Below, one piece after another: positions 1-64,000 of a stretch of 64,000 nt of DNA. Under the pieces are notes generated by a model that was not told the DNA's origin, made no database searches, and saw nothing but the letters and a program-made list of their open reading frames with translations. The DNA is from Candidatus Latescibacterota bacterium (GTDB lineage: Bacteria > Latescibacterota > UBA2968 > UBA8231). Location of the stretch: assembly GCA_965217585.1 (NCBI GenBank), contig OZ244561.1:2144001-2208000 (forward strand), given 5' to 3'. The position numbers were made by a program, and so were the translations under genes. Position 1 is the stretch's first letter; each line of letters opens with the position of its first letter.

Positions 1-872
1 ATGGTTTCCGCCGTCCGGCCCGCCGCTGGCCTATAGAGGTGTGCATAGTGCTCGGGCGCTTCTTCGGCCGCGTCAATGTCGCCGGCGATCATGGCCTTTT
101 CCTGCGGGTCAACGCCCTCTTTGACCAGTGCGCCTTCCGTGCCCAGCACATACCAGCGCGGTTTGGGTTTGCGCGCCAGCGACGAGGTCTCCACGCGGGC
201 TTCGACGCCGTTGGCAAAGTGGAGCACAGCCAGCGCGTGGGACTCGACGTCGAGGCCGAGCGGTTCGCCGGAGTGGAAGGCGGCATACACCTTTGTCAGC
301 GGCGCGTCGATAAGCTGGAAGGCTTGATCGACCAGATGCGCGCCTAGATCGAAGAATTTGCCGCCGCCGTGCCGCGCTATGCTGCGCCAGCCGCGCGGGG
401 GGCCGTATTGGCCCCAGAACATTTCTAGCAAAAAAGGATCGCCGAGCAGCCCTTGGGCTAGTGCATCTTTAACGACGAGGAAATCGCCGTCCCAGCGGCG
501 GTTCTGAAAAACGCTGAGCAAGCGGTCGTGGGCTTGGCTGGCGGCGATCATCTGGTCGGCCTCGGCGATGCTCAAGCACATGGGCTTGTCGGTGACGACG
601 TGTTTACCCGCCGCTAGCGCTTGGATCGCGTGTGGGGCGTGGAGGTCGTTGGGCGTGGCGAGGACGACTAGATCGACGGCAGGGTCGGCTAGCACTTCGT
701 CGAAGTGGCGAAAGGTCTTTACTCCCAAGTCGCGTTGAATCTGGTCGCGGGCCTCCGACCGGCTGGTGGCGATGCCGTAGAGGTTCAGGCCACTGGCCAG
801 CCCCACGAGATAGGCGTGGAAGCAGCGGCCGGCAAAGCCATAACCGATGACGACGACGTTGGGTTTTTCCAT
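1..872 (-). CDS. Gfo/Idh/MocA oxidoreductase (IolW/YdgJ-like), runs off the window start
   Basis: Manually translated, not in the ORF track: MEKPNVVVIGYGFAG...TPNDLHAPH...VTDKPM...FQNRRWDGDF...DLGAHLVDQ; open to base 1. Confidence 0.9.
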   Translation of the reverse strand, partial: MEKPNVVVIGYGFAGRCFHAYLVGLASGLNLYGIATSRSEARDQIQRDLGVKTFRHFDEVLADPAVDLVVLATPNDLHAPHAIQALAAGKHVVTDKPMCLSIAEADQMIAASQAHDRLLSVFQNRRWDGDFLVVKDALAQGLLGDPFLLEMFWGQYGPPRGWRSIARHGGGKFFDLGAHLVDQAFQLIDAPLTKVYAAFHSGEPLGLDVESHALAVLHFANGVEARVETSSLARKPKPRWYVLGTEGALVKEGVDPQEKAMIAGDIDAAEEAPEHYAHLYRPAAGRTAET

Positions 873-968
873 GATTTTTACCTGTGCGACGGGCGTTTTT
901 GCGGCCAGCAAATGGGCACTTATATTATGAAAACTCAAAGGTTTGGGCAAATTTTCAGGAGGAGTGCA

Positions 969-1043
969 ATGCGGATTCGGATTAGCTGGGATGAAGGCGC
1001 GGTCGAAGCGGTTCTGGACGCTACGCCGACGGCAGAAAGTTGA
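969..1043 (+). pseudogene. N-terminal remnant of a cyclophilin-like fold protein
   Basis: AGGAGGAG RBS, then MRIRISWDEGAVEAVLDATPTAES and a stop after 24 codons. Confidence 0.5.
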
Positions 1044-1072
1044 ATAAGAAGGGACACTTTTTCCTCGCTTAG

Positions 1073-2596
1073 GTGTTATATATGGCACACGGTCAATCGG
1101 GTGGGCCCAACGTGGAGTCTTTATCCATGTCGCCGGTGCGAGGACAATGGACGGAATCACTTATGCAGGGAAGCAGCAGATCGGTCATCGGTCTCAGCGT
1201 GGTCCTGCTGCTCTGGTTGAGCGGTTGCGGGGCCGCTTATTCGGGCTATGTGTCCCATTCGCTCAAACAGCTAGAAAAGGGCAACTACGAAGGGGCCCTC
1301 GGTAAGCTGGAAAAGCCCACCGGCAAGACCAACAAGCTGCTCTACCACCTGGAAAAGGGGCTGATTTTGCACTATCAGGGCCAATACGAGGCGTCCAACT
1401 TGGAGTTTGCAGAGGCCGAGCGGCTAAGCGACCAGCTCTACACCCGCTCTGTCTCGCGCCACGTCGCGGCTATGGTCTCCAACGACGCAGTCATCGCCTA
1501 TCGCGGCGAGGAGTTTGAGTTGGCCCTGATTCACTACTACCGAGCGATGAACTACGCTCGGCTGGGCGATCGGCAGGCCGCGCTAGTGGAGTGCCGCAAG
1601 GCCAACCAGAAACTCGAAGGCTACGCCCAGCAAGCCGAATATGAGCTGAGCTATAAGAACGACGCCTTTTTGCAATACATGACCGGCCTCTTCTTTGAAT
1701 CCGAGGGCGAGTGGAACGATGCGTATATTTCCTACAAGGATGCCTTAAAAGGCTATCGCGCGTACGACGCGGCCTTCGGCTCACAAGTGCCGCACATCTT
1801 GCTGGTTGATCTGGCGCGGCTGGCTGGGCGCTTGGGCTACGAAGACGAGGTTGCGGAATACACGGAGCGCTACCAGCTTGAGCCAGGGGAACTCCAGCCG
1901 GTATCCGGTGGCGAGATCGTAGTTTTCGTCGAGAGCGGCTTTGTGCCGCGCAAGCACCAGGTCGAATTCAATATGCCCATTATGAAAGGCGAAAAGGGCG
2001 TTAAGACGTGGACGGTGTCGGAGCGGGCCGTCCATCGCTACCACCATCCGCACACCTATCAGCGACGACGAGTAGATTACTGGCTCAAAGTGGCACTGCC
2101 CGAATACCGAGAGGTCCGCTCGCAAGTGGCCGGGGTGCGGTTGCGGGCGGGCAACCAGAGCGCGACTGCAGCCGTGGGCGAGGACTTAGCGGCGATTGCC
2201 CAACAGACCTTTACTGAGAAGTTCGACTCGATCCTGCTGCGCGCCGTCGCTCGCAACTTGGTCAAGTATTTGGCGTCTAAAGGGATAGAAAAGGTGTTCG
2301 AGGACGATGAGGACGATGAAGATGACGAGAACGCTTGGGTCAAAGAGGGGGTGGGTCAAGCCCTCGGCGGCTTGGTCAACCTCTTAGGCGCGGCGACTGA
2401 GGCGGCCGATACCCGAAGCTGGCTATCGCTGCCGCGCACCATCCACATCGCACGCCTGTCCGTGCCGCCGGGTACGGCCGCCCCGACTTTGGAGTTTATC
2501 GACGCTCGAGGTCAGGTGATAGCCGTAGAGACGCTGCCCGAGGTGGCGGTGGCGGCCGGAGAAAAGGTCTTCCTAAACTTTCGCACTTTTCGCTGA
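1073..2596 (+). CDS. COG3014-family TPR lipoprotein (real start probably ~1163)
   Basis: Lipobox LSGC, helical repeats, YRGEEFE motif and C-terminal EAADTRSWLSLP typical of COG3014. Confidence 0.8.
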   Translation: MLYMAHGQSGGPNVESLSMSPVRGQWTESLMQGSSRSVIGLSVVLLLWLSGCGAAYSGYVSHSLKQLEKGNYEGALGKLEKPTGKTNKLLYHLEKGLILHYQGQYEASNLEFAEAERLSDQLYTRSVSRHVAAMVSNDAVIAYRGEEFELALIHYYRAMNYARLGDRQAALVECRKANQKLEGYAQQAEYELSYKNDAFLQYMTGLFFESEGEWNDAYISYKDALKGYRAYDAAFGSQVPHILLVDLARLAGRLGYEDEVAEYTERYQLEPGELQPVSGGEIVVFVESGFVPRKHQVEFNMPIMKGEKGVKTWTVSERAVHRYHHPHTYQRRRVDYWLKVALPEYREVRSQVAGVRLRAGNQSATAAVGEDLAAIAQQTFTEKFDSILLRAVARNLVKYLASKGIEKVFEDDEDDEDDENAWVKEGVGQALGGLVNLLGAATEAADTRSWLSLPRTIHIARLSVPPGTAAPTLEFIDARGQVIAVETLPEVAVAAGEKVFLNFRTFR

Positions 2597-2609
2597 GGAG
2601 CAAAGAGTT

Positions 2610-3449
2610 ATGTACGTCAAATTATGGATAGCCGCGCTGGCGTTGGCGCTGCCAGCCGCGGCGCAGCAGAGCACGCCGGCTGCCGATCGGGTCACGGACC
2701 CGCTGGAGGAAGGGGCGATCATCAATATCGTCGATTGGGACGGCGGCCAGCTACCCAAGCGCTACTACGAGCGCTCGGACCAGCTACCGATGAGTCTCGA
2801 CGACGTGCGCAAGCTGAGCGCGAACAAGTTCAGCACCGTTGCGATCATCAAGATGCTCGAGGAGCGGCGCTGCGTTTGCGACGCCTCGGTGGATAAGTTG
2901 GTCGCCTTGAAGACAGCCGGCGTCGCCGAAAAGGTGATCGAGGCGGTATCGCTCCACGCGCTGCCGCCCAACCGCTCGTTCGGGCTGACGATCTCCCTCG
3001 ACTTCGAAGGATTGGGCGGCAAGGCGGCGGTATCGACGCAGGCGCGTAAGGGCTATCTCTATTTGATCGTGCCCGACGGCGACAAGGAGCGGGTCTTTAT
3101 CGGCAACTTGCAGGCGATTCTCGCCGGCCGCTGGCAGCGCGACGCGCTAGTCGACAACACCGATCTGCTGCTGCCCAAAAAGGTGCGGCGCGTGACCTTC
3201 GCCTCCGAGGTGCCGCTCAAGACCTACGGCCGCAAGAAGGCCCTAGTATTTACCTCGACCAAACCAGACATCTACACTTCGGCCGATATTCCCGAGGCGG
3301 ATCGGGCAGGGGTGCAGGAGTTCGAGTTCGAGTACCCGGCCGCGTCACTGGAGCGCCAGTGCAGCCTACAGGTGCTCTACCGGCAGGACGCAATGTTGGC
3401 CAACCGCTGGCACTTAGTGCGCACCCATTTCCAGTGCGAATGGGATTGA
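2610..3449 (+). CDS. Secreted hypothetical protein
   Basis: Signal peptide (ALALALPAAA), GAGGAG RBS, operonic spacing. Confidence 0.75.
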   Translation: MYVKLWIAALALALPAAAQQSTPAADRVTDPLEEGAIINIVDWDGGQLPKRYYERSDQLPMSLDDVRKLSANKFSTVAIIKMLEERRCVCDASVDKLVALKTAGVAEKVIEAVSLHALPPNRSFGLTISLDFEGLGGKAAVSTQARKGYLYLIVPDGDKERVFIGNLQAILAGRWQRDALVDNTDLLLPKKVRRVTFASEVPLKTYGRKKALVFTSTKPDIYTSADIPEADRAGVQEFEFEYPAASLERQCSLQVLYRQDAMLANRWHLVRTHFQCEWD

Positions 3450-3463
3450 AAGGAGCTTATGCA

Positions 3464-4060
3464 ATGAAACGCTACGTTTTCGCGGCAATCGCCTTGGCCG
3501 TGGGGCTTGCAGCCTGTGGCGGCCCGAGGGCCTTCACCAAGGGCCAGTACGGAGATCCAGAAGAGATTTCCATGCTCGACGACAAGTGGAACCAGAACGA
3601 CATGCAGCTAGTCGCCAAGAAGATGATCGGCTCGATGGAGGGCTGGGCAGATGCTCGGGCGATGGCAGACAAGCCGATTGTCATCTTGGAGATGCCGCGC
3701 AACAAGACCACCGAGCACATCGACATGCAGGCGCTCTACGACCACGTCAAGACCGCGCTCATCCAGAGCGGGCAGTTTACGTTCCTCGACAAGGCCGCTC
3801 GGTTAGAGATCGCCCAAGAGTACGAGTACCAAGACTCGGGCTACGTGCGCCCGGACGAGGCTCAGGGACCGGGCAACCAGCGTGGCGCGCGCTTTTTGCT
3901 CGGCGGGGTCATTACCTCGACCCTGCAGCAGGTGGGCAAAAACAAGGTCGTCTATTACAAGGCGACCTTTGAACTAACCGATATCTCGACTACCGAGATC
4001 GTCTGGACCGACCAGAAGGAAATCACCAAGCACTTCCAGAAAAAGAGCATCGGCTTCTAG
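3464..4060 (+). CDS. lpoB: LpoB-like penicillin-binding protein activator lipoprotein
   Basis: Lipobox LAAC, NKTTEHID motif, C-terminal IVWTDQKEITK; AAGGAG RBS before ATG 3464. Confidence 0.8.
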   Translation: MKRYVFAAIALAVGLAACGGPRAFTKGQYGDPEEISMLDDKWNQNDMQLVAKKMIGSMEGWADARAMADKPIVILEMPRNKTTEHIDMQALYDHVKTALIQSGQFTFLDKAARLEIAQEYEYQDSGYVRPDEAQGPGNQRGARFLLGGVITSTLQQVGKNKVVYYKATFELTDISTTEIVWTDQKEITKHFQKKSIGF

Positions 4061-4077
4061 GGAAAGGAGCACGGAGC

Positions 4078-4614
4078 ATGAGACGCATTGCACTGATCGC
4101 CCTGCTGGCGCTGGCCGTTGGGGCGCAGGCTGCGACGCCGGGACGCACCGACGGCCCCGAAGGCAGCGAATACGGCAAGGGCGGCTACCATCACAAGGCC
4201 CAGTACGGCCGCTTCTACACCGAGGGATTTTTTGGGGCGGCGATGATGGAGAGCGAAGTCTCGGACACTGAGACCGACCTCATTTCGGGACTTAACGTCG
4301 GCTATATGGTCGAGGAATGGCTGGCCTTCCAGCTAGGATTCGCCCGCATCTTGGACCAAAACATCAACCTCTATGCAGGCGGGGTGCGCTCGGCCTACGT
4401 CAATCGGCCGTTCAACTACTATTTTTCGCTCGACGCCGAGCTGTACTCGCCCGAGATCGGCGACACGCGCTTCGGAATCGTCCCGGGAGTTGGGGCCGAG
4501 GTGATTCTCAGCGACCGTGTGCGGGCGGGCTTGCGCTTCCAGCGCGACTTTATCTTTGCCGACGATATGATTCACATCAACCGCTTTACGGCGAAGATAC
4601 AGGTGGATTTTTAG
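4078..4614 (+). CDS. Outer membrane beta-barrel protein
   Basis: Signal peptide, amphipathic beta strands, C-terminal Phe (IQVDF). Confidence 0.7.
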   Translation: MRRIALIALLALAVGAQAATPGRTDGPEGSEYGKGGYHHKAQYGRFYTEGFFGAAMMESEVSDTETDLISGLNVGYMVEEWLAFQLGFARILDQNINLYAGGVRSAYVNRPFNYYFSLDAELYSPEIGDTRFGIVPGVGAEVILSDRVRAGLRFQRDFIFADDMIHINRFTAKIQVDF

Positions 4615-4635
4615 GGAGCACCGCGTTGATATGCA

Positions 4636-4670
4636 AAAGGGCTGGCTTCTGAAGCGGAAGCTGGCCCTTT
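4636..4670. terminator. Likely bidirectional intrinsic terminator
   Basis: Imperfect hairpin AAAGGGCTGGCTTC-loop-GAAGCTGGCCCTTT between convergent genes. Confidence 0.6.
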
Positions 4671-4760
4671 GTATGTCTAATTTTTAGCCTACGGCCTATA
4701 ATGAGGCGGCGGGTTCAGGTTTCTCAATAGATGATTTGATTTTGTAATTTCCCATTGTAT

Positions 4761-5501
4761 CTAACGTTTCGCCGATGGCTTACGGGCGATGACAATCATC
4801 TGATGGCTACCTCGATGGTACGGCTCGCAGTTCAACGAACCATAGACGATCTCCACATCGAGACCTGCCGAGGCAAGCAGATTTCGCATTTGCGATAGCG
4901 TGTAGAGGCGTTGAGATGATCGACTTTCGTCCTCTGTAATCCCATCAATTACACGTTGTCCAATGAGACGTTCTTCACGGAGGTCCCACTTCGATCTAAA
5001 GAGCACTCCATGATTGACGCTCACAGGACGAAAGTTCCGCAGTATTCGTTCGCGATTTAGTTGATCGATCAGAAGTCGTCCACCTGGACGCAATGCACGG
5101 GCAAATCTCCTCACCACGTCGGCATTCTCGCCGTCAGAGAAATATCCAAAGCTGTTGAACCAATTGTAAATCGCGTGGAACTCGTTTTCGAATTCGATCG
5201 AACGCAGATCCATATTCCTGAGATCGGCTTGTACCCCGTCTCTGCTAAATCTTCGTTTAGCCCGGTTTACGAATGTCGATCGCAGGTCGATGCCGACTAC
5301 TTCCACCCCGTGCTTCGCTAGGTGGTAAGCGACACGCCCCGCGCCACAAGGAGCATCTAGGACGCGCTGTCCATTTCTAATACGCAACATTCGTCGGAGA
5401 GAATCTGCCTCGTCCTCTCCGCCTTCATCCGGGCGAAGCCATAAGCTGCCATGGAGCGTCTTGAACCAATCGCGCTCGTCGTATTTAGCCTGTATATCCA
5501 T
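4761..5501 (-). CDS. Class I SAM-dependent methyltransferase (cassette-like)
   Basis: VLDAPCGAGR motif I and FNSFGY; its stop codon lies inside an attC right-end remnant GGCGAAACGTTAGAT. Confidence 0.85.
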   Translation of the reverse strand: MDIQAKYDERDWFKTLHGSLWLRPDEGGEDEADSLRRMLRIRNGQRVLDAPCGAGRVAYHLAKHGVEVVGIDLRSTFVNRAKRRFSRDGVQADLRNMDLRSIEFENEFHAIYNWFNSFGYFSDGENADVVRRFARALRPGGRLLIDQLNRERILRNFRPVSVNHGVLFRSKWDLREERLIGQRVIDGITEDESRSSQRLYTLSQMRNLLASAGLDVEIVYGSLNCEPYHRGSHQMIVIARKPSAKR

Positions 5502-5772
5502 GTAGGCTCTCAAGATCTGCAATTGCCGCACCCACGTATTCTGGTGTCTTGGGATGCAAAAGACGGCCGCAGTCCCAGAAGTACCGTACTTGGCGAAGAT
5601 TCTTAACAATTGACAATACCTTTTCCTCTACAGCCGATAACTCGGTAGGGGGCTCGCCAATGACGGCCTTATAGGAAGATCGAAAAATTTGTGCAATTAC
5701 TTTCTAGGTGGGTGATTCCGTGAATTATCAGAGTGCTGCGATCGTCTACGCCTAAATCCTCTGAATTCCTAC

Positions 5773-6675
5773 TCACGCCAGATGCTCGGTCCGCAGTTCT
5801 CTCGACCAGTCGAAGTACTCGTCCAGTCGTACTAGCTCGAATTCATCGACAATGTCGGCTGCGGTACTCTCCGCGGTCTCGCTGTAGATCACCGAAGTGC
5901 CCACCTGCCCGGTCGTGACAATGCGCACGGCCTCGCCGTACTGCCGGTGTATATCGTCGTACCTGGCTTGGTTCTTGTCGAGATGCACCACCTCATAGTC
6001 CAGGTTGATGCGCGCCGTGGCCCAGCTCTGATAGTTGTTGCTTTGGGCTAGAGTGGTGCCTTGCGGATCGATAATGGTGCAGGGCGTCCCCTTGTACACC
6101 GAGCCGACGAAAAAGGCCTGCACATCCAAAGCCCAAAAGTTCTGCACCAGCCCGCCGTGATACATGGAGCTGAAGAGCAGCAGTTTCGGCTTGAGCTTTT
6201 TGTACTGGGCTCGCAACTCGCCAAAGTTTAGGTCAAAACAGATCACCCCACCCACCGGCCCAAAGTCGGTTTGGATTAGGGCCGCGCCTGGCCCTGGACG
6301 AGTGCCGTGGTCGAATTCCGGGTACACCGGGATGTACTTGCGGTAGACACCGGCTAATTCTCCCTGTCGGTCGAGCAGCCCGAGAACATTGAAAACCGCC
6401 CCGCTCTTGCGCTCCTTCTGATGCACCGGCACGGTAATATAGCAGCTATACTGCCGGGCCAAGCCGGCCAGCAGTCGGGTTGTCGGCCCCTCTGGCACTT
6501 CTTCGTCGCAGTTCCGGCAGATGGTCTCGGGCAGGACGATCAGATCGGGCCTAGTGGCCCGGGCGACCCGACCCACCAAGTCCTCTAGGTCCTTGTGGGT
6601 TTGCTCCATCACCTCTTGGTCCGTCCCGCTGATCGGGGCGTAGGAAATGCTCGATACGACGATGTGATTGCTCAT
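5773..6675 (-). CDS. Carbon-nitrogen hydrolase (nitrilase family)
   Basis: E-K-C triad motifs LPE, YRK, ICFD. Confidence 0.85.
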   Translation of the reverse strand: MSNHIVVSSISYAPISGTDQEVMEQTHKDLEDLVGRVARATRPDLIVLPETICRNCDEEVPEGPTTRLLAGLARQYSCYITVPVHQKERKSGAVFNVLGLLDRQGELAGVYRKYIPVYPEFDHGTRPGPGAALIQTDFGPVGGVICFDLNFGELRAQYKKLKPKLLLFSSMYHGGLVQNFWALDVQAFFVGSVYKGTPCTIIDPQGTTLAQSNNYQSWATARINLDYEVVHLDKNQARYDDIHRQYGEAVRIVTTGQVGTSVIYSETAESTAADIVDEFELVRLDEYFDWSRELRTEHLA

Positions 6676-6801
6676 GGGTCTTTTCCCCTTTCAAAAATGA
6701 AGCCACGGTCTGCTCGACACGCGATTGTCACCTGCGATTCCTATAGTTATGCTGTACATTCACGCTTTCGCCCCGAAGCTCCTCATCCCGGGAGGTCCTC
6801 C

Positions 6802-8256
6802 GTGAGCAACAATCCCTACACTTACGACCTCGTCTGCATTGGCAGCGGCCCCGCTGGCCAGCGCGCCGCCATTCAAGCAGCCAAATTAGGTAAAAAAGTC
6901 GCCGTAGTCGAAAAGCAACAAATCGTCGGCGGCGTCTGTATTGAGACCGGCACGATCCCCTCAAAGACCTTCCGCGAAGCCGTCCAGCGCGCCTATGCGC
7001 GCCCTGGCTTGGAAGCCCACGAGCAATTCCGCCCCCGAGCGCGGCCGACCATGCAGCAACTGGTCGCTCACGTCGAGCGCGTCATCGAGCGCGAGATCTT
7101 CGTCGTCCAGGAGAATCTGTCGCGCAACGACATCGAGGTCATTCGGGGCCGCGCCTCGTTTGTCGATCCGCACACCGTTCAGGTTGAATCCCTCGAAGGT
7201 CGGCGCAAGTTGTCGGTGGACAAGGTACTCATCGCCGTGGGTACGCGCACCAGCAATCCGCCCGATCTGTCGCCAGACGGCCGGACGATTATGACCTCAG
7301 ACCACGTCCTTGACCTAGCGCGCTTGCCGCGCAACATCGCCGTGGTCGGTGCCGGAGTCGTCGGCATTGAGTATGCGTCGATGTTCGCCGCGTTGGGAGT
7401 CCAAGTGACGGTCATTGACCGCCGCCCACGCCCGCTCGAATTCCTCGATCACGAGATCGTCGATGAACTCATCCACCAGATGCGCAAGGCCGATGTGACC
7501 TTTCGCTGCGGGGAAGCGGTCGAGCACATCGAAGTGGTCCAGGTGCCCCAGCCCAAGGGCCTCATCGAACTGGAGTCGGGCAAGCACATCGTCGCCGATG
7601 TGGTACTGTTTTCCGCCGGCCGCATCGGCGACACCGACGCGCTCAACCTCGAAGCCGTGGGCTTGCAAGCGGATGACCGGGGGCGTCTGAAGGTAGATGA
7701 GCACCACTGCACAGGGGTGGACAACATCTACGCGGCGGGCGATGTCATTGGCTTTCCCGCGCTGGCGGCAACCTCCAGCGAGCAGGGCCGCTTGGCCGCG
7801 TGCCACATGTTCGGAGTGGAGGCGCAGCCGATGGGCAGCCACTTTCCCGTGGGCATCTACGCGATTCCAGAGATTTCCATGGTGGGGGCGACGGAGGCAG
7901 AACTCACCCGCGAGCGCGTACCGTATGAAACGGGCATTGCCCACTACAAGGAGATCTCGCGCGGGCAGATCCTCGGCGACGACTCGGGCATGGTCAAGCT
8001 GATTTTCCACCGCGAGGACGGCCGTCTGCTCGGTGCGCATTGCATTGGCACGGGTGCTACCGAGTTGGTTCACGTGGGGCAGGCGGTGTTGGGACTGGGC
8101 GGCGGCCTCGACTACTTTATTCGCACGGTGTTCAATTATCCCACCTTGGCCGAGTGCTACAAAGTGGCCGCCTTCAACGCGGCCAACAAGCTCGCCTTAG
8201 TGCGCAGTGCGGTCATAACGCAAGAGGCCGCTACGGCCGTCGCCGTGGACTCCTAA
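6802..8256 (+). CDS. sthA: Soluble pyridine nucleotide transhydrogenase
   Basis: GSGPAG FAD motif, GGVCIETGTIPSK, FNYPTLAECYKVAA; GGAGG RBS before GTG 6802. Confidence 0.92.
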   Translation: MSNNPYTYDLVCIGSGPAGQRAAIQAAKLGKKVAVVEKQQIVGGVCIETGTIPSKTFREAVQRAYARPGLEAHEQFRPRARPTMQQLVAHVERVIEREIFVVQENLSRNDIEVIRGRASFVDPHTVQVESLEGRRKLSVDKVLIAVGTRTSNPPDLSPDGRTIMTSDHVLDLARLPRNIAVVGAGVVGIEYASMFAALGVQVTVIDRRPRPLEFLDHEIVDELIHQMRKADVTFRCGEAVEHIEVVQVPQPKGLIELESGKHIVADVVLFSAGRIGDTDALNLEAVGLQADDRGRLKVDEHHCTGVDNIYAAGDVIGFPALAATSSEQGRLAACHMFGVEAQPMGSHFPVGIYAIPEISMVGATEAELTRERVPYETGIAHYKEISRGQILGDDSGMVKLIFHREDGRLLGAHCIGTGATELVHVGQAVLGLGGGLDYFIRTVFNYPTLAECYKVAAFNAANKLALVRSAVITQEAATAVAVDS

Positions 8257-8290
8257 GCGGGCCGGTATAGTTATCACCACCTCAACTTCC

Positions 8291-8947
8291 CTGCGCGCCG
8301 TCGTCTTTGACATGGACGGTCTCATGCTCGACACCGAGCCTTTGTATCAGGCTGCTTGGCAACGAGCCGCGGCGGCGTTGGGTTACTTCTTGGACGACGA
8401 GTTCTATCTGACCTTGATTGGCACTCCCACCAAGGAAGCCCTAAAAAAGGTAGGTGCCTACTTTGGCCCCGCTTTTCCCTTGCAGCGCTTTACCGAGTTG
8501 GGTGCAGACCAATGGTACCGGCAAGTGGAAGAACACGGCATTGATACCAAGCCCGGCCTGCTGCCCTTGCTCGACCAACTTGAGGCGACGGCCGTCCCCA
8601 GAGCAGTGGCTACTTCTTCCAGCGCCAAGCAGGCCGCGGAGACCTTGGAAGCGGGCGGTTTGGCGGGCCGCTTTGCCCACCTTGTTACCAGCGACCAAGT
8701 CGCCCTCGGCAAACCAGCCCCTGATCTCTACTTGGAGGCTGCCCGCCGCTTGGGTTTGCCCCCGGCTGCTTGTATCGCCCTAGAGGATTCGGAAGCTGGA
8801 GTCCAATCGGCCTCCACTGCGGGAATGACCGTGCTCATGGTGCCCGACCTCAAAGCACCTTCGCCCCAAGCCGGGGCCCAAGCGTACAAAATCCTGCCCT
8901 CGCTGCACCAAGCCGCTCCTTTGATTGCCGACTTGTTGGCGCACTAA
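8291..8947 (+). CDS. HAD-family phosphatase (beta-PGM/CbbY-like); start codon uncertain
   Basis: LRAVVFDMDG motif I begins upstream of the first ATG (8312); GKPAPD and LEDS motifs. Confidence 0.8.
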   Translation: MRAVVFDMDGLMLDTEPLYQAAWQRAAAALGYFLDDEFYLTLIGTPTKEALKKVGAYFGPAFPLQRFTELGADQWYRQVEEHGIDTKPGLLPLLDQLEATAVPRAVATSSSAKQAAETLEAGGLAGRFAHLVTSDQVALGKPAPDLYLEAARRLGLPPAACIALEDSEAGVQSASTAGMTVLMVPDLKAPSPQAGAQAYKILPSLHQAAPLIADLLAH

Positions 8948-9018
8948 TCAGAGTGCGCTGGGACGCTTGGCCTTAATCATCGATACAACAATGCGGCCCC
9001 AATACTGGGGCCGGACAG

Positions 9019-9849
9019 CTAGGCTTGTTGCGATCTGTTTTCTTCGAGCCAACCGACCGTGAAGTCCACGACGTCTCGTTGTGGCATGAGCTGGCAATCT
9101 GCAAGACCAACCCGGCCGCGGCGGACCGCGTGGCCTGCCTCTGATCGCAGAAAGTCTTCGCCGATGCGATCAAAATCTGAACTATCGATGTCAACATCTT
9201 CAAAGGTAGCCCATCTCCGCGAACCCGACGGAGAGATTGGCGCGCCCTGCTGGATGACGCGTTTGGTTGGAAAAGTCGCCCGATGTTCCGCAAGGTGCAT
9301 GGACGTATTATTTCCATGATCCACACCGAGAAGAAGGACAAAGCCGTGCAGATCGTAAATTCTCGCAAGCGGCGAATGCTCACCCATACCAAAGGCCAAT
9401 GAGTGATTATCGGTGATGCGCGATGCTTGGGGTCCACATGCACAAAACGAGACCTGCGGATGTACGCTGCGGAGAACGTCTCGCTGCTTGCGGAATGTCT
9501 CCGCGATAATGCCCATGGAACGAGTGGGGGTAAGCACTGGATCGTAGGCCGGCATGTTTTCGCGTATTACCGGCCACCACGACTTGGGGACGGGCGGACT
9601 TTCCCATCCGCTCGGTTCAGTCAGGTCGGGCGAGTGGGCGGGCATCACAAGCGTTCCAGCCGAGCCCAAGGCTTCCTGCAGGGCAACGATGACCGCTACA
9701 GCTCCTCCGCACACCCATCCCATTGCACTCAAGGACGAATGCACCAACACGACCATCCCCGGTTTGACGCCAAGCGCACGGAGGTCAGCCTGTAACGATT
9801 TGACTGTGGCGGGGACTTCTGTTTTTTCAACGATCTTATATTCACTCAT
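9019..9849 (-). CDS. AAC(3)/YokD-family N-acetyltransferase
   Basis: LVHSSLS, MGIIAETFR, RSVHPQVSF, NTSMHLAE motifs. Confidence 0.9.
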   Translation of the reverse strand: MSEYKIVEKTEVPATVKSLQADLRALGVKPGMVVLVHSSLSAMGWVCGGAVAVIVALQEALGSAGTLVMPAHSPDLTEPSGWESPPVPKSWWPVIRENMPAYDPVLTPTRSMGIIAETFRKQRDVLRSVHPQVSFCACGPQASRITDNHSLAFGMGEHSPLARIYDLHGFVLLLGVDHGNNTSMHLAEHRATFPTKRVIQQGAPISPSGSRRWATFEDVDIDSSDFDRIGEDFLRSEAGHAVRRGRVGLADCQLMPQRDVVDFTVGWLEENRSQQA

Positions 9850-9871
9850 TTCTTGCCTTCGTATAAAATTT

Positions 9872-10234
9872 TCAAGAGGTGTGAAAGATTTGGCTAGCAA
9901 AGTTTCGGATACACTCCATTGTATCTGGCGGTATGCTAAAATCGTCGCGAATCTGAATGTAGAGTGCCCCTCGATAGTTCATGTCGAAGTACTTTGATGT
10001 GCGAGCGAAAGGTACTTCGAACCCGACAGGCAAGGCGTCATCTGTTCCAGTGGCAACAAGCCACGTATCTCGTCCTGCAAGAGAGCGTCCGATGTCCTTG
10101 CGAATCTGAAGTAGATCCGTGAGCCTGTCGAGTAGGAGCCGAGTATTGCCGTTGTCCCTAGCGGTGCCGAGGACGAACGCTACTTTCTTAGTGTGTTGCA
10201 CTTGTCTTTCGTATGATCGCTTCAATAAAATCAC
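9872..10234 (-). pseudogene. Flavodoxin/NADPH-FMN reductase with internal deletion
   Basis: GTARDNGNT N-terminus joined directly to DRLTDLL...GRSLAG...FEVPF; the central TPVYWY segment is missing. Confidence 0.65.
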
Positions 10235-10331
10235 CTTTCAAGTAAAGACTGCATGGAGACGGTTGCGAACGAAATCGCAATCCTCAGGACGGGGTTTATC
10301 TTCGATCGAGATCTGCATCATCTTACTTTAC

Positions 10332-11198
10332 TCAAGCGTCGAATGACAGCGACAATCCGTCAAATGCTACTCTGTAGCCATGTGCTGCGGCATACTCGTC
10401 CAGTTCGTCATGCTCTAGGTATCCTTCGTGTGAGATATGAGTCGCGTAAGCTTCCGCGTTGTCCTTGAGAAGACCGCTGCGCCGAAAGCGATCGACGTGG
10501 CCTATTACGTCAACGGATGCCAGATGATCAGGCGGACTAACGTCAAAGCCGATGCCATACGTGTGATCAAGGACGAGCAAATCGAACTGCGTACCTGCAA
10601 ACAGAAGATGCTCCCAGACCTGCTCTGATAGAATCGAGGTATCAGTACCGTAAAATATGGCGTGCTGGCCTTGCTCGATTGAGTAAAGCAGGCACCCCTT
10701 TTCGGTGCCGTGGTTCGCGGGATACCCCGTGAAGCGGTAATCGCCGCCGACTTGAGCCTTGAACGGCTCGACGGTCAGCAGATTGATCTTCAGGGCGCGC
10801 TGTGTGTCTTGAGCGAAAATACTTCCGTACTCGCATCTTCTGCCCAAAACCTCATCAATAGACCTCAGTGCATCGATTGAACCTGCTAGAAGCATTTCCT
10901 GTGCGACGACCGTTGCATATTCCTCGTGTCTTGACATGAGGAACTCTGGATCAAAGTGGTCCGCGTGGGCATGTGTCAATAGGCAGATACTGATGCCAGT
11001 CAGAGAAACGTCGTGAGCGAATGACGCGGTCGCTATGTCTGGACCAATATCCACTAGTAGGTCATCGTTGATTGCGATAGACGACCGCTTGCGGAGGTTC
11101 TTGCCGGCGGCCCGCCTCGCTTCTGAGCACGCCTGACATACGCAGAAGGGTATTGGCATCGACGGCGCGGCTGATGTTCCGAGAAACGTCACTTGCAA
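10332..11198 (-). CDS. MBL-fold metallo-hydrolase (PhnP-like)
   Basis: FLGTSAA, CxCxxC, THAHADH, THISH motifs. Confidence 0.85.
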   Translation of the reverse strand: MQVTFLGTSAAPSMPIPFCVCQACSEARRAAGKNLRKRSSIAINDDLLVDIGPDIATASFAHDVSLTGISICLLTHAHADHFDPEFLMSRHEEYATVVAQEMLLAGSIDALRSIDEVLGRRCEYGSIFAQDTQRALKINLLTVEPFKAQVGGDYRFTGYPANHGTEKGCLLYSIEQGQHAIFYGTDTSILSEQVWEHLLFAGTQFDLLVLDHTYGIGFDVSPPDHLASVDVIGHVDRFRRSGLLKDNAEAYATHISHEGYLEHDELDEYAAAHGYRVAFDGLSLSFDA

Positions 11199-11201
11199 AG
11201 C

Positions 11202-11963
11202 TTAGTCGGTCTCCGTCGTGGTGCAGAAACAAAGCTGATGTCTAGAGTCCGGCCCAAAGGCGTCTCGGTCCCAGTTCCCGAACTTCTCGTTGATCCTTAT
11301 TCCATTGTACTTTAGCAGGGCATCCAGTTCCTGCGGGAAATACATCCTGAGATTCAGACCGCCAACGATCTCATCAGAGTCCTCTCTGTAGTGCACCATG
11401 CGCGCGATCTGGGTGTCTGCTTCGTACCTATATGACTGCGTCACTTGCACCTCTTGTCCAGTTTCATCGTCTGTGTAGCGAGAGAATGGATACCGTCTGC
11501 TTGGGTCGCGATTGAGGATCTCTAGCCCAGGGACAAAGACGTCCAAAATGAAGTAACCACCCGGAGCGAGATGACGCTGCACGCAGCGAATGCACTCCTC
11601 GAAATCCGCTAGGTCATGCAGATGCCATAGTGCGTTGTATAGTAGCAAGATCGACCCATACTGCCTACCGATGTCAAAGCGGCGTATATCGTCGCGGATC
11701 CATTCGACCTTCACCTGTCTGCCGTCGGCCTTTGACCTAGCAAGGCTAAGCATCGGCTCCGAATAGTCGATCCCAGTGACTTCAAGGCCGTGCTCTGCCA
11801 AGGGGATCGCTATCCGGCCCGTTCCACAGGCCAGCTCAAGGACCCTCTCGCGGGAGGCGAGCTCAGCCAGAAACCAATCTGGAAGTGTAGCATACGCGCC
11901 GTAGTACTGGTCGTATTTGGCTGGGGCCAGATAGTCTGCGTCGATGGATTCTTCTTTTCTCAT
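11202..11963 (-). CDS. Class I SAM-dependent methyltransferase
   Basis: VLELACGTGR motif. Confidence 0.88.
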   Translation of the reverse strand: MRKEESIDADYLAPAKYDQYYGAYATLPDWFLAELASRERVLELACGTGRIAIPLAEHGLEVTGIDYSEPMLSLARSKADGRQVKVEWIRDDIRRFDIGRQYGSILLLYNALWHLHDLADFEECIRCVQRHLAPGGYFILDVFVPGLEILNRDPSRRYPFSRYTDDETGQEVQVTQSYRYEADTQIARMVHYREDSDEIVGGLNLRMYFPQELDALLKYNGIRINEKFGNWDRDAFGPDSRHQLCFCTTTETD

Positions 11964-12034
11964 TTCAGATATCGTTGTGCCGTTGGGCGCAGTTATGTCC
12001 TACACTTTGCGTGCAACAAGCCGCACAAATGTTA

Positions 12035-12146
12035 AGTCTTTGTCCTTATCAGCCATCAGAAGATCCAAATCTCCGGATCGTACTTGGAAGCCAATGGAAA
12101 CCGCCCTCGGGAAAGAGGATGCTTCCCGTTTGCCAACACTGAATTC
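12035..12146 (-). pseudogene. Internally deleted methyltransferase cassette remnant
   Basis: AGGAG RBS, RFPLASKYDPE N-terminus fused to DLDLLMADKD C-terminal piece, then ACTTAAC core. Confidence 0.45.
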
Positions 12147-12166
12147 AATGTGTCTCTCCTATGCCG

Positions 12167-12685
12167 TTAGATAGTAGACAAGTCGCGCCGGAAGCGGATT
12201 TGTCGCCCTTCATCTCGGACGCCACCATCGCGGCACCACCCCATGGCCTCGTAGAAAGCGATTCCGTGCTCGTAGCCTTCTACAGTCCACACTATCGCCT
12301 CATCGTAGCCGTCTGCAACCAGATAACGCAAAGCGACAGACATCAACGCCCTGCCAATACCTGTACGCCAGTACGACGGATAGACAGCGATAGTATCAAG
12401 TTCGCCGAGGCGTGCATCCACCGGATCTCGGCTGGGTCCAATACCGACGAACCCTACAGTTGAACCCATACGCTCGGCTACCCACCAACGATGAGGGACA
12501 GGCTGAGCAAGATCGTAGCGCCAGCGTTCAGTAAGGGCTGGCGTCACAGTTCTATTGGCCTGCGATAGCAGTGCGCCAAATCCAGCGTTCCACGAATCGA
12601 TATAAATTCGCGCTACAATCTCGGCGTCAGCGGACGTAGCTGATCGGATCGTTGGTGGTAATTCTCGTGTCTTGTCTGGTCCCAT
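12167..12685 (-). CDS. GNAT acetyltransferase (cassette)
   Basis: WRTGIG acetyl-CoA motif, FYEAMGW; stop codon lies within the ATCTAAC inverse core. Confidence 0.88.
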   Translation of the reverse strand: MGPDKTRELPPTIRSATSADAEIVARIYIDSWNAGFGALLSQANRTVTPALTERWRYDLAQPVPHRWWVAERMGSTVGFVGIGPSRDPVDARLGELDTIAVYPSYWRTGIGRALMSVALRYLVADGYDEAIVWTVEGYEHGIAFYEAMGWCRDGGVRDEGRQIRFRRDLSTI

Positions 12686-12713
12686 CTGATTGCTATTGGT
12701 GATTCATCCTATG

Positions 12714-12790
12714 TCAAAGTTTGGCCGGTTTGCTAACCGCGAACCGATTGCCGAGGCCAAGGCGCGAGCAGCGCCGTAGCGCAAAGCGTG
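12714..12790 (-). repeat. Degenerate attC site
   Basis: Aligns with attC 44228-44315 (GCCGGTTT...GGCCAAGGCGC...GCGCCG.AG); cores mutated. Confidence 0.65.
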
Positions 12791-12835
12791 TCACGGAATG
12801 ATCAGATGCTCTTCGCGGATTGACCTGACACATTA

Positions 12836-13255
12836 TTAAGTTCGGTGTTGGGAAAATAGCCAGGGCAAAAGTTCGGGTTCCTTATAGGCGCGTAGAAGAT
12901 CGCCGTGAGATGTACCCTCATATTCCGTATACCTGGGATTTCCTCCTGCACTCCTAATCACAGCGATCATATCTCTGGTGTATTTGACCTTCATCACGGG
13001 GTCGCCGTCGACGTGGAAAGCCCAGATCGATTTACCGACCATCCGGTCTGCCCATTCGGTACGCCCCCAGCCCCCTATCGGGACTGCCGCCGCGAAGAGA
13101 TTAGGGACTCGCATGATGAGGTCCCAGACTCCGTGTGCGCCCATCGAATGCCCGATGACATAACAGCGGTCCGGGTCAATGGAGAAACGCCGCTGGAGGA
13201 CGGGGATGAGTTCCAGTATAGCCAGAATCGCGGCAGTCGGCTCGGCAGTGAACAT
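12836..13255 (-). pseudogene. C-terminal fragment of an alpha/beta-hydrolase (predicted peptidase/esterase)
   Basis: GHSMG nucleophile motif and WAFH..D; N-terminal half absent. Confidence 0.7.
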
Positions 13256-13327
13256 AACTATCGATATTCACGCCAGAGAATTCGTTATTCATATGGCATG
13301 CGATAATAGGGTAACTCTCGAATTTCC

Positions 13328-13358
13328 ATTAACGTTTTCGCCGTGCCAGAACTGCGAG
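13328..13358 (-). repeat. attC right-half remnant
   Basis: Plus strand ATTAACGTTTTCGCCGTGCCAGAAC matches 23260 GTCTAACGTTTTCGCCATGCCCGAAC. Confidence 0.65.
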
Positions 13359-13396
13359 GTGCCACCTGTACTGCAACAGGTGGCTGCGAAAAAAGA

Positions 13397-14185
13397 CTAT
13401 TGCCGACGCTTCAGCAGGAATATCATTTCGGGTGCCTCGGGCCCTATTGGTCGCCGATCAAATGATCCGAATTCTCCTACACTCTCAAGACCGGCAGCGC
13501 AGAAAAGCAACTTGAGGTGAGGATACGTATAGAAACTCATCTTCAATGGCTGCACTTCCTCAGACAGAACTTTATCAACTTCACACAAGCGGAAGATAAA
13601 CCTGCCCGAGAAATTCAGATTGATCAGGTCAATCTCGTCCTTTACAAAGTACCGGCGGAACATCCGGTCAGTCCCATCTTGTGCAGGCCACTCCAGGTCC
13701 AAGTATTCTTCGCCGACACCCGATAGAATTTTGTCGAAACTAGGATTGAATACATCAAACGCGAGGATACCGCCATCTGCCAAGTGTCTCCCGGCGTTTT
13801 TCAGGGCCGCTAGTTGATCTTCCGTAGTGTACATATGCTGCATGGGTCTGAACGGAATTACTACCAAGGAAAATTGATCACCCAAATAATGGGTGCGAAA
13901 ATCTCCCTCTATAACTCGTGTTCTCCGTCGTACGCTCCCACGTTCCTTGGCGAGCTTGGTGCGCAAGACCTCCAGCATTGAATGAGAAGCATCTATCCCC
14001 GTGACATCAACACCTTGTCGCGCCAGCGGCAAGGTGATTCTCCCAGTGCCGCAGCCAAACTCGAGGACCGGTCCACCATACTCATTGGCTAGATCGAGAT
14101 AGAAGTCCCTGTCCACCAAATCTTCCTTGACGCTGTATGCCGCGTCGTAATGTTTCGCTCCCGAACCATAGGAATCATCAATCAT
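13397..14185 (-). CDS. Class I SAM-dependent methyltransferase
   Basis: VLEFGCGTGR motif. Confidence 0.88.
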   Translation of the reverse strand: MIDDSYGSGAKHYDAAYSVKEDLVDRDFYLDLANEYGGPVLEFGCGTGRITLPLARQGVDVTGIDASHSMLEVLRTKLAKERGSVRRRTRVIEGDFRTHYLGDQFSLVVIPFRPMQHMYTTEDQLAALKNAGRHLADGGILAFDVFNPSFDKILSGVGEEYLDLEWPAQDGTDRMFRRYFVKDEIDLINLNFSGRFIFRLCEVDKVLSEEVQPLKMSFYTYPHLKLLFCAAGLESVGEFGSFDRRPIGPEAPEMIFLLKRRQ

Positions 14186-14396
14186 TGTGAGTTACCTATC
14201 GTCGTATTGTTAGGGTCAATCCATCCTGAATCAACTTGACCAATTTTCGCTATGATCGAGCGCAAATCCGGATCTGAAAACTGATCTGTCTAGTCTTAAT
14301 GAACTACATTATCTCATTGAAGTATTCGATTATCTCACTGGAATTCAAGGCAGGCGCGTTGTGATTCCAGTGTCGACATGGTATTCTGCACTTTCG

Positions 14397-14425
14397 CTTA
14401 GCGTTTCGCCGGTTTGCGAACCGCG
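14397..14425 (-). repeat. attC right-half remnant
   Basis: Minus strand CGCGGTTCGCAAACCGGCGAAACGCTAAGC, a few bases after the GNAT stop. Confidence 0.65.
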
Positions 14426-14429
14426 CGGA

Positions 14430-14775
14430 TCACGCCTTCTTCAGCGACACGAAATACTCCTCGAAGCCCAACTTGTGCCAGAAGCGTTTCCCGCTTGGGT
14501 TAGTCGCCAACACGTCCAACGAAACCTCTCTCCCGAGAAATCGCTCGTCCGCCAAGAGTTGGTAAGCCGCACTGCCTACGCCTTGTCCACGATGGGGCCG
14601 ATCAATGAAGAACTGACGGAGGTAAACGACTTCTTGGTCCGGATAGTAATAATCGCCCTGAAATTTGTAGACCGCGTAGCCTAGTATGACCCCGTTGGGA
14701 TCTATGAACAGGGCTATCTCCCATTCGTCGCCATCCAACCAAGCCTTAAGCCGTTGATGATACTCAACCGGCGAA
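14430..14775 (-). pseudogene. GNAT acetyltransferase, N-terminally truncated
   Basis: RQFFIDRPHRGQGVG...FWHKLGF; the 5' end is fused out of frame to a NUDIX fragment. Confidence 0.7.
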
Positions 14776-15045
14776 AAGGGATTTCTGCTCCCCTGTTGGT
14801 GAGAATGCCGTCTTGGGGACGGAGGCCCGAGAATCCAGCCGCAAGAAACGTGCCCCCTTTGGAATGCCTGCTTCCTCTTCCGCCTCACGCCGTGCGGTTT
14901 GCTCTGCCGTCTCATCGTCTTCGGCACCCCCTGCAATGAACTGCCACATAGAGTCATCCGCCCGATGGAAGACGGCAAACTGGTATCCGACATTCTCACT
15001 CTCTCTGAATGGTATCACGATCACTTGTAGGGGTTGCCTTGCCAT
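14764..15045 (-). pseudogene. NUDIX hydrolase, C-terminally truncated
   Basis: NUDIX box GGAEDDETAEQTARREAEEEAG. Confidence 0.75.
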
Positions 15046-15046
15046 G

Positions 15047-15748
15047 CTAACTGTTCTCGCGGGTTGAGTCGCTCAGATCCAAAGCCAGACGCGCCCCCTG
15101 CTCAAATCCCCATTTGAGGCGTGCCTCAAGGAGCCCACGGCCGAAGCCCTGACCCCGATGCTTGGGATCAACCAGCAAATCAAAGAGCCCCATGATTGAG
15201 CCCGAAACAACTGCGCGGGCGCAGCCTACGGATTTGCCATCAGTCCGGGCGATAACATAGGCCGAAGGAGTGGGGATCGCGTTGAGCAAACTGCGAAATA
15301 CCTCAGAGTGCTGACTGCGACCGGACAGACGTCTCCAGGTTTCGAGCCATTCATCTGTTGCACATTCGTCTAGCGTTATGGCAGAGGAACTAGCGGAACG
15401 GGCCTCAAGCCGCTTGGTTTGAACCAGTGTATCGGCGTCTCTAGCGTACTGAAGCTGTGCCAAGGTCTCGTCCAAATTCCCAGGTTGACAGGCAGGAACA
15501 ATCTTGCAAAGACAAGGTAGCGAAGCCCGCGCGTACGCAGCTTCACAATGAAACAGCTTCTCTTGAAGCGGGGTTGTGGATCCATACAGCGGGACTACGC
15601 AGTTGGCCCGGCGACTGTATCCCCCAGACATTCGAACGATCCAGCCGTCGTAGAATTCTGTTTTCAGCGCGGGTAGCCCGTTCAGCGCCGCCTCTTCCAG
15701 CGCTACTACAAGCTCTGAACTGTTCGTTGAATCAAGTACTATCGTCAT
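15047..15748 (-). pseudogene. GNAT acetyltransferase, 3'-truncated paralog of 46843-47634
   Basis: Near-identical to the 46843-47634 protein up to GARLA, then lacks the final YLQV...YWYR segment. Confidence 0.8.
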
Positions 15749-15762
15749 AGGTTTCGGTCTGC

Positions 15763-15942
15763 CTATTTGGTATTGGACTCGGCCACCCCAAGCCAGATCG
15801 AATCCTCATGCTGGATCCGATCAAAGACGGCGTCGAACTCTTGTCTCTCCACCTCGAACGAGGTGACGAAGTCCCTGGCAAGACGAAATACCGAGTCGCG
15901 ATCCGAATTCTCAGCTAGCCGAATAGATGGATTCGAGGTCAT
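15763..15942 (-). pseudogene. GNAT N-terminal fragment
   Basis: MTSNPSIRLAENSDRDSVFRLARDFVTSF...; the stop is supplied by the TAGGC core remnant of the next cassette. Confidence 0.55.
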
Positions 15943-15956
15943 AATTGCTCATGCAT

Positions 15957-15979
15957 TGCGCAAAACGCGTTGTTACACG
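15957..15979 (-). repeat. attC left-half remnant
   Basis: Minus strand GTGTAACAACGCGTTTTGCGCA, similar to GCTTAACAACTCGTTTTGCTC at 23921. Confidence 0.55.
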
Positions 15980-16073
15980 ACGTTGGCTCTCTCTCCTACA
16001 AATACGCTTGAGCCAACTCCAGAAGCTCCTCCCAGCTCCTAACCTCTGCATCAACAGGGATATCCGCATGCTT

Positions 16074-18689
16074 TTAAAATTTTATCGTTTTCTTGTCATT
16101 ACCGCGTATGATGGTAACAACACCACTATTATACTTCGAGAGCATATAAGGGCTTTGGAAAACATTTTTCGGCGTATAATCGACGTACTCCCCGCCAATC
16201 GTTGGTATATCACGCGCGCAACCGTTAAAAACCAATTCCTTAGCATCAGGGCTACTGCCCTTATAGACTACGATATCGTAACGAGGTACAAGTGTACCAA
16301 GAAGCGTAATTTTATTGCTGAGGATTTTTTCCTGGAAGTTTTCAAAGTTGCCATAGTTTTCTCTTCTGCCGGTTTCAATAATAACAGGGCTGTGCTTGTC
16401 ATTGAGCTTGGCGATTGACTTTTCCTTATTCCAGGTGTAAGAGTCAATTGAAATATCAAGTTCTCTGGTTCTTGGCGGCAGGCTCGCGCCACGTTTGCCG
16501 GCGTCCCAAACTTTTTGAAACTCTGCTGAGACTCTGCCGCTAAGAGGCCGTACTGCAACGAAGGCATTACCTTTTTTCGTAAAAATCCAACCATCTCTTT
16601 CGACGATAGTTTCAACACCGTTAAAGACGATACCTACATCAGCGCCAAGACCAAACATAAACTTCGTATCAGCAGTGTCATATTCTGGGAACCACGTCGG
16701 GTCAATACGAAAAACACTTCGAGCAGATTGTGTTATCAGAACGTCTTTGTGCTGAACACTGCGGTATAACCCCATGCCATATTTGCCGACATACCTCATA
16801 TTTGCCCATTTTTCAGGGTCTGAAGTGTCAATAGTTTGAGGGTACACTCCGTTGTAATTGTAGCTTGAGATCGGATTGGCCGCACCAAAGATAACGCCGT
16901 TCCAACGTCCATGAAGGCTCAGATGGCTGTGTACCGCATCTGGCGGGTCCATCTGTGTGCCGATAACGTAATCTGGTGTAACCCAGCTATAACGTAAGAA
17001 TCGAGACTCGGTATCGCACATTAAAGACCACTCATTGCCCAGAGGCCTTGGCCATACATTTTCTTCTTCGCCAGGCCTTCTTGAAACAAACTCGAACTCG
17101 CCAAGCGACTCTCTGTCTAATGCCAATGCCCAAAGCAGAGGATCTGGCTCATAAGCTCCCATTATCATATTTCGCATCTGCGGGTAGGGCAAAGAACCTG
17201 CCGAACCCATACAAAAGTTAAAAAAGTCACGCAAACCTGTTCTGCTGCTCCAGCGGGTTGTAGCACCGCCTGGTAAGCCTGATACTTCATCTTGAGCCCA
17301 GTCAGCCCACATTATATCAAGAATGTTGTTGGCATACTTGCGAATTTTAGAATCCGCAGCGTAGGTGACGAGCTCGTTCATGGCGGAGGTTTGCAATCTC
17401 ATATAACCCGAAGAGCGCACCTCGACCCAAAGGCCTTTCCGGGCTCTATCTGGCAGGTAGTTATGGAAAAACTTGACCCATGCCTCGTAATGGTCTTTTG
17501 CAGTGTATTTTTTGCCATCGCTCCAGTCAGCTCTGCCTCCCAGCACTCCAGAATGCTTGCCATAACCGTAAGCTCCGCCCTGACCAAGGTTCGGGTAGAC
17601 CCTGTCCTTGAAATCGGGGTGGTTCATGAAAATCTGTGAGGTAAAAAGAGCGCCTAGTTTGAAAACAAGGTCATGGTTCTCGCTACCCTGAAGCCACCAT
17701 GTGTTTTTGCGCGACAGTGCGATGTCGTTGGCGATTTTCCAGGCATCCCACAGATTTTCAAGAAGAAGTCTTTCTGTTTCAGGGTAAAGCTTGCCCTTTG
17801 CAATGCGACCATTGCTTCCATAATCAAAAACAAGATTATACGACCTGCAGCCCTCATAGAGCGGTGTGCCAAAAAGGTTTTCATTTTCCTCTGGGTCGCT
17901 CATCAGTTTGACCATTAAAGCATTGGCCTCATCAAGCCTTTCACCAAGCTCTATCAGAGCCTCGGCTTGATGAAACTTTGTCACTTCGTAGGTCTTGCTC
18001 TGATGCGATAACAGTTCGCGAAAAGCGAAGGCATTACGAGCTTGTCTGGTTTCTCTGGCCTCTGCAATTCTCTGGCTCAAAAGTTTGTCCGTTACGCCAA
18101 CGATATGACCGCTGGAAGCGTTTTGATAGTACACCTCATCGAACCATACCTTATCACCCGTTGCCAGCTTCAAGGCAACTTCACAGCCTGCTATGCCACT
18201 ATTGAAGTCAAAAGCACTCTGTGATTTGAAGTCTGACAGCGGTACAACAATCTCCTGCCACTGGTCATTGCAGTTAAAATCGGACAAAAGGTAAGAAGCT
18301 TTATTGCCGTTGGTATCGAGCAGTATGAGTGAAACTTTTTCTGCTCCGCTTTGAGCCCTAAGCAGCAGGTGCAAGCTGTAATCTGCGTTAATGCCCCAAC
18401 GATCAAACCATGGCCCAGGTGTGAAACCGATTTTGCGGAGGTTGTCATTCTTTGCCTCAAAGACGACACTGAAATCGCCAGACTTTTTATTCACATAATC
18501 CCGGGTAAAGTTTCGCAGGTTATCGCCCTTGCCGAATTGCATGTCCTTTTGCCCGTCTTTGTTATCAACAATCTCCTGATCAGGGCTTACCGCATTAAAG
18601 AGCCTTAGAGCTTCGTCATAAAACTCAAACTTCTGTGTGTCAATACATTCAAAAGCGAAGACGCCGGAACAAACCAGTAGATCTGTCAT
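16074..18689 (-). CDS. Large hypothetical protein: N-terminal galactose-binding-like domain plus heparinase II/III-like helical and beta domains
   Basis: 871-aa ORF with GSENH and VEVRSSGY motifs; relatively AT-rich; fold assignment is inference. Confidence 0.7.
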   Translation of the reverse strand: MTDLLVCSGVFAFECIDTQKFEFYDEALRLFNAVSPDQEIVDNKDGQKDMQFGKGDNLRNFTRDYVNKKSGDFSVVFEAKNDNLRKIGFTPGPWFDRWGINADYSLHLLLRAQSGAEKVSLILLDTNGNKASYLLSDFNCNDQWQEIVVPLSDFKSQSAFDFNSGIAGCEVALKLATGDKVWFDEVYYQNASSGHIVGVTDKLLSQRIAEARETRQARNAFAFRELLSHQSKTYEVTKFHQAEALIELGERLDEANALMVKLMSDPEENENLFGTPLYEGCRSYNLVFDYGSNGRIAKGKLYPETERLLLENLWDAWKIANDIALSRKNTWWLQGSENHDLVFKLGALFTSQIFMNHPDFKDRVYPNLGQGGAYGYGKHSGVLGGRADWSDGKKYTAKDHYEAWVKFFHNYLPDRARKGLWVEVRSSGYMRLQTSAMNELVTYAADSKIRKYANNILDIMWADWAQDEVSGLPGGATTRWSSRTGLRDFFNFCMGSAGSLPYPQMRNMIMGAYEPDPLLWALALDRESLGEFEFVSRRPGEEENVWPRPLGNEWSLMCDTESRFLRYSWVTPDYVIGTQMDPPDAVHSHLSLHGRWNGVIFGAANPISSYNYNGVYPQTIDTSDPEKWANMRYVGKYGMGLYRSVQHKDVLITQSARSVFRIDPTWFPEYDTADTKFMFGLGADVGIVFNGVETIVERDGWIFTKKGNAFVAVRPLSGRVSAEFQKVWDAGKRGASLPPRTRELDISIDSYTWNKEKSIAKLNDKHSPVIIETGRRENYGNFENFQEKILSNKITLLGTLVPRYDIVVYKGSSPDAKELVFNGCARDIPTIGGEYVDYTPKNVFQSPYMLSKYNSGVVTIIRGNDKKTIKF

Positions 18690-18698
18690 TATTGAGGT

Positions 18699-19229
18699 TC
18701 ACCAAAGTTTGTTTACGGTTAGTTGTGCATGATGGAAGAAGCCCAGTATCATATCTGGCCGATGGCGTAAGCGTGCGAACTGTCGATCGACATGTCGTTG
18801 CATGGCCTCGACGGTATCCCAGGTGCTGTTGCGCAGATGCTGTTTGACGGTGCCATGACAGAATTCTTCTGGATTGATTTCGGGGGCATACGGCGGCAGC
18901 CATTCGACCCGGATTTCAGGATGCTCCTGTAGATAGTCTTTGACCGGTTGGGCGCGATGGGCCGACAGCCGATCCCAAATCAAAATAAACCCGGTTCCTA
19001 CCCATCGCCGCACATGGTGGAGGGCGCGGACTACTTGGGCGGCACCAATGGAGCCGCGAAAATGGCGTTTGTAGATTTTACCGCGCAGGGTCAACGCCAC
19101 CACACTAGAAAGCACCCGGCGTTGCCGTTTAACCCGCCGGATCACCGGCGGGCATCCGATAGGAGCCCACGTGGTGGTTAGCTTCTCGGTAAACGAAAAG
19201 CCGCATTCATCCAAAAAGACCACATCCAC
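18699..19229 (-). CDS. IS630 transposase DDE domain (orfB)
   Basis: FLDECGF, IWDRLSAH, LPPYAPEINPEE; fused to orfA via the A8 slippery run at 19245-19252. Confidence 0.9.
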   Translation of the reverse strand: MDVVFLDECGFSFTEKLTTTWAPIGCPPVIRRVKRQRRVLSSVVALTLRGKIYKRHFRGSIGAAQVVRALHHVRRWVGTGFILIWDRLSAHRAQPVKDYLQEHPEIRVEWLPPYAPEINPEEFCHGTVKQHLRNSTWDTVEAMQRHVDRQFARLRHRPDMILGFFHHAQLTVNKLW

Positions 19230-19230
19230 C

Positions 19231-19722
19231 TTAAGCCGACGGGCTTTTTTTTATCCGAGGCCAATCGCACTTCAGCCACGTTTCGACGCGGGCATCATCC
19301 CGTTCCAAGGCGCGATCAACGGGTTGTTGCACACTAAAGCCGAGTTGGTGGAGCAAGCGGGCTAGATAGTGGGGATGATAGGTAATGGCAAAGTCGCGCT
19401 CGATAAGCTGCTGGACTCTTTTGAGCGTCCAGCGATCGGTCGCAAACCCCGCACGTAGGGCCCCCTGTTGGAGGCGCTGCTTCAGTTGGTGCTTTTGCCG
19501 GAGGCTCAACTTCGACGGGCGTCCACAAGGCGTCCGCCGGTGCAGCCCAACCACTCCATCGGTGCGCAACCGCTGGGCCCATTTCGATACGGCCATGCGA
19601 CTGACGCCCAACTGCCGAGCAATCGCCGCTTGCGACAAGCGGCCTTCTTGCAAAAGCCGAGCCCCGGCAAGGCGGCGCTCTTCTAACTGGGCACGGGTCA
19701 AATGAGTAGGAGTCCAAGTCAT
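19231..19722 (-). CDS. IS630 transposase HTH domain (orfA)
   Basis: IARQLGVSRMAVSKW, WTLKRV, WPRIKK frameshift motif. Confidence 0.88.
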   Translation of the reverse strand: MTWTPTHLTRAQLEERRLAGARLLQEGRLSQAAIARQLGVSRMAVSKWAQRLRTDGVVGLHRRTPCGRPSKLSLRQKHQLKQRLQQGALRAGFATDRWTLKRVQQLIERDFAITYHPHYLARLLHQLGFSVQQPVDRALERDDARVETWLKCDWPRIKKSPSA

Positions 19723-19796
19723 AAACGTATAATGTAAACCAATTTTAGTGAATGTCAATAATACCGCAACGCGTTTGCTGATTTAACTCGCCCCTT

Positions 19797-20581
19797 TCAA
19801 GAGATCCACACCGTTTTGTATGCAAAAAAAGGCTCCAGACCCATCTCGCCGTAGCGCCGGCCAATGCCGCTCTGCTTAAAACCACCCCAGGGTGTGCGAT
19901 GGCTCAGCATACTGGCACTATTAATGGTCACAACCCCCACTTCCAATCGCCGCACAAAATAGCGTTGTCGCTCAGGATCTAGAGTCCAGAGCGAAACGAG
20001 CAGTCCGTAGTCCGTATCGTTAGCCAACGCCAGCGCCTCGTCGTCGCTAGCAAACGTCAGCACGGATACAACCGGTCCGAAAATTTCGTCGCGGCAAACC
20101 GGACCGGACTGATCTGCAAAGGCAAAGGCCGTGGGCTCAAAATAGCAACCCTTCGCGTACTCGTCTCCCGGCGGATGTGCGCCACCAAACAGTAGAGACC
20201 CTTGTGCTTTTCCCATCTCGACGTAGCGCTCCACGCGCTCTACCGCCGCCTGGTCGATCAACATGCTGGGCCCTGCGGTCTGCGCCTTTTCTTTTAATAG
20301 AGCGATAAATTCGTCGCGCAGCGATTCGTGCAGCAAAACCCGACTTATTGCCGAGCACGCCTGCCCGGGGAAGGCCGATCCCACGGTCGCCGTCGCCGCT
20401 TCCACTCGGCATAAAATGCTTCGCGCGCAGCAGCAGCGGCCCGATCCACGTCGGCCCGACTGGCATCGGCGACTTCGGCGACTAATGTGCCGTCTACGGG
20501 GCTATACAGGGGATAGTAGCGTCCAGATGTTGGGGGACACATTTGGCCCCCGATCAGCAAATCGCTTTTTTTGACACTCAC
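19797..20581 (-). pseudogene. Aldehyde dehydrogenase with large internal deletion and frameshift
   Basis: N-terminus (LLIGGQ...DVDRAAAAAREAF) joined to GQACSA...EIFGPV...GGFKQSG; NAD-binding core missing. Confidence 0.85.
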
Positions 20582-20638
20582 TTTATCTTCTTCCTATTGA
20601 AACTCTACTTTTCTCACAACTTCACCGAGGAATCCACC

Positions 20639-22633
20639 TTGCCATCACCGCCGGCTCTGCCCGAAAATTACGACGCCGAGGCACACATGGTCACCCATCA
20701 GGTGCGCGGGCACATCTTTCACGCCACCATACCCTCGGCTCAACTGGCCTCCGAGCTGATGGCCAGCGGCGCACCCGCCGCCATCGCCGAAGCCACTCTC
20801 ATCTTTCGCGCCGTGCTCGCCTGCCAGGAAGTGCGGGACACCCAACCGCACCGCGGCAATTTTCGCTGGGAGCTGGAAGACGAAGTCGTCGAAGATCTCA
20901 ATGCCGTGCAGTTCGTGCTCTTTTATTGCATTCCCGTGCTGTGCAAAACATCAGACGCCCTGCCCCCGGACTTGGTCGCGGCTATGCGCCGCGCCGTCGC
21001 GCTGGGCCTGGAGGAAATCGCGCGCATCGACGTGGCCCCGGCCTATACCAACATCGTCCTCAAGGACATCGCCAACTCCTGCCTCGGCGGCCAGTTGTTG
21101 GGCGATAATAATATCGGCCGGCGCGGCCGGGAAAAACTGGTGCGCTGGATGGCGCACGTGGACACCTACGGCCTGCCTGCCGAATACAATAGCCCCAACT
21201 ACGTCTCTGTCGCCGTGCGCGTGCTGGGCCACCTGGCCGAACTGACAGAGGACAAACATACCCGCATCCGCGCCCGCACCATGCTCGCTCGTCTCGGCCT
21301 TTCCGCTGCGTTACACGTACACCCCGGCATCGGCTGCTGGGCCGGCCCCTTCAGCCGCGCCTATAGCCATGCCGTCTTTAACGCCGACGCCTTTAACGCC
21401 GATGACGTGCGCGCGTGGTTGGATGGCGGGCAGCTACCCGCCTGGATCGGCGACCTGCTGCAGCGGCCCGACGTGCCGCAGCAAATAGACGAAACGGCCC
21501 ATGGCGAAGAGCCCGTGGCGCTGAGCACCTATCACAGTCCCTCGTTCTGTCTGGGCGTGGCCTCTTGCGAACTGAAGACCCAGGAAGTCATCTTTATCGC
21601 CCTGCAGTCCAGCGTATTTCACGCGCAGTACCGGCTCCCGCATGGCGCGCGTTGCGGCGTGCTCTTTTCGCGTTATATACTCGACGACCAGTGGCTCAGC
21701 TTCCAGACGACGCCGTCGCGCGCGCCCGGACAGGTCGTTCCCGAAGAGGGCCACTTCTACGGCGTGCACGAGCGGGGTCGCGCCATCGGCCTCTACGCCC
21801 CGCGCGACCTGGACGCCTGGACGCGGCGTACCAGCGCCAAAGCCGTGCTCGTGTGGACCGAGATCGAGCAGGTCGACGAGATCTGGATCGGCCAGCACAA
21901 AGTAGATTCTCTGCCGGCGGCAGTGCCCCGGGGCAAGGTGGTCGTCGTCGGCAGCGGTGCCCTGTGGACTGCCGTCCAGCCGCTCGAGTTGACCGATCTG
22001 GGCGGCGGTGCCCCCATCCGCTTGGTCGAACTGGACGGTCATCTGGCCCTGGAGATGTACAACTATACGGGACCGGCCAAGACTTTCTGGGAAATGGCCA
22101 AACCCGGCTCCTTTTACCAGGGCCAACCCCGCTGCGGTTTCTACGCCGAACTGGCCGAGCGCACCGACTACGCCAGCGGTGCCAATTTTGCCGCCGAGGT
22201 AGCGAGCGGCGCGCTCGTCGACGAGGCGGCCCCGCCCGCCACCTATACCGCGGGTGGCGAGCGCGCGCTCCGCGTGGAGTACGCGCGCGACGACCGCATA
22301 CTCGGCATCGAAGTCGATCTGTATGAGTGGTCGCTAAAGCGGCGTTGGACCCAGGACGGCTCCCTAAACTGGCCCATGCATGAGTCGCCCTACGCCCGAC
22401 AGAGCGCTTCCGGACAGGTCTCCATCGGCGGTGCCACTCTCACCTGCGACAAGGGCCCGATATGGCTCTGCGCCTGCCCGGGGGGCAAAAGGTATGTTGC
22501 CGCCTACAGCGGAATCGGGATGACCTCGTTAAGATTGGAGGTGTCCGGCGATGTAGTCGAGCTAGCTGAAGTGGGCGCGGGCACGGTGATTTGGGACGAG
22601 GGCCAAGTAAAAATAGAAGCCATATTGCCCTGA
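20639..22633 (+). CDS. Hypothetical protein, heparinase II/III-like architecture
   Basis: GAGGA RBS and TTG start; YTNI and AEYNSPNY motifs, AGPFSRAY. Confidence 0.75.
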   Translation: MPSPPALPENYDAEAHMVTHQVRGHIFHATIPSAQLASELMASGAPAAIAEATLIFRAVLACQEVRDTQPHRGNFRWELEDEVVEDLNAVQFVLFYCIPVLCKTSDALPPDLVAAMRRAVALGLEEIARIDVAPAYTNIVLKDIANSCLGGQLLGDNNIGRRGREKLVRWMAHVDTYGLPAEYNSPNYVSVAVRVLGHLAELTEDKHTRIRARTMLARLGLSAALHVHPGIGCWAGPFSRAYSHAVFNADAFNADDVRAWLDGGQLPAWIGDLLQRPDVPQQIDETAHGEEPVALSTYHSPSFCLGVASCELKTQEVIFIALQSSVFHAQYRLPHGARCGVLFSRYILDDQWLSFQTTPSRAPGQVVPEEGHFYGVHERGRAIGLYAPRDLDAWTRRTSAKAVLVWTEIEQVDEIWIGQHKVDSLPAAVPRGKVVVVGSGALWTAVQPLELTDLGGGAPIRLVELDGHLALEMYNYTGPAKTFWEMAKPGSFYQGQPRCGFYAELAERTDYASGANFAAEVASGALVDEAAPPATYTAGGERALRVEYARDDRILGIEVDLYEWSLKRRWTQDGSLNWPMHESPYARQSASGQVSIGGATLTCDKGPIWLCACPGGKRYVAAYSGIGMTSLRLEVSGDVVELAEVGAGTVIWDEGQVKIEAILP

Positions 22634-22682
22634 TTCGGCTGCCGAACGGATCGAAGCAGGCTCGGTGAGAGCGTTTTTGACA

Positions 22683-22893
22683 CTACTTGGCCCGTCGCTG
22701 CTTTGCCAACCACTCCCACAGGTCAGGATCGCTGTATGCATTTTGCCACGCCTCCACGTGGCCCCCTTCGGGGTACACAGTAAAGCGGACATTGCCTCCG
22801 GCAGCCTTGAGAGCATCAACCATCTCCTGTGATTGTTTCAACGGCACTGCCTCGTCTTGCGCACCGTGGAAAACCCAGGTCGGGACCTCCTTT
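22683..22893 (-). pseudogene. C-terminal fragment of a phospholipase/carboxylesterase-like hydrolase
   Basis: PTWVFHGAQDEAVP...YPEGGH...W; fused directly to a half attC. Confidence 0.7.
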
Positions 22894-22959
22894 CCGCACA
22901 GCGGGTTGCCGAAGGCCAAGGCGGTGTAGCTGCCGCAGCGCAACACCGAGGTGTTAGAC
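22894..22959 (-). repeat. attC left and central portion (right end deleted)
   Basis: Minus strand GTCTAACACCTCGGTGTTGCGCTGCGGC...CCTTGGCCTTCGGCAACCCGCT. Confidence 0.8.
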
Positions 22960-22974
22960 GTTGCGCGGTGCTAT

Positions 22975-23239
22975 TTGTCAAATGGTAAATACAGACTGCA
23001 CCGACACCCCAGGGGCTCCAGCATCCGATCTCTGCAAGCCGGTCCTTCGTACTCTCAAAATCCTGTCGCTCAATGTCAATGTCAATGATTGGCTTGGCGG
23101 TCATTCCGGAGATAGATGTGCTACCGACATGCTCGATGCTGCAACATCTTCCTGACAAAACAGAGTCAAAACGGTGTCGCAACTCTTCGAACCATGAAGG
23201 CCAGGTCGGATCATAGTGCTTTACCAAAGTAACTGACAT
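22975..23239 (-). pseudogene. GrpB-family nucleotidyltransferase-fold cassette, internally deleted
   Basis: YDPTW, IEHVGSTS...AKPIIDID; cassette bounded by GTTAGACG...CGTCTAAC. Confidence 0.75.
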
Positions 23240-23259
23240 GATTCAATTGACCGCGTTGC

Positions 23260-23342
23260 GTCTAACGTTTTCGCCATGCCCGAACCGCGAAGCGGTTGCG
23301 CAAAGGCGCACCAGCACCCAAGCCAGGCACGGGGTGTTATAC
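23260..23342 (-). repeat. Complete attC site (83 bp)
   Basis: Minus strand GTATAAC-ACCCC-GTGCCTG...CGGGCAT-GGCGAAAAC-GTTAGAC: paired cores and L boxes. Confidence 0.85.
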
Positions 23343-23417
23343 GCCGTATGGTTACTCATGCCGAGCAACCAGTTTCTCCCTCAGTTTGATCGCTGTTTCG
23401 TACGCATCTGCAAGAAA

Positions 23418-23477
23418 CCCGAAGCCGCAAGGCGGTTTCTGCGGAGCGAAGCGAAGCCGGGCACGGGCGTGTTAAGC
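23418..23477 (-). repeat. attC left and central portion
   Basis: Minus strand GCTTAACACGCCCGTGCCCGGCTTCGCTTCGCTCCG...GCGGCTTCGGG. Confidence 0.75.
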
Positions 23478-23495
23478 GAAGGTGCACTTTCCTTA

Positions 23496-23702
23496 TCATC
23501 GGAAACGCGGGATGACACAATCGGCAAAGAGCCTCATCGACTGCTCCGCCAACTCATGATCAATGTTGCCCCATTTGAACCAGCATATTACCTCTTCCAC
23601 ATCAAGAATCTCCCTGTGCATTATATGACGCTGTTCAAAATCGGCACCGTACAGAGAAAACTCATAGGGAGACCCGGCTGCCCACATTATTGGCTGAGGC
23701 AC
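23496..23702 (-). pseudogene. C-terminal fragment of an LLM-class flavin monooxygenase
   Basis: AGSP...SMRLFADCVIPRF C-terminal signature only. Confidence 0.55.
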
Positions 23703-23794
23703 ACCCGTTGCCGAGTGGCGATTCGGTCATCATCGTCAGCCGTGCCTTTCGTCAGAATAGCGAATTGGACCACCATTAGAATCAAAGAGTTTGT

Positions 23795-23921
23795 GTGGAT
23801 AATCGCAACCAATCCCGCGAGGCTGGAATGTTCTACGTAACTCCTTGCGATAACTTGAGATAGCACGATTCTTCTGAGATCTGACGCGCCTAGCACCGCC
23901 GAGCAAAACGAGTTGTTAAGC
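23795..23921 (-). repeat. Long hybrid cassette-junction element, copy 1 (internally deleted)
   Basis: TCGCAACC...TACGTAACTCCTTGCGATAACTTGAGATAGCACGATT block shared with 43594 and 45401; GTTAAGC core. Confidence 0.8.
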
Positions 23922-24114
23922 GAAGGAAGAAATGGTACCGCTCCTCCTTTCGCATCGCCTCAACGATACTTATTATGCTAAGTCATAAAGTCATAGGGAG
24001 ATCCGCTCCTTAGGAAATCTCAGCGGATGTTCGTAACGGTGGTCTCCTGAGCATCTGAGGAGTTGAAGTTTAGGCGCAGACTGTAGGGCATCAGGCGACA
24101 AATATCGCTATCGA

Positions 24115-25626
24115 GTGAGCCATGGGAAGGAGAGCCTTATGAGACGACGCAGGACGATCTACCACAACGACGCGCGGCACTCGTACCTGTGGCACTTCGA
24201 GCCGCCCATGCGCCTCGAGGACGCCTGGATACCCATCGACGAGGTTGCGGGTACAGCCGTCGACACCTTCAGCTACTGCGTCGAGCGCGGCGACGGTACC
24301 TTCTACCCCACGAAGGTGGGGAAGATGTTCGCCGTCGAGGACGGCAAGCCGCAGTCGAAGAACAATTACGAGTGGCGGGCGGCGGCGTGCATGCTCAGCC
24401 TGATGGAGCGCGGCCTCGACCCGCTGCGGGTGCTCGTCGATCGCGCTCACGAGCACGGCCTGGACTTCATCGCCGATCTGCGCCTGCAGCGGCTCGGCGG
24501 CATGTACCCGGAGCTCGAAATCGAGCACGGCGGTGCCGGCTGGGCCGAGGAGCGCGTCCGGGACCTCAAGTACGATGTGCTGCGCGAGCTCGCCACCGAA
24601 TACCCCATCCAGGGTGTCGAGCTGGATTTCACGGCAGCCTTCAGCGAGAGCGGGTACTTCTACTTCAACGACGGAGGGACTCCCGAAAACACGGCGGCCA
24701 TGACCGAGTGGGTGCGGCGCTCAGCGGAGATGGTGCGCTCGCGGCCGGGCGAGCCGAGCCTGGTGGGTGCCCGGATCTTCCCCACGGAGCAGGGCAACCT
24801 CGAGCAGGGCCTCGACGTGAGGACGTGGCTCGGCGAAGGGCTGCTCGACTTCGTCGTGCCGGTGGCCTACATCTACACCGTTCTCGATCCCGACATGCCC
24901 TTCGACTGGGTGGTCGGGCCGGCCCACGACGCGGGTGCCTCCGTCTACGGATTCCTGCAGCACTACACGCAGGACAACGTCGTCGGTGCCAGCGGAAGGC
25001 GGCACCCCAACCTGGAGCACTTCCGGGCCGCCGCGGCCAACTACTGGGAGAAGGGTGTCGACGGCCTGTACACCTGGATGATGGACTGGCCCCTCGGCGA
25101 CGCGGAGCGCAACATCCTCACCATGATCGGCTCGCCGCAGCTCGTCCGCGGGCGCGACAAGCGCTATGCCCTAGCCCGCAAGTACGACGGCGCGGCCCGG
25201 GTCGACTATCGCCACCATATCCCGCACGAGCTTTCCCCGCCCCTCCCCACCGCGGCCCACGAAATCCCCTTCACCATCGCCGACGACATCGCCGCGGCCG
25301 ACAGCCGCGTCAGCGGGACGACGCTGCGCATCTACCTGACCAACGTCGTATCCGCGGACCGGTTCAACATCGCCCTGAACGGACACTCGCTGGCCGGCGA
25401 GACGTGCCGCCGTGTCTGGAAGCAGGACGACGCCTATCCCTACACCAACCCGCGGAACCACTGGCTGGAGTTCGATCTCGTCGACTGCGTGCCCCGCAAG
25501 GGCGGGAACCTCCTAGAGGTGTCGCTGGAGAGCCGGCCGGCCGGTCTGACCGGAAGCGTCACCATCCAGGAGGTCGAGGTGGAGGTGCGCTATAGCCCGT
25601 ATCCGCTGGGGCTGGGAGGTGAGTGA
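24115..25626 (+). CDS. Glycosyl hydrolase-like TIM-barrel protein (GHL10/DUF187-like)
   Basis: IYHNDARH, DPLRVLVDRAHEHG, GVELDF, GVDGLY motifs. Confidence 0.65.
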   Translation: MSHGKESLMRRRRTIYHNDARHSYLWHFEPPMRLEDAWIPIDEVAGTAVDTFSYCVERGDGTFYPTKVGKMFAVEDGKPQSKNNYEWRAAACMLSLMERGLDPLRVLVDRAHEHGLDFIADLRLQRLGGMYPELEIEHGGAGWAEERVRDLKYDVLRELATEYPIQGVELDFTAAFSESGYFYFNDGGTPENTAAMTEWVRRSAEMVRSRPGEPSLVGARIFPTEQGNLEQGLDVRTWLGEGLLDFVVPVAYIYTVLDPDMPFDWVVGPAHDAGASVYGFLQHYTQDNVVGASGRRHPNLEHFRAAAANYWEKGVDGLYTWMMDWPLGDAERNILTMIGSPQLVRGRDKRYALARKYDGAARVDYRHHIPHELSPPLPTAAHEIPFTIADDIAAADSRVSGTTLRIYLTNVVSADRFNIALNGHSLAGETCRRVWKQDDAYPYTNPRNHWLEFDLVDCVPRKGGNLLEVSLESRPAGLTGSVTIQEVEVEVRYSPYPLGLGGE

Positions 25627-26510
25627 TCAGCAGGGGTTCCACTCACGATCTGAGGTGACGCATAAAGATCAGGCCTGGCCTCGTTTGCTGTGAAGCAACC
25701 GGACGATCGCGCTTTCTCTATTAAATCTCTCGAGACCTCGGTCACGATCATGCCTTCCTCTGGCGCGTGTTCGTCGATGAACTGACCGTTCGGATCGATC
25801 GCGAAGGCGAGCCCTGGAAACCATGCGTTGCCGCTTTTTCCCGCCTGGTTGGCGTAGAAAATGTAGAGCGCATTGTCCACGGCCCTTGCTGGCAGGACCT
25901 GGGCGGCAAGCTGTCGATGTTCGGCGGCCTGTTCGGTCTGATCGCCGTCAGGGGTGACGTTGTCAGCACGGCCGCTTGCACCCACGGCGAGGAGGAAAAA
26001 GTCCGCGCCCCCCTGTGCGGCGGTTCGGAAGATCTCCGGAAACCTCAGGTCGTAGCAGATCCCCACACCGAAGGTCCAGCCTTGCGATGTCACGACGGGG
26101 AGCTGGCTCCCCGGTTCGAACCAGGCCCGCTCGGTTTCATTCGGGATGTGCAGTTTGGTGAAGGTCGCGAGGTAACCGCCGGGCCCTACGATGTAGGCGC
26201 TGTTGCGATAGCGCTCGCCCGCCGGCTCGATGGTACCGACGACAAGGGTCATGTCGAGCTCGCGGCAGAGCGATTCGAGGAACGGAACCGATTTCTCGGC
26301 CGCTGCTTCTGCGATCCGCATGGACTCCTCGGGGGGAATGTCCGACTTGTTCATCGAGCCCGTGATGCACTCTTCAGGAAAGAGCGCAAACGTGGCACCT
26401 TGCTCGTGAGCCTCTCTCGACCACTCGGCAATCCGGTCGAGGTTGGTCGTGGGGTCGCCCATCGCGCTGTGCATGGCGACCGATGCGACATGTGTTTTTG
26501 TGTTGTTCAT
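25590..26510 (-). CDS. Carbon-nitrogen hydrolase (nitrilase family)
   Basis: FPE, TKLH, GICYDLRFPE. Confidence 0.9.
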   Translation of the reverse strand: MNNTKTHVASVAMHSAMGDPTTNLDRIAEWSREAHEQGATFALFPEECITGSMNKSDIPPEESMRIAEAAAEKSVPFLESLCRELDMTLVVGTIEPAGERYRNSAYIVGPGGYLATFTKLHIPNETERAWFEPGSQLPVVTSQGWTFGVGICYDLRFPEIFRTAAQGGADFFLLAVGASGRADNVTPDGDQTEQAAEHRQLAAQVLPARAVDNALYIFYANQAGKSGNAWFPGLAFAIDPNGQFIDEHAPEEGMIVTEVSRDLIEKARSSGCFTANEARPDLYASPQIVSGTPADHSPPSPSGYGL

Positions 26511-26738
26511 AGGATAGCCCCAAGCTTGATGATGAATTCAAGCGTAGATCGCCGTTGTCTGCGCCTCGCGCACCTGCGGCAGCACTCCTGGCGGGCACGG
26601 ACAGGCCAGGATTCGGATCCCGTCTGCCGATTTGTGGAAGAAAAACAGGTGCCCGAGGCCGTAGTACGGATGATGAGTCAGATCGAGTTCGAACGGTGTT
26701 GTCATCTACCTCTCTCCCGGTAGTCGTGTTCTTGAAAG

Positions 26739-28622
26739 TCACATGAGGGGGAGTTCCTTCACATCAAGGCTGTCCGCCTCCATACGGTCAATAACAGGAA
26801 CCCGACCATTGACGGCCATAAAGCGGAGGCTGTTACTGATGGGCGCCACTTCACACTCGAGAACGAGATCGTCATTTTGATACTTGATGTGGCGGTTTTT
26901 GTCCCCCTGGTCGGTGATTTCACAATCTGTGTATTTTGCTTTAAAAGCGTTGAAACTGCCGCTCTCCTCTTCCGAAGAGGCCACAGAGACAAAACCGTTT
27001 TTGACCGTCATGAACTCCTGCGGATCAATCGTCTCTGCTTCGCTTCGGCCGCAGAGGTTGTAGAAGGAAACCAGCACAAACGGGTCGTACTTTTCTACTC
27101 TGATGGAGTAGGCCCGTCCCAGATCCGTGTTGTTTAAGGGGTGAAAGGCCATATAGACCGGGCCGTCCTTAACAAAAAGCGGGCAGGTTTCCACGCTGGT
27201 TTCTGTAAAGTCAGTGACTCTCTGGTCTCCCAGCCAGATTTCTTCAGGGACCGTATAGTTGGTCGCAAAAGCCAAAGAGAGTTTTAGACTGGTCACATCG
27301 GTATGGCCGGGGAGCTTCGGTGCATAGACCACCAGAGCGGTGTTTTGATGCTGCAAAGCCCATTTCCGCCCTTCGTCGGGAAAAAGGTACACGCCTCTAT
27401 GGGGATCTTTATCGTTGACCACCATTCTGCAGATCACATTGCCCACATCACCGTGGCCCTTTACGTCTTTGTCCCGGCAGTACAGAATATTGAAATGGTT
27501 GGTATGCAGGCCGTCCAAGAAATCGTTGGAGGCCGTCCCCAATGAATAGAGGGGTTGCATATAGACCTGAACAAGCCCGCTTTGGGAGGGGTATTCGATC
27601 TCCTTCAAGTATTTCGAATCGGGATCCCTAATGCCTGAATCAAAATAGCTGCGGCTCTCTGTGGTGGCTTTGAATTCAAAGGGATAGGATCGGTTAACGA
27701 CCCAGTCTATCAGCTTTTGCGGACAGTGATAGTCAGCACTGGTCTGCCAGGTGGCCGGAATCTGCTGGGCTCGGATGCTTTCAGCGTACAGAATCTTTCC
27801 GTCTCCGTTTTCTGACGCGAGGAGTTCTACAAAGGGGGGTATGGTCATATCATCACCAAAGACCATGTAATACAAACCAGTGTGCAAATCCGGGTTGGCC
27901 ACGTCGTTTGCTTCGTAGGAACGGGCAAACGGGCCGGCCATTTCCGAGGTGGCGTTGTGGTAATGGGAGAGGACATCTACCCACATCCGTTCCTCCAGTT
28001 TTAAAGCCAGCTCCCGGGCCTCTTTGTCTGTGCTGTAATTCACAATTTCAGCCATGGCCAGGGTGGTGCCCCCTGAGTAATTGGGACTGCTATACTCGCT
28101 GCAAAGTCCCCGACGGATCATTAGACTCTCAAATTCCCTCAGCCTGATCATCCCTTCTTCAATCAGTGTTTTATCGCCGAAATACGCGTGGCCCAGAATG
28201 CACATGGAAGTCGCTATGGCCGGATGATTGTCATTGGCTCCAGAGAAATGGTATCCCCGCAAAGCGATCTCGATGCCGTCCCGGGCGTGCTGCTCCATAA
28301 TCGACAGGCTATCCAGATCCAGCTTCTCTTTGTAGCCGCACAGGACCTGCAATGATCCGATGCTGTTAAAGAGTCCCGCCAGCCCTCTATCGTTCCATTC
28401 TCTGGCTTTGATGATTTTCAAAGCCATCTCATTGGCTTCTCTATTGGTGGAGATGAGATAGATGAGAATGGTCCAGAGGGTCAGGCGCAGTCCTACAGGC
28501 TCTTCCTCTTCATACTTCAGCCCTTGCCAGATCCCTTTCTCATCGTAATAGGGGAGGGTCAATTCAACCAGGCGATCCACCACTTTGGCGCGCCGTTCCT
28601 TTTGCAGTTCTTTACTCAGCAC
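26739..28622 (-). CDS. Hypothetical protein, heparinase II/III-like architecture
   Basis: GGAG RBS and GTG 28622; NDNH, SEYSSPNY, AGPFARSY motifs shared with 20639-22633. Confidence 0.75.
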   Translation of the reverse strand: MLSKELQKERRAKVVDRLVELTLPYYDEKGIWQGLKYEEEEPVGLRLTLWTILIYLISTNREANEMALKIIKAREWNDRGLAGLFNSIGSLQVLCGYKEKLDLDSLSIMEQHARDGIEIALRGYHFSGANDNHPAIATSMCILGHAYFGDKTLIEEGMIRLREFESLMIRRGLCSEYSSPNYSGGTTLAMAEIVNYSTDKEARELALKLEERMWVDVLSHYHNATSEMAGPFARSYEANDVANPDLHTGLYYMVFGDDMTIPPFVELLASENGDGKILYAESIRAQQIPATWQTSADYHCPQKLIDWVVNRSYPFEFKATTESRSYFDSGIRDPDSKYLKEIEYPSQSGLVQVYMQPLYSLGTASNDFLDGLHTNHFNILYCRDKDVKGHGDVGNVICRMVVNDKDPHRGVYLFPDEGRKWALQHQNTALVVYAPKLPGHTDVTSLKLSLAFATNYTVPEEIWLGDQRVTDFTETSVETCPLFVKDGPVYMAFHPLNNTDLGRAYSIRVEKYDPFVLVSFYNLCGRSEAETIDPQEFMTVKNGFVSVASSEEESGSFNAFKAKYTDCEITDQGDKNRHIKYQNDDLVLECEVAPISNSLRFMAVNGRVPVIDRMEADSLDVKELPLM

Positions 28623-28678
28623 TATGTCTCTCCAGTGAGTCGATACATTCCGCAACTCGGAGCCTTCCTGGCCGCCGT

Positions 28679-29860
28679 TCAGTTGTCCTCCACCGACCCG
28701 TCCTCGTACCTGAGCTCCGCGCGAAGTTGCGGTTCGTAGGGGTGGGCTCGGGCCACCTCCTCGTTTAGCTCGAGTCCGAGACCGGGGGCGTCCGGCAACC
28801 GCACGAAACCGTCCTCGATCTGGTACCTGTGCCCGAAGAACAGGTCGTCCATCCAGTCCGTGGACTCCTTGAAGGGCTCGTTCGCGTAGGACCCCATCTC
28901 CTGGATGACGCTGTTGGGGCAGTTCAGGCCCATGTGGATCTCGGCGGTGAGACCGACCTTGCTGTAGGTGATGTGGGGAGACACCTGGATGTACTGCGCC
29001 TCCGCCATGGCCGCGATCTTCTTGAACTCTGAGATGCCGCCGCAGTGGACGATGTCCGGATTGAGGTAGCTCACCAGGCGCTTGGCGATGATGTCTTGGA
29101 AGCCCCACTTGGTGAAGTTGCGCTCGCCCATGCACAGGGGCACCGTCGTGTGGTCGCTCAGCCACTCGAGGGCATCGTTGGATCCTTCCACCTGGATCGG
29201 TTCCTCCACCCTGAAGGGACGGTAGGGCTCGACGGCCTTGCAGTACTCCAGGGCCATGGTCGGCGTCAGCCGGCCGTGGGCGTCGATGAGGATGTCGAAG
29301 TCATCGCCCCCTTCGACCCGCATCTCCTCGATCTGCCCGGCCGCCCGGTTCAGGTCCCAGGGCATGGGCACGGTGAGCGGGTCGCCGGCTTTGGTCACCG
29401 GCGGCCCCGTCTTGACGGCATTGCATCCCATGCTCCGGGCGCGCTGCACGCCCGCCTTGCCGCTGCCGGCGGCGTAGATGCGGACCTTGTCCCGCGCGGC
29501 GCCGCCGAGGAGCTTGTAGATCGGCAGGCCCGCGATCTTTCCGAGGATGTCCCACAGGGCGATATCGATGGCGCTGAGGGCGGTGCTGAAGAGCACGCCC
29601 ACGTGCCAGCGGTTCCAGCGGTAGAGCCCCTGCCAGAGATGCTCGATGTCCGTGGGATTCTTGCCGATGAGGTGGCCCTCCAGGTCTTTGATGCAGTGGG
29701 CGATGGTGCCCACCTTGTTGTCGCTGATCGAGCCCTCGCCTAGTCCCGTGACCCCCTCGTTGGTGCTGATCTTCACGAAACAGCAGTTGCCTTCCACCAG
29801 GAAGGTGTCCACGGCGGTGATCCTGATACCGGGGTACTGCGCGCTGCCTTCGTCCGCCAT
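28679..29860 (-). CDS. Mandelate racemase/galactonate dehydratase-family enolase
   Basis: SAIDIALWDILGK, DAHGR, EEP, GER metal-ligand motifs. Confidence 0.9.
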   Translation of the reverse strand: MADEGSAQYPGIRITAVDTFLVEGNCCFVKISTNEGVTGLGEGSISDNKVGTIAHCIKDLEGHLIGKNPTDIEHLWQGLYRWNRWHVGVLFSTALSAIDIALWDILGKIAGLPIYKLLGGAARDKVRIYAAGSGKAGVQRARSMGCNAVKTGPPVTKAGDPLTVPMPWDLNRAAGQIEEMRVEGGDDFDILIDAHGRLTPTMALEYCKAVEPYRPFRVEEPIQVEGSNDALEWLSDHTTVPLCMGERNFTKWGFQDIIAKRLVSYLNPDIVHCGGISEFKKIAAMAEAQYIQVSPHITYSKVGLTAEIHMGLNCPNSVIQEMGSYANEPFKESTDWMDDLFFGHRYQIEDGFVRLPDAPGLGLELNEEVARAHPYEPQLRAELRYEDGSVEDN

Positions 29861-30053
29861 CGTCAGTGTCTCCTTCTTCATCTGGTGCTTGGGCAACGAG
29901 ATGGATGGGAATTATAAAGGGCCTTTGAGGAGGGCTGGTCAAGCGGTGGGCTGTCTTTCTCCCTCCCTACTTGTTCGCAGTCGCCGCCCTGATTTATCTT
30001 TTCTCCAGAGCCACAAGGCGGTGACGCGCCCCGCAATGGATAGGAGTATGCGG

Positions 30054-30122
30054 TGAAGTTGAAAATTGCCACTTGCCAGTTTCCCGTCAACCGGGACATA
30101 GAACGCAATTTCAAATATTGAA
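30054..30122 (+). pseudogene. Nitrilase N-terminal remnant
   Basis: AGGAG RBS; VKLKIATCQFPVNRDIERNFKY then stop. Confidence 0.45.
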
Positions 30123-30134
30123 GGGAGGACCTCC

Positions 30135-31190
30135 ATGCTGATCGTCGATGCCCACCTAGATATCGCCTACAACGCGCTCGAATGGGACCGGGACTTGCTC
30201 CAGCCCATCGCCCAAATACGCGAGGCCGAAGCCGGAATGGGGCAGAAAGGCCGCGGCCTGAACGTGGTGAATTTCGCCGAACTGCGGCGCGGCGGGATCG
30301 GCCTCTTCTTCGTCACGATGGGCTGTCGGCTCGCTTCGATGGGCAAGCGCTTCGCCGGGGTGCGTACCCAGGACATCGCCTACGCCAAGTGCAAGGGCGA
30401 GTTAGCCTACTACCGCCTGATGGAGGCCAAGGGCGTCTTGCGCCAGATACGCGATCGCACCGAACTCGACGCCCATCTGGCCGAGTGGGACGACGATCCG
30501 CAGGCGACCCCGCTGGGGTTTGTCCTCAGCATGGAAGGGGCGGACGGCATTGTGGCACCCGAACAGGTGGCCGAGTGGTGGGATGAAGGTCTGCGGGTCG
30601 TGAGTCTGTGTCACTACGGGGTCAGCTCCTACTCACACGGGACCCAAGCTCCCGGCGGCCTGACGGCCAGAGGCGGCCCCATGCTCGAAGCCCTGGGGGC
30701 GGCCGGGGCAATCCTCGATGTGAGCCACCTAGCCGAGCAGGCATTCTGGGAAGCCCTGGAGATTTTCACCGGTCCCGTGCTGGCCACGCACAACTGCTGC
30801 CGGGCCTTGTGCGACCACGACCGCCAGCTCGACGATCGACAAATCAAAGCGCTGGCTCAGCGCGGCGGCGTCATTGGCACAGCCATGGATATCTGGATGA
30901 TCTCCCCCTTGTGGGACCGGACCGCCATGGACAACACGGGCATTACGCTGGAGACTGTGGTGGACCACATCGACCACATCTGCCAGCTGACCGGGAGCTC
31001 CCACCACGCCGCCATCGGCACCGACCTAGACGGCGGCTACGGCAAGGAGCAGAGCCCCGCCGATCTCGACACCATCGCCGACCTGCGGAAGATTCCCGCC
31101 ATCCTCGAACGCCGCGGTTACTCGCAGACCGATGTTGCCGACATCATGCACGGCAACTGGGTCCGCTTGCTGCGTGCGGCGTGGAATTGA
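30135..31190 (+). CDS. Membrane dipeptidase (peptidase M19)
   Basis: DAHLD, SMEGAD, DVSH, IGTDLDG motifs. Confidence 0.9.
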   Translation: MLIVDAHLDIAYNALEWDRDLLQPIAQIREAEAGMGQKGRGLNVVNFAELRRGGIGLFFVTMGCRLASMGKRFAGVRTQDIAYAKCKGELAYYRLMEAKGVLRQIRDRTELDAHLAEWDDDPQATPLGFVLSMEGADGIVAPEQVAEWWDEGLRVVSLCHYGVSSYSHGTQAPGGLTARGGPMLEALGAAGAILDVSHLAEQAFWEALEIFTGPVLATHNCCRALCDHDRQLDDRQIKALAQRGGVIGTAMDIWMISPLWDRTAMDNTGITLETVVDHIDHICQLTGSSHHAAIGTDLDGGYGKEQSPADLDTIADLRKIPAILERRGYSQTDVADIMHGNWVRLLRAAWN

Positions 31191-31270
31191 TGTATTTATC
31201 AATCAGGCCGCTAATGCCGTCCAGATCTGCGACCAATACCTAGAGTCTTGACGGAAGCTGAAAGGACCCA

Positions 31271-31630
31271 ATGGACAAGCGCAGACAAATAGAAGGTTGC
31301 ATCGAGGCGTTCCACTTGGGGACTCTTACTGAAGGGGATTTGCGCCAGACCCTCGAAGAATTGAGCGCGGCGAAACCGCAATGTCAGGATCTGCTCTACC
31401 TGCAGACCAGCAACACTTCCCTGAACTCCAGCGTCCACGGCATGGCCCGCGTCGAAAACGGCGAAATCTCCGACGGACCGACGGACCCCGAAGACTGGCC
31501 CTACAAAACGCCACTCCAGGCCATTGGCGACGGCTGGCGCATAGTGCAGTTCCCCAATATGGCGCTGATGCTAGACGAGTCCAAAACCTACGGACTCGGC
31601 TGTGAGTTCATCCTCGAAAGATGGAGTTGA
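31271..31630 (+). CDS. Hypothetical protein
   Basis: AAGGA RBS; stop overlaps the downstream PhyH start (TGATG). Confidence 0.7.
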   Translation: MDKRRQIEGCIEAFHLGTLTEGDLRQTLEELSAAKPQCQDLLYLQTSNTSLNSSVHGMARVENGEISDGPTDPEDWPYKTPLQAIGDGWRIVQFPNMALMLDESKTYGLGCEFILERWS

Positions 31631-32502
31631 TGCCCTTGCGCCTGCCTGATATTGCGCCCACCCTGACGGACACCGAGGTCCTCGAATTCTGTCACCGGGG
31701 CTACCTGATCCTCGAAGGCGTCGTCGCGCAGGAGACCAATGAGAGGGTGAATGAATTCATCCGCGCTCACCCCTACGGGTTCGACGGCGGCGGCGGATTC
31801 GAAGACGACAAACTGCTGGCCGAGGACTGGTTCGTCGCGGAGGTGATCCTCAACCCACAGGCGGCCGGTGCGGTGCGCTCGCTCTTGGGAGCTAGCGCCG
31901 CCTTGCCGACCTGGATGTTCAACCACCGATCCACGCGCCCCAAACCGGCGCAGCAATGGCACCGCGACGGCTGTTCCCGCTACGGCCACGCAGTCAACCA
32001 CCTGCAGGTGTTCTACTATCCTCAGGACACCCCCCTCGAACTCGGCCCCACCGAAGTGCTGCCCGGCTCGCATTTTCTCTTCAACCTCGGGCCGTTTATG
32101 GGCCACTATGGCCGGATCAGGGGGACCGCGTCGACCGCGGCACCGGAGGGCACCATTTTCATCACCGCCTACCCGATCTGGCACCGCCGCGGCGCGTCCA
32201 CCGCCGAGGGCGTCCGCAATATGCTCAAGTACCTCTACTGGCGCATGGTGCCGCCGCAGCGGGACTGGATCGTCGAGCCCGATTTCAGCCTCGACGACCT
32301 CAACGACCTCGAAAGCGCCCTCTACGGCGGCAAGGTGCACCCGGCCAAAGACCAGTTCCACCACTGGCACGACGTCGCCCAGATGTTCTACTGGCTGGCG
32401 GGCAAGAAGGACGATTTCCACAACTTTCTCGGCACCGACAGCTGGCCCATGGGCCATCCGCCGCGCCGGCAGCCCGGGGATTTCCACACCTTTCCGTCGT
32501 AA
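31630..32502 (+). CDS. Phytanoyl-CoA dioxygenase family (Fe/2OG)
   Basis: WHRD, GPTEVLPGSH, IWHR. Confidence 0.85.
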   Translation: MPLRLPDIAPTLTDTEVLEFCHRGYLILEGVVAQETNERVNEFIRAHPYGFDGGGGFEDDKLLAEDWFVAEVILNPQAAGAVRSLLGASAALPTWMFNHRSTRPKPAQQWHRDGCSRYGHAVNHLQVFYYPQDTPLELGPTEVLPGSHFLFNLGPFMGHYGRIRGTASTAAPEGTIFITAYPIWHRRGASTAEGVRNMLKYLYWRMVPPQRDWIVEPDFSLDDLNDLESALYGGKVHPAKDQFHHWHDVAQMFYWLAGKKDDFHNFLGTDSWPMGHPPRRQPGDFHTFPS

Positions 32503-32799
32503 CTCCTACGGCCGTCCCAAGTTCCAGAACAGCGCCTTGAGACTGCCCTCACCTTTGTACATATACACCGTAAGAAAATGATCGGGAGATATCTCAATCG
32601 TCGGCGTGGTGCTGACTTCGTACAGGTGTTCCGGCAGATGCGGAGGAACCACCGGGAACATCTTTGCCTGGTTGAAGAACGGGGTACCGTCACTTTCGTC
32701 ATTCACCCGAATCTTAAAACCCTTATAAGGGGGATCGGCAGCGTCCTCTTCAACCTGATGTGCGCGGAATTCTGCCGGCGGGGTGTCACGGCCTGCCCC

Positions 32800-33426
32800 T
32801 CACAGGATCTCCCTGCCGAAGTCGGCATAGGTCCCTGCGGCGGAAAGCCTGATTGGGGCGTTGGCTCCGTCCAGCTCGGTCGCCACGGAATCCAGCGCTG
32901 CGAAATCGGGGATGGTCCAGACGGCCAAGCCGCCGGGTTCGGGAGCCAGCTTCCCGATTCTCTGGACGAGGAGATTGAGGGTGAACTCAGGATGCTGTTT
33001 TGCACGGCTCTCGTAGAAGCTCCTGACGGCATCCGCGGTGTCATGGGCACCGAAAAACTCGGCGTAGTAAGTACCGTTGCGGGCCGGGACCGGTTCGAGC
33101 AGCGGATCGTAGCAGCCGGCCACGTCGATCCGCGCGACTTGAAAAAACGGCTGTTCTAGGTCGTCCGCCTCGCCGCTGCGAAAGATCCGGTCCCACGCGT
33201 CGATCCTGTCAAGGCCGGCGTTCCGCGTGTGCCAGACCGTCATGTAGCCCGGGTCGGGCCCCAGCCTCCAAGTCCTGCCGACAGACAAGATCAGCTCGTC
33301 CTCGTATCCGCTGTCCCACCCCGCCTGCCCTTGCGCGGCCTGCCTCCTGAAGGTTTCCAGGTCGATGCCAGGGAGCCGACTGATATACTCGATGTAGATA
33401 AGCCCCATGTCAGGATCTTTCATCAA
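32800..33426 (-). CDS. Hypothetical protein
   Basis: 208-aa ORF co-oriented and closely spaced with the Gfo/Idh/MocA gene. Confidence 0.65.
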   Translation of the reverse strand: MMKDPDMGLIYIEYISRLPGIDLETFRRQAAQGQAGWDSGYEDELILSVGRTWRLGPDPGYMTVWHTRNAGLDRIDAWDRIFRSGEADDLEQPFFQVARIDVAGCYDPLLEPVPARNGTYYAEFFGAHDTADAVRSFYESRAKQHPEFTLNLLVQRIGKLAPEPGGLAVWTIPDFAALDSVATELDGANAPIRLSAAGTYADFGREIL

Positions 33427-33434
33427 TGTGTGGT

Positions 33435-34505
33435 CTATGAGGGAGATGCGACCTCGACCTCAGAGCCGCAGGCCGCCGACTCGTATAGCGCGTCCATGAG
33501 CCGCTGAATTCGCACGATCTCCCTGCCCGAAACGGGAGACGCCTCACCCTGACGGACGGCGCGCAGGAAATCGTTGATCAGCCGCCTCATATCGTAGTCG
33601 CAAGGCTTCAACGTGCCCCTGGCGGGGGTCTCCTCACGCCACGATCGTCCGTCGTCGGTCCAGATTCTGAGTGGTGAGATGGACGCGGTACCCCGGTCTC
33701 CGAGAAAGGCCCAGCCTTCGCGTCTGTCAGAGGGCGCCTGAAGAAAATTCGCTTCCACAGTCAGGATGGTGTTGCCAGACAGCCGAACGAAGCCGGCACC
33801 GAAGTCCTCGAAATCCGGATCGAGCGACGCCGGATCGATGTCGTCTCGCATGGGTCCGGCCGCCGCCGGGTACTCGGAGACTCGCTGATGGCAGAATGCG
33901 CTGGCGGTCAGCGGTTCGGGGTTGCCAAGCAGCCAGAGCACGAGGTCGAGGTTGTGGATCGTCCAGTGTGCGAGAACGCCGCCGCCGTTCGATCCACGCG
34001 ACCGGTGCGCTCTCCCCGGCAGTCCGTAGGCACACCCTCCCCACGTTCGAACGGCGTGGACGTGACCGAGGACGCCGTCTGCGATTCGGTCTCTCAGGTA
34101 CCGGGACTCGTCCCAGGTTCGGTATTCGAAGCAGATGCTCAGCAGTCGATTGTTCGTTTCGGCGGCGTGGACCATGTCCCGGGCCTCGCCCGCATCCATC
34201 GCCACGGGCTTCTCGCACAGGACGTGACATCCCGCCTCCAGGCACATCACCGCGAGGTTGCGATGACTCGAGGGCAGCGTGGCGATGCTCACGACATCGG
34301 GCTTGGTCTTTTCGAGCATTTCTTCCGCGTCCTGAAATCCGGCGACTGCAAACTGCTTGCCGGCCCGCGACACCCGTTCGGGCTCCAGATCGCATACGCC
34401 CACGAGCGAGCAGACTCCGGCATCTGCTGCCTCCCGGTAGGCCGGCAGATGTTGTGTGGTTGCGATCTGGCCGCACCCGATCACGGCGACTTTCGTCGGA
34501 CTCAT
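33435..34505 (-). CDS. Gfo/Idh/MocA oxidoreductase
   Basis: IGCGQIA, HVLCEKP motifs. Confidence 0.9.
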   Translation of the reverse strand: MSPTKVAVIGCGQIATTQHLPAYREAADAGVCSLVGVCDLEPERVSRAGKQFAVAGFQDAEEMLEKTKPDVVSIATLPSSHRNLAVMCLEAGCHVLCEKPVAMDAGEARDMVHAAETNNRLLSICFEYRTWDESRYLRDRIADGVLGHVHAVRTWGGCAYGLPGRAHRSRGSNGGGVLAHWTIHNLDLVLWLLGNPEPLTASAFCHQRVSEYPAAAGPMRDDIDPASLDPDFEDFGAGFVRLSGNTILTVEANFLQAPSDRREGWAFLGDRGTASISPLRIWTDDGRSWREETPARGTLKPCDYDMRRLINDFLRAVRQGEASPVSGREIVRIQRLMDALYESAACGSEVEVASPS

Positions 34506-36451
34506 GAGCTCCTCTCAATACGCTTTATCACGCGTTGCAAAACCCACTCACCAACGATCGTATTTTTTTGCGCGCGATACATGGTCTGAACAGGCGGAAT
34601 CAACGCATCCCAATCTGGTTCAAAAGGGCCGTAACAAACCGGGTTATCCAGCGCAGCTTGCAAAGCGGGGATCAACGCCTTCATCTGCGCCAGGATCTCT
34701 CGGCTATAAAAAGACAAATTTGCACCCGCTCGAAACCGTGCCCAGAGCAGATCACTTTGCAACGCCCGTTCCAATGCAGGCATCACGCCTTCTGTATGGT
34801 CGTTTTGGCAAAGCAAGTCAGCCGCCGCAAGACTCACACTGATCGATTCATCCTGAACAAGTGGACCGATCTTTTGCAGAACTGTATCCTCCACCTCATA
34901 CGACATCAACCCCGTAATCGCCCAATAACGCACAGCACTATCGGGATCATCAAGTCGGTCAATTAACCCAGCTCTGCCAGCTTCACCTAATCGAGGAAAA
35001 TCTGCTGTCTCCAGAATATGCGCATAGTTTTCGCAATGTGCGCCCACTTCATAATTCACGCCGTCATACGCAGTCGCTCGCACGATCATCTCAGTTTCAT
35101 CGATCAGCCCCAGATCTCGCGTCTCAATCATCCACTCAAACAACTGCGTTCGCAGCTGATCTTTGAGATCACTGTATTCAGGATCATCAGCCAGATTGGC
35201 AATCTCTTCCGGGTCATTCTCAACATCATACAGTTCTTCAAATGGCTTCTTTGCCTGCCAGATCAAATATGCAGAATACGCCTCGGGAATCGGCATCAAA
35301 AACACACCATCGGGATCGTGCACTTTCAACTCTCCGGGCAAACACGACGTATCCCAGAAATCATGCTCAGGTGTTCCTTGTTCGGGTGGCGTCGCAAAGA
35401 AACCACCATCTGGCCAAAACGAAGCATAGGGGCGATGAGGCAAAAAGTTGCGAATGTAGCGATATTGCTCACGCCGAATCGTGCGAATCATCTCATTGCA
35501 ATTGTCCAGGCGATCCCGCGCCCCACAGACATAATCGCGATACGGTTCTTTTTGCTTACCCAGAAATGCCTGTCCTTGAAAATGTTTGGGAATCTGCACA
35601 TCCATCATGCTCAAAACAGATGCGCCCATATCCATCGTCATCACCAGATCATCCACCACCGTTCCCGGCGGTCCTGATGCCAGATGTTGATATTTGTCGG
35701 GAAAGCGAATAATCAACGGCACCCGCAAACCATCTTCATAAACGTGCGTCTTGCCCCTCGGAAAACCTGTACCATGATCAGACCAAAAGAAAACAATCGT
35801 ATTGTCCAGCACACCCGCGGATAGCAAATTTTCTATCACCTTGCCCACGTGACGATCAACCTGCATCAAGCCATCGTAAAAAAGAGCGGTGCGTTCTCTC
35901 GCCAGCGGTGTATCAGGCATAAAAACAGGAAGTGGTGCATTGTCGGGATCGTGCAATTCTTCATCCTTTAACAAGCTCGATCGCTGTTCTCGCGCTTGCT
36001 CTGGAGTCAGTTTAAATACACTGGCATGGGACTCACGGAAGCTATGGACGGCAAAAAAAGGCTTCTCATCCGCCCGCTCCAAAAGCGCATCATTGCTCTG
36101 ATACGCTGCCCATTCGTCAGGATCAATGTCTGTGTTCAAATCAGTATTGATCGCCGAACAGTTATACCCTGCTGCCATCAGATAATGCGGCAACATTTGC
36201 ACAAAGTCAGGACGTCTGGCAAAACTTCGATGATGATGCGTACCCACAGTCGTTTGATGCATTCCGGTAAAAATACTTGTGCGCGCGGGTGAACAAATAG
36301 GCCCACAGGCAAGAGCGTTCGCATAGCGAACGCCTTCTTCAGCCAGCTTATCGAGATGAGGGGTTGTGGCATAATCATCGCCATAACACCCCAGATTCCT
36401 CGCACTCACATCGTGTGTATTTATCCAGACAAAATTCGGTCGTTCCGCCAA
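34502..36451 (-). CDS. Sulfatase (Cys-type) with C-terminal HEAT repeats
   Basis: CSPARTSIFTG, SDHG, ELYDVENDPEE. Confidence 0.92.
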   Translation of the reverse strand: MAERPNFVWINTHDVSARNLGCYGDDYATTPHLDKLAEEGVRYANALACGPICSPARTSIFTGMHQTTVGTHHHRSFARRPDFVQMLPHYLMAAGYNCSAINTDLNTDIDPDEWAAYQSNDALLERADEKPFFAVHSFRESHASVFKLTPEQAREQRSSLLKDEELHDPDNAPLPVFMPDTPLARERTALFYDGLMQVDRHVGKVIENLLSAGVLDNTIVFFWSDHGTGFPRGKTHVYEDGLRVPLIIRFPDKYQHLASGPPGTVVDDLVMTMDMGASVLSMMDVQIPKHFQGQAFLGKQKEPYRDYVCGARDRLDNCNEMIRTIRREQYRYIRNFLPHRPYASFWPDGGFFATPPEQGTPEHDFWDTSCLPGELKVHDPDGVFLMPIPEAYSAYLIWQAKKPFEELYDVENDPEEIANLADDPEYSDLKDQLRTQLFEWMIETRDLGLIDETEMIVRATAYDGVNYEVGAHCENYAHILETADFPRLGEAGRAGLIDRLDDPDSAVRYWAITGLMSYEVEDTVLQKIGPLVQDESISVSLAAADLLCQNDHTEGVMPALERALQSDLLWARFRAGANLSFYSREILAQMKALIPALQAALDNPVCYGPFEPDWDALIPPVQTMYRAQKNTIVGEWVLQRVIKRIERSS

Positions 36452-36464
36452 ATCAATTCCTCGC

Positions 36465-36625
36465 TAACATTTCTGGCGATCGCGGTGAACCATCTTCATT
36501 TCTAATCGGATGAGAAAGCATGAGGATTCTCTCATCGTCATCTACTATAACCGCAGCAAGGGCAATCGCATGACAGGCCAGTGACTTGCCATTGGAATCC
36601 TCAATTATTGGTTGGTTATTCGACA
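36465..36625 (-). pseudogene. NUDIX cassette N-terminal fragment
   Basis: MSNNQPII...AAVIVDDDERILML follows a GTTAGAC core; truncated. Confidence 0.5.
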
Positions 36626-36645
36626 TGTATCAGATATTGACTTTC

Positions 36646-36670
36646 GTCTAACGTTTTACCAGTTGCCGAC
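36646..36670 (-). repeat. attC right-half remnant
   Basis: Plus strand GTCTAACGTTTTACCAGTTGCCGA resembles the family right end. Confidence 0.55.
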
Positions 36671-36790
36671 AGGCCAAGCTATTCCAATCAGTGCCTCCGG
36701 TCGCATCGTCTTATCCTCTGCAATTGTAGAGAGAAACCGTTGAGCTTCGCCGTGATCTGGGTTTCAAGGGCTCTTACCCACTGCCTCTAA

Positions 36791-37123
36791 CTATAGTCCA
36801 TAGAAGTCGTAAAACACCTCGACTTCACTGCGAGGACGATATGCCTGCAGTGGGAAGCAAGCCCGAACTTGCTCAGCATGGTTCAGCTCTCCTGCAGCCG
36901 ACAGTAGGGTCTTGGCGGGCTCTTCCCGGACCCGCCATGAGTGATCGAAAAACTGCCCCCAGATCATCAAGAACTGAAGATCTGGATCCTCATTTAGGAC
37001 CATGTCCTCGACCGTAACTCTGGCGTCGCCCCCAAGGTCCATACTTACTTGAAGTGCGGTGTAATCTGTCACCGCAACTGCTGAGCGCAAGCCCAGTTGC
37101 TCCGCGACCAACCCTGCAATCAT
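36791..37123 (-). CDS. Hypothetical protein (possibly a fragment)
   Basis: 110-aa ORF overlapping the upstream stop (ATGA). Confidence 0.45.
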   Translation of the reverse strand: MIAGLVAEQLGLRSAVAVTDYTALQVSMDLGGDARVTVEDMVLNEDPDLQFLMIWGQFFDHSWRVREEPAKTLLSAAGELNHAEQVRACFPLQAYRPRSEVEVFYDFYGL

Positions 37124-38061
37124 GACAGCCCCCTATTCCACCGCTCGTATTCGGCGACTACATCTTCCCGTCCGGCGAATGGTTTGTACACCATCCGGGC
37201 ACGATAGCCATAAGGCTGGTCGACGATCGGACTCCGGATTGCGAACTGCCAATCCCAGGCTGGACTATGGGGATCACTCTTTCCACCTGTGGTTCGGATG
37301 AAATTCCACATTGCAAAACGGATGGAATCGACCTGATCGAACATCATGATATAGACCATGGTATCGTCCACTGTGTCGAGATTGCCGTCGCCGTCGACTA
37401 GACCGTAGTAGAACGGAAGAAGGAACTTCTTGACAGGATCTTCCAGTATGTTCAGCGTATCTGCCTCCCTCTCATACGGCAAATCCGGTACCCCAACAGC
37501 AGACACTGTACCAGTCTCGAAGCCTTCTGCTGACTCCTCCTTCGCATCCCCGAAGCTTGTCCACCCTTCGCAGCCGTCCTTCTCACCATAAAGATGGATG
37601 CGCCGTTCTCGGGTGCGGTTCATATAGCTTGCCCACATAAATGCCACATACCCCAGCGGAAATCGATCTTCGTGCAGCGTAACGGTGAATGTCATATCGA
37701 TCGCATTTTCCTCCCGCAGGACATACCGCATCTCGCTATCAATCTGCCAGGTCGAATCACCTACCCGGTGTATGATCGACGCTTCATTATCCGCATGGGA
37801 GACTAAGGATTGAGGGTCCAGACGCGGGGTGAACCGGTTGATATCGCGGTCGGCTGCTACCCCATTCAGGATGTGCTCAAAATTAAGGCCCACTGCATCG
37901 TCGCGGTACAGATTTTGATGCGGAAAGGCAGTATGTACGAGTGGACGAAATCCCGCGCCCATGATGGCCTCACCAGGCACATCCTCGACGATGGTGCCAA
38001 TGAAATGGTTACTGAAAATAGAGCTCTGTGGGATCACACTGCCCTCCCAATAAAAAATCAA
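37120..38061 (-). CDS. Hypothetical protein, galactose-mutarotase-like beta fold (inferred)
   Basis: GLNFEH, MWASYM, PAWDWQF motifs. Confidence 0.65.
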   Translation of the reverse strand: MIFYWEGSVIPQSSIFSNHFIGTIVEDVPGEAIMGAGFRPLVHTAFPHQNLYRDDAVGLNFEHILNGVAADRDINRFTPRLDPQSLVSHADNEASIIHRVGDSTWQIDSEMRYVLREENAIDMTFTVTLHEDRFPLGYVAFMWASYMNRTRERRIHLYGEKDGCEGWTSFGDAKEESAEGFETGTVSAVGVPDLPYEREADTLNILEDPVKKFLLPFYYGLVDGDGNLDTVDDTMVYIMMFDQVDSIRFAMWNFIRTTGGKSDPHSPAWDWQFAIRSPIVDQPYGYRARMVYKPFAGREDVVAEYERWNRGLS

Positions 38062-38195
38062 GATGGAAAAGTTGTTGCTCTTTGTGCACGATTTTTCGGA
38101 GTAGGCTCGCGTAGTCGGGTGATCATGTTGACGATTCCAGCATCCAGTTGTCGAGAACGGCTTTCATGCCCTCGGGCAAACCCGTCTAGTCCATG

Positions 38196-38978
38196 TCATC
38201 TTTTTTCACCGATTTCAGCGATGGTATCGCCGGTTATTTTGATGGTGTGGGTGTCTACGCGCTCAACGTCCTCACGGGCAGCTTGGGCCTCGGCACTAGC
38301 AGCGGACTGATATTCGGTCACGAAAATATACGGGGATGGGATTGTATAAGGTGCGATTTCCCCGATCCGCCCCATGGCCTTGCGAGCGCCCTCGCGGATC
38401 AAATCCCGAGCTTTAGTGGGAGAGAGGGTGAGAGCACCCGTGCGGCTGAGCCCCTCTTTCACGACAACGCCTTCGATGGCAGGAACGTAACGTCGGGCCT
38501 CGTCCACAGCAGCCCGATCCCCGCTGACGAAAACCGTGGGCACGCCAACCTCACCGGCATGAGCCATGTTGAAACCAATTTCACCGATCAGTTCATCGTT
38601 CAACCAGCAGTTGGCAATGCTGCGGGAGCTCCAGCTGTGACACAGCACACCATTAGGTGTGTTGTCCATCGCGTGATGGCCATACAAAAACTGCGCCGCA
38701 AATGTCAATCCCATCTCCCACACAGAGCCCCTGGGGCGGCCGAATATCACCCGGGCTTCACGGTGGATATGTTCGATATTGATTCCACCACTGCCGTGTC
38801 CGTCCAGCACGATAGGATCTGTGGCGCCTCCTTCTATAGCACCGTCTATGAGGGCGTTGATCTCCAGAGTGGCCAGATATTTGGCCTGTTCGTTGTCGCG
38901 ACCCCCGTCGTAAGTCTGAGTTTTGAAATCTACGATGCCGGCCGTGCCCTCCAAATCGCACAAGATAAGAATTCTCAT
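38196..38978 (-). CDS. M55 D-aminopeptidase (DppA-like)
   Basis: DLEG, DGHG, GHHA, SGD motifs. Confidence 0.9.
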   Translation of the reverse strand: MRILILCDLEGTAGIVDFKTQTYDGGRDNEQAKYLATLEINALIDGAIEGGATDPIVLDGHGSGGINIEHIHREARVIFGRPRGSVWEMGLTFAAQFLYGHHAMDNTPNGVLCHSWSSRSIANCWLNDELIGEIGFNMAHAGEVGVPTVFVSGDRAAVDEARRYVPAIEGVVVKEGLSRTGALTLSPTKARDLIREGARKAMGRIGEIAPYTIPSPYIFVTEYQSAASAEAQAAREDVERVDTHTIKITGDTIAEIGEKR

Positions 38979-39019
38979 GGAAAGTCTCCTGATGAGCTTG
39001 CTGCCCCCGCAGGCAGGAG

Positions 39020-40027
39020 TTAGGTGTTGAGAGCAGGGCCCCAATATTTCCAGAGGTTCCGCGCTACGTCGTATCGCTTGAGCCTCCGGCCTGGGTGCCC
39101 CGGCGGTAGAAAACCGGTCGCCGCCGCTTGCTCGTCACGCTCCACCGGGGTGTTACCAACGTGCGGTGACGGCACCGGGGGCGACCATGGCGTGCCATCC
39201 TCGTCAGGAAACATGACCATGGGTGCCTGCTCGCGCATTTCCCTGTGGGAGTACCGGGCAAACTGCGCCACCCGCGGTTGCCGTGACCCCGCCGCGTTAA
39301 TCGAACCGACGTGCGTAGTGAGGCCGTGGAGCAGCATTGCGTCGCCAGCTCGCCCCGTCATGCATACCACCTCGCCCACACGGGGATCCCCCTCGAGGAG
39401 CGCCCGGTGCCCGCCACTCCGCACGGGCTCTGTGAAGAGGTACGAGCCGTCGAATTGCTCGGGATGCTCAAGGAAGTATCGGTGGTTCGCCAAGTGCGAC
39501 CTTGGCCAGTAGGCCGTGCCTCCGCCCGTAGGGCTGCTGACGTCCCAGAGCAGCACGGCGAAAAACGCCATGAACCCACCGCCCCAGCCTGACGCGTACC
39601 CATCGAGGTGCCCGTCGACAGGGGGGGCCCACTCCGTACCCGGAGCGCTCGGCAGGATCACCCGGGTCATCGGCACCTGCGGCGTCCACGGCAACCCCGC
39701 TGGGTGGGAGGGGGCAAAAGCGCCGCCACCGATCTGCTCGACGATGGACCGCAGGCTCGGTAACTCGTACAGGTTGGGGCTGAGCTCGGGCCAACCACCC
39801 TCGGGTGCGTACCGCCCGGCAGGCCAGGTGTTGGGGTCGTCGAGGTCGACGCCGTCGGAGCAAGCGACGCGTATTTGGGCCTGCCACCCGTCAAGCACAT
39901 CAGGAGGTACCAATCCCGGAATCGCGAGCGCCCCCTCTGCTTTGAACTCGTCCAGCTGCGCCGGTGACAGCAGCATGCTCGGCCTGGGGCCGGGCCCGTA
40001 ACTTTCTGATTTATTCACTATTAACAC
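39020..40027 (-). CDS. Phytanoyl-CoA dioxygenase family
   Basis: GHLD, GGT..WPRSH, AGD...H...H. Confidence 0.8.
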   Translation of the reverse strand: MLIVNKSESYGPGPRPSMLLSPAQLDEFKAEGALAIPGLVPPDVLDGWQAQIRVACSDGVDLDDPNTWPAGRYAPEGGWPELSPNLYELPSLRSIVEQIGGGAFAPSHPAGLPWTPQVPMTRVILPSAPGTEWAPPVDGHLDGYASGWGGGFMAFFAVLLWDVSSPTGGGTAYWPRSHLANHRYFLEHPEQFDGSYLFTEPVRSGGHRALLEGDPRVGEVVCMTGRAGDAMLLHGLTTHVGSINAAGSRQPRVAQFARYSHREMREQAPMVMFPDEDGTPWSPPVPSPHVGNTPVERDEQAAATGFLPPGHPGRRLKRYDVARNLWKYWGPALNT

Positions 40028-40108
40028 TCCATAGGTAAACCCGTGACATGAAGTCGGTATTCAGCCGTTCGTTAAGTTCCCAGAATGCGATTCGGTTGCT
40101 TTCCCATG

Positions 40109-40678
40109 TCACGCCGTGCGGTTTGCTCTGCCGTCTCGATCTGAGAATTGCCTGAATTCCGCCTCCAAGATCGAATAATTCACTCGGTCATACCAACGTC
40201 CGCCAAAGAAAAACGTATCGCGTTGATGTCCCTCTAATTGGAAACCACACTTTTCGAGCACCCGGATCGCGGGACTGTTGAATGCCACTGGATTCGCCGC
40301 TAGGCGATGGAGTCCCAGATGATCAAATGCATAGCTGACGATGAGCTGGAGGGCGTTCGTGCCATACCCTTTCCCGCGATCGGATATCCTGGCAAAGCCT
40401 AATCCCAGCTCTGCAGACCGGTCTTGCCAGTCGATACTGTGTAGCTGAACATGCCCGATAATCTTTCCTTCCAAGGTGAAAATGCCGAAATCAATTCCAG
40501 TCTGACCTTGCTTACCTTGAATTTCTTCAAACCATTTGTCGGCCTGTTCTTGAGCAAGTCCTGGCTGAACGTGCTCCGTCGGGACATCCCCGGCGGTTTC
40601 CGTCATCTCCCACAGCGTATGGCAATGTTCCCGTTCCAAAGCCCGTAGGGCCACATGTTCACCTCGAAGTTCGATCAC
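40109..40678 (-). CDS. RimJ/RimL-type GNAT acetyltransferase
   Basis: RGKGYG, LEKCGF..EG; the last 29 nt come from the NUDIX gene at 14885. Confidence 0.85.
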   Translation of the reverse strand: MIELRGEHVALRALEREHCHTLWEMTETAGDVPTEHVQPGLAQEQADKWFEEIQGKQGQTGIDFGIFTLEGKIIGHVQLHSIDWQDRSAELGLGFARISDRGKGYGTNALQLIVSYAFDHLGLHRLAANPVAFNSPAIRVLEKCGFQLEGHQRDTFFFGGRWYDRVNYSILEAEFRQFSDRDGRANRTA

Positions 40679-40705
40679 AGTGTTATCGGCTGTGGTCTGC
40701 CAGTC

Positions 40706-41191
40706 TCAATTACTACTCAACAGCAGGCCCACCAGAAGGGCAGGGTGCGCTACAGCCAACAGCACCGTAGCCAACCCGAATCCGAGTCGGTGACGGCCAA
40801 CCAACTCGAAACACTGAAACCAACGTGAGGGGCGTATGTCGTCTGCGCCCCGCAAAGAATGGGATAGGTCCGCCAAGACCAGGGCGAGGAGGCCGAAAGC
40901 ACCCAGCAGTATGAATATCAGGCGGACGGAACTAAGAAATGCAAACAACTGACCTAAGGTGACCGAAGAGTTCGTGCCTGTGAACGTCGTCCGTTCGTCG
41001 GTCAGTAGTTGCACCAGGAAGGGATCAGCATACTGCCCCAAGGATTTCAGACAGAAAAAGATAACAATCCAATACGGGCTCTGAATTGCAAATGATCGTC
41101 GAAGAGTCTGGGCGATCGCTATCAAAGCGACTAGGAAAGCGATTTGTAGGGACCCAGCGAAAATCCACATCGAGAGGATGATATTCTCCAT
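40706..41191 (-). CDS. Hypothetical membrane protein (cassette-like)
   Basis: About four hydrophobic segments; followed by a CCGATAAC core with the rest of the attC missing. Confidence 0.65.
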   Translation of the reverse strand: MENIILSMWIFAGSLQIAFLVALIAIAQTLRRSFAIQSPYWIVIFFCLKSLGQYADPFLVQLLTDERTTFTGTNSSVTLGQLFAFLSSVRLIFILLGAFGLLALVLADLSHSLRGADDIRPSRWFQCFELVGRHRLGFGLATVLLAVAHPALLVGLLLSSN

Positions 41192-41220
41192 CTTGGTGCC
41201 TCCTGATCACTGTCCCGATT

Positions 41221-42435
41221 TCACGCTTGCTGTGGCCCGCGCTCGATCTCCATCTCGTCGACAAGGGCCTGATTCTGTGGCGTCCGCTGGGCGGCTGGCC
41301 CGTAGTGATCGATTACACTTGTGCCAGCAGTGTCGCTGACGCGCACAATCGCGTCCGAGCGGTCGCGGAGTCCGGCCTTGAGACGAGTGCCGATACCCGG
41401 TCTATCGGGTGCGTGGAGGAATCCATCGTGAATGTCCACGTTAGGGTCCACTACCTCGTTGTACCAACCCTTATACATCGACGGCACGTGCTCCATGATC
41501 ATGCCATTGGGGGCGTTCATGAGGATCTGTGCACACGCAAATATGTTTACGGGGCCGGTGGCGTCGTGGGGTGCAATTGGAACCTGATGCGCGGATGATA
41601 GGATGGCGAGCTTGTGAGTTTCAGAGATGCCGCCGGTCCAAATCAGGTCTGGCATAACGATACGAGCGGAACCGTTCTCGATGAAGTGACGGAGTTGCCA
41701 GCGCGTGAGCAGCCGCTCGGATATACAGACTGGCGTCTTCGTGGCGGCCTGCAGCCGGGCCAGGGCATCCGGGTTGAGCAGCGGCATCAGATCTTCCTGC
41801 CACATGATCTCGTACGGCTCCATAGCCTGCGCGATGCGGATGGCAACGGGTAGCGTCCACTTGCCGTGACCGTCGTTGGCGATCTGCATATCCATGCCTA
41901 CTGCGTCTCGAATATCTCGGATGGGTTTCAGCGCCATATCGAGTTCTTTCGGCGTTAGCGACTGACCATCCGTGGCCTGGGCAAGCACAATCGTGGGACC
42001 ACCCTTCATCGCGGTAAACCCCTGATCGAGATAATACTTGGCCTTCTCTCCCGCGCCCTCGTAGGGCAAGTCATTCACGTAAGCGGGGATCTTCTTCCGC
42101 ACGGCGCCGCCCAGTAGTTCGTATATCGGGAGGGCCACGGCCTGCCCCTTGATATCCCAGAGCGCCATGTCTATGGCGGAGATTGCGCGCATCTCAGCAC
42201 CGCCGTACCCGGCATGATCCGATAACCGGAACATGGCCTCCCAGTGGCGCTCGATGGCCCCTGGCTCGCGTCCGATAAGCAGGGGACCGAACCAATCGTG
42301 GACGGCTGCATCCACCACCTGCGGCGCGTAAAAGGTCTCACCCAGTCCTATGATCCCCGTGTCAGTGTGAATCTGTACCCATATGATCTGCGGCTGCGAC
42401 TCGATTCGGATGGTCTCGATCTGCTTGATAATCAT
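41221..42435 (-). CDS. Mandelate racemase/muconate lactonizing enzyme family
   Basis: SAIDMALWDIKG, DGHG, ED, SER. Confidence 0.9.
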   Translation of the reverse strand: MIIKQIETIRIESQPQIIWVQIHTDTGIIGLGETFYAPQVVDAAVHDWFGPLLIGREPGAIERHWEAMFRLSDHAGYGGAEMRAISAIDMALWDIKGQAVALPIYELLGGAVRKKIPAYVNDLPYEGAGEKAKYYLDQGFTAMKGGPTIVLAQATDGQSLTPKELDMALKPIRDIRDAVGMDMQIANDGHGKWTLPVAIRIAQAMEPYEIMWQEDLMPLLNPDALARLQAATKTPVCISERLLTRWQLRHFIENGSARIVMPDLIWTGGISETHKLAILSSAHQVPIAPHDATGPVNIFACAQILMNAPNGMIMEHVPSMYKGWYNEVVDPNVDIHDGFLHAPDRPGIGTRLKAGLRDRSDAIVRVSDTAGTSVIDHYGPAAQRTPQNQALVDEMEIERGPQQA

Positions 42436-42580
42436 CTCGGTATCATTTCTCCCGTGATGGGCTGATTGCGGGTCTGCAAGCCCACCTTATTCACATGGAT
42501 TAAGGCAGTGATGAGCTGCGCAGGCTCACCGTCAGTTGCGTCCCACGATGGCATGATTTACTCCTTGAACCGAATTATTC

Positions 42581-42952
42581 TTAAACCTCCACATTGACAT
42601 AGAAATTGATGATGTTCCTATCCGGATCGCGAAACCAAACGGACCGACGCCCCCACGGTTGGGTCGTAGGCGGTTTAACAATCTCAACATTCATGGCCTG
42701 CAAACGCTCAAATTCCTGGTCAACGTCTTCTACCTCAAACTCGATAGTATAGCTGCCATATCCAGCTCCCTTCAGGCATCCCTGAGCCATCTCCTCCATG
42801 TGTGCTGAGGAGAAGATTGACAAGACTGCACCCTCCGTTGGAATGATCTTAAATACATCCCCTTCTTCTGGTTCGAGTCTTAGTATCTCTCGGTAGAAAG
42901 CGCACAATCTGGGCACGTTCTGCGTTACTATACAAATGCCATTGAACCGCAT
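42581..42952 (-). CDS. VOC/glyoxalase family protein
   Basis: FYREIL, FEVEDVD, PWG...FRDPD. Confidence 0.88.
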   Translation of the reverse strand: MRFNGICIVTQNVPRLCAFYREILRLEPEEGDVFKIIPTEGAVLSIFSSAHMEEMAQGCLKGAGYGSYTIEFEVEDVDQEFERLQAMNVEIVKPPTTQPWGRRSVWFRDPDRNIINFYVNVEV

Positions 42953-43070
42953 GAGGAACCTCCAGAAGTCTCAGTGAATTTTTTTGGTCGGTGCAGGACG
43001 CACTGCCTCCTTCGGATGGATTAAAACCAAATTTGTCCCTGACCGATCTACGGCACTTTAGCCTGAAGAT

Positions 43071-43553
43071 TCAGCTATTTCTTTCATAAGACTTTTCTCC
43101 CTTCGATATCTCCATGATTTTCAGTCGGATAGGTTCTGCCATGGTTGATAGGTCCGAGTCGGCAAGAGCCTGTTTCCCAGTTAGTGAAGGAAAAACGTAC
43201 TTAATGCGATCCATAACGGACTTACATGGAAATACGTGTACATGCAAATGAAATATTTCTTGTCCCGCACTTTCGCCATTTGCTATCCAGAGTCGGATAC
43301 CAGAACAAGGTATAATTTCCTTAGATGCTCTCGCAATTAGATGAGCAACTTGCATCAAGGGAGCACATAGATTATTGGGCAAACTCCATATATTTTCGTA
43401 GTGCTCTCGGGGAATTACGAGGGCATGGCCACCTACAGAAGATTGCCTAAATCGATCTAAAAAGCAGATTACTTGATCGTCTTCGTAGAGAATTTCTTCC
43501 GGTTTTTTCTTGGCGACAATCTGACAGAAGATGCAATTAGGATCTGAATTCAC
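43071..43553 (-). CDS. HIT family hydrolase (cassette)
   Basis: CIFC, GHALVIP, HLHVH. Confidence 0.9.
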   Translation of the reverse strand: MNSDPNCIFCQIVAKKKPEEILYEDDQVICFLDRFRQSSVGGHALVIPREHYENIWSLPNNLCAPLMQVAHLIARASKEIIPCSGIRLWIANGESAGQEIFHLHVHVFPCKSVMDRIKYVFPSLTGKQALADSDLSTMAEPIRLKIMEISKGEKSYERNS

Positions 43554-43593
43554 CGTAAACGCCCTCTAACTTGAAACAGTTTTATTCCATTGT

Positions 43594-43791
43594 CGATAAC
43601 TGCTTGTACTCGAACAATTGGTTCAGGGAATCGCCCTTATCTGACCCGAAGGTATGTATCCGTGTAAACAGTCGCAACCTATACCGCGAGGCTGGAGTAT
43701 TCTACGTAACTCCTTGCAATAACTTGAGATAGCACGATTATTCTGAGATCTGATGCGGCTAGCGCCGCAGCGCAACACCGATGTGTTATGT
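43594..43791 (-). repeat. Long hybrid cassette-junction element, copy 2 (complete, 198 bp)
   Basis: Minus strand ACATAAC + attC left arm + conserved block + CGAGTAC-AAGCA-GTTATCG. Confidence 0.85.
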
Positions 43792-43837
43792 GCCGTGAAA
43801 AAATGCGATGGCCTATAAGACTGATCCTCAGGCGAAA

Positions 43838-44116
43838 TCAGATCAACTCGATGCGGAGCTTTTTGCCCAGAGCCCGCGCTACGCGGTCCATTGTCTGTAG
43901 AGTTACGGAGGGATTAGACGCGTCAAGCAGACGGTCCAGCGCGGATCGACTAGTTTGCATGCGCTTGGCCATCGCCGATTTGGACAGCTTGTTTTCCTCC
44001 ATGAACTGACTCAACTGATAGGCAATAACGCGTTTCACGGCCGTTGCCTCTGCTTCACTGAGCAGGCCCTCATCTGCGAGGAACTCATCAAAACTGCTGC
44101 CGACATGTCTTTTCAT
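43838..44116 (-). CDS. XRE/HTH antitoxin
   Basis: MKRHVGSSFDEFL...MAKRMQTSRSALDRLLD..VTL. Confidence 0.85.
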   Translation of the reverse strand: MKRHVGSSFDEFLADEGLLSEAEATAVKRVIAYQLSQFMEENKLSKSAMAKRMQTSRSALDRLLDASNPSVTLQTMDRVARALGKKLRIELI

Positions 44117-44224
44117 CGTGCCTCCCTGAGCATCGTTAGTCTGGATCGTGCCAACGTGAGATCGCTGGCGGCGGGTCTTCTCACTTTTCTTGGATCGAAA
44201 CAGATCGCAGAAAGCGGTGGTCAT
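44113..44224 (-). pseudogene. RelE/ParE (Gp49-like) toxin, internally deleted
   Basis: Only about 11 N-terminal codons plus the KKSEKT..DLTLARSRL C-terminal piece remain. Confidence 0.6.
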
Positions 44225-44227
44225 GGC

Positions 44228-44315
44228 ACCTAACGTCTGCCGGTTTACGAAGCCGCGTAGCGGGTAGCCAAAGGCCAAGGCGCAATAGCGCCGCAGTGTG
44301 GATTGAATGTTATCG
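44228..44315 (-). repeat. attC site (near complete)
   Basis: Minus strand CGATAAC...GCGCCTTGGCC...CGTAAACCGGCAGACGTTAGGT. Confidence 0.8.
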
Positions 44316-44327
44316 GTTGCTAAGAAA

Positions 44328-44597
44328 TCACACGGCCTCAAGTGGCGATAAGTCCTCCTCTTTCATAGGAGAAAGATCAAGGCTGCGTAAAACCTCGTTG
44401 ATCTGAGCCGCCGTCATCTGCTCTGGTGCCGTGATTTCTAAACCAATGGGTTGACCTTCAGGGCCAAAATCCACTAATAAACCTGCATCTCTTGACTCTG
44501 TTCGTACACTTTTCACACCCGAAGCGGCCGATAAGTACAGATATGCGGCTAAGGGCTTCCCTTTACGGTAGGTAATTTCCAAATAGTGTTCTCGCAT
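44328..44597 (-). CDS. DUF2283-domain protein (putative antitoxin)
   Basis: AAYLYL...LLVDF..G.PIGLEI. Confidence 0.75.
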   Translation of the reverse strand: MREHYLEITYRKGKPLAAYLYLSAASGVKSVRTESRDAGLLVDFGPEGQPIGLEITAPEQMTAAQINEVLRSLDLSPMKEEDLSPLEAV

Positions 44598-44621
44598 AGT
44601 TTGCCCCAAAATGCCGGTTGT

Positions 44622-45371
44622 TCACGATGTCTCTTTGCGCGCAAGAGCAATCAGCCGCTTTGAGCTAGTCCCATACGCACTGCCTTCCAAGTCCCCATAT
44701 AGTTGAGTATTGCTAAACCCAGCTTGCAAGAGACGGTCTTTCAGTTCTTGGCCAGAGTACAACGTGTGGTGAAACTTGAACGATTTTACCTGCTCATCCC
44801 GGATCAGGAGCCACTCGTTGCGAATCCTCGTCCAATCATCGAAGATCTCGCGGCGTTGAACGAGCAATGTCCCGTCGGGATGCACCTCCGAGGAGGTCGC
44901 AGCGAACACCTTGGCCAACCACTCTTTACTCACCAGATCCATTACGAGGGCTCCCCCAGGTCTGAGGCTCTCGTAAATATTGCTGAGCACTCGCAGATCC
45001 TCGTCCTTGTCATCGAAATAGCCGAAGGACGTAAACATGTTGAGCACCAAGTCGTACGATGCGGATCGCACAAAACGACGCATGTCATCCTGCACAAACT
45101 CAACGTCTAATTTCCGCTCGTTTGCTCGCGCCGTAGCTTTTTGCAGTAGGAACGCGGTAGAATCAACGCCCGTTACGGAAAATCCTCGCTCGGCCAAGAC
45201 CGTGGAATGTCGACCGGGGCCGCAACACAGATCGAGGATATGTGTCCCGCTGAACTCCACCAGCGAAAGAATCTTGTCGACTTGATCTTCCGCAGATTGA
45301 AATCGCTCTTCCGGGAACAGATAGGGATACATTTCCGTCCAGAAGTCTTCGTTTTCAAACCATTCGGACAT
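44622..45371 (-). CDS. Class I SAM-dependent methyltransferase
   Basis: ILDLCCGPGRH, FTSFGYF. Confidence 0.9.
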   Translation of the reverse strand: MSEWFENEDFWTEMYPYLFPEERFQSAEDQVDKILSLVEFSGTHILDLCCGPGRHSTVLAERGFSVTGVDSTAFLLQKATARANERKLDVEFVQDDMRRFVRSASYDLVLNMFTSFGYFDDKDEDLRVLSNIYESLRPGGALVMDLVSKEWLAKVFAATSSEVHPDGTLLVQRREIFDDWTRIRNEWLLIRDEQVKSFKFHHTLYSGQELKDRLLQAGFSNTQLYGDLEGSAYGTSSKRLIALARKETS

Positions 45372-45400
45372 AGGACTCCAGTTTCTTGATTTTCATTGGT

Positions 45401-45581
45401 GGATAACTGCTTGTACCCGAACAATTGGTTCGAGTAATCGCCCTTATCTGACCCGAAAATACGTATCCGTGTAAACAGTCGCAACCAATACTGCGAGGGT
45501 GGAGTATTCTATGTAACTTATTGTAATAAATTGAGATAGAACGATTATTCTGAATCGGGCACGGCTAGCACCGCAGCGCAA
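45401..45581 (-). repeat. Long hybrid cassette-junction element, copy 3
   Basis: Aligns with 43594-43775; left core lost. Confidence 0.85.
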
Positions 45582-45584
45582 ATC

Positions 45585-45765
45585 TCACCGCGTTCGCAGT
45601 CGGACACGGCCTGATTCTACGATTGCGAGTTTGCCCTCAAGCCTCGACAATATCTCTTCCCGTCGGAGGAACGATGAAAGAAGCTGTAGTATTATGGAAG
45701 TGACCGAAAGCGGCGATCACACCGGCTACAGTGCGAGGAAGATCCGCGTCGATGATGAATTGCAA
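45585..45765 (-). pseudogene. DUF5615 PIN-like toxin, internally deleted and frameshifted
   Basis: MQFIIDADLP N-terminus joined to ...GKLAIVESGRVRLR C-terminus; catalytic middle absent. Confidence 0.7.
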
Positions 45766-45771
45766 ACCGAC

Positions 45772-45996
45772 TTAGGACGCAGGTAGAGGATGCGCTTCTT
45801 CTGCTTCTACGAGTTCCTCCGCGTACTCAAGAGCGGCCCGTATATCCGCGTCGATAATGCCATATTCCTCACAGACTTCTTCCGGGGTTGCCCCTCCTGC
45901 GAGGCTCCCAATAATTCGGTGTACTGGCACTCGGGTTCCCCGAATCACCGGCTTGCCATGACGGATCGAGGGATCAATTATAATTCGTCCATTCAT
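45772..45996 (-). CDS. DUF433 antitoxin
   Basis: RIIIDP..HGKPVIRGTRVPV...DIRAAL.YA. Confidence 0.9.
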   Translation of the reverse strand: MNGRIIIDPSIRHGKPVIRGTRVPVHRIIGSLAGGATPEEVCEEYGIIDADIRAALEYAEELVEAEEAHPLPAS

Positions 45997-46144
45997 CCTA
46001 TGACCTCCATGCCTTTACGAATATAAGCAACACAGATCCCGTTTTCATCCGGTGGTGTGACATCCAGCTCCAAGACGGCGCGAATTGGCCCCCAAGGAAG
46101 AAGCTTCTCCTCAAAGAGTTCAGGGAACAACGACTTGTCTATGT

Positions 46145-46747
46145 TCACAGTTTTGTCCGGTCTGTAAGCCCGTTTATTCCTCGCCCTGCCAATAGTCGGA
46201 TTCGCTGCACAATGTCATCTATGCTGGGTGAGTATTGCCCCTCTGTTGAGACATGAACTGTGGGCACGTTGAAATCCGGAGCTGTATAGTCGTCAGGAGG
46301 CGACATCTCACCTGTTTTCCTGTAGATTTCAACGCGCTTATCGCCGTGGTAGAACTCCCGATTTGGATCATCCAGACCCCGCTGGAGATGGCGCTTAGCC
46401 GCCACCATCCCATCAACGGAGCATACGACAATGAAAGGAGTGCACAATTCAAGGATCTTGGGCATCCTTGGTTCCCAAACCCTGTGCTGAAAGGCCGCCT
46501 CAATAACGATAGAGATCTTACCGGCTAGATACTGATTCACTATCTCGAAGAAAAAATTGGAGACTACGCCATTGGTGTCCGGCGGAAGCTGATCGTGCTT
46601 GACGCCATGGGTATTGACATAGCCTTCCTTGATCTCGTCGCGACTGATAACCGGCATCCACAATCGCTCAGCGAGCCTCTTGGATAAACTCGTCTTCCCT
46701 GATCCCGGCCGGCCTGTGACGATAATGCATTTGGGTTTACTGCTCAT
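46145..46747 (-). CDS. P-loop kinase (AAA_33-like)
   Basis: GRPGSGKT, ISRDEIKE. Confidence 0.85.
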   Translation of the reverse strand: MSSKPKCIIVTGRPGSGKTSLSKRLAERLWMPVISRDEIKEGYVNTHGVKHDQLPPDTNGVVSNFFFEIVNQYLAGKISIVIEAAFQHRVWEPRMPKILELCTPFIVVCSVDGMVAAKRHLQRGLDDPNREFYHGDKRVEIYRKTGEMSPPDDYTAPDFNVPTVHVSTEGQYSPSIDDIVQRIRLLAGRGINGLTDRTKL

Positions 46748-46842
46748 GTTTCTGGCTCTTTCACAGGAGAAAGATCAGGGCTGCGTAAAACCTCGTTGAT
46801 CTGAGCCGCCGTCATAATTAGCTCCTCAGCGCTGCGTTGACC

Positions 46843-47634
46843 TCAACAGTTTCCGTCCTCCAGATCAGAGGAGGGCTGCACTCGATACCAATACCGGTAC
46901 GACTCGCTGAAACCATATTTGCGTTGCAGAGCCAGAGCTGGCTCGTTGTTCGCCATCACCTGCAGGTATGCCAGACGCGCCCCTTGCTCAAATCCCCAGT
47001 TGAGGCGGGCCTCAAGGAGCCCACGGCCGAAGCCCTGACCCCGATGCTCGGGATCCACCATCAAATCAAAGAGCCCCATGATTGAGCCCGAAACAACGGC
47101 GCGGGCGCAGCCTACGGATTGGCCATCAGTCCGGGCGACAACATAGGCCGAAGGAGTGGGGATCGCGTTGAGCAAACTGCGAAATACCTCAGCGTGCTGA
47201 CTGCGACCGGACAGACGTATCCAAGTTTCGAGCCACTCATCTGTTGCATCTTCGTATAGCGATATGGCAGGGGAACTAGCGGAACGGGCCTCAAGCCGCT
47301 TGGTTTGAACCAGTGTGTCGGCGTCTCTAGCGTACTGAAGCTGCGCCAAGGTCTCGTCCAAATTCCCAGGTTGACAGGCAGGAAAAATCTTGAAAAGACA
47401 AGGTAGCGATGCTCGCGCGTACGCAGTTTCACAATGAACCAGCTTCTGCTGGAGGGGGATTGTGGATCCATACAGCGGGGCTACACATCTGGCACGGCGA
47501 CTGTATCCCTCAGACATTCGAACAATCCAGCCGTCGTAGAACTCTGTTTGCAGCGCGGGTAGCCCGTTCAGCGCCGCCTCTTCCAGCCTTGCTACAAGCT
47601 CTGGACTGTTCGTTGGATCAAGTGCTATCGTCAT
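46843..47634 (-). CDS. GNAT acetyltransferase (two-domain)
   Basis: HRGQGFG, YLQV..NEPAL.L..KYGF. Confidence 0.9.
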   Translation of the reverse strand: MTIALDPTNSPELVARLEEAALNGLPALQTEFYDGWIVRMSEGYSRRARCVAPLYGSTIPLQQKLVHCETAYARASLPCLFKIFPACQPGNLDETLAQLQYARDADTLVQTKRLEARSASSPAISLYEDATDEWLETWIRLSGRSQHAEVFRSLLNAIPTPSAYVVARTDGQSVGCARAVVSGSIMGLFDLMVDPEHRGQGFGRGLLEARLNWGFEQGARLAYLQVMANNEPALALQRKYGFSESYRYWYRVQPSSDLEDGNC

Positions 47635-47662
47635 AGGTTTAGGTATGCCTAGATTCGTTCAT

Positions 47663-48106
47663 TCATCCTGACTCAACTTGACCAATTTTCGCTATGATCG
47701 AGCGCAAATCCGGATCTGAAAACTGATCTGACTTCAATACTTTGCCGTCCTCCCTGAATATCGGCTTACCCTGTTCATCTAGCTTGCTCATGTTGCTGCG
47801 GTGTACTTCATCAAAGAGTTCTTCGGCAATGTCCTGCAGACCATGCGTGATAAACGTACCCAGCAATACGTAAAGCATGTCGGTAAGGGCGTCTGCGATC
47901 TCGACGATGTCGTGGTTATTCACGGCCGCTCGATACTCCTCTAGCTCCTCCAAAAACATCTGGATACGCCCTTGGCTTATCTCCGCCGGCACCTTTGCCG
48001 TAGGCGTGCGCTCCATGTATGCCTGGAACACCTCGTGAAAACATCGCACGCTATCTAGCTGATCTTTCACCTGGCATCTCCTGACTGCTCTGCCGAATAC
48101 CTTCAC
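47663..48106 (-). CDS. MazG-like all-alpha NTP pyrophosphohydrolase
   Basis: EELEEY, EIADALTD, EVHRSNMSK, REDGKVLK. Confidence 0.88.
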   Translation of the reverse strand: MKVFGRAVRRCQVKDQLDSVRCFHEVFQAYMERTPTAKVPAEISQGRIQMFLEELEEYRAAVNNHDIVEIADALTDMLYVLLGTFITHGLQDIAEELFDEVHRSNMSKLDEQGKPIFREDGKVLKSDQFSDPDLRSIIAKIGQVESG

Positions 48107-48127
48107 AGGTAGTTTATGAGTCTACGA

Positions 48128-48238
48128 ACCTAATTGCTGGTGTATGATGGTTGTGGCTTTACGAATCTGGAGCGAAGCGGAGGGTTGCCCGCAGGGCCAA
48201 GTGGCGAATCGCCGCGTAGCGAAAAGCCGATGTTAGGC
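48128..48238 (-). repeat. attC site
   Basis: Minus strand GCCTAACATCGGCTTTTCGCTACGCGGCG...CTTCGCT...CGTAAAGCC...ATTAGGT. Confidence 0.7.
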
Positions 48239-48285
48239 GATCTTCGGATTGGTACAGTTAACGGGATGTTAGCCGCAGTGCAAAG

Positions 48286-48963
48286 TCAGAATTCTGTTGT
48301 TAATTGGCAGTCACTACACCATGATATAAATGATGATTGAACTTCTCTATAAAACTTATCGAATGAGGGGCTATAGTCTCGCATGGTTTCGGGGTTTATG
48401 CTACTTACCATTAGCCTAGCATGAAGTTGATTTTTTACAGATTTTGTTCCAATAATTCTATCTTTTAACCATTGGTCTGGATTTCGTAATTCATCTGTAT
48501 TATCTGGCTGGTCTACATCAGATTGTACATACCCCGCTGTCTTTAAACCGGCTACATCAGCTACAAACCATGATTCAAATTTAGGGACCTGAATTACTAC
48601 AGATATTCTTTCAGGTAAAGATTGAAGCCTTGTATCATCTTGGGCACTTCTAAACCAATCATCAATTTTGCCCTTTAAGTCTAAAAGTAGATCTGCACAA
48701 GTGCTATAAAAACCTGCATCAATTACATCTTTTAAATCTACAGTGACTATAATGTGATACGGTTTCTTAAGCCTAACTAGTGGTGTTAGCTGATCCTGAA
48801 TGTTACGAATGATTCCTCCATAGCCACCTGCATTAACAATAGGAATATCAAAGTTAGAGGCATTTACTATTCGGCTGACTATGGATGGATAACACCTGTA
48901 TTCACCGGCACCTTCGACTACAAATCCAAGAGGAGGTCTTGATATCAAGTTGACCTCAGACAT
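48286..48963 (-). CDS. DUF4276-family (TOPRIM-like) protein
   Basis: VVEGAGE, ESWFVAD, SPSFDKF; AT-rich; overlaps the ATPase stop. Confidence 0.7.
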   Translation of the reverse strand: MSEVNLISRPPLGFVVEGAGEYRCYPSIVSRIVNASNFDIPIVNAGGYGGIIRNIQDQLTPLVRLKKPYHIIVTVDLKDVIDAGFYSTCADLLLDLKGKIDDWFRSAQDDTRLQSLPERISVVIQVPKFESWFVADVAGLKTAGYVQSDVDQPDNTDELRNPDQWLKDRIIGTKSVKNQLHARLMVSSINPETMRDYSPSFDKFYREVQSSFISWCSDCQLTTEF

Positions 48964-50374
48964 CAGTTGGAACACCTCCGAGTAATCCTTTAACCCAAAG
49001 TTGGCCAACTTCCCCCATCATTATGTCGCTATCTGGAAATAGGTCTTGTAAGTTTTTAAATTTTGTACCCCCAACTGTGGTTCTACTTGCTACTAAAACT
49101 TCATCAGGTTTTACTCTTTCAAGCACTTGTTGCGAATGAGTTGTTATGACGACTTGCAGATGACGTTTTTCTATTACTTCTCGAATATGATCCATTAGGC
49201 TGTGTACAGCCCAAGGGTGTAAATTTTGTTCTGGTTCTTCAATGATCATAGTAGTATGAGGAGGATGGGTTTCGAGAGCTATTAAGATTGCAAGCGCTCT
49301 CAAACTTCCATCAGAAGACTCCCAAGATTCTATACCTCTGCCTACGATAGATTCGACAAACTCAACGTATTCCTTACCTGCACGGACCTGACTTGACTTC
49401 ATTGTTTCAATATGAGGTGCAATAGAACCAAAAGTATCGGTGATTCTTTCCCAATTATCTTGGAAGTCAGGCGATTTTAAATGTCTCAAAACCGATGGTA
49501 CATTGTCACCAGATGCAGATAATTGCGAAGGAGACCCTATTTTCTGTTCAATTCGAAGTTCATTTAACAATAAGTCATATCTACGAATAGCCTTCAACTC
49601 ATATAAGAATCCGTTAAATTGGTCACTGTGGTCTAAATATGTTCTTAAAGTAGGATTCAGAAATGAGTCATGAGGAGCTAGTTTCTTCTTTTTTTTCAAT
49701 TTATCTTCATGTAAATCATAGTTAATAATTGACTGAATAACTCGACTGAATTCATTTTTTGAATGGATTCTATCTTTCAGAAATCCAAATCCTAGCCATT
49801 CTAAAAAGTCAGGAATACTATCTTTGGTTATGGGCGGTATTGTTTGGAACTTCGTTATTCCTCCCTTACCTCTCTCAAGAATAAATGAGGATGGAAACGT
49901 TAAATTTTCTTTTGGTATAATACCGTTTTCATAATCCGAACTTGAGTGAAGGCGCTTTAATTCTTCGACCGCGAGCCCTTGATTTAAGGAAACCTTTTCA
50001 TTTGTAATCCTTATCGAATCTGATTGTCCTGCTCCCATTTCTATTAAATGGTTTGCGGTGATTGGTAGATAATCAGGGCCATCATAAAACGGAGGTGAAA
50101 ACATATTTACCGTGTATTGTAACGAAATTTTTCCCTGACGTAATCTTGATTTCGGTATGGCTTTAGGGATTAGCCCACTGAATCCTCCTTGACTGCTAAC
50201 AGCGTTGAGAATACCTCTTGAAGGAATCGCTGAGAGAAATTCAAGAGCTTTTACCAGGTTAGACTTCCCAGATCCATTCGCACCGACTAGCACAGTTAAG
50301 CGGTTAAATCTTACATGGTCGTCTATAATGCTTTTAAAATTCTGAATCGAGATATCCTGAATCATATTTAACAA
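48956..50374 (-). CDS. ABC/SMC-like AAA_21 ATPase
   Basis: Walker A GANGSGKS, signature SSDG, Walker B IIEEPE..LHP, TTHS H-loop. Confidence 0.9.
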   Translation of the reverse strand: MLNMIQDISIQNFKSIIDDHVRFNRLTVLVGANGSGKSNLVKALEFLSAIPSRGILNAVSSQGGFSGLIPKAIPKSRLRQGKISLQYTVNMFSPPFYDGPDYLPITANHLIEMGAGQSDSIRITNEKVSLNQGLAVEELKRLHSSSDYENGIIPKENLTFPSSFILERGKGGITKFQTIPPITKDSIPDFLEWLGFGFLKDRIHSKNEFSRVIQSIINYDLHEDKLKKKKKLAPHDSFLNPTLRTYLDHSDQFNGFLYELKAIRRYDLLLNELRIEQKIGSPSQLSASGDNVPSVLRHLKSPDFQDNWERITDTFGSIAPHIETMKSSQVRAGKEYVEFVESIVGRGIESWESSDGSLRALAILIALETHPPHTTMIIEEPEQNLHPWAVHSLMDHIREVIEKRHLQVVITTHSQQVLERVKPDEVLVASRTTVGGTKFKNLQDLFPDSDIMMGEVGQLWVKGLLGGVPTDV

Positions 50375-50399
50375 ACCTCTTGATAAAGGTTGATTGCAT

Positions 50400-50570
50400 T
50401 GCGGCTAACTACTGTATTCCCCACGTACATCGTCTAACCTACTCAAAGTAAGGGGTCAGGCGATGTACATCAAAGACTGATTTCTGGCCCATAGAATTCG
50501 CAACCCTTTATTCGTCAATGATCTTAAGGTTGTATTCGCATAACTATTTGTTCATCAATGACTTATAAAA
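50400..50570 (-). other. attI-like site at the head of the cassette array
   Basis: GTTAGCC core, second core GTTAGAC inside a hairpin, direct repeats TAAG.TCATTGA.GAA.AAA..GTT..GCGAAT, IHF-like CATCAATGACTTA. Confidence 0.5.
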
Positions 50571-50704
50571 ATAATCTAAGGCATTGATCACCAAGGTGAA
50601 CATTAGCCATCGTCTTTCTCCCCCTTTCTTTTAATTGCCAGCAAATCCGCAGTCACGTCACCGTCCGCACGCTAAGACCCAGCTCGACAGGGGGAACAAA
50701 CGCC

Positions 50705-51844
50705 CTATGTCGCCTTCTCCCCCTCCTGCCGCCGCCAAATCTCATACGGATTCTCCCGATTTGCCAGCGGCAAAGACACCCGCGTGCCCAAGCGCTGCGA
50801 CTCGTGTACCGCCATGATCATTTCCAACGCCGCTCGCCCGTCCTCGCCGCTGGAACAGGCCCGCACCGGGCGATCCTCCTCAATGGCTTGGATCAATTCG
50901 CGCACAATGATCAAATTGCTCTGGTGCGTGCGCTCGCCCGCCGAGTATTGTTCCCACTCGTCCAACAGCACCCGTTCCCAAGTGCCGTTTTCCTCGCCGG
51001 GGATCCACATGCCCTGGCGATAGATGTACATCTCGCCGTTGGGCGAATTGCGCAGGGCGATGATGCCCTCACTGCCGTGTGCCTCAAAACCGAACCAACG
51101 GCTATTGAACCCTTTTGGATAGCCCGGTTGCGATTCAAAATGAGCGGTCACCCCATTCGCAAAAACGTAGTACGCCGCCACCCCGTTGCCGGCGATCAAA
51201 CCGATGCGCTCGTCCCCTTCCCGCACATCGGCCAATGTCACCTCGCGCCCATCCTGCGTGACGTGCCCGTGAGCCCAAACCACCTCGGCCCCGGCGAAGT
51301 AGCGCATACTGTCCATCATGTGCGTGCCCAAGACCATCAGATCCTGAGACCCGGCCCGGTGGTCGGACTTGCCGTGGCTGCGCAGCACTTGTAGCTGGCC
51401 GATAGCGCCCTCGTCAACCAGCTTTTTGCCGTACTGCTCGTAGGGATTGGCGCGCCGGTGCGCCACTGCGGTCTTGACGCCGTGCTCCTGACAGGCCGCC
51501 AACAGGGCGTCGGCTTCGCGCAGAGAGGGTGTCAGCGGCTTCTCGATAAACACGCCGCGCACCCCGGCCTCGGCACAGGCGATGACCATGTCGGCGTGGC
51601 AGTCGGGCATCCGCGGACAGACGCTGACTATATCCAAGTCCTCCTCGGCGAGCATCTGGCGGTAATCGGCGTAGAGCCGCTGGGCACCCGTGCGCTCGCC
51701 GGCTGCGGCGCGGCCCTCGGGATCGGGGTCGGCCACAGCGACTAAATCCACTTGCTCCAAGTCCCGGTAAACGGTTGCCAGCCCGTGGCCGTAGTCGCCA
51801 GCACCCGTGCGCCCGATGACTCCGGCTTTGTAGCGCTTACTCAT
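50705..51844 (-). CDS. Gfo/Idh/MocA oxidoreductase
   Basis: GRTGAGDYGHG, FIEKP, GTHMMD. Confidence 0.88.
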   Translation of the reverse strand: MSKRYKAGVIGRTGAGDYGHGLATVYRDLEQVDLVAVADPDPEGRAAAGERTGAQRLYADYRQMLAEEDLDIVSVCPRMPDCHADMVIACAEAGVRGVFIEKPLTPSLREADALLAACQEHGVKTAVAHRRANPYEQYGKKLVDEGAIGQLQVLRSHGKSDHRAGSQDLMVLGTHMMDSMRYFAGAEVVWAHGHVTQDGREVTLADVREGDERIGLIAGNGVAAYYVFANGVTAHFESQPGYPKGFNSRWFGFEAHGSEGIIALRNSPNGEMYIYRQGMWIPGEENGTWERVLLDEWEQYSAGERTHQSNLIIVRELIQAIEEDRPVRACSSGEDGRAALEMIMAVHESQRLGTRVSLPLANRENPYEIWRRQEGEKAT

Positions 51845-51869
51845 AATTCACACTCCTTGTCGCTTAGTT

Positions 51870-52733
51870 TCATTGAACTACCAAGATTACGGCTAGCACG
51901 CCCACGCCCACGCCCAAAACGGCCGCCCGACTGAGCGGCTCTTTCCACAATAGCGGTGCCGTCACATTGTCCAAAATGACAACGCCGCAGCCCACCAGTG
52001 GGAAAAATACCGTGCCCGGTACGTGCTTGAGCGAGATCAGCACGGCCGTTAAGGCGAGCAGATTGTACACCCCGATACCAGCCCCCACCGCCAAATCAAA
52101 GCGCCGAATGCGCTGCCGCGCCTCCCATAACAACACGGTGGCACCAATGGTCCCGGCGGTAAAGCCGATGACCATGAGCACTTGTAAATACGCATCGTCC
52201 AAGCCGGCGTAATGCACCCAGCGCAGACAGGAGGTACTCATCCCCTGGATACTGAAAACCAATATCAGCAGCGCCGTGGCGATCCAGCGCGGAACATTGG
52301 TATGGTGGCCAGCGTGCCGCGACATCAACAAAACGGCCACCAACGCCAAGCCCAAGCCCAGTAGTTGAAGGCCGCCCAACGGCTCGTTCCACAGCAGTAC
52401 GCCCAGCCCCACCGGCACGACGATGGCGAGGCGGAAAGCGGTCAACACCGAAGCCACGCGAAAGGTCCGCAACAAGCGCGTCATCAACAGCATGGAGCTA
52501 ATGAAGACGATGCCGGTGATCGCGCCGACCTTTACCGCGGCGACCGGCACTTGCAATTGTCCGGTGAATCCCAGATAGAGCAGCAGAATGGAAGATAGAA
52601 CCCAATAGTTGGTCGATACCACGGTTGGGGCGTAGCACCGCTGTTGCGTGGCCCATTTGAACACCTGCCCAAAGCCGAATTCCATCAGCAGCGGCAGCAC
52701 TAACCAGAGGGGCGGTGCCCCTTCAATACTCAT
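51870..52733 (-). CDS. DMT/EamA-family transporter
   Basis: About ten TM helices in two repeats ending LWNEP / LWKEP. Confidence 0.8.
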   Translation of the reverse strand: MSIEGAPPLWLVLPLLMEFGFGQVFKWATQQRCYAPTVVSTNYWVLSSILLLYLGFTGQLQVPVAAVKVGAITGIVFISSMLLMTRLLRTFRVASVLTAFRLAIVVPVGLGVLLWNEPLGGLQLLGLGLALVAVLLMSRHAGHHTNVPRWIATALLILVFSIQGMSTSCLRWVHYAGLDDAYLQVLMVIGFTAGTIGATVLLWEARQRIRRFDLAVGAGIGVYNLLALTAVLISLKHVPGTVFFPLVGCGVVILDNVTAPLLWKEPLSRAAVLGVGVGVLAVILVVQ

Positions 52734-52892
52734 CCGCAGTCCCCTAAAAAATTGACATGCGCTCTACACCGGCTCCAAACTCCACGACCACCCCTTCACT
52801 GTCAAGCTACTCTCTTGCTGCTGGCGTCCATTGCCGTCCCCGACAAAAGTCTATTCTATTATATATATATAGCCGATGACAGGGAGCGAGCT

Positions 52893-53696
52893 ATGCAATT
52901 AGAACGACTACTTCTGCACCTAAAACTAGACGGCTGGTGCGTGGTCGAAGGCGTCATCCCAGCCGATCAAGTTGAGCACGTGCGCCACAGCGTCGAGGCC
53001 ACGGTCGCGGCGCACCGCAATCCCGCAGCTCCATCCGGCATTGGCCATCTGCCGGGCATGATCAACTTCGACCAGTCCTTTGCGCCTTTTCTCGCGGATG
53101 AAAATCTCCTCGCCTTGGTCGGCGCGATGCTGGGGCCGCATCCACGCATCTCCTTCACCACCGGCACGATCAATCACCCGGGCAACGAGCGCGGCGGCTG
53201 GCACGCCGATTGGCCCTTTAACCAGAACAACGCCGGCCATATCCCCGCGCCGTATCCCGACGCGACGGTCCACTTGACTACCTTGTGGATGCTGGCACCT
53301 TTCACCGAGGAAAACGGCGGCACCCTCCTAGTCCCCGGCAGCCACCGGTCTCCGAACAACCCCACCGGCGACAATGGCGTCGATCCGCAGGCCCCTTATC
53401 CCACGGAAGTAAACGCCTGCGGCCCAGCCGGTAGCGTGCTCGTGCTCGACAGCCGCCTGTGGCACGCGACAGCCCCCAACCGCTCGCGCCAACCCCGCAC
53501 CTCTGTAGTCGTGCGCTACGCCCCTTGGTGGCTCAATGTTGAGGTCTTGCGCCCCGGCTCGGACGAGCGCCGCCGCCTGTCAGAGGAGACCGGCATCAAG
53601 GAAAACGCCGTGCCGTCGCTACCGGCCGACGTTTTCGCCGAACTGCCCGCCCCGGTCCAGCCCTTGTTTCGTCATTGGGTCGCTCGGCCCGAATAG
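52893..53696 (+). CDS. Phytanoyl-CoA dioxygenase family
   Basis: WHADWP, NGGT..VPGSH, LWH. Confidence 0.9.
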   Translation: MQLERLLLHLKLDGWCVVEGVIPADQVEHVRHSVEATVAAHRNPAAPSGIGHLPGMINFDQSFAPFLADENLLALVGAMLGPHPRISFTTGTINHPGNERGGWHADWPFNQNNAGHIPAPYPDATVHLTTLWMLAPFTEENGGTLLVPGSHRSPNNPTGDNGVDPQAPYPTEVNACGPAGSVLVLDSRLWHATAPNRSRQPRTSVVVRYAPWWLNVEVLRPGSDERRRLSEETGIKENAVPSLPADVFAELPAPVQPLFRHWVARPE

Positions 53697-53728
53697 GTTC
53701 CGCACCGATTTCGTTTCTCATTGCGTCC

Positions 53729-53760
53729 GTAGGGGCACCCCTCGTGGGTGCCCTTTTTTT
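53729..53760 (+). terminator. GTAG-type REP-like hairpin followed by T7 (intrinsic terminator)
   Basis: GTAGGGGCACCCCTCGTGGGTGCCC-TTTTTTT. Confidence 0.7.
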
Positions 53761-53783
53761 ATGCCCTCCCCATTCCGAACGAC

Positions 53784-53820
53784 TGTCCGAAAATGAACAG
53801 TGAGTGTTCAAAAGCGGACG
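53784..53820. promoter_or_regulatory. Paired palindromic enhancer sites (bEBP/NtrC-type UAS)
   Basis: TGTCCGAAAATGAACA-gtgag-TGTTCAAAAGCGGACG upstream of a -24/-12 promoter. Confidence 0.55.
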
Positions 53821-53873
53821 AAAACGTCCTGTCCCGAAAAATATAACTTTAGTAAAAACAACTATTTGTCACT

Positions 53874-53890
53874 TTGGCACGGAATTTGTT
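53874..53890 (+). promoter_or_regulatory. sigma54 -24/-12 promoter
   Basis: TTGGCACGGAATTTGTT (TGGCAC-N5-TTGT), preceded by AT-rich IHF-like AAACAACTATTTG. Confidence 0.65.
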
Positions 53891-53912
53891 TAGGTAATAG
53901 CCAAGCGGAGGT

Positions 53913-55181
53913 ATGAACCCCATGGATACAATGGACCGCCCAATAGATCCCACCTTCCTGCGACGCCAGCGCGGCAAACGCATCGCCTATTCAGTGGCGG
54001 GACTGGCTGCGCTCCTCTGGCTCTCGGTTTGGTTGCCCAGTTGGATCAGGCCGGCGCTGGACCCCGACCGCATTCGCACCGCGCAGGTGCAATGGGGTGC
54101 GGTGGAAGAGACGATTACCGCTTCGGGCACGGTGGTACCCCAATTCGAGCAGATCATCTTTAGCCCCATCAATACGCGGCTGGTGCGCATCCTGCAAAAG
54201 CCAGGGGCCATGCTGCAGCAGGGACAGCCCATCGTCGAACTGGACTTGAACGCAGCGCGGCTCGACGTCGAGAAACGGGCCGAAGAACTGGCCCTCAAGC
54301 AGAATCGCCGCACCCAACTCGAATTGGACGAACGCAAGAAGCTGAGCGACCTAGACACGCGCTGGCGGTTGAAAGACTTGGAATTTCAGCGGTTTAAGAC
54401 TCGCACCGCGCAGCTCCGCGAGTTACAGGGTTTTGGCGCAATCTCCCAAGAAGAGCTGAGCCAAGCGCACCTGCAATCTCAGCGCGCTGAGATTGAATTG
54501 CAGCAACTCGAAGCAGACCGCCGCAACCTCGTCGAATCCACTCAGGCCCAGTTGGAAGCCCTGCAATTGGAAATGAATATCCTCAAGCGCGAGGTCGAGG
54601 AGGCCCGCCGTCGCTTGGAGCGCGCCCACATCCGGGCCGACAGAGACGGCGTGCTCACCGCGATTGCGCCGGAAGTCGGCGCTTCCATCAGCCAGGGCCA
54701 GGAGATCGCCCGCATCGCCGACCTCAGCTCGTTCCGCGTCGATGTCACTGTTTCCGATATCCACGCTCGCCGGCTCCAGACCGGGCTGTGGGTGCGCCTG
54801 CGCATTAATGAGGAAGAATACGTAAAGGGGCACATCGCCCGCATCTTGCCCACGGTCGAAGGTGGGATCATCCAACTCGAAGTCGAGCTAGAAGATTCAG
54901 CGCACGCGCTGCTGCGGCCCAACCAGCGGGTGGACGCCTATATCGTCACCGCGCGCAAGGACCGCGCCCTGCGCCTCAAGCGGGGGCCGTTCATCAGCGG
55001 GCGGGAGGGCCTGCACGAGGTCTTTGTGGTGCGCGGCCAAACCGCAGTGAAAACCGAGGTGCGCATCGGCATTGCCAATTTCGAGTACTACGAGGTGGAG
55101 GAGGGATTGTTAGAGGGAGACGAGGTGATCATCTCGGATGTGAAAGACTACCTGCACTTGGACGAAGTCCAGATCAAATAA
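53913..55181 (+). CDS. Periplasmic adaptor (MacA/HlyD-like)
   Basis: N-terminal TM, coiled-coil hairpin, GLLEGDEVI end. Confidence 0.9.
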   Translation: MNPMDTMDRPIDPTFLRRQRGKRIAYSVAGLAALLWLSVWLPSWIRPALDPDRIRTAQVQWGAVEETITASGTVVPQFEQIIFSPINTRLVRILQKPGAMLQQGQPIVELDLNAARLDVEKRAEELALKQNRRTQLELDERKKLSDLDTRWRLKDLEFQRFKTRTAQLRELQGFGAISQEELSQAHLQSQRAEIELQQLEADRRNLVESTQAQLEALQLEMNILKREVEEARRRLERAHIRADRDGVLTAIAPEVGASISQGQEIARIADLSSFRVDVTVSDIHARRLQTGLWVRLRINEEEYVKGHIARILPTVEGGIIQLEVELEDSAHALLRPNQRVDAYIVTARKDRALRLKRGPFISGREGLHEVFVVRGQTAVKTEVRIGIANFEYYEVEEGLLEGDEVIISDVKDYLHLDEVQIK

Positions 55182-55192
55182 AGGAGACTGCC

Positions 55193-55858
55193 ATGATTAA
55201 ACTCGAAAGCATCGAAAAGGTGTACCGCACCGAGCAAGTTGAGACCCTGGCCTTGAGCAATATCAACTTCGCCGTTGACGAGGGGGAGTTCATCTCGGTG
55301 ATGGGGCCGTCCGGCTCGGGCAAGAGCACACTGCTCAACGTCATCGGCCTGCTCGACGAGCCTTCCGCTGGCGACCTGAGCCTGAACGGACGTCACGTCA
55401 ATTCCTACGCCGACCGCTACTTGGCGCGCATCCGCAACGAGGAGGTCGGCTTCATCTTCCAGAGTTTCCACCTGATCGCCGATTTGAACGTGGTCGATAA
55501 CGTGGAGATCCCCCTGCTCTATCGCCGCGGGCTGTCGGGCAAGGAGCGGCGCACGATGGCGCTGAAGGCGCTGGATCGGGTGGGGCTGAGTTCGCGGGTG
55601 AAGCACTTTCCGTCGCAACTGTCGGGCGGGCAGCAGCAGCGCGTGGCCGTGGCCCGGGCCATTGTCGCGCAGCCGCACATCCTGCTGGCCGACGAGCCGA
55701 CGGGCAATTTGGACAGCCAGATGGGCGACGAAATCATGGGTATCATGCACCAGCTCAACGAAGAGGGCACCACCATCGTCATGGTGACGCACGACCAGCG
55801 CTTGGCCGACCGCACCGGACGCACGGTGCGGCTCTTCGACGGGCGTCAGGTCCAGTGA
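55193..55858 (+). CDS. ABC ATP-binding protein (MacB/LolD-like)
   Basis: GPSGSGKS, LSGGQQQR, ADEPTGNLD. Confidence 0.95.
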   Translation: MIKLESIEKVYRTEQVETLALSNINFAVDEGEFISVMGPSGSGKSTLLNVIGLLDEPSAGDLSLNGRHVNSYADRYLARIRNEEVGFIFQSFHLIADLNVVDNVEIPLLYRRGLSGKERRTMALKALDRVGLSSRVKHFPSQLSGGQQQRVAVARAIVAQPHILLADEPTGNLDSQMGDEIMGIMHQLNEEGTTIVMVTHDQRLADRTGRTVRLFDGRQVQ

Positions 55859-55865
55859 GGGCGAG

Positions 55866-57161
55866 ATGCTGAAGAATTACATCAAAATCGCCCTCAAGGT
55901 CTTTTGGCGGCACAAGTTTTTCACCGCCGTCAATCTGTTCGGGATCTGTTTTACGCTGGTGGTGCTGATGGTGGCGACGGGCTTCATTGACCAGCAAGTG
56001 GGGCCCATCCCGCCTGAAGTCCACGCCGACCGCACCCTGCACCTGAACTGGCTATTCGTGAAGTATGCTTCAACCGAGGGGCCGCTCATAGGGATCTCCA
56101 AGCCCAGTTATGCCTTTTTGGACCGCTATGTGCGCCCATTGGAAACCGCAGAAAATGTGACCGTGTTCTCTGATGTCGATTACCGAGGCTTGCACGGCGG
56201 TGCGGAGGAGGGCTCTGTGGGGGTGATAATGACCGATGAGGCGTATTGGGAGGTCTTTCGCTTCAATTTTAGTCAGGGTCGCCCCTATAACGTCTCGGAA
56301 GTGGAATCCGGCGATTTCGTCGCTGTGGTCAGCGCTGGCTTCAGCAAACGCTTCTTCGGCTCGGAGGAGGTCGTAGGCAAGAACGTGCCTATTGACGGGC
56401 AGAGTTACCGTATTGTCGGCGTGGTGGGTGATGCTCCCGGTATGCGAAGGAGAACCAACGCCGATGTCTGGGCTCCAGCGACCACCGCTCCTTCTGAGGA
56501 GTGGCGCACCTACAAATTCCGGGGAAACTTCAATGCGGCGGTATTAGCGCGGCGGTCGGCGGATATGGAGCGCATACGGGAGGAATTCGCCACCGTGCTG
56601 GAACAGGTGGAACCTCCGCCCGATATGCGCCTCCCCCCCGAGAGAGTATCCGCTCCGCTGCTCACTACGTTGGAGGCTTGGGCGCGCGAGAATAAACCGG
56701 ATTGGACCGAAGACTATAAAGCAGGTGAGGATTCTCAGCAGGCCGCTACGGCCCGGCTGCGGTTGTGGCTGCTAACCTTGGGCAGCTACATGCTGCTGTT
56801 CATGCTGCTGCCGGCGCTCCACCTCGTCAATCTCAATATCGGCCGCATTGAGGAGCGCAATTCTGAGATCGGCGTACGGAAGTCCTTCGGCGCTTCGGCT
56901 AGCACCTTGGTGGGACAATTCGTGGCGGAAAATGTGCTGCTCACCTTGGTGGGCGCAGCGCTCAGTCTGCCGCTCAGTTGGGGAATACTAGGGCTGGTTT
57001 CGATGGGTGGCGTGGCTTACATGGATGTCGGGGTATTGATCCGCACCTTCGTCTATGGAGTATTGATCGCCGTGTTCTTCGGCGTGGTGTCCGGGGCGTA
57101 TCCGGCTTGGAAAATGGCGCGTCTGCACCCCGTCAAGGCGTTGACTGGGAGGGAGAAATGA
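55866..57161 (+). CDS. MacB/FtsX-like ABC permease
   Basis: MLKNYIKIALK, EIGVRKSFGA, YPAW. Confidence 0.9.
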   Translation: MLKNYIKIALKVFWRHKFFTAVNLFGICFTLVVLMVATGFIDQQVGPIPPEVHADRTLHLNWLFVKYASTEGPLIGISKPSYAFLDRYVRPLETAENVTVFSDVDYRGLHGGAEEGSVGVIMTDEAYWEVFRFNFSQGRPYNVSEVESGDFVAVVSAGFSKRFFGSEEVVGKNVPIDGQSYRIVGVVGDAPGMRRRTNADVWAPATTAPSEEWRTYKFRGNFNAAVLARRSADMERIREEFATVLEQVEPPPDMRLPPERVSAPLLTTLEAWARENKPDWTEDYKAGEDSQQAATARLRLWLLTLGSYMLLFMLLPALHLVNLNIGRIEERNSEIGVRKSFGASASTLVGQFVAENVLLTLVGAALSLPLSWGILGLVSMGGVAYMDVGVLIRTFVYGVLIAVFFGVVSGAYPAWKMARLHPVKALTGREK

Positions 57162-58381
57162 TTGCTCATCTGTGTCGCTTGGCGTGGAATCGACGGCGGA
57201 CCAATCTGTTGCTCGTCGGCGAACTCCTCTTGGTGTTCTTGGTATTGACCCCCTTAATCGCTGGCTGGGTATTGTTCTTCACGGAAAAGTTGAGGCCGCT
57301 GGGATTCGAGTACGAGGACGTGTGGTCCGTCCGTTTGTCGGATAGGGATTATGGAGAACGGGCCCAAGGAGATTACCAGCGCAATATCGAGCTGGTGTGG
57401 CGAGAGCTACAGGCGCTCGACCAAGTCGAGGCGGTGACCCTAGCTAGCGAAGCACCGTTCCGCTTTCCAAGTTCATGGAACGGGATCACTTCCGTCCACA
57501 TCTCGGACGTAGGCTTGGATGTCTTGGGGCTGCGACTACTCAGTGGGCGCTGGTTCGAGTCCGAGGACGAGGCATTGGGCTGGACGCCGGCCGTCATTGA
57601 CCGGGAGTTGAGTCAGGTGCTGTTCGGCGACGAAGACCCGGTGGGTAAGGCAATCGGGGACTCACCCGCCATTGGTCTGCAAGGTGGGTACCATTCCCCT
57701 AGCCCCGACCGCGTCCGCGTGGTAGGCGTCGTGGAGAACTGTTTCTACTACGGAGCTTACGAGAGAGCCGATATGCCGGGTTTTATCTTCCTGCGGATTT
57801 CCCAGGAGTGGGTCGCCCATCCGCTACAGAGTTGGGTCAGTTTTCTCGTAAGGACTGCTCCGGGAGCGGGACTGGCGGTCGGCGAGACGTTCAGATCCCG
57901 GATCCAAGCGGTCGTCCCGGCAGACGAGTCCATAGCTCTCTCGGTGGAGTCCCTAGCGGAACGCTGGGAGGATGATCGTCTGGGCCGACTCCAGCTACTG
58001 AGGTTTGTCGCCCTGCTCAGTGGCCTGATGATGCTCATGGTGGCGCTGGGGCTGATCGGTATGATGTGGCAGAACGTGCGCCGGCGTACCCGCGAGATCG
58101 GCATCCGGCGGGCGGTCGGAGCACCCGGCGGGCGGATCTACGGCCAGTTCTTGGGCGAATTAGCGGTGCTGGTGACGTTGGCCATTGCGCTGGGCTGTGT
58201 GCCGATTGTCCAGTTCGGACTGTTGGATATGGTGTTGTGGAGCCGAGTGCCGGCCTATGTAGTCGCCAGCAGTCTCGGGACGACGGCGTTCGTGCTCTAT
58301 CTGCTGGTGCTGCTGTGCGGTCTTTATCCGAGTTGGCTGGCAACCAAAGTGCGGCCAGTCGAGGCCCTACACCACGACTAA
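57158..58381 (+). CDS. MacB/FtsX-like ABC permease
   Basis: EIGIRRAVGA, PVEALHHD. Confidence 0.9.
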   Translation: MIAHLCRLAWNRRRTNLLLVGELLLVFLVLTPLIAGWVLFFTEKLRPLGFEYEDVWSVRLSDRDYGERAQGDYQRNIELVWRELQALDQVEAVTLASEAPFRFPSSWNGITSVHISDVGLDVLGLRLLSGRWFESEDEALGWTPAVIDRELSQVLFGDEDPVGKAIGDSPAIGLQGGYHSPSPDRVRVVGVVENCFYYGAYERADMPGFIFLRISQEWVAHPLQSWVSFLVRTAPGAGLAVGETFRSRIQAVVPADESIALSVESLAERWEDDRLGRLQLLRFVALLSGLMMLMVALGLIGMMWQNVRRRTREIGIRRAVGAPGGRIYGQFLGELAVLVTLAIALGCVPIVQFGLLDMVLWSRVPAYVVASSLGTTAFVLYLLVLLCGLYPSWLATKVRPVEALHHD

Positions 58382-58402
58382 TTCTATCTATGGGAGGCGA
58401 TC

Positions 58403-59656
58403 ATGCTGAAGAACTACATCAAAATGGCGCTCAAGGTCCTGTTGCGGCGCAAGGTTTTTACCTGCATCAGCCTTATTACCATCAGCTTCACGCTCATGGT
58501 GATGATGGTGGCGACGGCCTTGTTCGACCACGTCTTTGGCTCCTTCCCGCCGGAGACGCGGTCGGATCGGACGCTCGTCATGAAGATGCTCACAGGAGAA
58601 CACACAGAAAATGAAGGTAAGAGGATCGGGCAACCTAGCCACGCCTTTTTGAAGCGGTATGTGTCTCCTCTAACCGAGGCCGAAAAGGTGTCCATTTCCA
58701 CTGGCTTCTGGTCCTCGGAAGTAACGTATCGCAACGGCGTGAAGATCGAATCTGGCCTCAAGTACACAGACGGAGTGTTCTGGGAGATCCTTGAATTCGA
58801 CTTCCTCGAAGGCCGTCCCTATACCGCAAAGGAGGTAGAGGAGGGCCAACGGGTGGTAGTGATCAACGAGGAGACGCGCCGGGTATTTTTCGGGGGAGAG
58901 CAGGCCGTGGGGAAGTACATCAAGGTCAAAAAGCGTCCTTTCCGCGTGGTAGGGGTCGTACCCAATGTGCCGGCATTTCGCTTGGCATCCTTTGCGGATA
59001 TCTGGGTGCCCGTTAGCGCCCGTGAAACGGACGGGTACCTACGGTACGATTCGATATTCGGCGGCTCTCAGGCGCTGATCTTGGCGCGCGATACGGCCGC
59101 AATACCGCTTATCAAAGAGGAATTCGCCGATGTACTCACCCGGGTCGAATATCCCGATTCCGACGCCGTCAACCGCCTCATTGGTGGCCCTGAAACGCTG
59201 TTCGAAGAGGGTTCGCGTATGATGCGCATATTCAGGAGCTTCGGTGATACCGATGAGGTGATCCTGCTGCTCAGCGGTCTGGGGTTGCTCTTCATGCTCC
59301 TGCCGGTGGTCAGCTTGGTCAACATCAACACCACCCGCATCTTGGAGCGCGCTTCTGAGATCGGAGTGCGCAAGGCGTTCGGCGGGTCTTCGCTCACCTT
59401 GGTGGGTCAGTTCGTGGTGGAGAACGTGATTCTCACGCTCTTGGGCGGTGCCCTCGGGCTGGTTCTTACTTTTCTCGTCCTACAAGCGCTCGGTGCCAGC
59501 GACATTGTGCCATACGCCGAATTCCACCTGAACCACCGCATCTTTTTCTACGGCTTGGTGATGACCCTATTCTTCGGTCTGATTTCCGGCGCTTACCCAG
59601 CTTGGAAAATGTCGCGCCTACATATCGTAGAGGCACTCAGAAGGAGGAAGCAATGA
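58403..59656 (+). CDS. MacB/FtsX-like ABC permease
   Basis: Paralog of 55866-57161. Confidence 0.9.
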   Translation: MLKNYIKMALKVLLRRKVFTCISLITISFTLMVMMVATALFDHVFGSFPPETRSDRTLVMKMLTGEHTENEGKRIGQPSHAFLKRYVSPLTEAEKVSISTGFWSSEVTYRNGVKIESGLKYTDGVFWEILEFDFLEGRPYTAKEVEEGQRVVVINEETRRVFFGGEQAVGKYIKVKKRPFRVVGVVPNVPAFRLASFADIWVPVSARETDGYLRYDSIFGGSQALILARDTAAIPLIKEEFADVLTRVEYPDSDAVNRLIGGPETLFEEGSRMMRIFRSFGDTDEVILLLSGLGLLFMLLPVVSLVNINTTRILERASEIGVRKAFGGSSLTLVGQFVVENVILTLLGGALGLVLTFLVLQALGASDIVPYAEFHLNHRIFFYGLVMTLFFGLISGAYPAWKMSRLHIVEALRRRKQ

Positions 59657-60822
59657 TACGCCATCTCTGCAAGCTAGTCTGGAATCGCAAAAGGGCGAAC
59701 GCGCTAACCGCCTTCCAGATCTTCATTTCTTTTTTGATCGTCTTTATTACGGCTTCCATCGCCGTGGACAATGCCGACAATTACCGGCGGCCTCTCGGAT
59801 TTTCATACGAAAATAGATGGGTTGTGGGCTTCTGGCGGGACCGGGAACTGCCGTCGGACGGCGAGGTGGAAGCACCCAGTCGCAGACAGGTCTATCAGGC
59901 CCTAGAGTCCTTCGACTGGATTGAGTCGGTTGCCGCGGCGGACGGCGGAGCAATCCCCTATGGTAGCTCTCAGTACGGTTCCACCATGGACGAACAACCG
60001 ATTGATTATGGTGCTGTTTCGGATGAGTTCTACGAGGTATTCGATCTCGACTTGGTCAATGGGAGGTGGTTCAGCGAGGAGGACGCGGTTCTAGACTGGG
60101 CACCGATCGTGATAACCCAGCCGCTCAGCGAGGCGCTCTTTGGCCGTGAAGATCCCATCGGCCAGCAGGTCGAATGGGAATGGAGGGGTAAAGGTAACGC
60201 GCGGGTCGTCGGGGTGGTCTCTGACTATCGTCGCAGAGGGGAGTTTTCCGATCCCGTTTTCTTTGTATTAACTCGCGTGGAAGACGATGCGCCTGTCCGT
60301 TTTTTGGTCAAAGTGCGTCCCGGTACGCCGTTGGCAGCCCAAGAGCAAATCGACAAGCGGCTCAAGGCCATGGCTCCGGGGTACCGAGTTGACATTACAA
60401 CCTTAGAGGAAGATCGCGCCTCGTCGTTCAAGTTGAGCATGATACCCCTGTTCGCCGCCGGGGTCGTCTCGGTGTTGGTGTTGGGCATGGTGGCGCTGTC
60501 GTTGAGCGGCGTGCTGTGGCAGCGGACGACGCTGAGAATTGAGGAGATCGGCCTGAGAAGGGCCTTGGGCGGGTCGGCAGCCAGTATCTACGCGCAGTTG
60601 GCGGGCGAGATGCTGGTGGTCGCTAGCATCGGCGTAATTGCTGGTCTGCTGGTCATCGTGCAATTCCCACTGCTGGAACTGCTCGATTACACCAGCGGGA
60701 TCTATGCGCTCAGTCTGGCCTTTGCGGCGCTGGTGATTTACGGCCTCGTGATTGTGTGCAGCCTGTACCCAGGGCGGCTAGCCTGCCGAATACGGCCGGT
60801 CGAGGCGCTGCACCACGAATGA
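59653..60822 (+). CDS. MacB/FtsX-like ABC permease
   Basis: Paralog of 57158-58381. Confidence 0.9.
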   Translation: MIRHLCKLVWNRKRANALTAFQIFISFLIVFITASIAVDNADNYRRPLGFSYENRWVVGFWRDRELPSDGEVEAPSRRQVYQALESFDWIESVAAADGGAIPYGSSQYGSTMDEQPIDYGAVSDEFYEVFDLDLVNGRWFSEEDAVLDWAPIVITQPLSEALFGREDPIGQQVEWEWRGKGNARVVGVVSDYRRRGEFSDPVFFVLTRVEDDAPVRFLVKVRPGTPLAAQEQIDKRLKAMAPGYRVDITTLEEDRASSFKLSMIPLFAAGVVSVLVLGMVALSLSGVLWQRTTLRIEEIGLRRALGGSAASIYAQLAGEMLVVASIGVIAGLLVIVQFPLLELLDYTSGIYALSLAFAALVIYGLVIVCSLYPGRLACRIRPVEALHHE

Positions 60823-60888
60823 TTCGGAATGTGGCTGTCTGAACTGAGCAAACCCAAACGTACTTCACACATCCCATAGGAGGATGAC

Positions 60889-62115
60889 ATGAAATCGCTC
60901 AAATCTGTAATCACCCCAATCGCCACCGTCGCCACGGCGTTCAGTTGTGGAGTGGTCGGCGCAGAGAGTATCACGGTGAAAATGGAATCCGTGCGCGAGG
61001 ATTCCGTAGAGCATCTGTTCCAGCCTTATATGCGGCTCGGCGGCCTGCGCCCCTCGCGGCTGACGGAAGGACTGCCCGAGAGCCAATCGATTGCCGGGCT
61101 GGACATCCGTCAGCCCCTGCACACCCGCCTGTCGTTCGATGATTCGTCGGTTGAGCCGATTGTTGTACTGGGATTGGACAGCGACGGACAGGACATTGCC
61201 TTCGTCGTTGCCGACTCCACCGAGCAGCCGCAGCAACTTCAGTTGATAAAAGGTTCTTTCGACTACGTTCCGGCTGATGATGCCCTGCGAGCTGAGCTGA
61301 CCGTGCCCTCGGCTGGCCAAGCGCCTGAGTCCGAGATCGAACTCTTTATCAGCCGCGAACGTAGCTCCGTGATGTACCGCCCCTTCGGACTGCGTTTGGG
61401 CGAAGCAGCTATCGGGGACAGGCGCTATGCCTTGGCAATGATGAGGTCTCCGGGTTTCTTGGCCTATACCCTACCTGCTGACTCACTGGGGAGGACTTTG
61501 CATCAGTTCATGATTGACCGCGATGGAGACGGCATATTCCTGACTTATCTGCTAGGCCAGATCGACGTACTAGAAGACGAAGTTTTCGAGGTCTCCAAGC
61601 CCTTCATAATCGACGATCAAGTTTATAAATTGGCCGATGTGTCGGCGACAGGGGATCAGCTAGTAATCGAGCCCAGCGATCAGACGGTCGCGCTCGCCGT
61701 GGGCTTTGAGATGCCCAACGTCACCGTTACTCGGCTGGACAGCAGTGCTATCGGCCTAACGGCGCTGCGCGGCAAGCCCGTGGTCATCAACTGGTGGCAA
61801 ACCACCTGTTCACCCTGCATCGCGGAGATGCCCGAACTCAACGAACTGGTTGAGAAGTATGCAGACCGCGACGTCGAGTTCCTCGCTATAGCCAACAATG
61901 AAATAGCGGAGTTGCCGCCGTTTCTGGAGAAGCATCCGTTCATCTATGACATCGCCGTGGCGAATGACGAGGCCGTGCGCATTTTTGGCCAAGGTTATCC
62001 GCGTCATGTAATTGTCAGCGGTGAAGGCAAAGTCGTCTTGGATCTCACGGGTCTCAGTCCTGATACCGTTGACCAGATCGATGCGGTTGTCGGCTCGCTG
62101 TTGAGTGAACTTTGA
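60889..62115 (+). CDS. TlpA-family thioredoxin-like protein with N-terminal extension and signal/lipoprotein peptide
   Basis: INWWQTTCSPC..EMP motif; AFSC lipobox-like. Confidence 0.85.
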   Translation: MKSLKSVITPIATVATAFSCGVVGAESITVKMESVREDSVEHLFQPYMRLGGLRPSRLTEGLPESQSIAGLDIRQPLHTRLSFDDSSVEPIVVLGLDSDGQDIAFVVADSTEQPQQLQLIKGSFDYVPADDALRAELTVPSAGQAPESEIELFISRERSSVMYRPFGLRLGEAAIGDRRYALAMMRSPGFLAYTLPADSLGRTLHQFMIDRDGDGIFLTYLLGQIDVLEDEVFEVSKPFIIDDQVYKLADVSATGDQLVIEPSDQTVALAVGFEMPNVTVTRLDSSAIGLTALRGKPVVINWWQTTCSPCIAEMPELNELVEKYADRDVEFLAIANNEIAELPPFLEKHPFIYDIAVANDEAVRIFGQGYPRHVIVSGEGKVVLDLTGLSPDTVDQIDAVVGSLLSEL

Positions 62116-62188
62116 GCTTTCTATTGCGGTACAAGCATTTGCCCGCACAACCCCAAACACACCCTACATATCCATAAAGGGAGATGCA

Positions 62189-63355
62189 ATGAGATCGATC
62201 AAAGCAGAGCGTACCACAGTGGCCATGAAATCCGTGCGCGAGGATTCCGTAGAGCATCTCTTCCAGCCTGGTCTGAGACGCGCCTTGGGCGGCCCAGATC
62301 TGACGGAAGGATTGCCCGAGATCCCATCGGTTGCCGGGCTAGACATTCACGAGCCCCTGCACGCCCGTCTATCGTTCAAAGATTCGCCGGCTGAGCCGAT
62401 TGTCCTAGTGGGACTGGATAACGAAGGACAGGATATTGCCTTCGTCGTTGCCGATTCCACTGCACAGCCGCAGCAACTCCAGCTAACAAAAGGTCCTTTT
62501 AAATACGTTCCGGGTGATGACGCTCTGAGAGCCGAGTTGACTGTGCCCCCGGCTGGCCAAGCGCCTGAGTCCAAGATCGAACTCTTTATCCGCCGCGAAC
62601 GGAATGACGTGTTGCACCGCCCATTCGGACTGCGTTTGGGCGAGGCAACCATCGGAGGAAGGCGCTATGCCTTGGCACTGATGAGGGCTCCAGGTTTCTT
62701 GACCTACACCCTACCCGACGACTCACTGGGGCTTACTTTACATCAGCTCGTGATTGACCTCGACGGGGACGGCGTATTCCTGACCAGTCTATACGGCCAA
62801 ACCGAGAAGCTGGAGGACGAGGCTTTCTGGGTCAACGAACCCTTCTTGATCGACGGTCAGGCCTACAAACTAGCCCACGTGTCGGCGACGGGAGATCAGC
62901 TAGTGATCGAGCGTAGCGATCAAACAGTCGCCCTCGCCGTGGGTTTTGAGATGCCGAACGTCACTGTTACTCGGCTCGACAGCAGTGCTATCGAACTGAA
63001 CGCGCTGCGCGGCAAGCCCGTGGTCATCAACTGGTGGCAAACGTTCTGTCCGCCTTGCGCTGCGGAGATTCCCGAACTCAACGAACTGGTTGAGAAGTAC
63101 GCGGGCCGCGACGTCGAATTCCTCGCCATCGCCGACAATGAAGGGCCGGAGTTGAAGCAGTTTTTAGAGGAGCATCCGTTCGCCTATGACATCGCTTTGG
63201 GGAACGACGAGGCCGTGCGCATTTTCGGCCAGGGTTATCCGCGCAATGTGATCCTCGACAGCGACGGCAAAGTCATCTACGACGTCCATGGTTTCAGTTC
63301 TGACAGCACCGACAGGATCGACACAGTTATCGGCTCGCTGTTGAGCGAGCTTTGA
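62189..63355 (+). CDS. TlpA-family paralog lacking the signal peptide
   Basis: INWWQTFCPPC; colinear with 60889-62115. Confidence 0.85.
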   Translation: MRSIKAERTTVAMKSVREDSVEHLFQPGLRRALGGPDLTEGLPEIPSVAGLDIHEPLHARLSFKDSPAEPIVLVGLDNEGQDIAFVVADSTAQPQQLQLTKGPFKYVPGDDALRAELTVPPAGQAPESKIELFIRRERNDVLHRPFGLRLGEATIGGRRYALALMRAPGFLTYTLPDDSLGLTLHQLVIDLDGDGVFLTSLYGQTEKLEDEAFWVNEPFLIDGQAYKLAHVSATGDQLVIERSDQTVALAVGFEMPNVTVTRLDSSAIELNALRGKPVVINWWQTFCPPCAAEIPELNELVEKYAGRDVEFLAIADNEGPELKQFLEEHPFAYDIALGNDEAVRIFGQGYPRNVILDSDGKVIYDVHGFSSDSTDRIDTVIGSLLSEL

Positions 63356-63438
63356 GCGTTCTACAAGCATTCACCGGAACTACTAGTTTTGAAGGCGGTT
63401 CTGCTAGAGGCGCTGCACCACGAATGAGTTGGGATATT

Positions 63439-64000
63439 ATGAACTGCAAAAAGATTAACGCGAATTTGCTTTTGACGATGGCCATCTTGGCCGCCTTATG
63501 GACCGTTCCCGCAGCCCATGCCCAGCCGTGGTTGGTGCGCGGCACCGTCACCGACGCGGCTACCGGGCAGCCTCTGCCAGCGGCTACGGTACAGCTAGCC
63601 GGCACCTATCGCGGGACTATAGCCAACGACGAGGGCGAGTACTCGCTCAAGGTGCAGCAGCTACCGGCGACATTGAAAGTGACTTATATCGGCTACGTCT
63701 CCCAAGACCGCGCGTTGACGACCCCTGCGGAGCGGGTCGATTTCGTCCTGACTCCCGTGCCCTTTCTGTTCGATCCCATCGTGGTGACTGCCGAAACCTC
63801 AGCCGAGGGTATCATGCGCCAAGTCATCCGCCGCAAACAAGCGTGGCGGCCCAGCTTGGCCAGCTATCAGGCACAGGCGTATACTCGACGGGTTTTGGAA
63901 AACGAAGAAGGTATCGTCATGATCGGCGAATTGGCCTCGGAAATTTATTGGGAACGGGAGCAGGGGCTGCGCGAAGTGGTCAAGTCGAGTCGTGTGACCC
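63439..64000 (+). CDS. Carboxypeptidase-regulatory-like domain outer membrane protein (DUF5686-like), partial
   Basis: Signal peptide, VRGTVTDAATGQPLP.A.V...GT..N..G.Y, YIGY; open to the window end. Confidence 0.8.
   Translation, partial: MNCKKINANLLLTMAILAALWTVPAAHAQPWLVRGTVTDAATGQPLPAATVQLAGTYRGTIANDEGEYSLKVQQLPATLKVTYIGYVSQDRALTTPAERVDFVLTPVPFLFDPIVVTAETSAEGIMRQVIRRKQAWRPSLASYQAQAYTRRVLENEEGIVMIGELASEIYWEREQGLREVVKSSRVT

Follow-up and report, generated by a model that had tools for sequence, protein, structure and literature searches.

What is the unit of about 190 nt that recurs at gene-cassette junctions in an uncultured Candidatus Latescibacterota bacterium? In a 64,000-nt stretch of its genome (the window), a first reading of the letters alone (the sequence-only reading) had picked out three minus-strand copies of a unit in which the left arm of an attC site passes into a conserved block, and had proposed either a portable 'Pc + attI' module or a small non-autonomous element that targets attC.

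Copies of the block in the window

Pattern and profile searches placed three copies of the block on the minus strand of the window, two of them full and one a 5′ half; the block is about 160–170 bp long and the whole unit, attC-like left arm plus block, about 190 nt. A 33-nt core pattern allowing up to three mismatches matched 2 sites, against 0.00 expected (100 shuffles), and a repeat search of the window returned families D1 (three copies) and D2 (two copies, 88% identity). All three copies are present on the minus strand, at the places where they had been claimed:

43600..43791, minus strand: copy 2 unit, arm plus block, ending ...CAAGCAG (pattern and profile matches)
43765..43791, minus strand: attC-type left arm of copy 2, with R″-like ACATAAC and the TTGCGCTGCGG motif (motifs common to canonical attCs of this genome)
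43649..43677, minus strand: putative promoter-like TTGCGA-17-TACCTT of copy 2, toward the downstream gene, read from the sequence (TTGCGA at 43672-43677, TACCTT at 43649-43654)
43609..43627, minus strand: palindrome of copy 2, imperfect here, a 7-bp inverted repeat with a 5-nt spacer (alignment)
43600..43609, minus strand: terminal GTACAAGCAG of copy 2, its last G being the proposed crossover base (information profile)
between 43600 and 43599, minus strand: cassette junction of copy 2
43591-43599, minus strand: cassette-type start TTATCGACA after copy 2 (cassette-start signature)
43071..43553, minus strand: HIT-family gene 3′ of copy 2 (Pfam PF01230, E 3.1e-20)
45407..45598, minus strand: copy 3 unit, with its junction between 45407 and 45406
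45571-45598, 45479-45484, 45456-45461 and 45415-45435, minus strand: arm, TTGCGA, TATTTT and palindrome region of copy 3, respectively
44622..45371, minus strand: methyltransferase cassette gene 3′ of copy 3 (Pfam PF13649, E 7.8e-19)
23803..23921, minus strand: copy 1, arm plus the 5′ half-block

Copy 1, which the sequence-only reading took for an internally deleted one, consists of the 5′ half alone, from profile position 3 to 83; it stops at TTGCGA and continues with TTATCCACAC. A second array begins with it, at a distance of some 230 nt from a divergent gene of 468 aa that has no Pfam match, and half-copies of this type with the same downstream sequence are present in five loci of other genomes (L026, L027, L028, L081 and L082). 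Copy 2 is orthologous to copies in two related genomes, G003 and G021 (90–94% identity). Copy 3 is joined to a DUF433 cassette whose normal attC is present in G021 and G022, and the arm of copy 3 is identical to the left arm of that normal attC; among the 12 loci fetched, the block stands upstream of the methyltransferase gene only in the present genome (G000).

The sequence-only reading also had arm and block switch at about the same point in each copy. This holds roughly, with a fuzziness of about 15 nt, because GCTAG, which had been counted as part of the attC arm, belongs with the next ~20 nt to the block family and is found in array-head copies too; in relatives the switch can lie elsewhere (L067:10483 and L067:6365).

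Spread and variation of the family

The check proposed at the outset, a BLAST search of the whole genome and of related MAGs, revealed a dispersed family that is not specific to the window. About ten copies are scattered over this 7.3-Mb genome (nhmmer), and BLAST matches to the block occur in 17 of 24 other genomes of the same genus and in none of 16 that represent other genera within the class. Among 23 aligned copies from many species and loci, mean column identity is 79%. A tree built from 30 copies has little resolution, with none of its 27 inner branches starred, and serves here only for clustering and near-identity: copies from the same genome do not group together, none are near-identical and the median end branch is 0.11. 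A pattern scan of metagenomes gave five loci, of which only L084 is a genuine relative; it has two copies, again in the order GFO gene, then block.

Copies vary in how much of the 5′ part they retain. The 3′ end is kept in 33 of 44 copies, the profile starts of which range from 2 to 123; 11 of these 33 start at profile position 13 or later. The copies that lack the 3′ end comprise one orthologous group and a few others.

Array context and array heads

The block shares its strand with clustered attC-type repeats and lies amid small genes that run in one direction and encode GNAT, NUDIX, HIT, glyoxalase, methyltransferase and DUF433 types. The attC calls come from a profile built from three seeds rather than from IntegronFinder's model; a strict structural scan for R″/R′ was dropped, as it missed all real sites. 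The window holds the following:

44229..44317, minus strand: canonical attC-type site between a 93-aa ORF and an HTH gene (nhmmer E 2.3e-19)
48143..48238, minus strand: attC-type site with a degenerate right end (nhmmer E 2.6e-15)
22856..22959, minus strand: attC-type site of the second array (nhmmer E 5.7e-14)
12722-12787: attC-type site (profile match)
50705..51844, minus strand: GFO/IDH/MocA oxidoreductase (GFO) gene bordering the array (Pfam PF01408)

As the sequence-only reading held, the block stands at cassette junctions, and in relatives it also stands at array heads. There, a copy begins 27–112 nt after the GFO gene in 8 of the 16 loci with a GFO identity of at least 93%, and the first gene after this head copy varies among genomes. 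Three further types of conserved head position carry a copy (the g3276, g1778 and copy-1 types). Array-head copies are orthologous across species.

The 3′ boundary as a candidate crossover point

Across 25 distinct downstream contexts, information is high through CAAGCAG+TTA and stands at about 0.15 bit at +5 and +6, with a weak conservation bump at +7 to +10 that could also mean homology simply fading. The DNA downstream begins with TTA in 18 of the 25 contexts (the other seven start otherwise), and the pattern that follows the block, TTA NNN G M M A, is the one that follows canonical attC right ends. The block has a sharp 3′ boundary, and what lies beyond it is cassette-type DNA.

We then examined whether the 9 nt that directly follow CAG reappear 0.5–1.8 kb downstream in the form of their inverse complement plus C, with at most one mismatch (the R″-complement test). 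They do so in seven of the 25 contexts, and 18 give no match; mismatched pairs yielded a mean of 1.62 and a maximum of 5, with 0 of 300 shuffles reaching 7, and canonical attC junctions scored 5 of 18 in the same test. Six of the seven matches run on into attC-type sequence, two come from copies at array heads whose first cassettes differ (L072:3734 and L073:3712), and one tested context has a non-canonical ATATAT core on both sides. Given that the cassette boundary defined by R″ is the last base of the block, the block lies outside the downstream cassette; cassette-type DNA after the block and the R″-complement test together point to the 3′ end as a crossover partner of cassettes, and thus to an attI-like role.

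Boundary profile, start signature and R″-complement test all bear out the proposal that GTTA serves as an R core; cassettes begin directly behind its G. A GTT-type R core of this kind and a position at the array head are both properties of attI sites. The L box that had been proposed beside it remains a candidate only. GTTA has no inverted partner next to the core; AGTTA, as we read the alignment, occurs three times in direct order in copy 2.

In our view, the chance is roughly one half that, in a single genus of Candidatus Latescibacterota, cassette arrays without an integrase (CALINs) have this unit as their attI-like leader. In this model, the 3′ end of the block, ...GTACAAGCAG|TTA, would be the double-stranded partner in the crossovers that joined the cassettes, taking the role of an attC R′ end or an attI R box, and the joints would have been made by an IntI. 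One copy of the unit would head the array beside a conserved chromosomal gene, and internal copies would replace most of the attC of the upstream cassette, as in delta-attI-type junctions; they may be products of unequal recombination of attC left arms with the arm of a unit already present. The block would probably carry an outward promoter, TTGCGA-17-TACCTT, and a short leader driving the next cassette, such that internal copies would restart transcription.

A more far-reaching version, which we consider unlikely, makes the unit a portable 'array seed' that unites an attI-type insertion point, a promoter and an attC left arm at its 5′ end. Arm-to-arm recombination could carry such a unit into any attC and to new chromosomal loci, where it would found or subdivide arrays with an integrase acting in trans; alternatively, it might be a living intermediate in which attI is arising from attC.

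Folding, RNA and coding potential

A canonical attC consists of imperfect inverted repeats (R″-L″/L′-R′) that form a hairpin, and is 57–141 bp long. The canonical attCs of this genome show R″/R′ and L″/L′ pairing, with an arm-to-arm duplex of −20 to −31 kcal/mol in seven of the nine scored, against −13 to −16 kcal/mol for the arm-to-end duplex of five hybrid units; the poor pairing of the unit's ends had been predicted correctly. Folded whole as single-stranded DNA, the site gave z-scores of −0.87 and −0.69. At about 190 nt, with weakly pairing ends and folds close to those of shuffled sequences, the unit is, as the sequence-only reading had it, no normal attC hairpin. It might still be a decayed long attC with an expanded centre, a functionless fossil, given its R″/L″-type arm at the start, GTTA at the end, last ~20 nt loosely like attC right arms (GTTCG ... 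A-rich ... GTTA) and lack of an integrase. We regard this as very unlikely, because the ends pair poorly, the folds are no better than those of shuffles, the 79% mean column identity over 23 copies argues for constraint, and the block recurs at array heads.

Eight nucleotides upstream of the GTTA core lies a palindrome with the consensus CCCGAAC-CAATT-GTTCGGG, in which none of the eight predicted pairs shows a two-sided change and all changes are one-sided (wobble). This one conserved hairpin, a 5′ leader position and the inclusion of the block in contigs from RNA libraries are what a structured cis-regulatory RNA or small RNA would have in its favour. Against such an RNA, which we judge extremely improbable, the consensus RNA fold is weak (−6.27 kcal/mol, with a covariation term of −0.71 and a two-sided change in 1 of 22 pairs), and single-strand folds of the leader are near the shuffle mean and no better than shuffles. 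Rfam returned no match in the whole window at gathering thresholds, and at E values up to 5 a single chance snoRNA match between 43500 and 45700, outside the block.

Two other candidates were set aside. A short coding frame, TTG TTC GGG (MFGYKQ...), present in two copies, changes by eye at all codon positions and contains a stop in some copies. The palindrome was also considered as a LexA/SOS box; it has a 5-nt spacer, and the region upstream of the recA-like gene shows half-sites of the GAAC-N4 type instead, which gave no link between the two. The IHF-like motif matches 7 of the 9 defined consensus positions by our own count and varies between copies, and is a candidate only.

Promoter-like hexamers

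By our own count, TTGCGA-17-TACCTT matches the Escherichia coli consensus at 7 of 12 positions and its counterpart in copy 3 at 8 of 12; a consensus promoter scan does not call the block hexamers, which fall below its threshold. The hexamers face the cassettes, about 45–80 nt upstream of the cassette joint, and TTG and TA..T are kept in most of the 23 aligned copies. From our reading of the sequence, the RecA-like gene of this genome is preceded by TTGACA-17-TATCTT, and so the organism seems to use −35/−10 promoters. Judged from sequence, TTGCGA-17-TACCTT, its spacer being inside the 16–18 nt of sigma-70-type promoters, is a plausible but weak candidate promoter.

Contigs from RNA libraries span the block and connect it with its neighbours on either side, in both directions; these Logan contigs, from four runs of coded metatranscriptomes, are uninformative on transcript start, strand and level. 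They cover small shares of the stretch, 0.08–0.20, in which uncovered parts mean nothing, and in three of the four runs they matched mostly at below 99% identity. The sole hint at habitat is that RNA contigs, with shares of 0.05–0.20, come from coded sponge and coral metatranscriptomes.

Could the block be only a conserved promoter and 5′ leader of accessory genes, spread by ordinary recombination? A same-strand ORF of at least 60 aa begins 4–135 nt downstream in 41 of 44 copies (crude ORF call), the 5′ truncations retain the gene-proximal part, and the kept TTG and TA..T, a palindrome that could be an operator, and old and stable paralogues (median end branch 0.11) would all suit such a leader. 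Nevertheless, we find it a doubtful explanation, for four reasons. The R″-defined cassette boundary falls exactly at the last base of the block; 25 different partners are joined at one nucleotide, where illegitimate recombination would leave ragged joints; six of the 44 copies (profile start 90 or later) retain just the last 35–75 nt and have no −35 hexamer; and the hexamers match the consensus weakly.

Search for an integrase

No match to TIGR02249 exceeded the cut-off in G000 or in any of the 31 genomes of the genus, and no intI was found in the 18 genomes that bear the block or at the metagenome loci from the pattern scan. IntI-like pieces are present in three genomes (G015, G016 and G017), in none of which BLAST finds the block, and nothing block-like lies beside these pieces. 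The G015 intI runs to the start of its contig, the G016 match is a fragment and the G017 recombinase adjoins an unrelated gene. A tblastn search with the G015 IntI pieces gave no match in 80 GFO loci.

With no integron integrase in the block-bearing genomes, the arrays are of the CALIN type, having at least two attC sites and no neighbouring integrase. The block was never seen beside intI, the defining context of attI, in the genomes examined, and the neighbour of the head copy is the GFO/IDH/MocA gene. There is consequently no attI beside an intI with which to compare the block, and present-day activity cannot be assumed; the site would be either a fossil or served by an integrase in trans. 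Of the 'Pc + attI' proposal, the attI-like insertion point is favoured, with the 3′ GTTA behaving as a crossover point, and the lack of any intI in these genomes counts against it.

Comparison with known systems

The remark that the unit belongs to no described class was too strong, as delta-attI remnants that replace attC are known from integrons of classes 1 and 2 (PMC12901181). In delta-attI cassettes, according to the part of that article used here, an internal, 5′-truncated attI replaces attC, 14–244 nt are kept, and what is kept invariably has its end at the crossover point. The present junctions share with them, as far as that part describes them, a variable retained length, a fixed 3′ end at the crossover and the replacement of attC; the internal copies are homologous to head copies and show nested 5′ truncations, and they would count as delta-attI-type junctions provided that the head copy is itself taken for an attI. 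They differ from the junctions described there in that some of the attC left arm survives, what remains is in most cases the entire ~160 bp, and the hosts are uncultured Latescibacterota without an integrase.

Like a platform of attI plus Pc, the block occupies the array head, would act as a double-stranded site, forms no hairpin, has a GTT-type core followed by different cassettes, and carries promoter-like hexamers that point to the cassettes. Unlike attI, it has no intI beside it or in the genome, occurs in up to about ten copies per genome at several loci, is part of a unit with homology to an attC left arm at its 5′ end, and measures about 160–200 bp, compared with the 65 bp given for a complete attI1 site in the same portion of PMC12901181.

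In Vibrio superintegrons, gene-less cassettes are described (PMC11014356) that bear promoters, have their own attC and are unrelated in sequence. Such cassettes resemble the block in being non-coding, in lying inside arrays and in that they would switch on downstream cassettes. By contrast with that description, the block has no attC after it, the next cassette starting at once, belongs to one conserved family and also marks the array head.

The passages on CALINs that we drew on state that half of all CALINs are in genomes without intI and that IntegronFinder annotates only known class 1–3 attI sites, by exact match. The arrays studied here resemble the CALINs of those passages, being attC-bounded cassette arrays without a neighbouring intI; a conserved leader such as the block, or an attI-like element, is not described in them. 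At attG sites, as presented in the excerpt available of bioRxiv 10.1101/2022.09.11.507474, IntI can insert cassettes into double-stranded DNA that is neither attI nor attC and has a loose GWT motif with no long conserved sequence, and cassette expression depends on a nearby promoter. The block differs from attG so described in being a conserved, repeated module of 160 bp.

Elements that target attC

IS1111-attC insertion sequences target attC sites in a fixed orientation, and group IIC-attC introns reportedly lie within attC sites in a fixed orientation and carry outward promoters. The existence of such attC-targeting elements, several block copies per genome and the joining of different attC left arms (copies 1, 2 and 3 and the L071 and L075 types) to the block near the same point would fit the other proposal of the sequence-only reading, a small non-autonomous element, or a relic end of an IS1111-attC insertion sequence or group IIC-attC intron, that inserts into attC. 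The block, at 160 bp, has no ORF, no transposase, reverse transcriptase or ribozyme domains and no element ends; terminal inverted repeats are absent (copy 2 has 0 pairs and copy 3 only small internal ones); and no intron or other RNA family matched in Rfam. A DDE transposase occurs in only 1 of the 25 downstream contexts, and neither a transposase nor an intron accompanies the block consistently. The remainder of the attC, including its right arm, is absent after the block and is not restored on its far side, copies within a genome are neither near-identical nor clustered in the tree, and array-head copies are orthologous across species. On these grounds we consider insertion by such an element decidedly unlikely.

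Implications

To our knowledge, few integron classes have an attI site that has been characterized in detail, and such sites always lie beside the integrase. Judged by titles and the beginnings of abstracts, the literature found for Latescibacter and integrons contains nothing on this topic, and the CALIN and attI literature reports no conserved leader, although supplementary tables may list more attI and delta-attI variants. Here, integrase-less arrays throughout a genus of uncultured Latescibacterota retain a conserved leader that recurs both at their heads and inside them, with joints that look integrase-made. If the attI-like reading is right, the leader offers a concrete sequence with which to test cassette recruitment and expression without a resident integrase; delta-attI-type junctions would be a feature of environmental chromosomes as well as of clinical class 1 and 2 integrons; and the attC-like 5′ arm would be a testable hint on the origin of attI sites. 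If only the promoter part is right, the block would still be a family of promoters internal to arrays, of which this phylum has no known example.

An insert at the array head of G000

In G000, the GFO/IDH/MocA gene is not directly followed by the block. Where relatives carry the head block, this genome has two other genes:

48286..50374, minus strand: low-GC two-gene insert, AAA_21 ATPase plus DUF4276 (Pfam)

The GC content of the insert is 34–45%, against 59.5% for the genome, and PADLOC assigns its genes to HEC-01A (4.5e-129) and HEC-01B (1e-52).

A dispersed block within integrase-free cassette arrays

Checking the window confirmed that three copies of the unit (a conserved block of around 160 bp with an attC-type left arm) recur on the minus strand. 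Copy 1, which the sequence-only reading had as internally deleted, is instead the 5′ half alone.

43600-43791, minus strand: copy 2, full length
45407-45598, minus strand: copy 3, full length
23803-23921, minus strand: copy 1, 5′ half only

A repeat search of the window returned two families, one of 117 nt with three copies and one of 162 nt with two copies at 88% identity, and a 33-nt core pattern matched twice at up to three mismatches versus 0.00 matches expected from shuffles. In the source genome (G000, a single 7.32-Mb contig with 59.5% GC and a contamination estimate of 6.9%, in which the window is G000:C1:2144001-2208000), a profile made from five copies detected ten copies at E ≤ 8e-8 and one weak match; those outside the window lie near 0.61–0.62, 1.78, 2.00, 3.28–3.29 and 3.45 Mb. 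The BLAST search of related MAGs that had been proposed revealed a dispersed family, with one to six matches in each of 17 of 24 other genomes of the genus and none in 16 genomes from four other genera of the class. BLAST by itself gave 70 matches. We analysed 44 copies in detail, all from fetched loci, several of which are one genome seen twice; related genomes are non-independent samples, and ORF calling was crude throughout. The 23 full copies, drawn from many genomes, align with a mean column identity of 79%. Eight of them carry an extra 6–12 nt (TAGCAC.T.G.G-like) between GATAAG and GGCGATTAC (alignment A2, columns 109–119), including those at G000 3290319, 3276414 and 1778411; window copies 2 and 3 have the short form.

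The copies lie within runs of small single-strand genes (PRA-PH/MazG-like, GNAT, P-loop kinase, DUF433, methyltransferase, HTH, HIT, glyoxalase and NUDIX). The repeats between these genes form a family with the full set of attC features: R″ terminates in TAAC, L″ pairs with L′, and the right end reads ...AAAC G↓TTA. In seven of nine canonical sites scored, the arm-to-arm duplex energy was −20 to −31 kcal/mol, and attC matches, called by a profile from three seeds, share the strand of the block copies in every cluster. No integron integrase was found in G000: its best match to the integron integrase profile TIGR02249 (84 bits versus a cut-off of 265) is an Xer-like gene, conserved in single copy across all 31 genus genomes. 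Among these, better intI-like pieces occur only in G015 (a neighbouring pair in different frames, scoring 251 and 161 bits), G017 (a 374-aa recombinase adjoining an unrelated gene) and G016 (a fragment containing a stop), and BLAST did not find the block in any of the three. Because no integron integrase was found, the block-bearing arrays are of the CALIN type, that is, attC-bounded arrays without a neighbouring integrase.

The 3′ end of the block is a cassette boundary

The 3′ end is kept in 33 of the 44 copies, which represent 25 distinct downstream contexts. Across these, information content is high through CAAGCAG and TTA, falls to about 0.15 bit at +5 and +6, rises slightly from +7 to +10 (G, A/C, A/C, A) and is at background thereafter. 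The result, TTA NNN G M M A (T G), recurs directly after canonical attC right ends; the extended R″ box of this attC family explains it.

An integron cassette begins with bases that are inversely complementary to the R″ box of the attC it carries. We therefore took the first 9 nt of each context, formed their inverse complement with C added, and looked for it in the following 3.4 kb with at most one mismatch. Seven of the 25 contexts were positive, at +0.5 to +1.8 kb. The match was followed by a complete canonical attC in three (G000 3290319, G000 620272 and L080:3092), by attC-like sequence in three (L072:3734, L073:3712 and L079:2632) and by no attC in one (L079:12058); at L079:2632, cassette start and R″ box alike contain a non-canonical ATATAT core. 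When each start was paired with the downstream DNA of another context, the mean was 1.62 and the maximum 5, with seven reached in none of 300 shuffles. Canonical attC right ends, in a set that includes some doubtful sites, were positive in 5 of 18 cases. Thus, the DNA after the block begins like a true cassette, as often as the DNA after attC does, and the last G of the block appears to stand in for the R′ G. By way of illustration, the methyltransferase cassette following copy 3 is present in 19 of 30 relatives; among 12 fetched loci, only that of G000 has the block upstream, and in G014 and G041 the cassette start (TATCCACC...) comes after an attC-like right end.

If the block were a promoter module and nothing more, there would be no reason for its 25 partners all to be joined at a single nucleotide, itself a cassette boundary. 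A MITE-like element or the end of an IS or intron, and likewise the small non-autonomous attC-targeting element once envisaged, fails on several counts: the block has no inverted ends, no RNA family match, no near-identical copies and no steady mobile-gene partner (a DDE transposase in 1 of 25 contexts), and an attC right arm was not found after it. The folding evidence is contrary to the unit being a long attC.

In G012 (L081), an R″-like box 2.85 kb downstream of a 5′-half block is perfectly complementary, in inverse orientation, to the sequence that begins after the half-copy (ATTATCCACA), and is followed by a mini-site of about 30 nt ending CAAG↓TTAGAGG, immediately before a HIT gene. In the window, the same mini-site separates copy 2 from the HIT gene (43553-43599). 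On this basis, the TTGCGA end of the half-copy may be a second crossover point.

The 5′ side and nested truncations

In copies within arrays, the left arm of the local attC lies 5′ of the block. For copy 3, an empty-site comparison was available: the DUF433/DUF5615 cassette of G021 and G022 has a normal attC, and G000 is identical to both through TTTGCGCTGCG, with the block thereafter. Copies at array heads, which have no cassette upstream, likewise open with an arm-like stretch and ...CTAGG(C/T)G.GT.., so the attC-like arm belongs to the unit, with a fuzzy switch point between arm and block.

Just upstream of copy 3 (window 45600-45780, minus strand), the DUF433 gene has a partner gene that encodes 120 aa in G021 and G022. 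In G000 this partner has lost about 190 nt internally, and the cassette looks like a broken toxin–antitoxin-like cassette. Separately, a 60-nt direct repeat (family D4, 97% identity) occurs at window 44358-44417 and 46756-46815, one copy inside a 93-aa ORF without a Pfam match and the other in a short frame overlapping the start of the kinase-like gene 46145-46747; this frame also precedes block copies in relatives (L067:10483 and L073:8752).

Given that the 5′ arm of the unit shares homology with the left arms of attC sites, it could recombine unequally with the attC arm of another cassette. The unit would thereby end up behind that cassette, preceded by the local arm, and no special 5′ joint would arise. 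The differing 3′ cassettes would be the product of integrase-type exchange at CAG↓TTA, the proposed crossover. They could also arise by deletion between unit copies, as exemplified by the MRKDL... cassette, which follows the head copy in G002 and metagenome contig L084 and an in-array copy in G011.

Among copies keeping the 3′ end, 22 begin at profile positions 2–8 and others at 13, 18, 18, 25, 28, 57, 90, 102, 114, 117, 123 and 123; those without it are the orthologous copy-1 group (six) and a few others. The shortest forms retain just ...CCCGAAC-CAATT-GTTCGGG-TACAAGCAG and stand in front of five different genes. These nested 5′ truncations with a fixed 3′ end match the description of delta-attI sites (attI remnants replacing attC) in section 5 of PMC12901181, where the core at the crossover is constant and the length of attI upstream of it varies. 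Selection for a gene-proximal leader would also produce them.

Promoter and RNA

The promoter-like TTGCGA-17-TACCTT has 7 of 12 consensus positions, and 8 of 12 with the TATTTT of copy 3 (manual count); a consensus promoter scan calls neither. TTG and TA..T are the best-kept hexamer positions in the 23-copy alignment. In RNA libraries (sponge and coral metatranscriptomes), contigs extend across the block into both neighbours; since the hexamers are weak and uncalled and such contigs cannot show a start, we infer rather than observe that the block carries an outward promoter. A structured RNA is unlikely, because the consensus fold reaches only −6.27 kcal/mol with two-sided change in 1 of 22 pairs.

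Elsewhere in G000, TTGACA-17-TATCTT lies upstream of a RecA-like gene (about 4297400-4297680, L012), which we take to be RecA from its N-terminus. The same upstream region also has half-sites of the GAAC-N4 type, perhaps the SOS box of the lineage. The palindrome of the block (CCCGAAC-CAATT-GTTCGGG) differs from these, its spacer being 5 nt long.

Comparison with known sites

Functionally, the unit would be comparable to an attI that carries a Pc promoter; the copies inside arrays would correspond to delta-attI junctions. However, attI is defined by an intI alongside, whereas the unit has none and its integrase-binding boxes are putative. We therefore regard it as an attI-like site with a putative Pc-like promoter, short of a proven attI. 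The earlier impression of an undescribed class is too strong: we found no publication on integrons in Latescibacterota and none describing a conserved leader for CALINs, passages of PMC4889954 included, but the internal copies resemble the delta-attI sites of PMC12901181.

Array heads

In 8 of 16 loci with a GFO/IDH/MocA oxidoreductase gene at least 93% identical to that bordering the array (window 50705-51844, minus strand), the block starts 27–112 nt after this gene; in two of the eight, the head copy is interrupted by a 425-aa gene. The first gene after the head copy varies among genomes, and two of these junctions passed the R″ test. Other conserved head positions are as follows.

g3276 type: 4 loci
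g1778 type: 2 loci
copy-1 type: 6 loci, adjoining a divergent 468–478-aa gene without a Pfam match

The corresponding head in G000 has no block. Where relatives carry the leader block, between the oxidoreductase gene and the first attC, it has a two-gene insert (window 48286-50374, minus strand) with 34–45% GC versus 59.5% for the genome, the low GC spanning about 48000-50500. The insert encodes a 472-aa AAA_21/AAA_15 ATPase and a 240-aa DUF4276 protein, and matches the PADLOC candidate defence system HEC-01 (HEC-01A, 4.5e-129; HEC-01B, 1e-52). At G000:C1:1778411-1781669 (L009 8409-11669), a block copy is followed by genes for a 451-aa AAA_15/AAA_21 ATPase and a 539-aa protein without a PADLOC match. 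The best PADLOC matches of this ATPase are NsnB, PDC-M55A and HEC-03B, which makes the two genes a second candidate defence pair, here directly behind a block.
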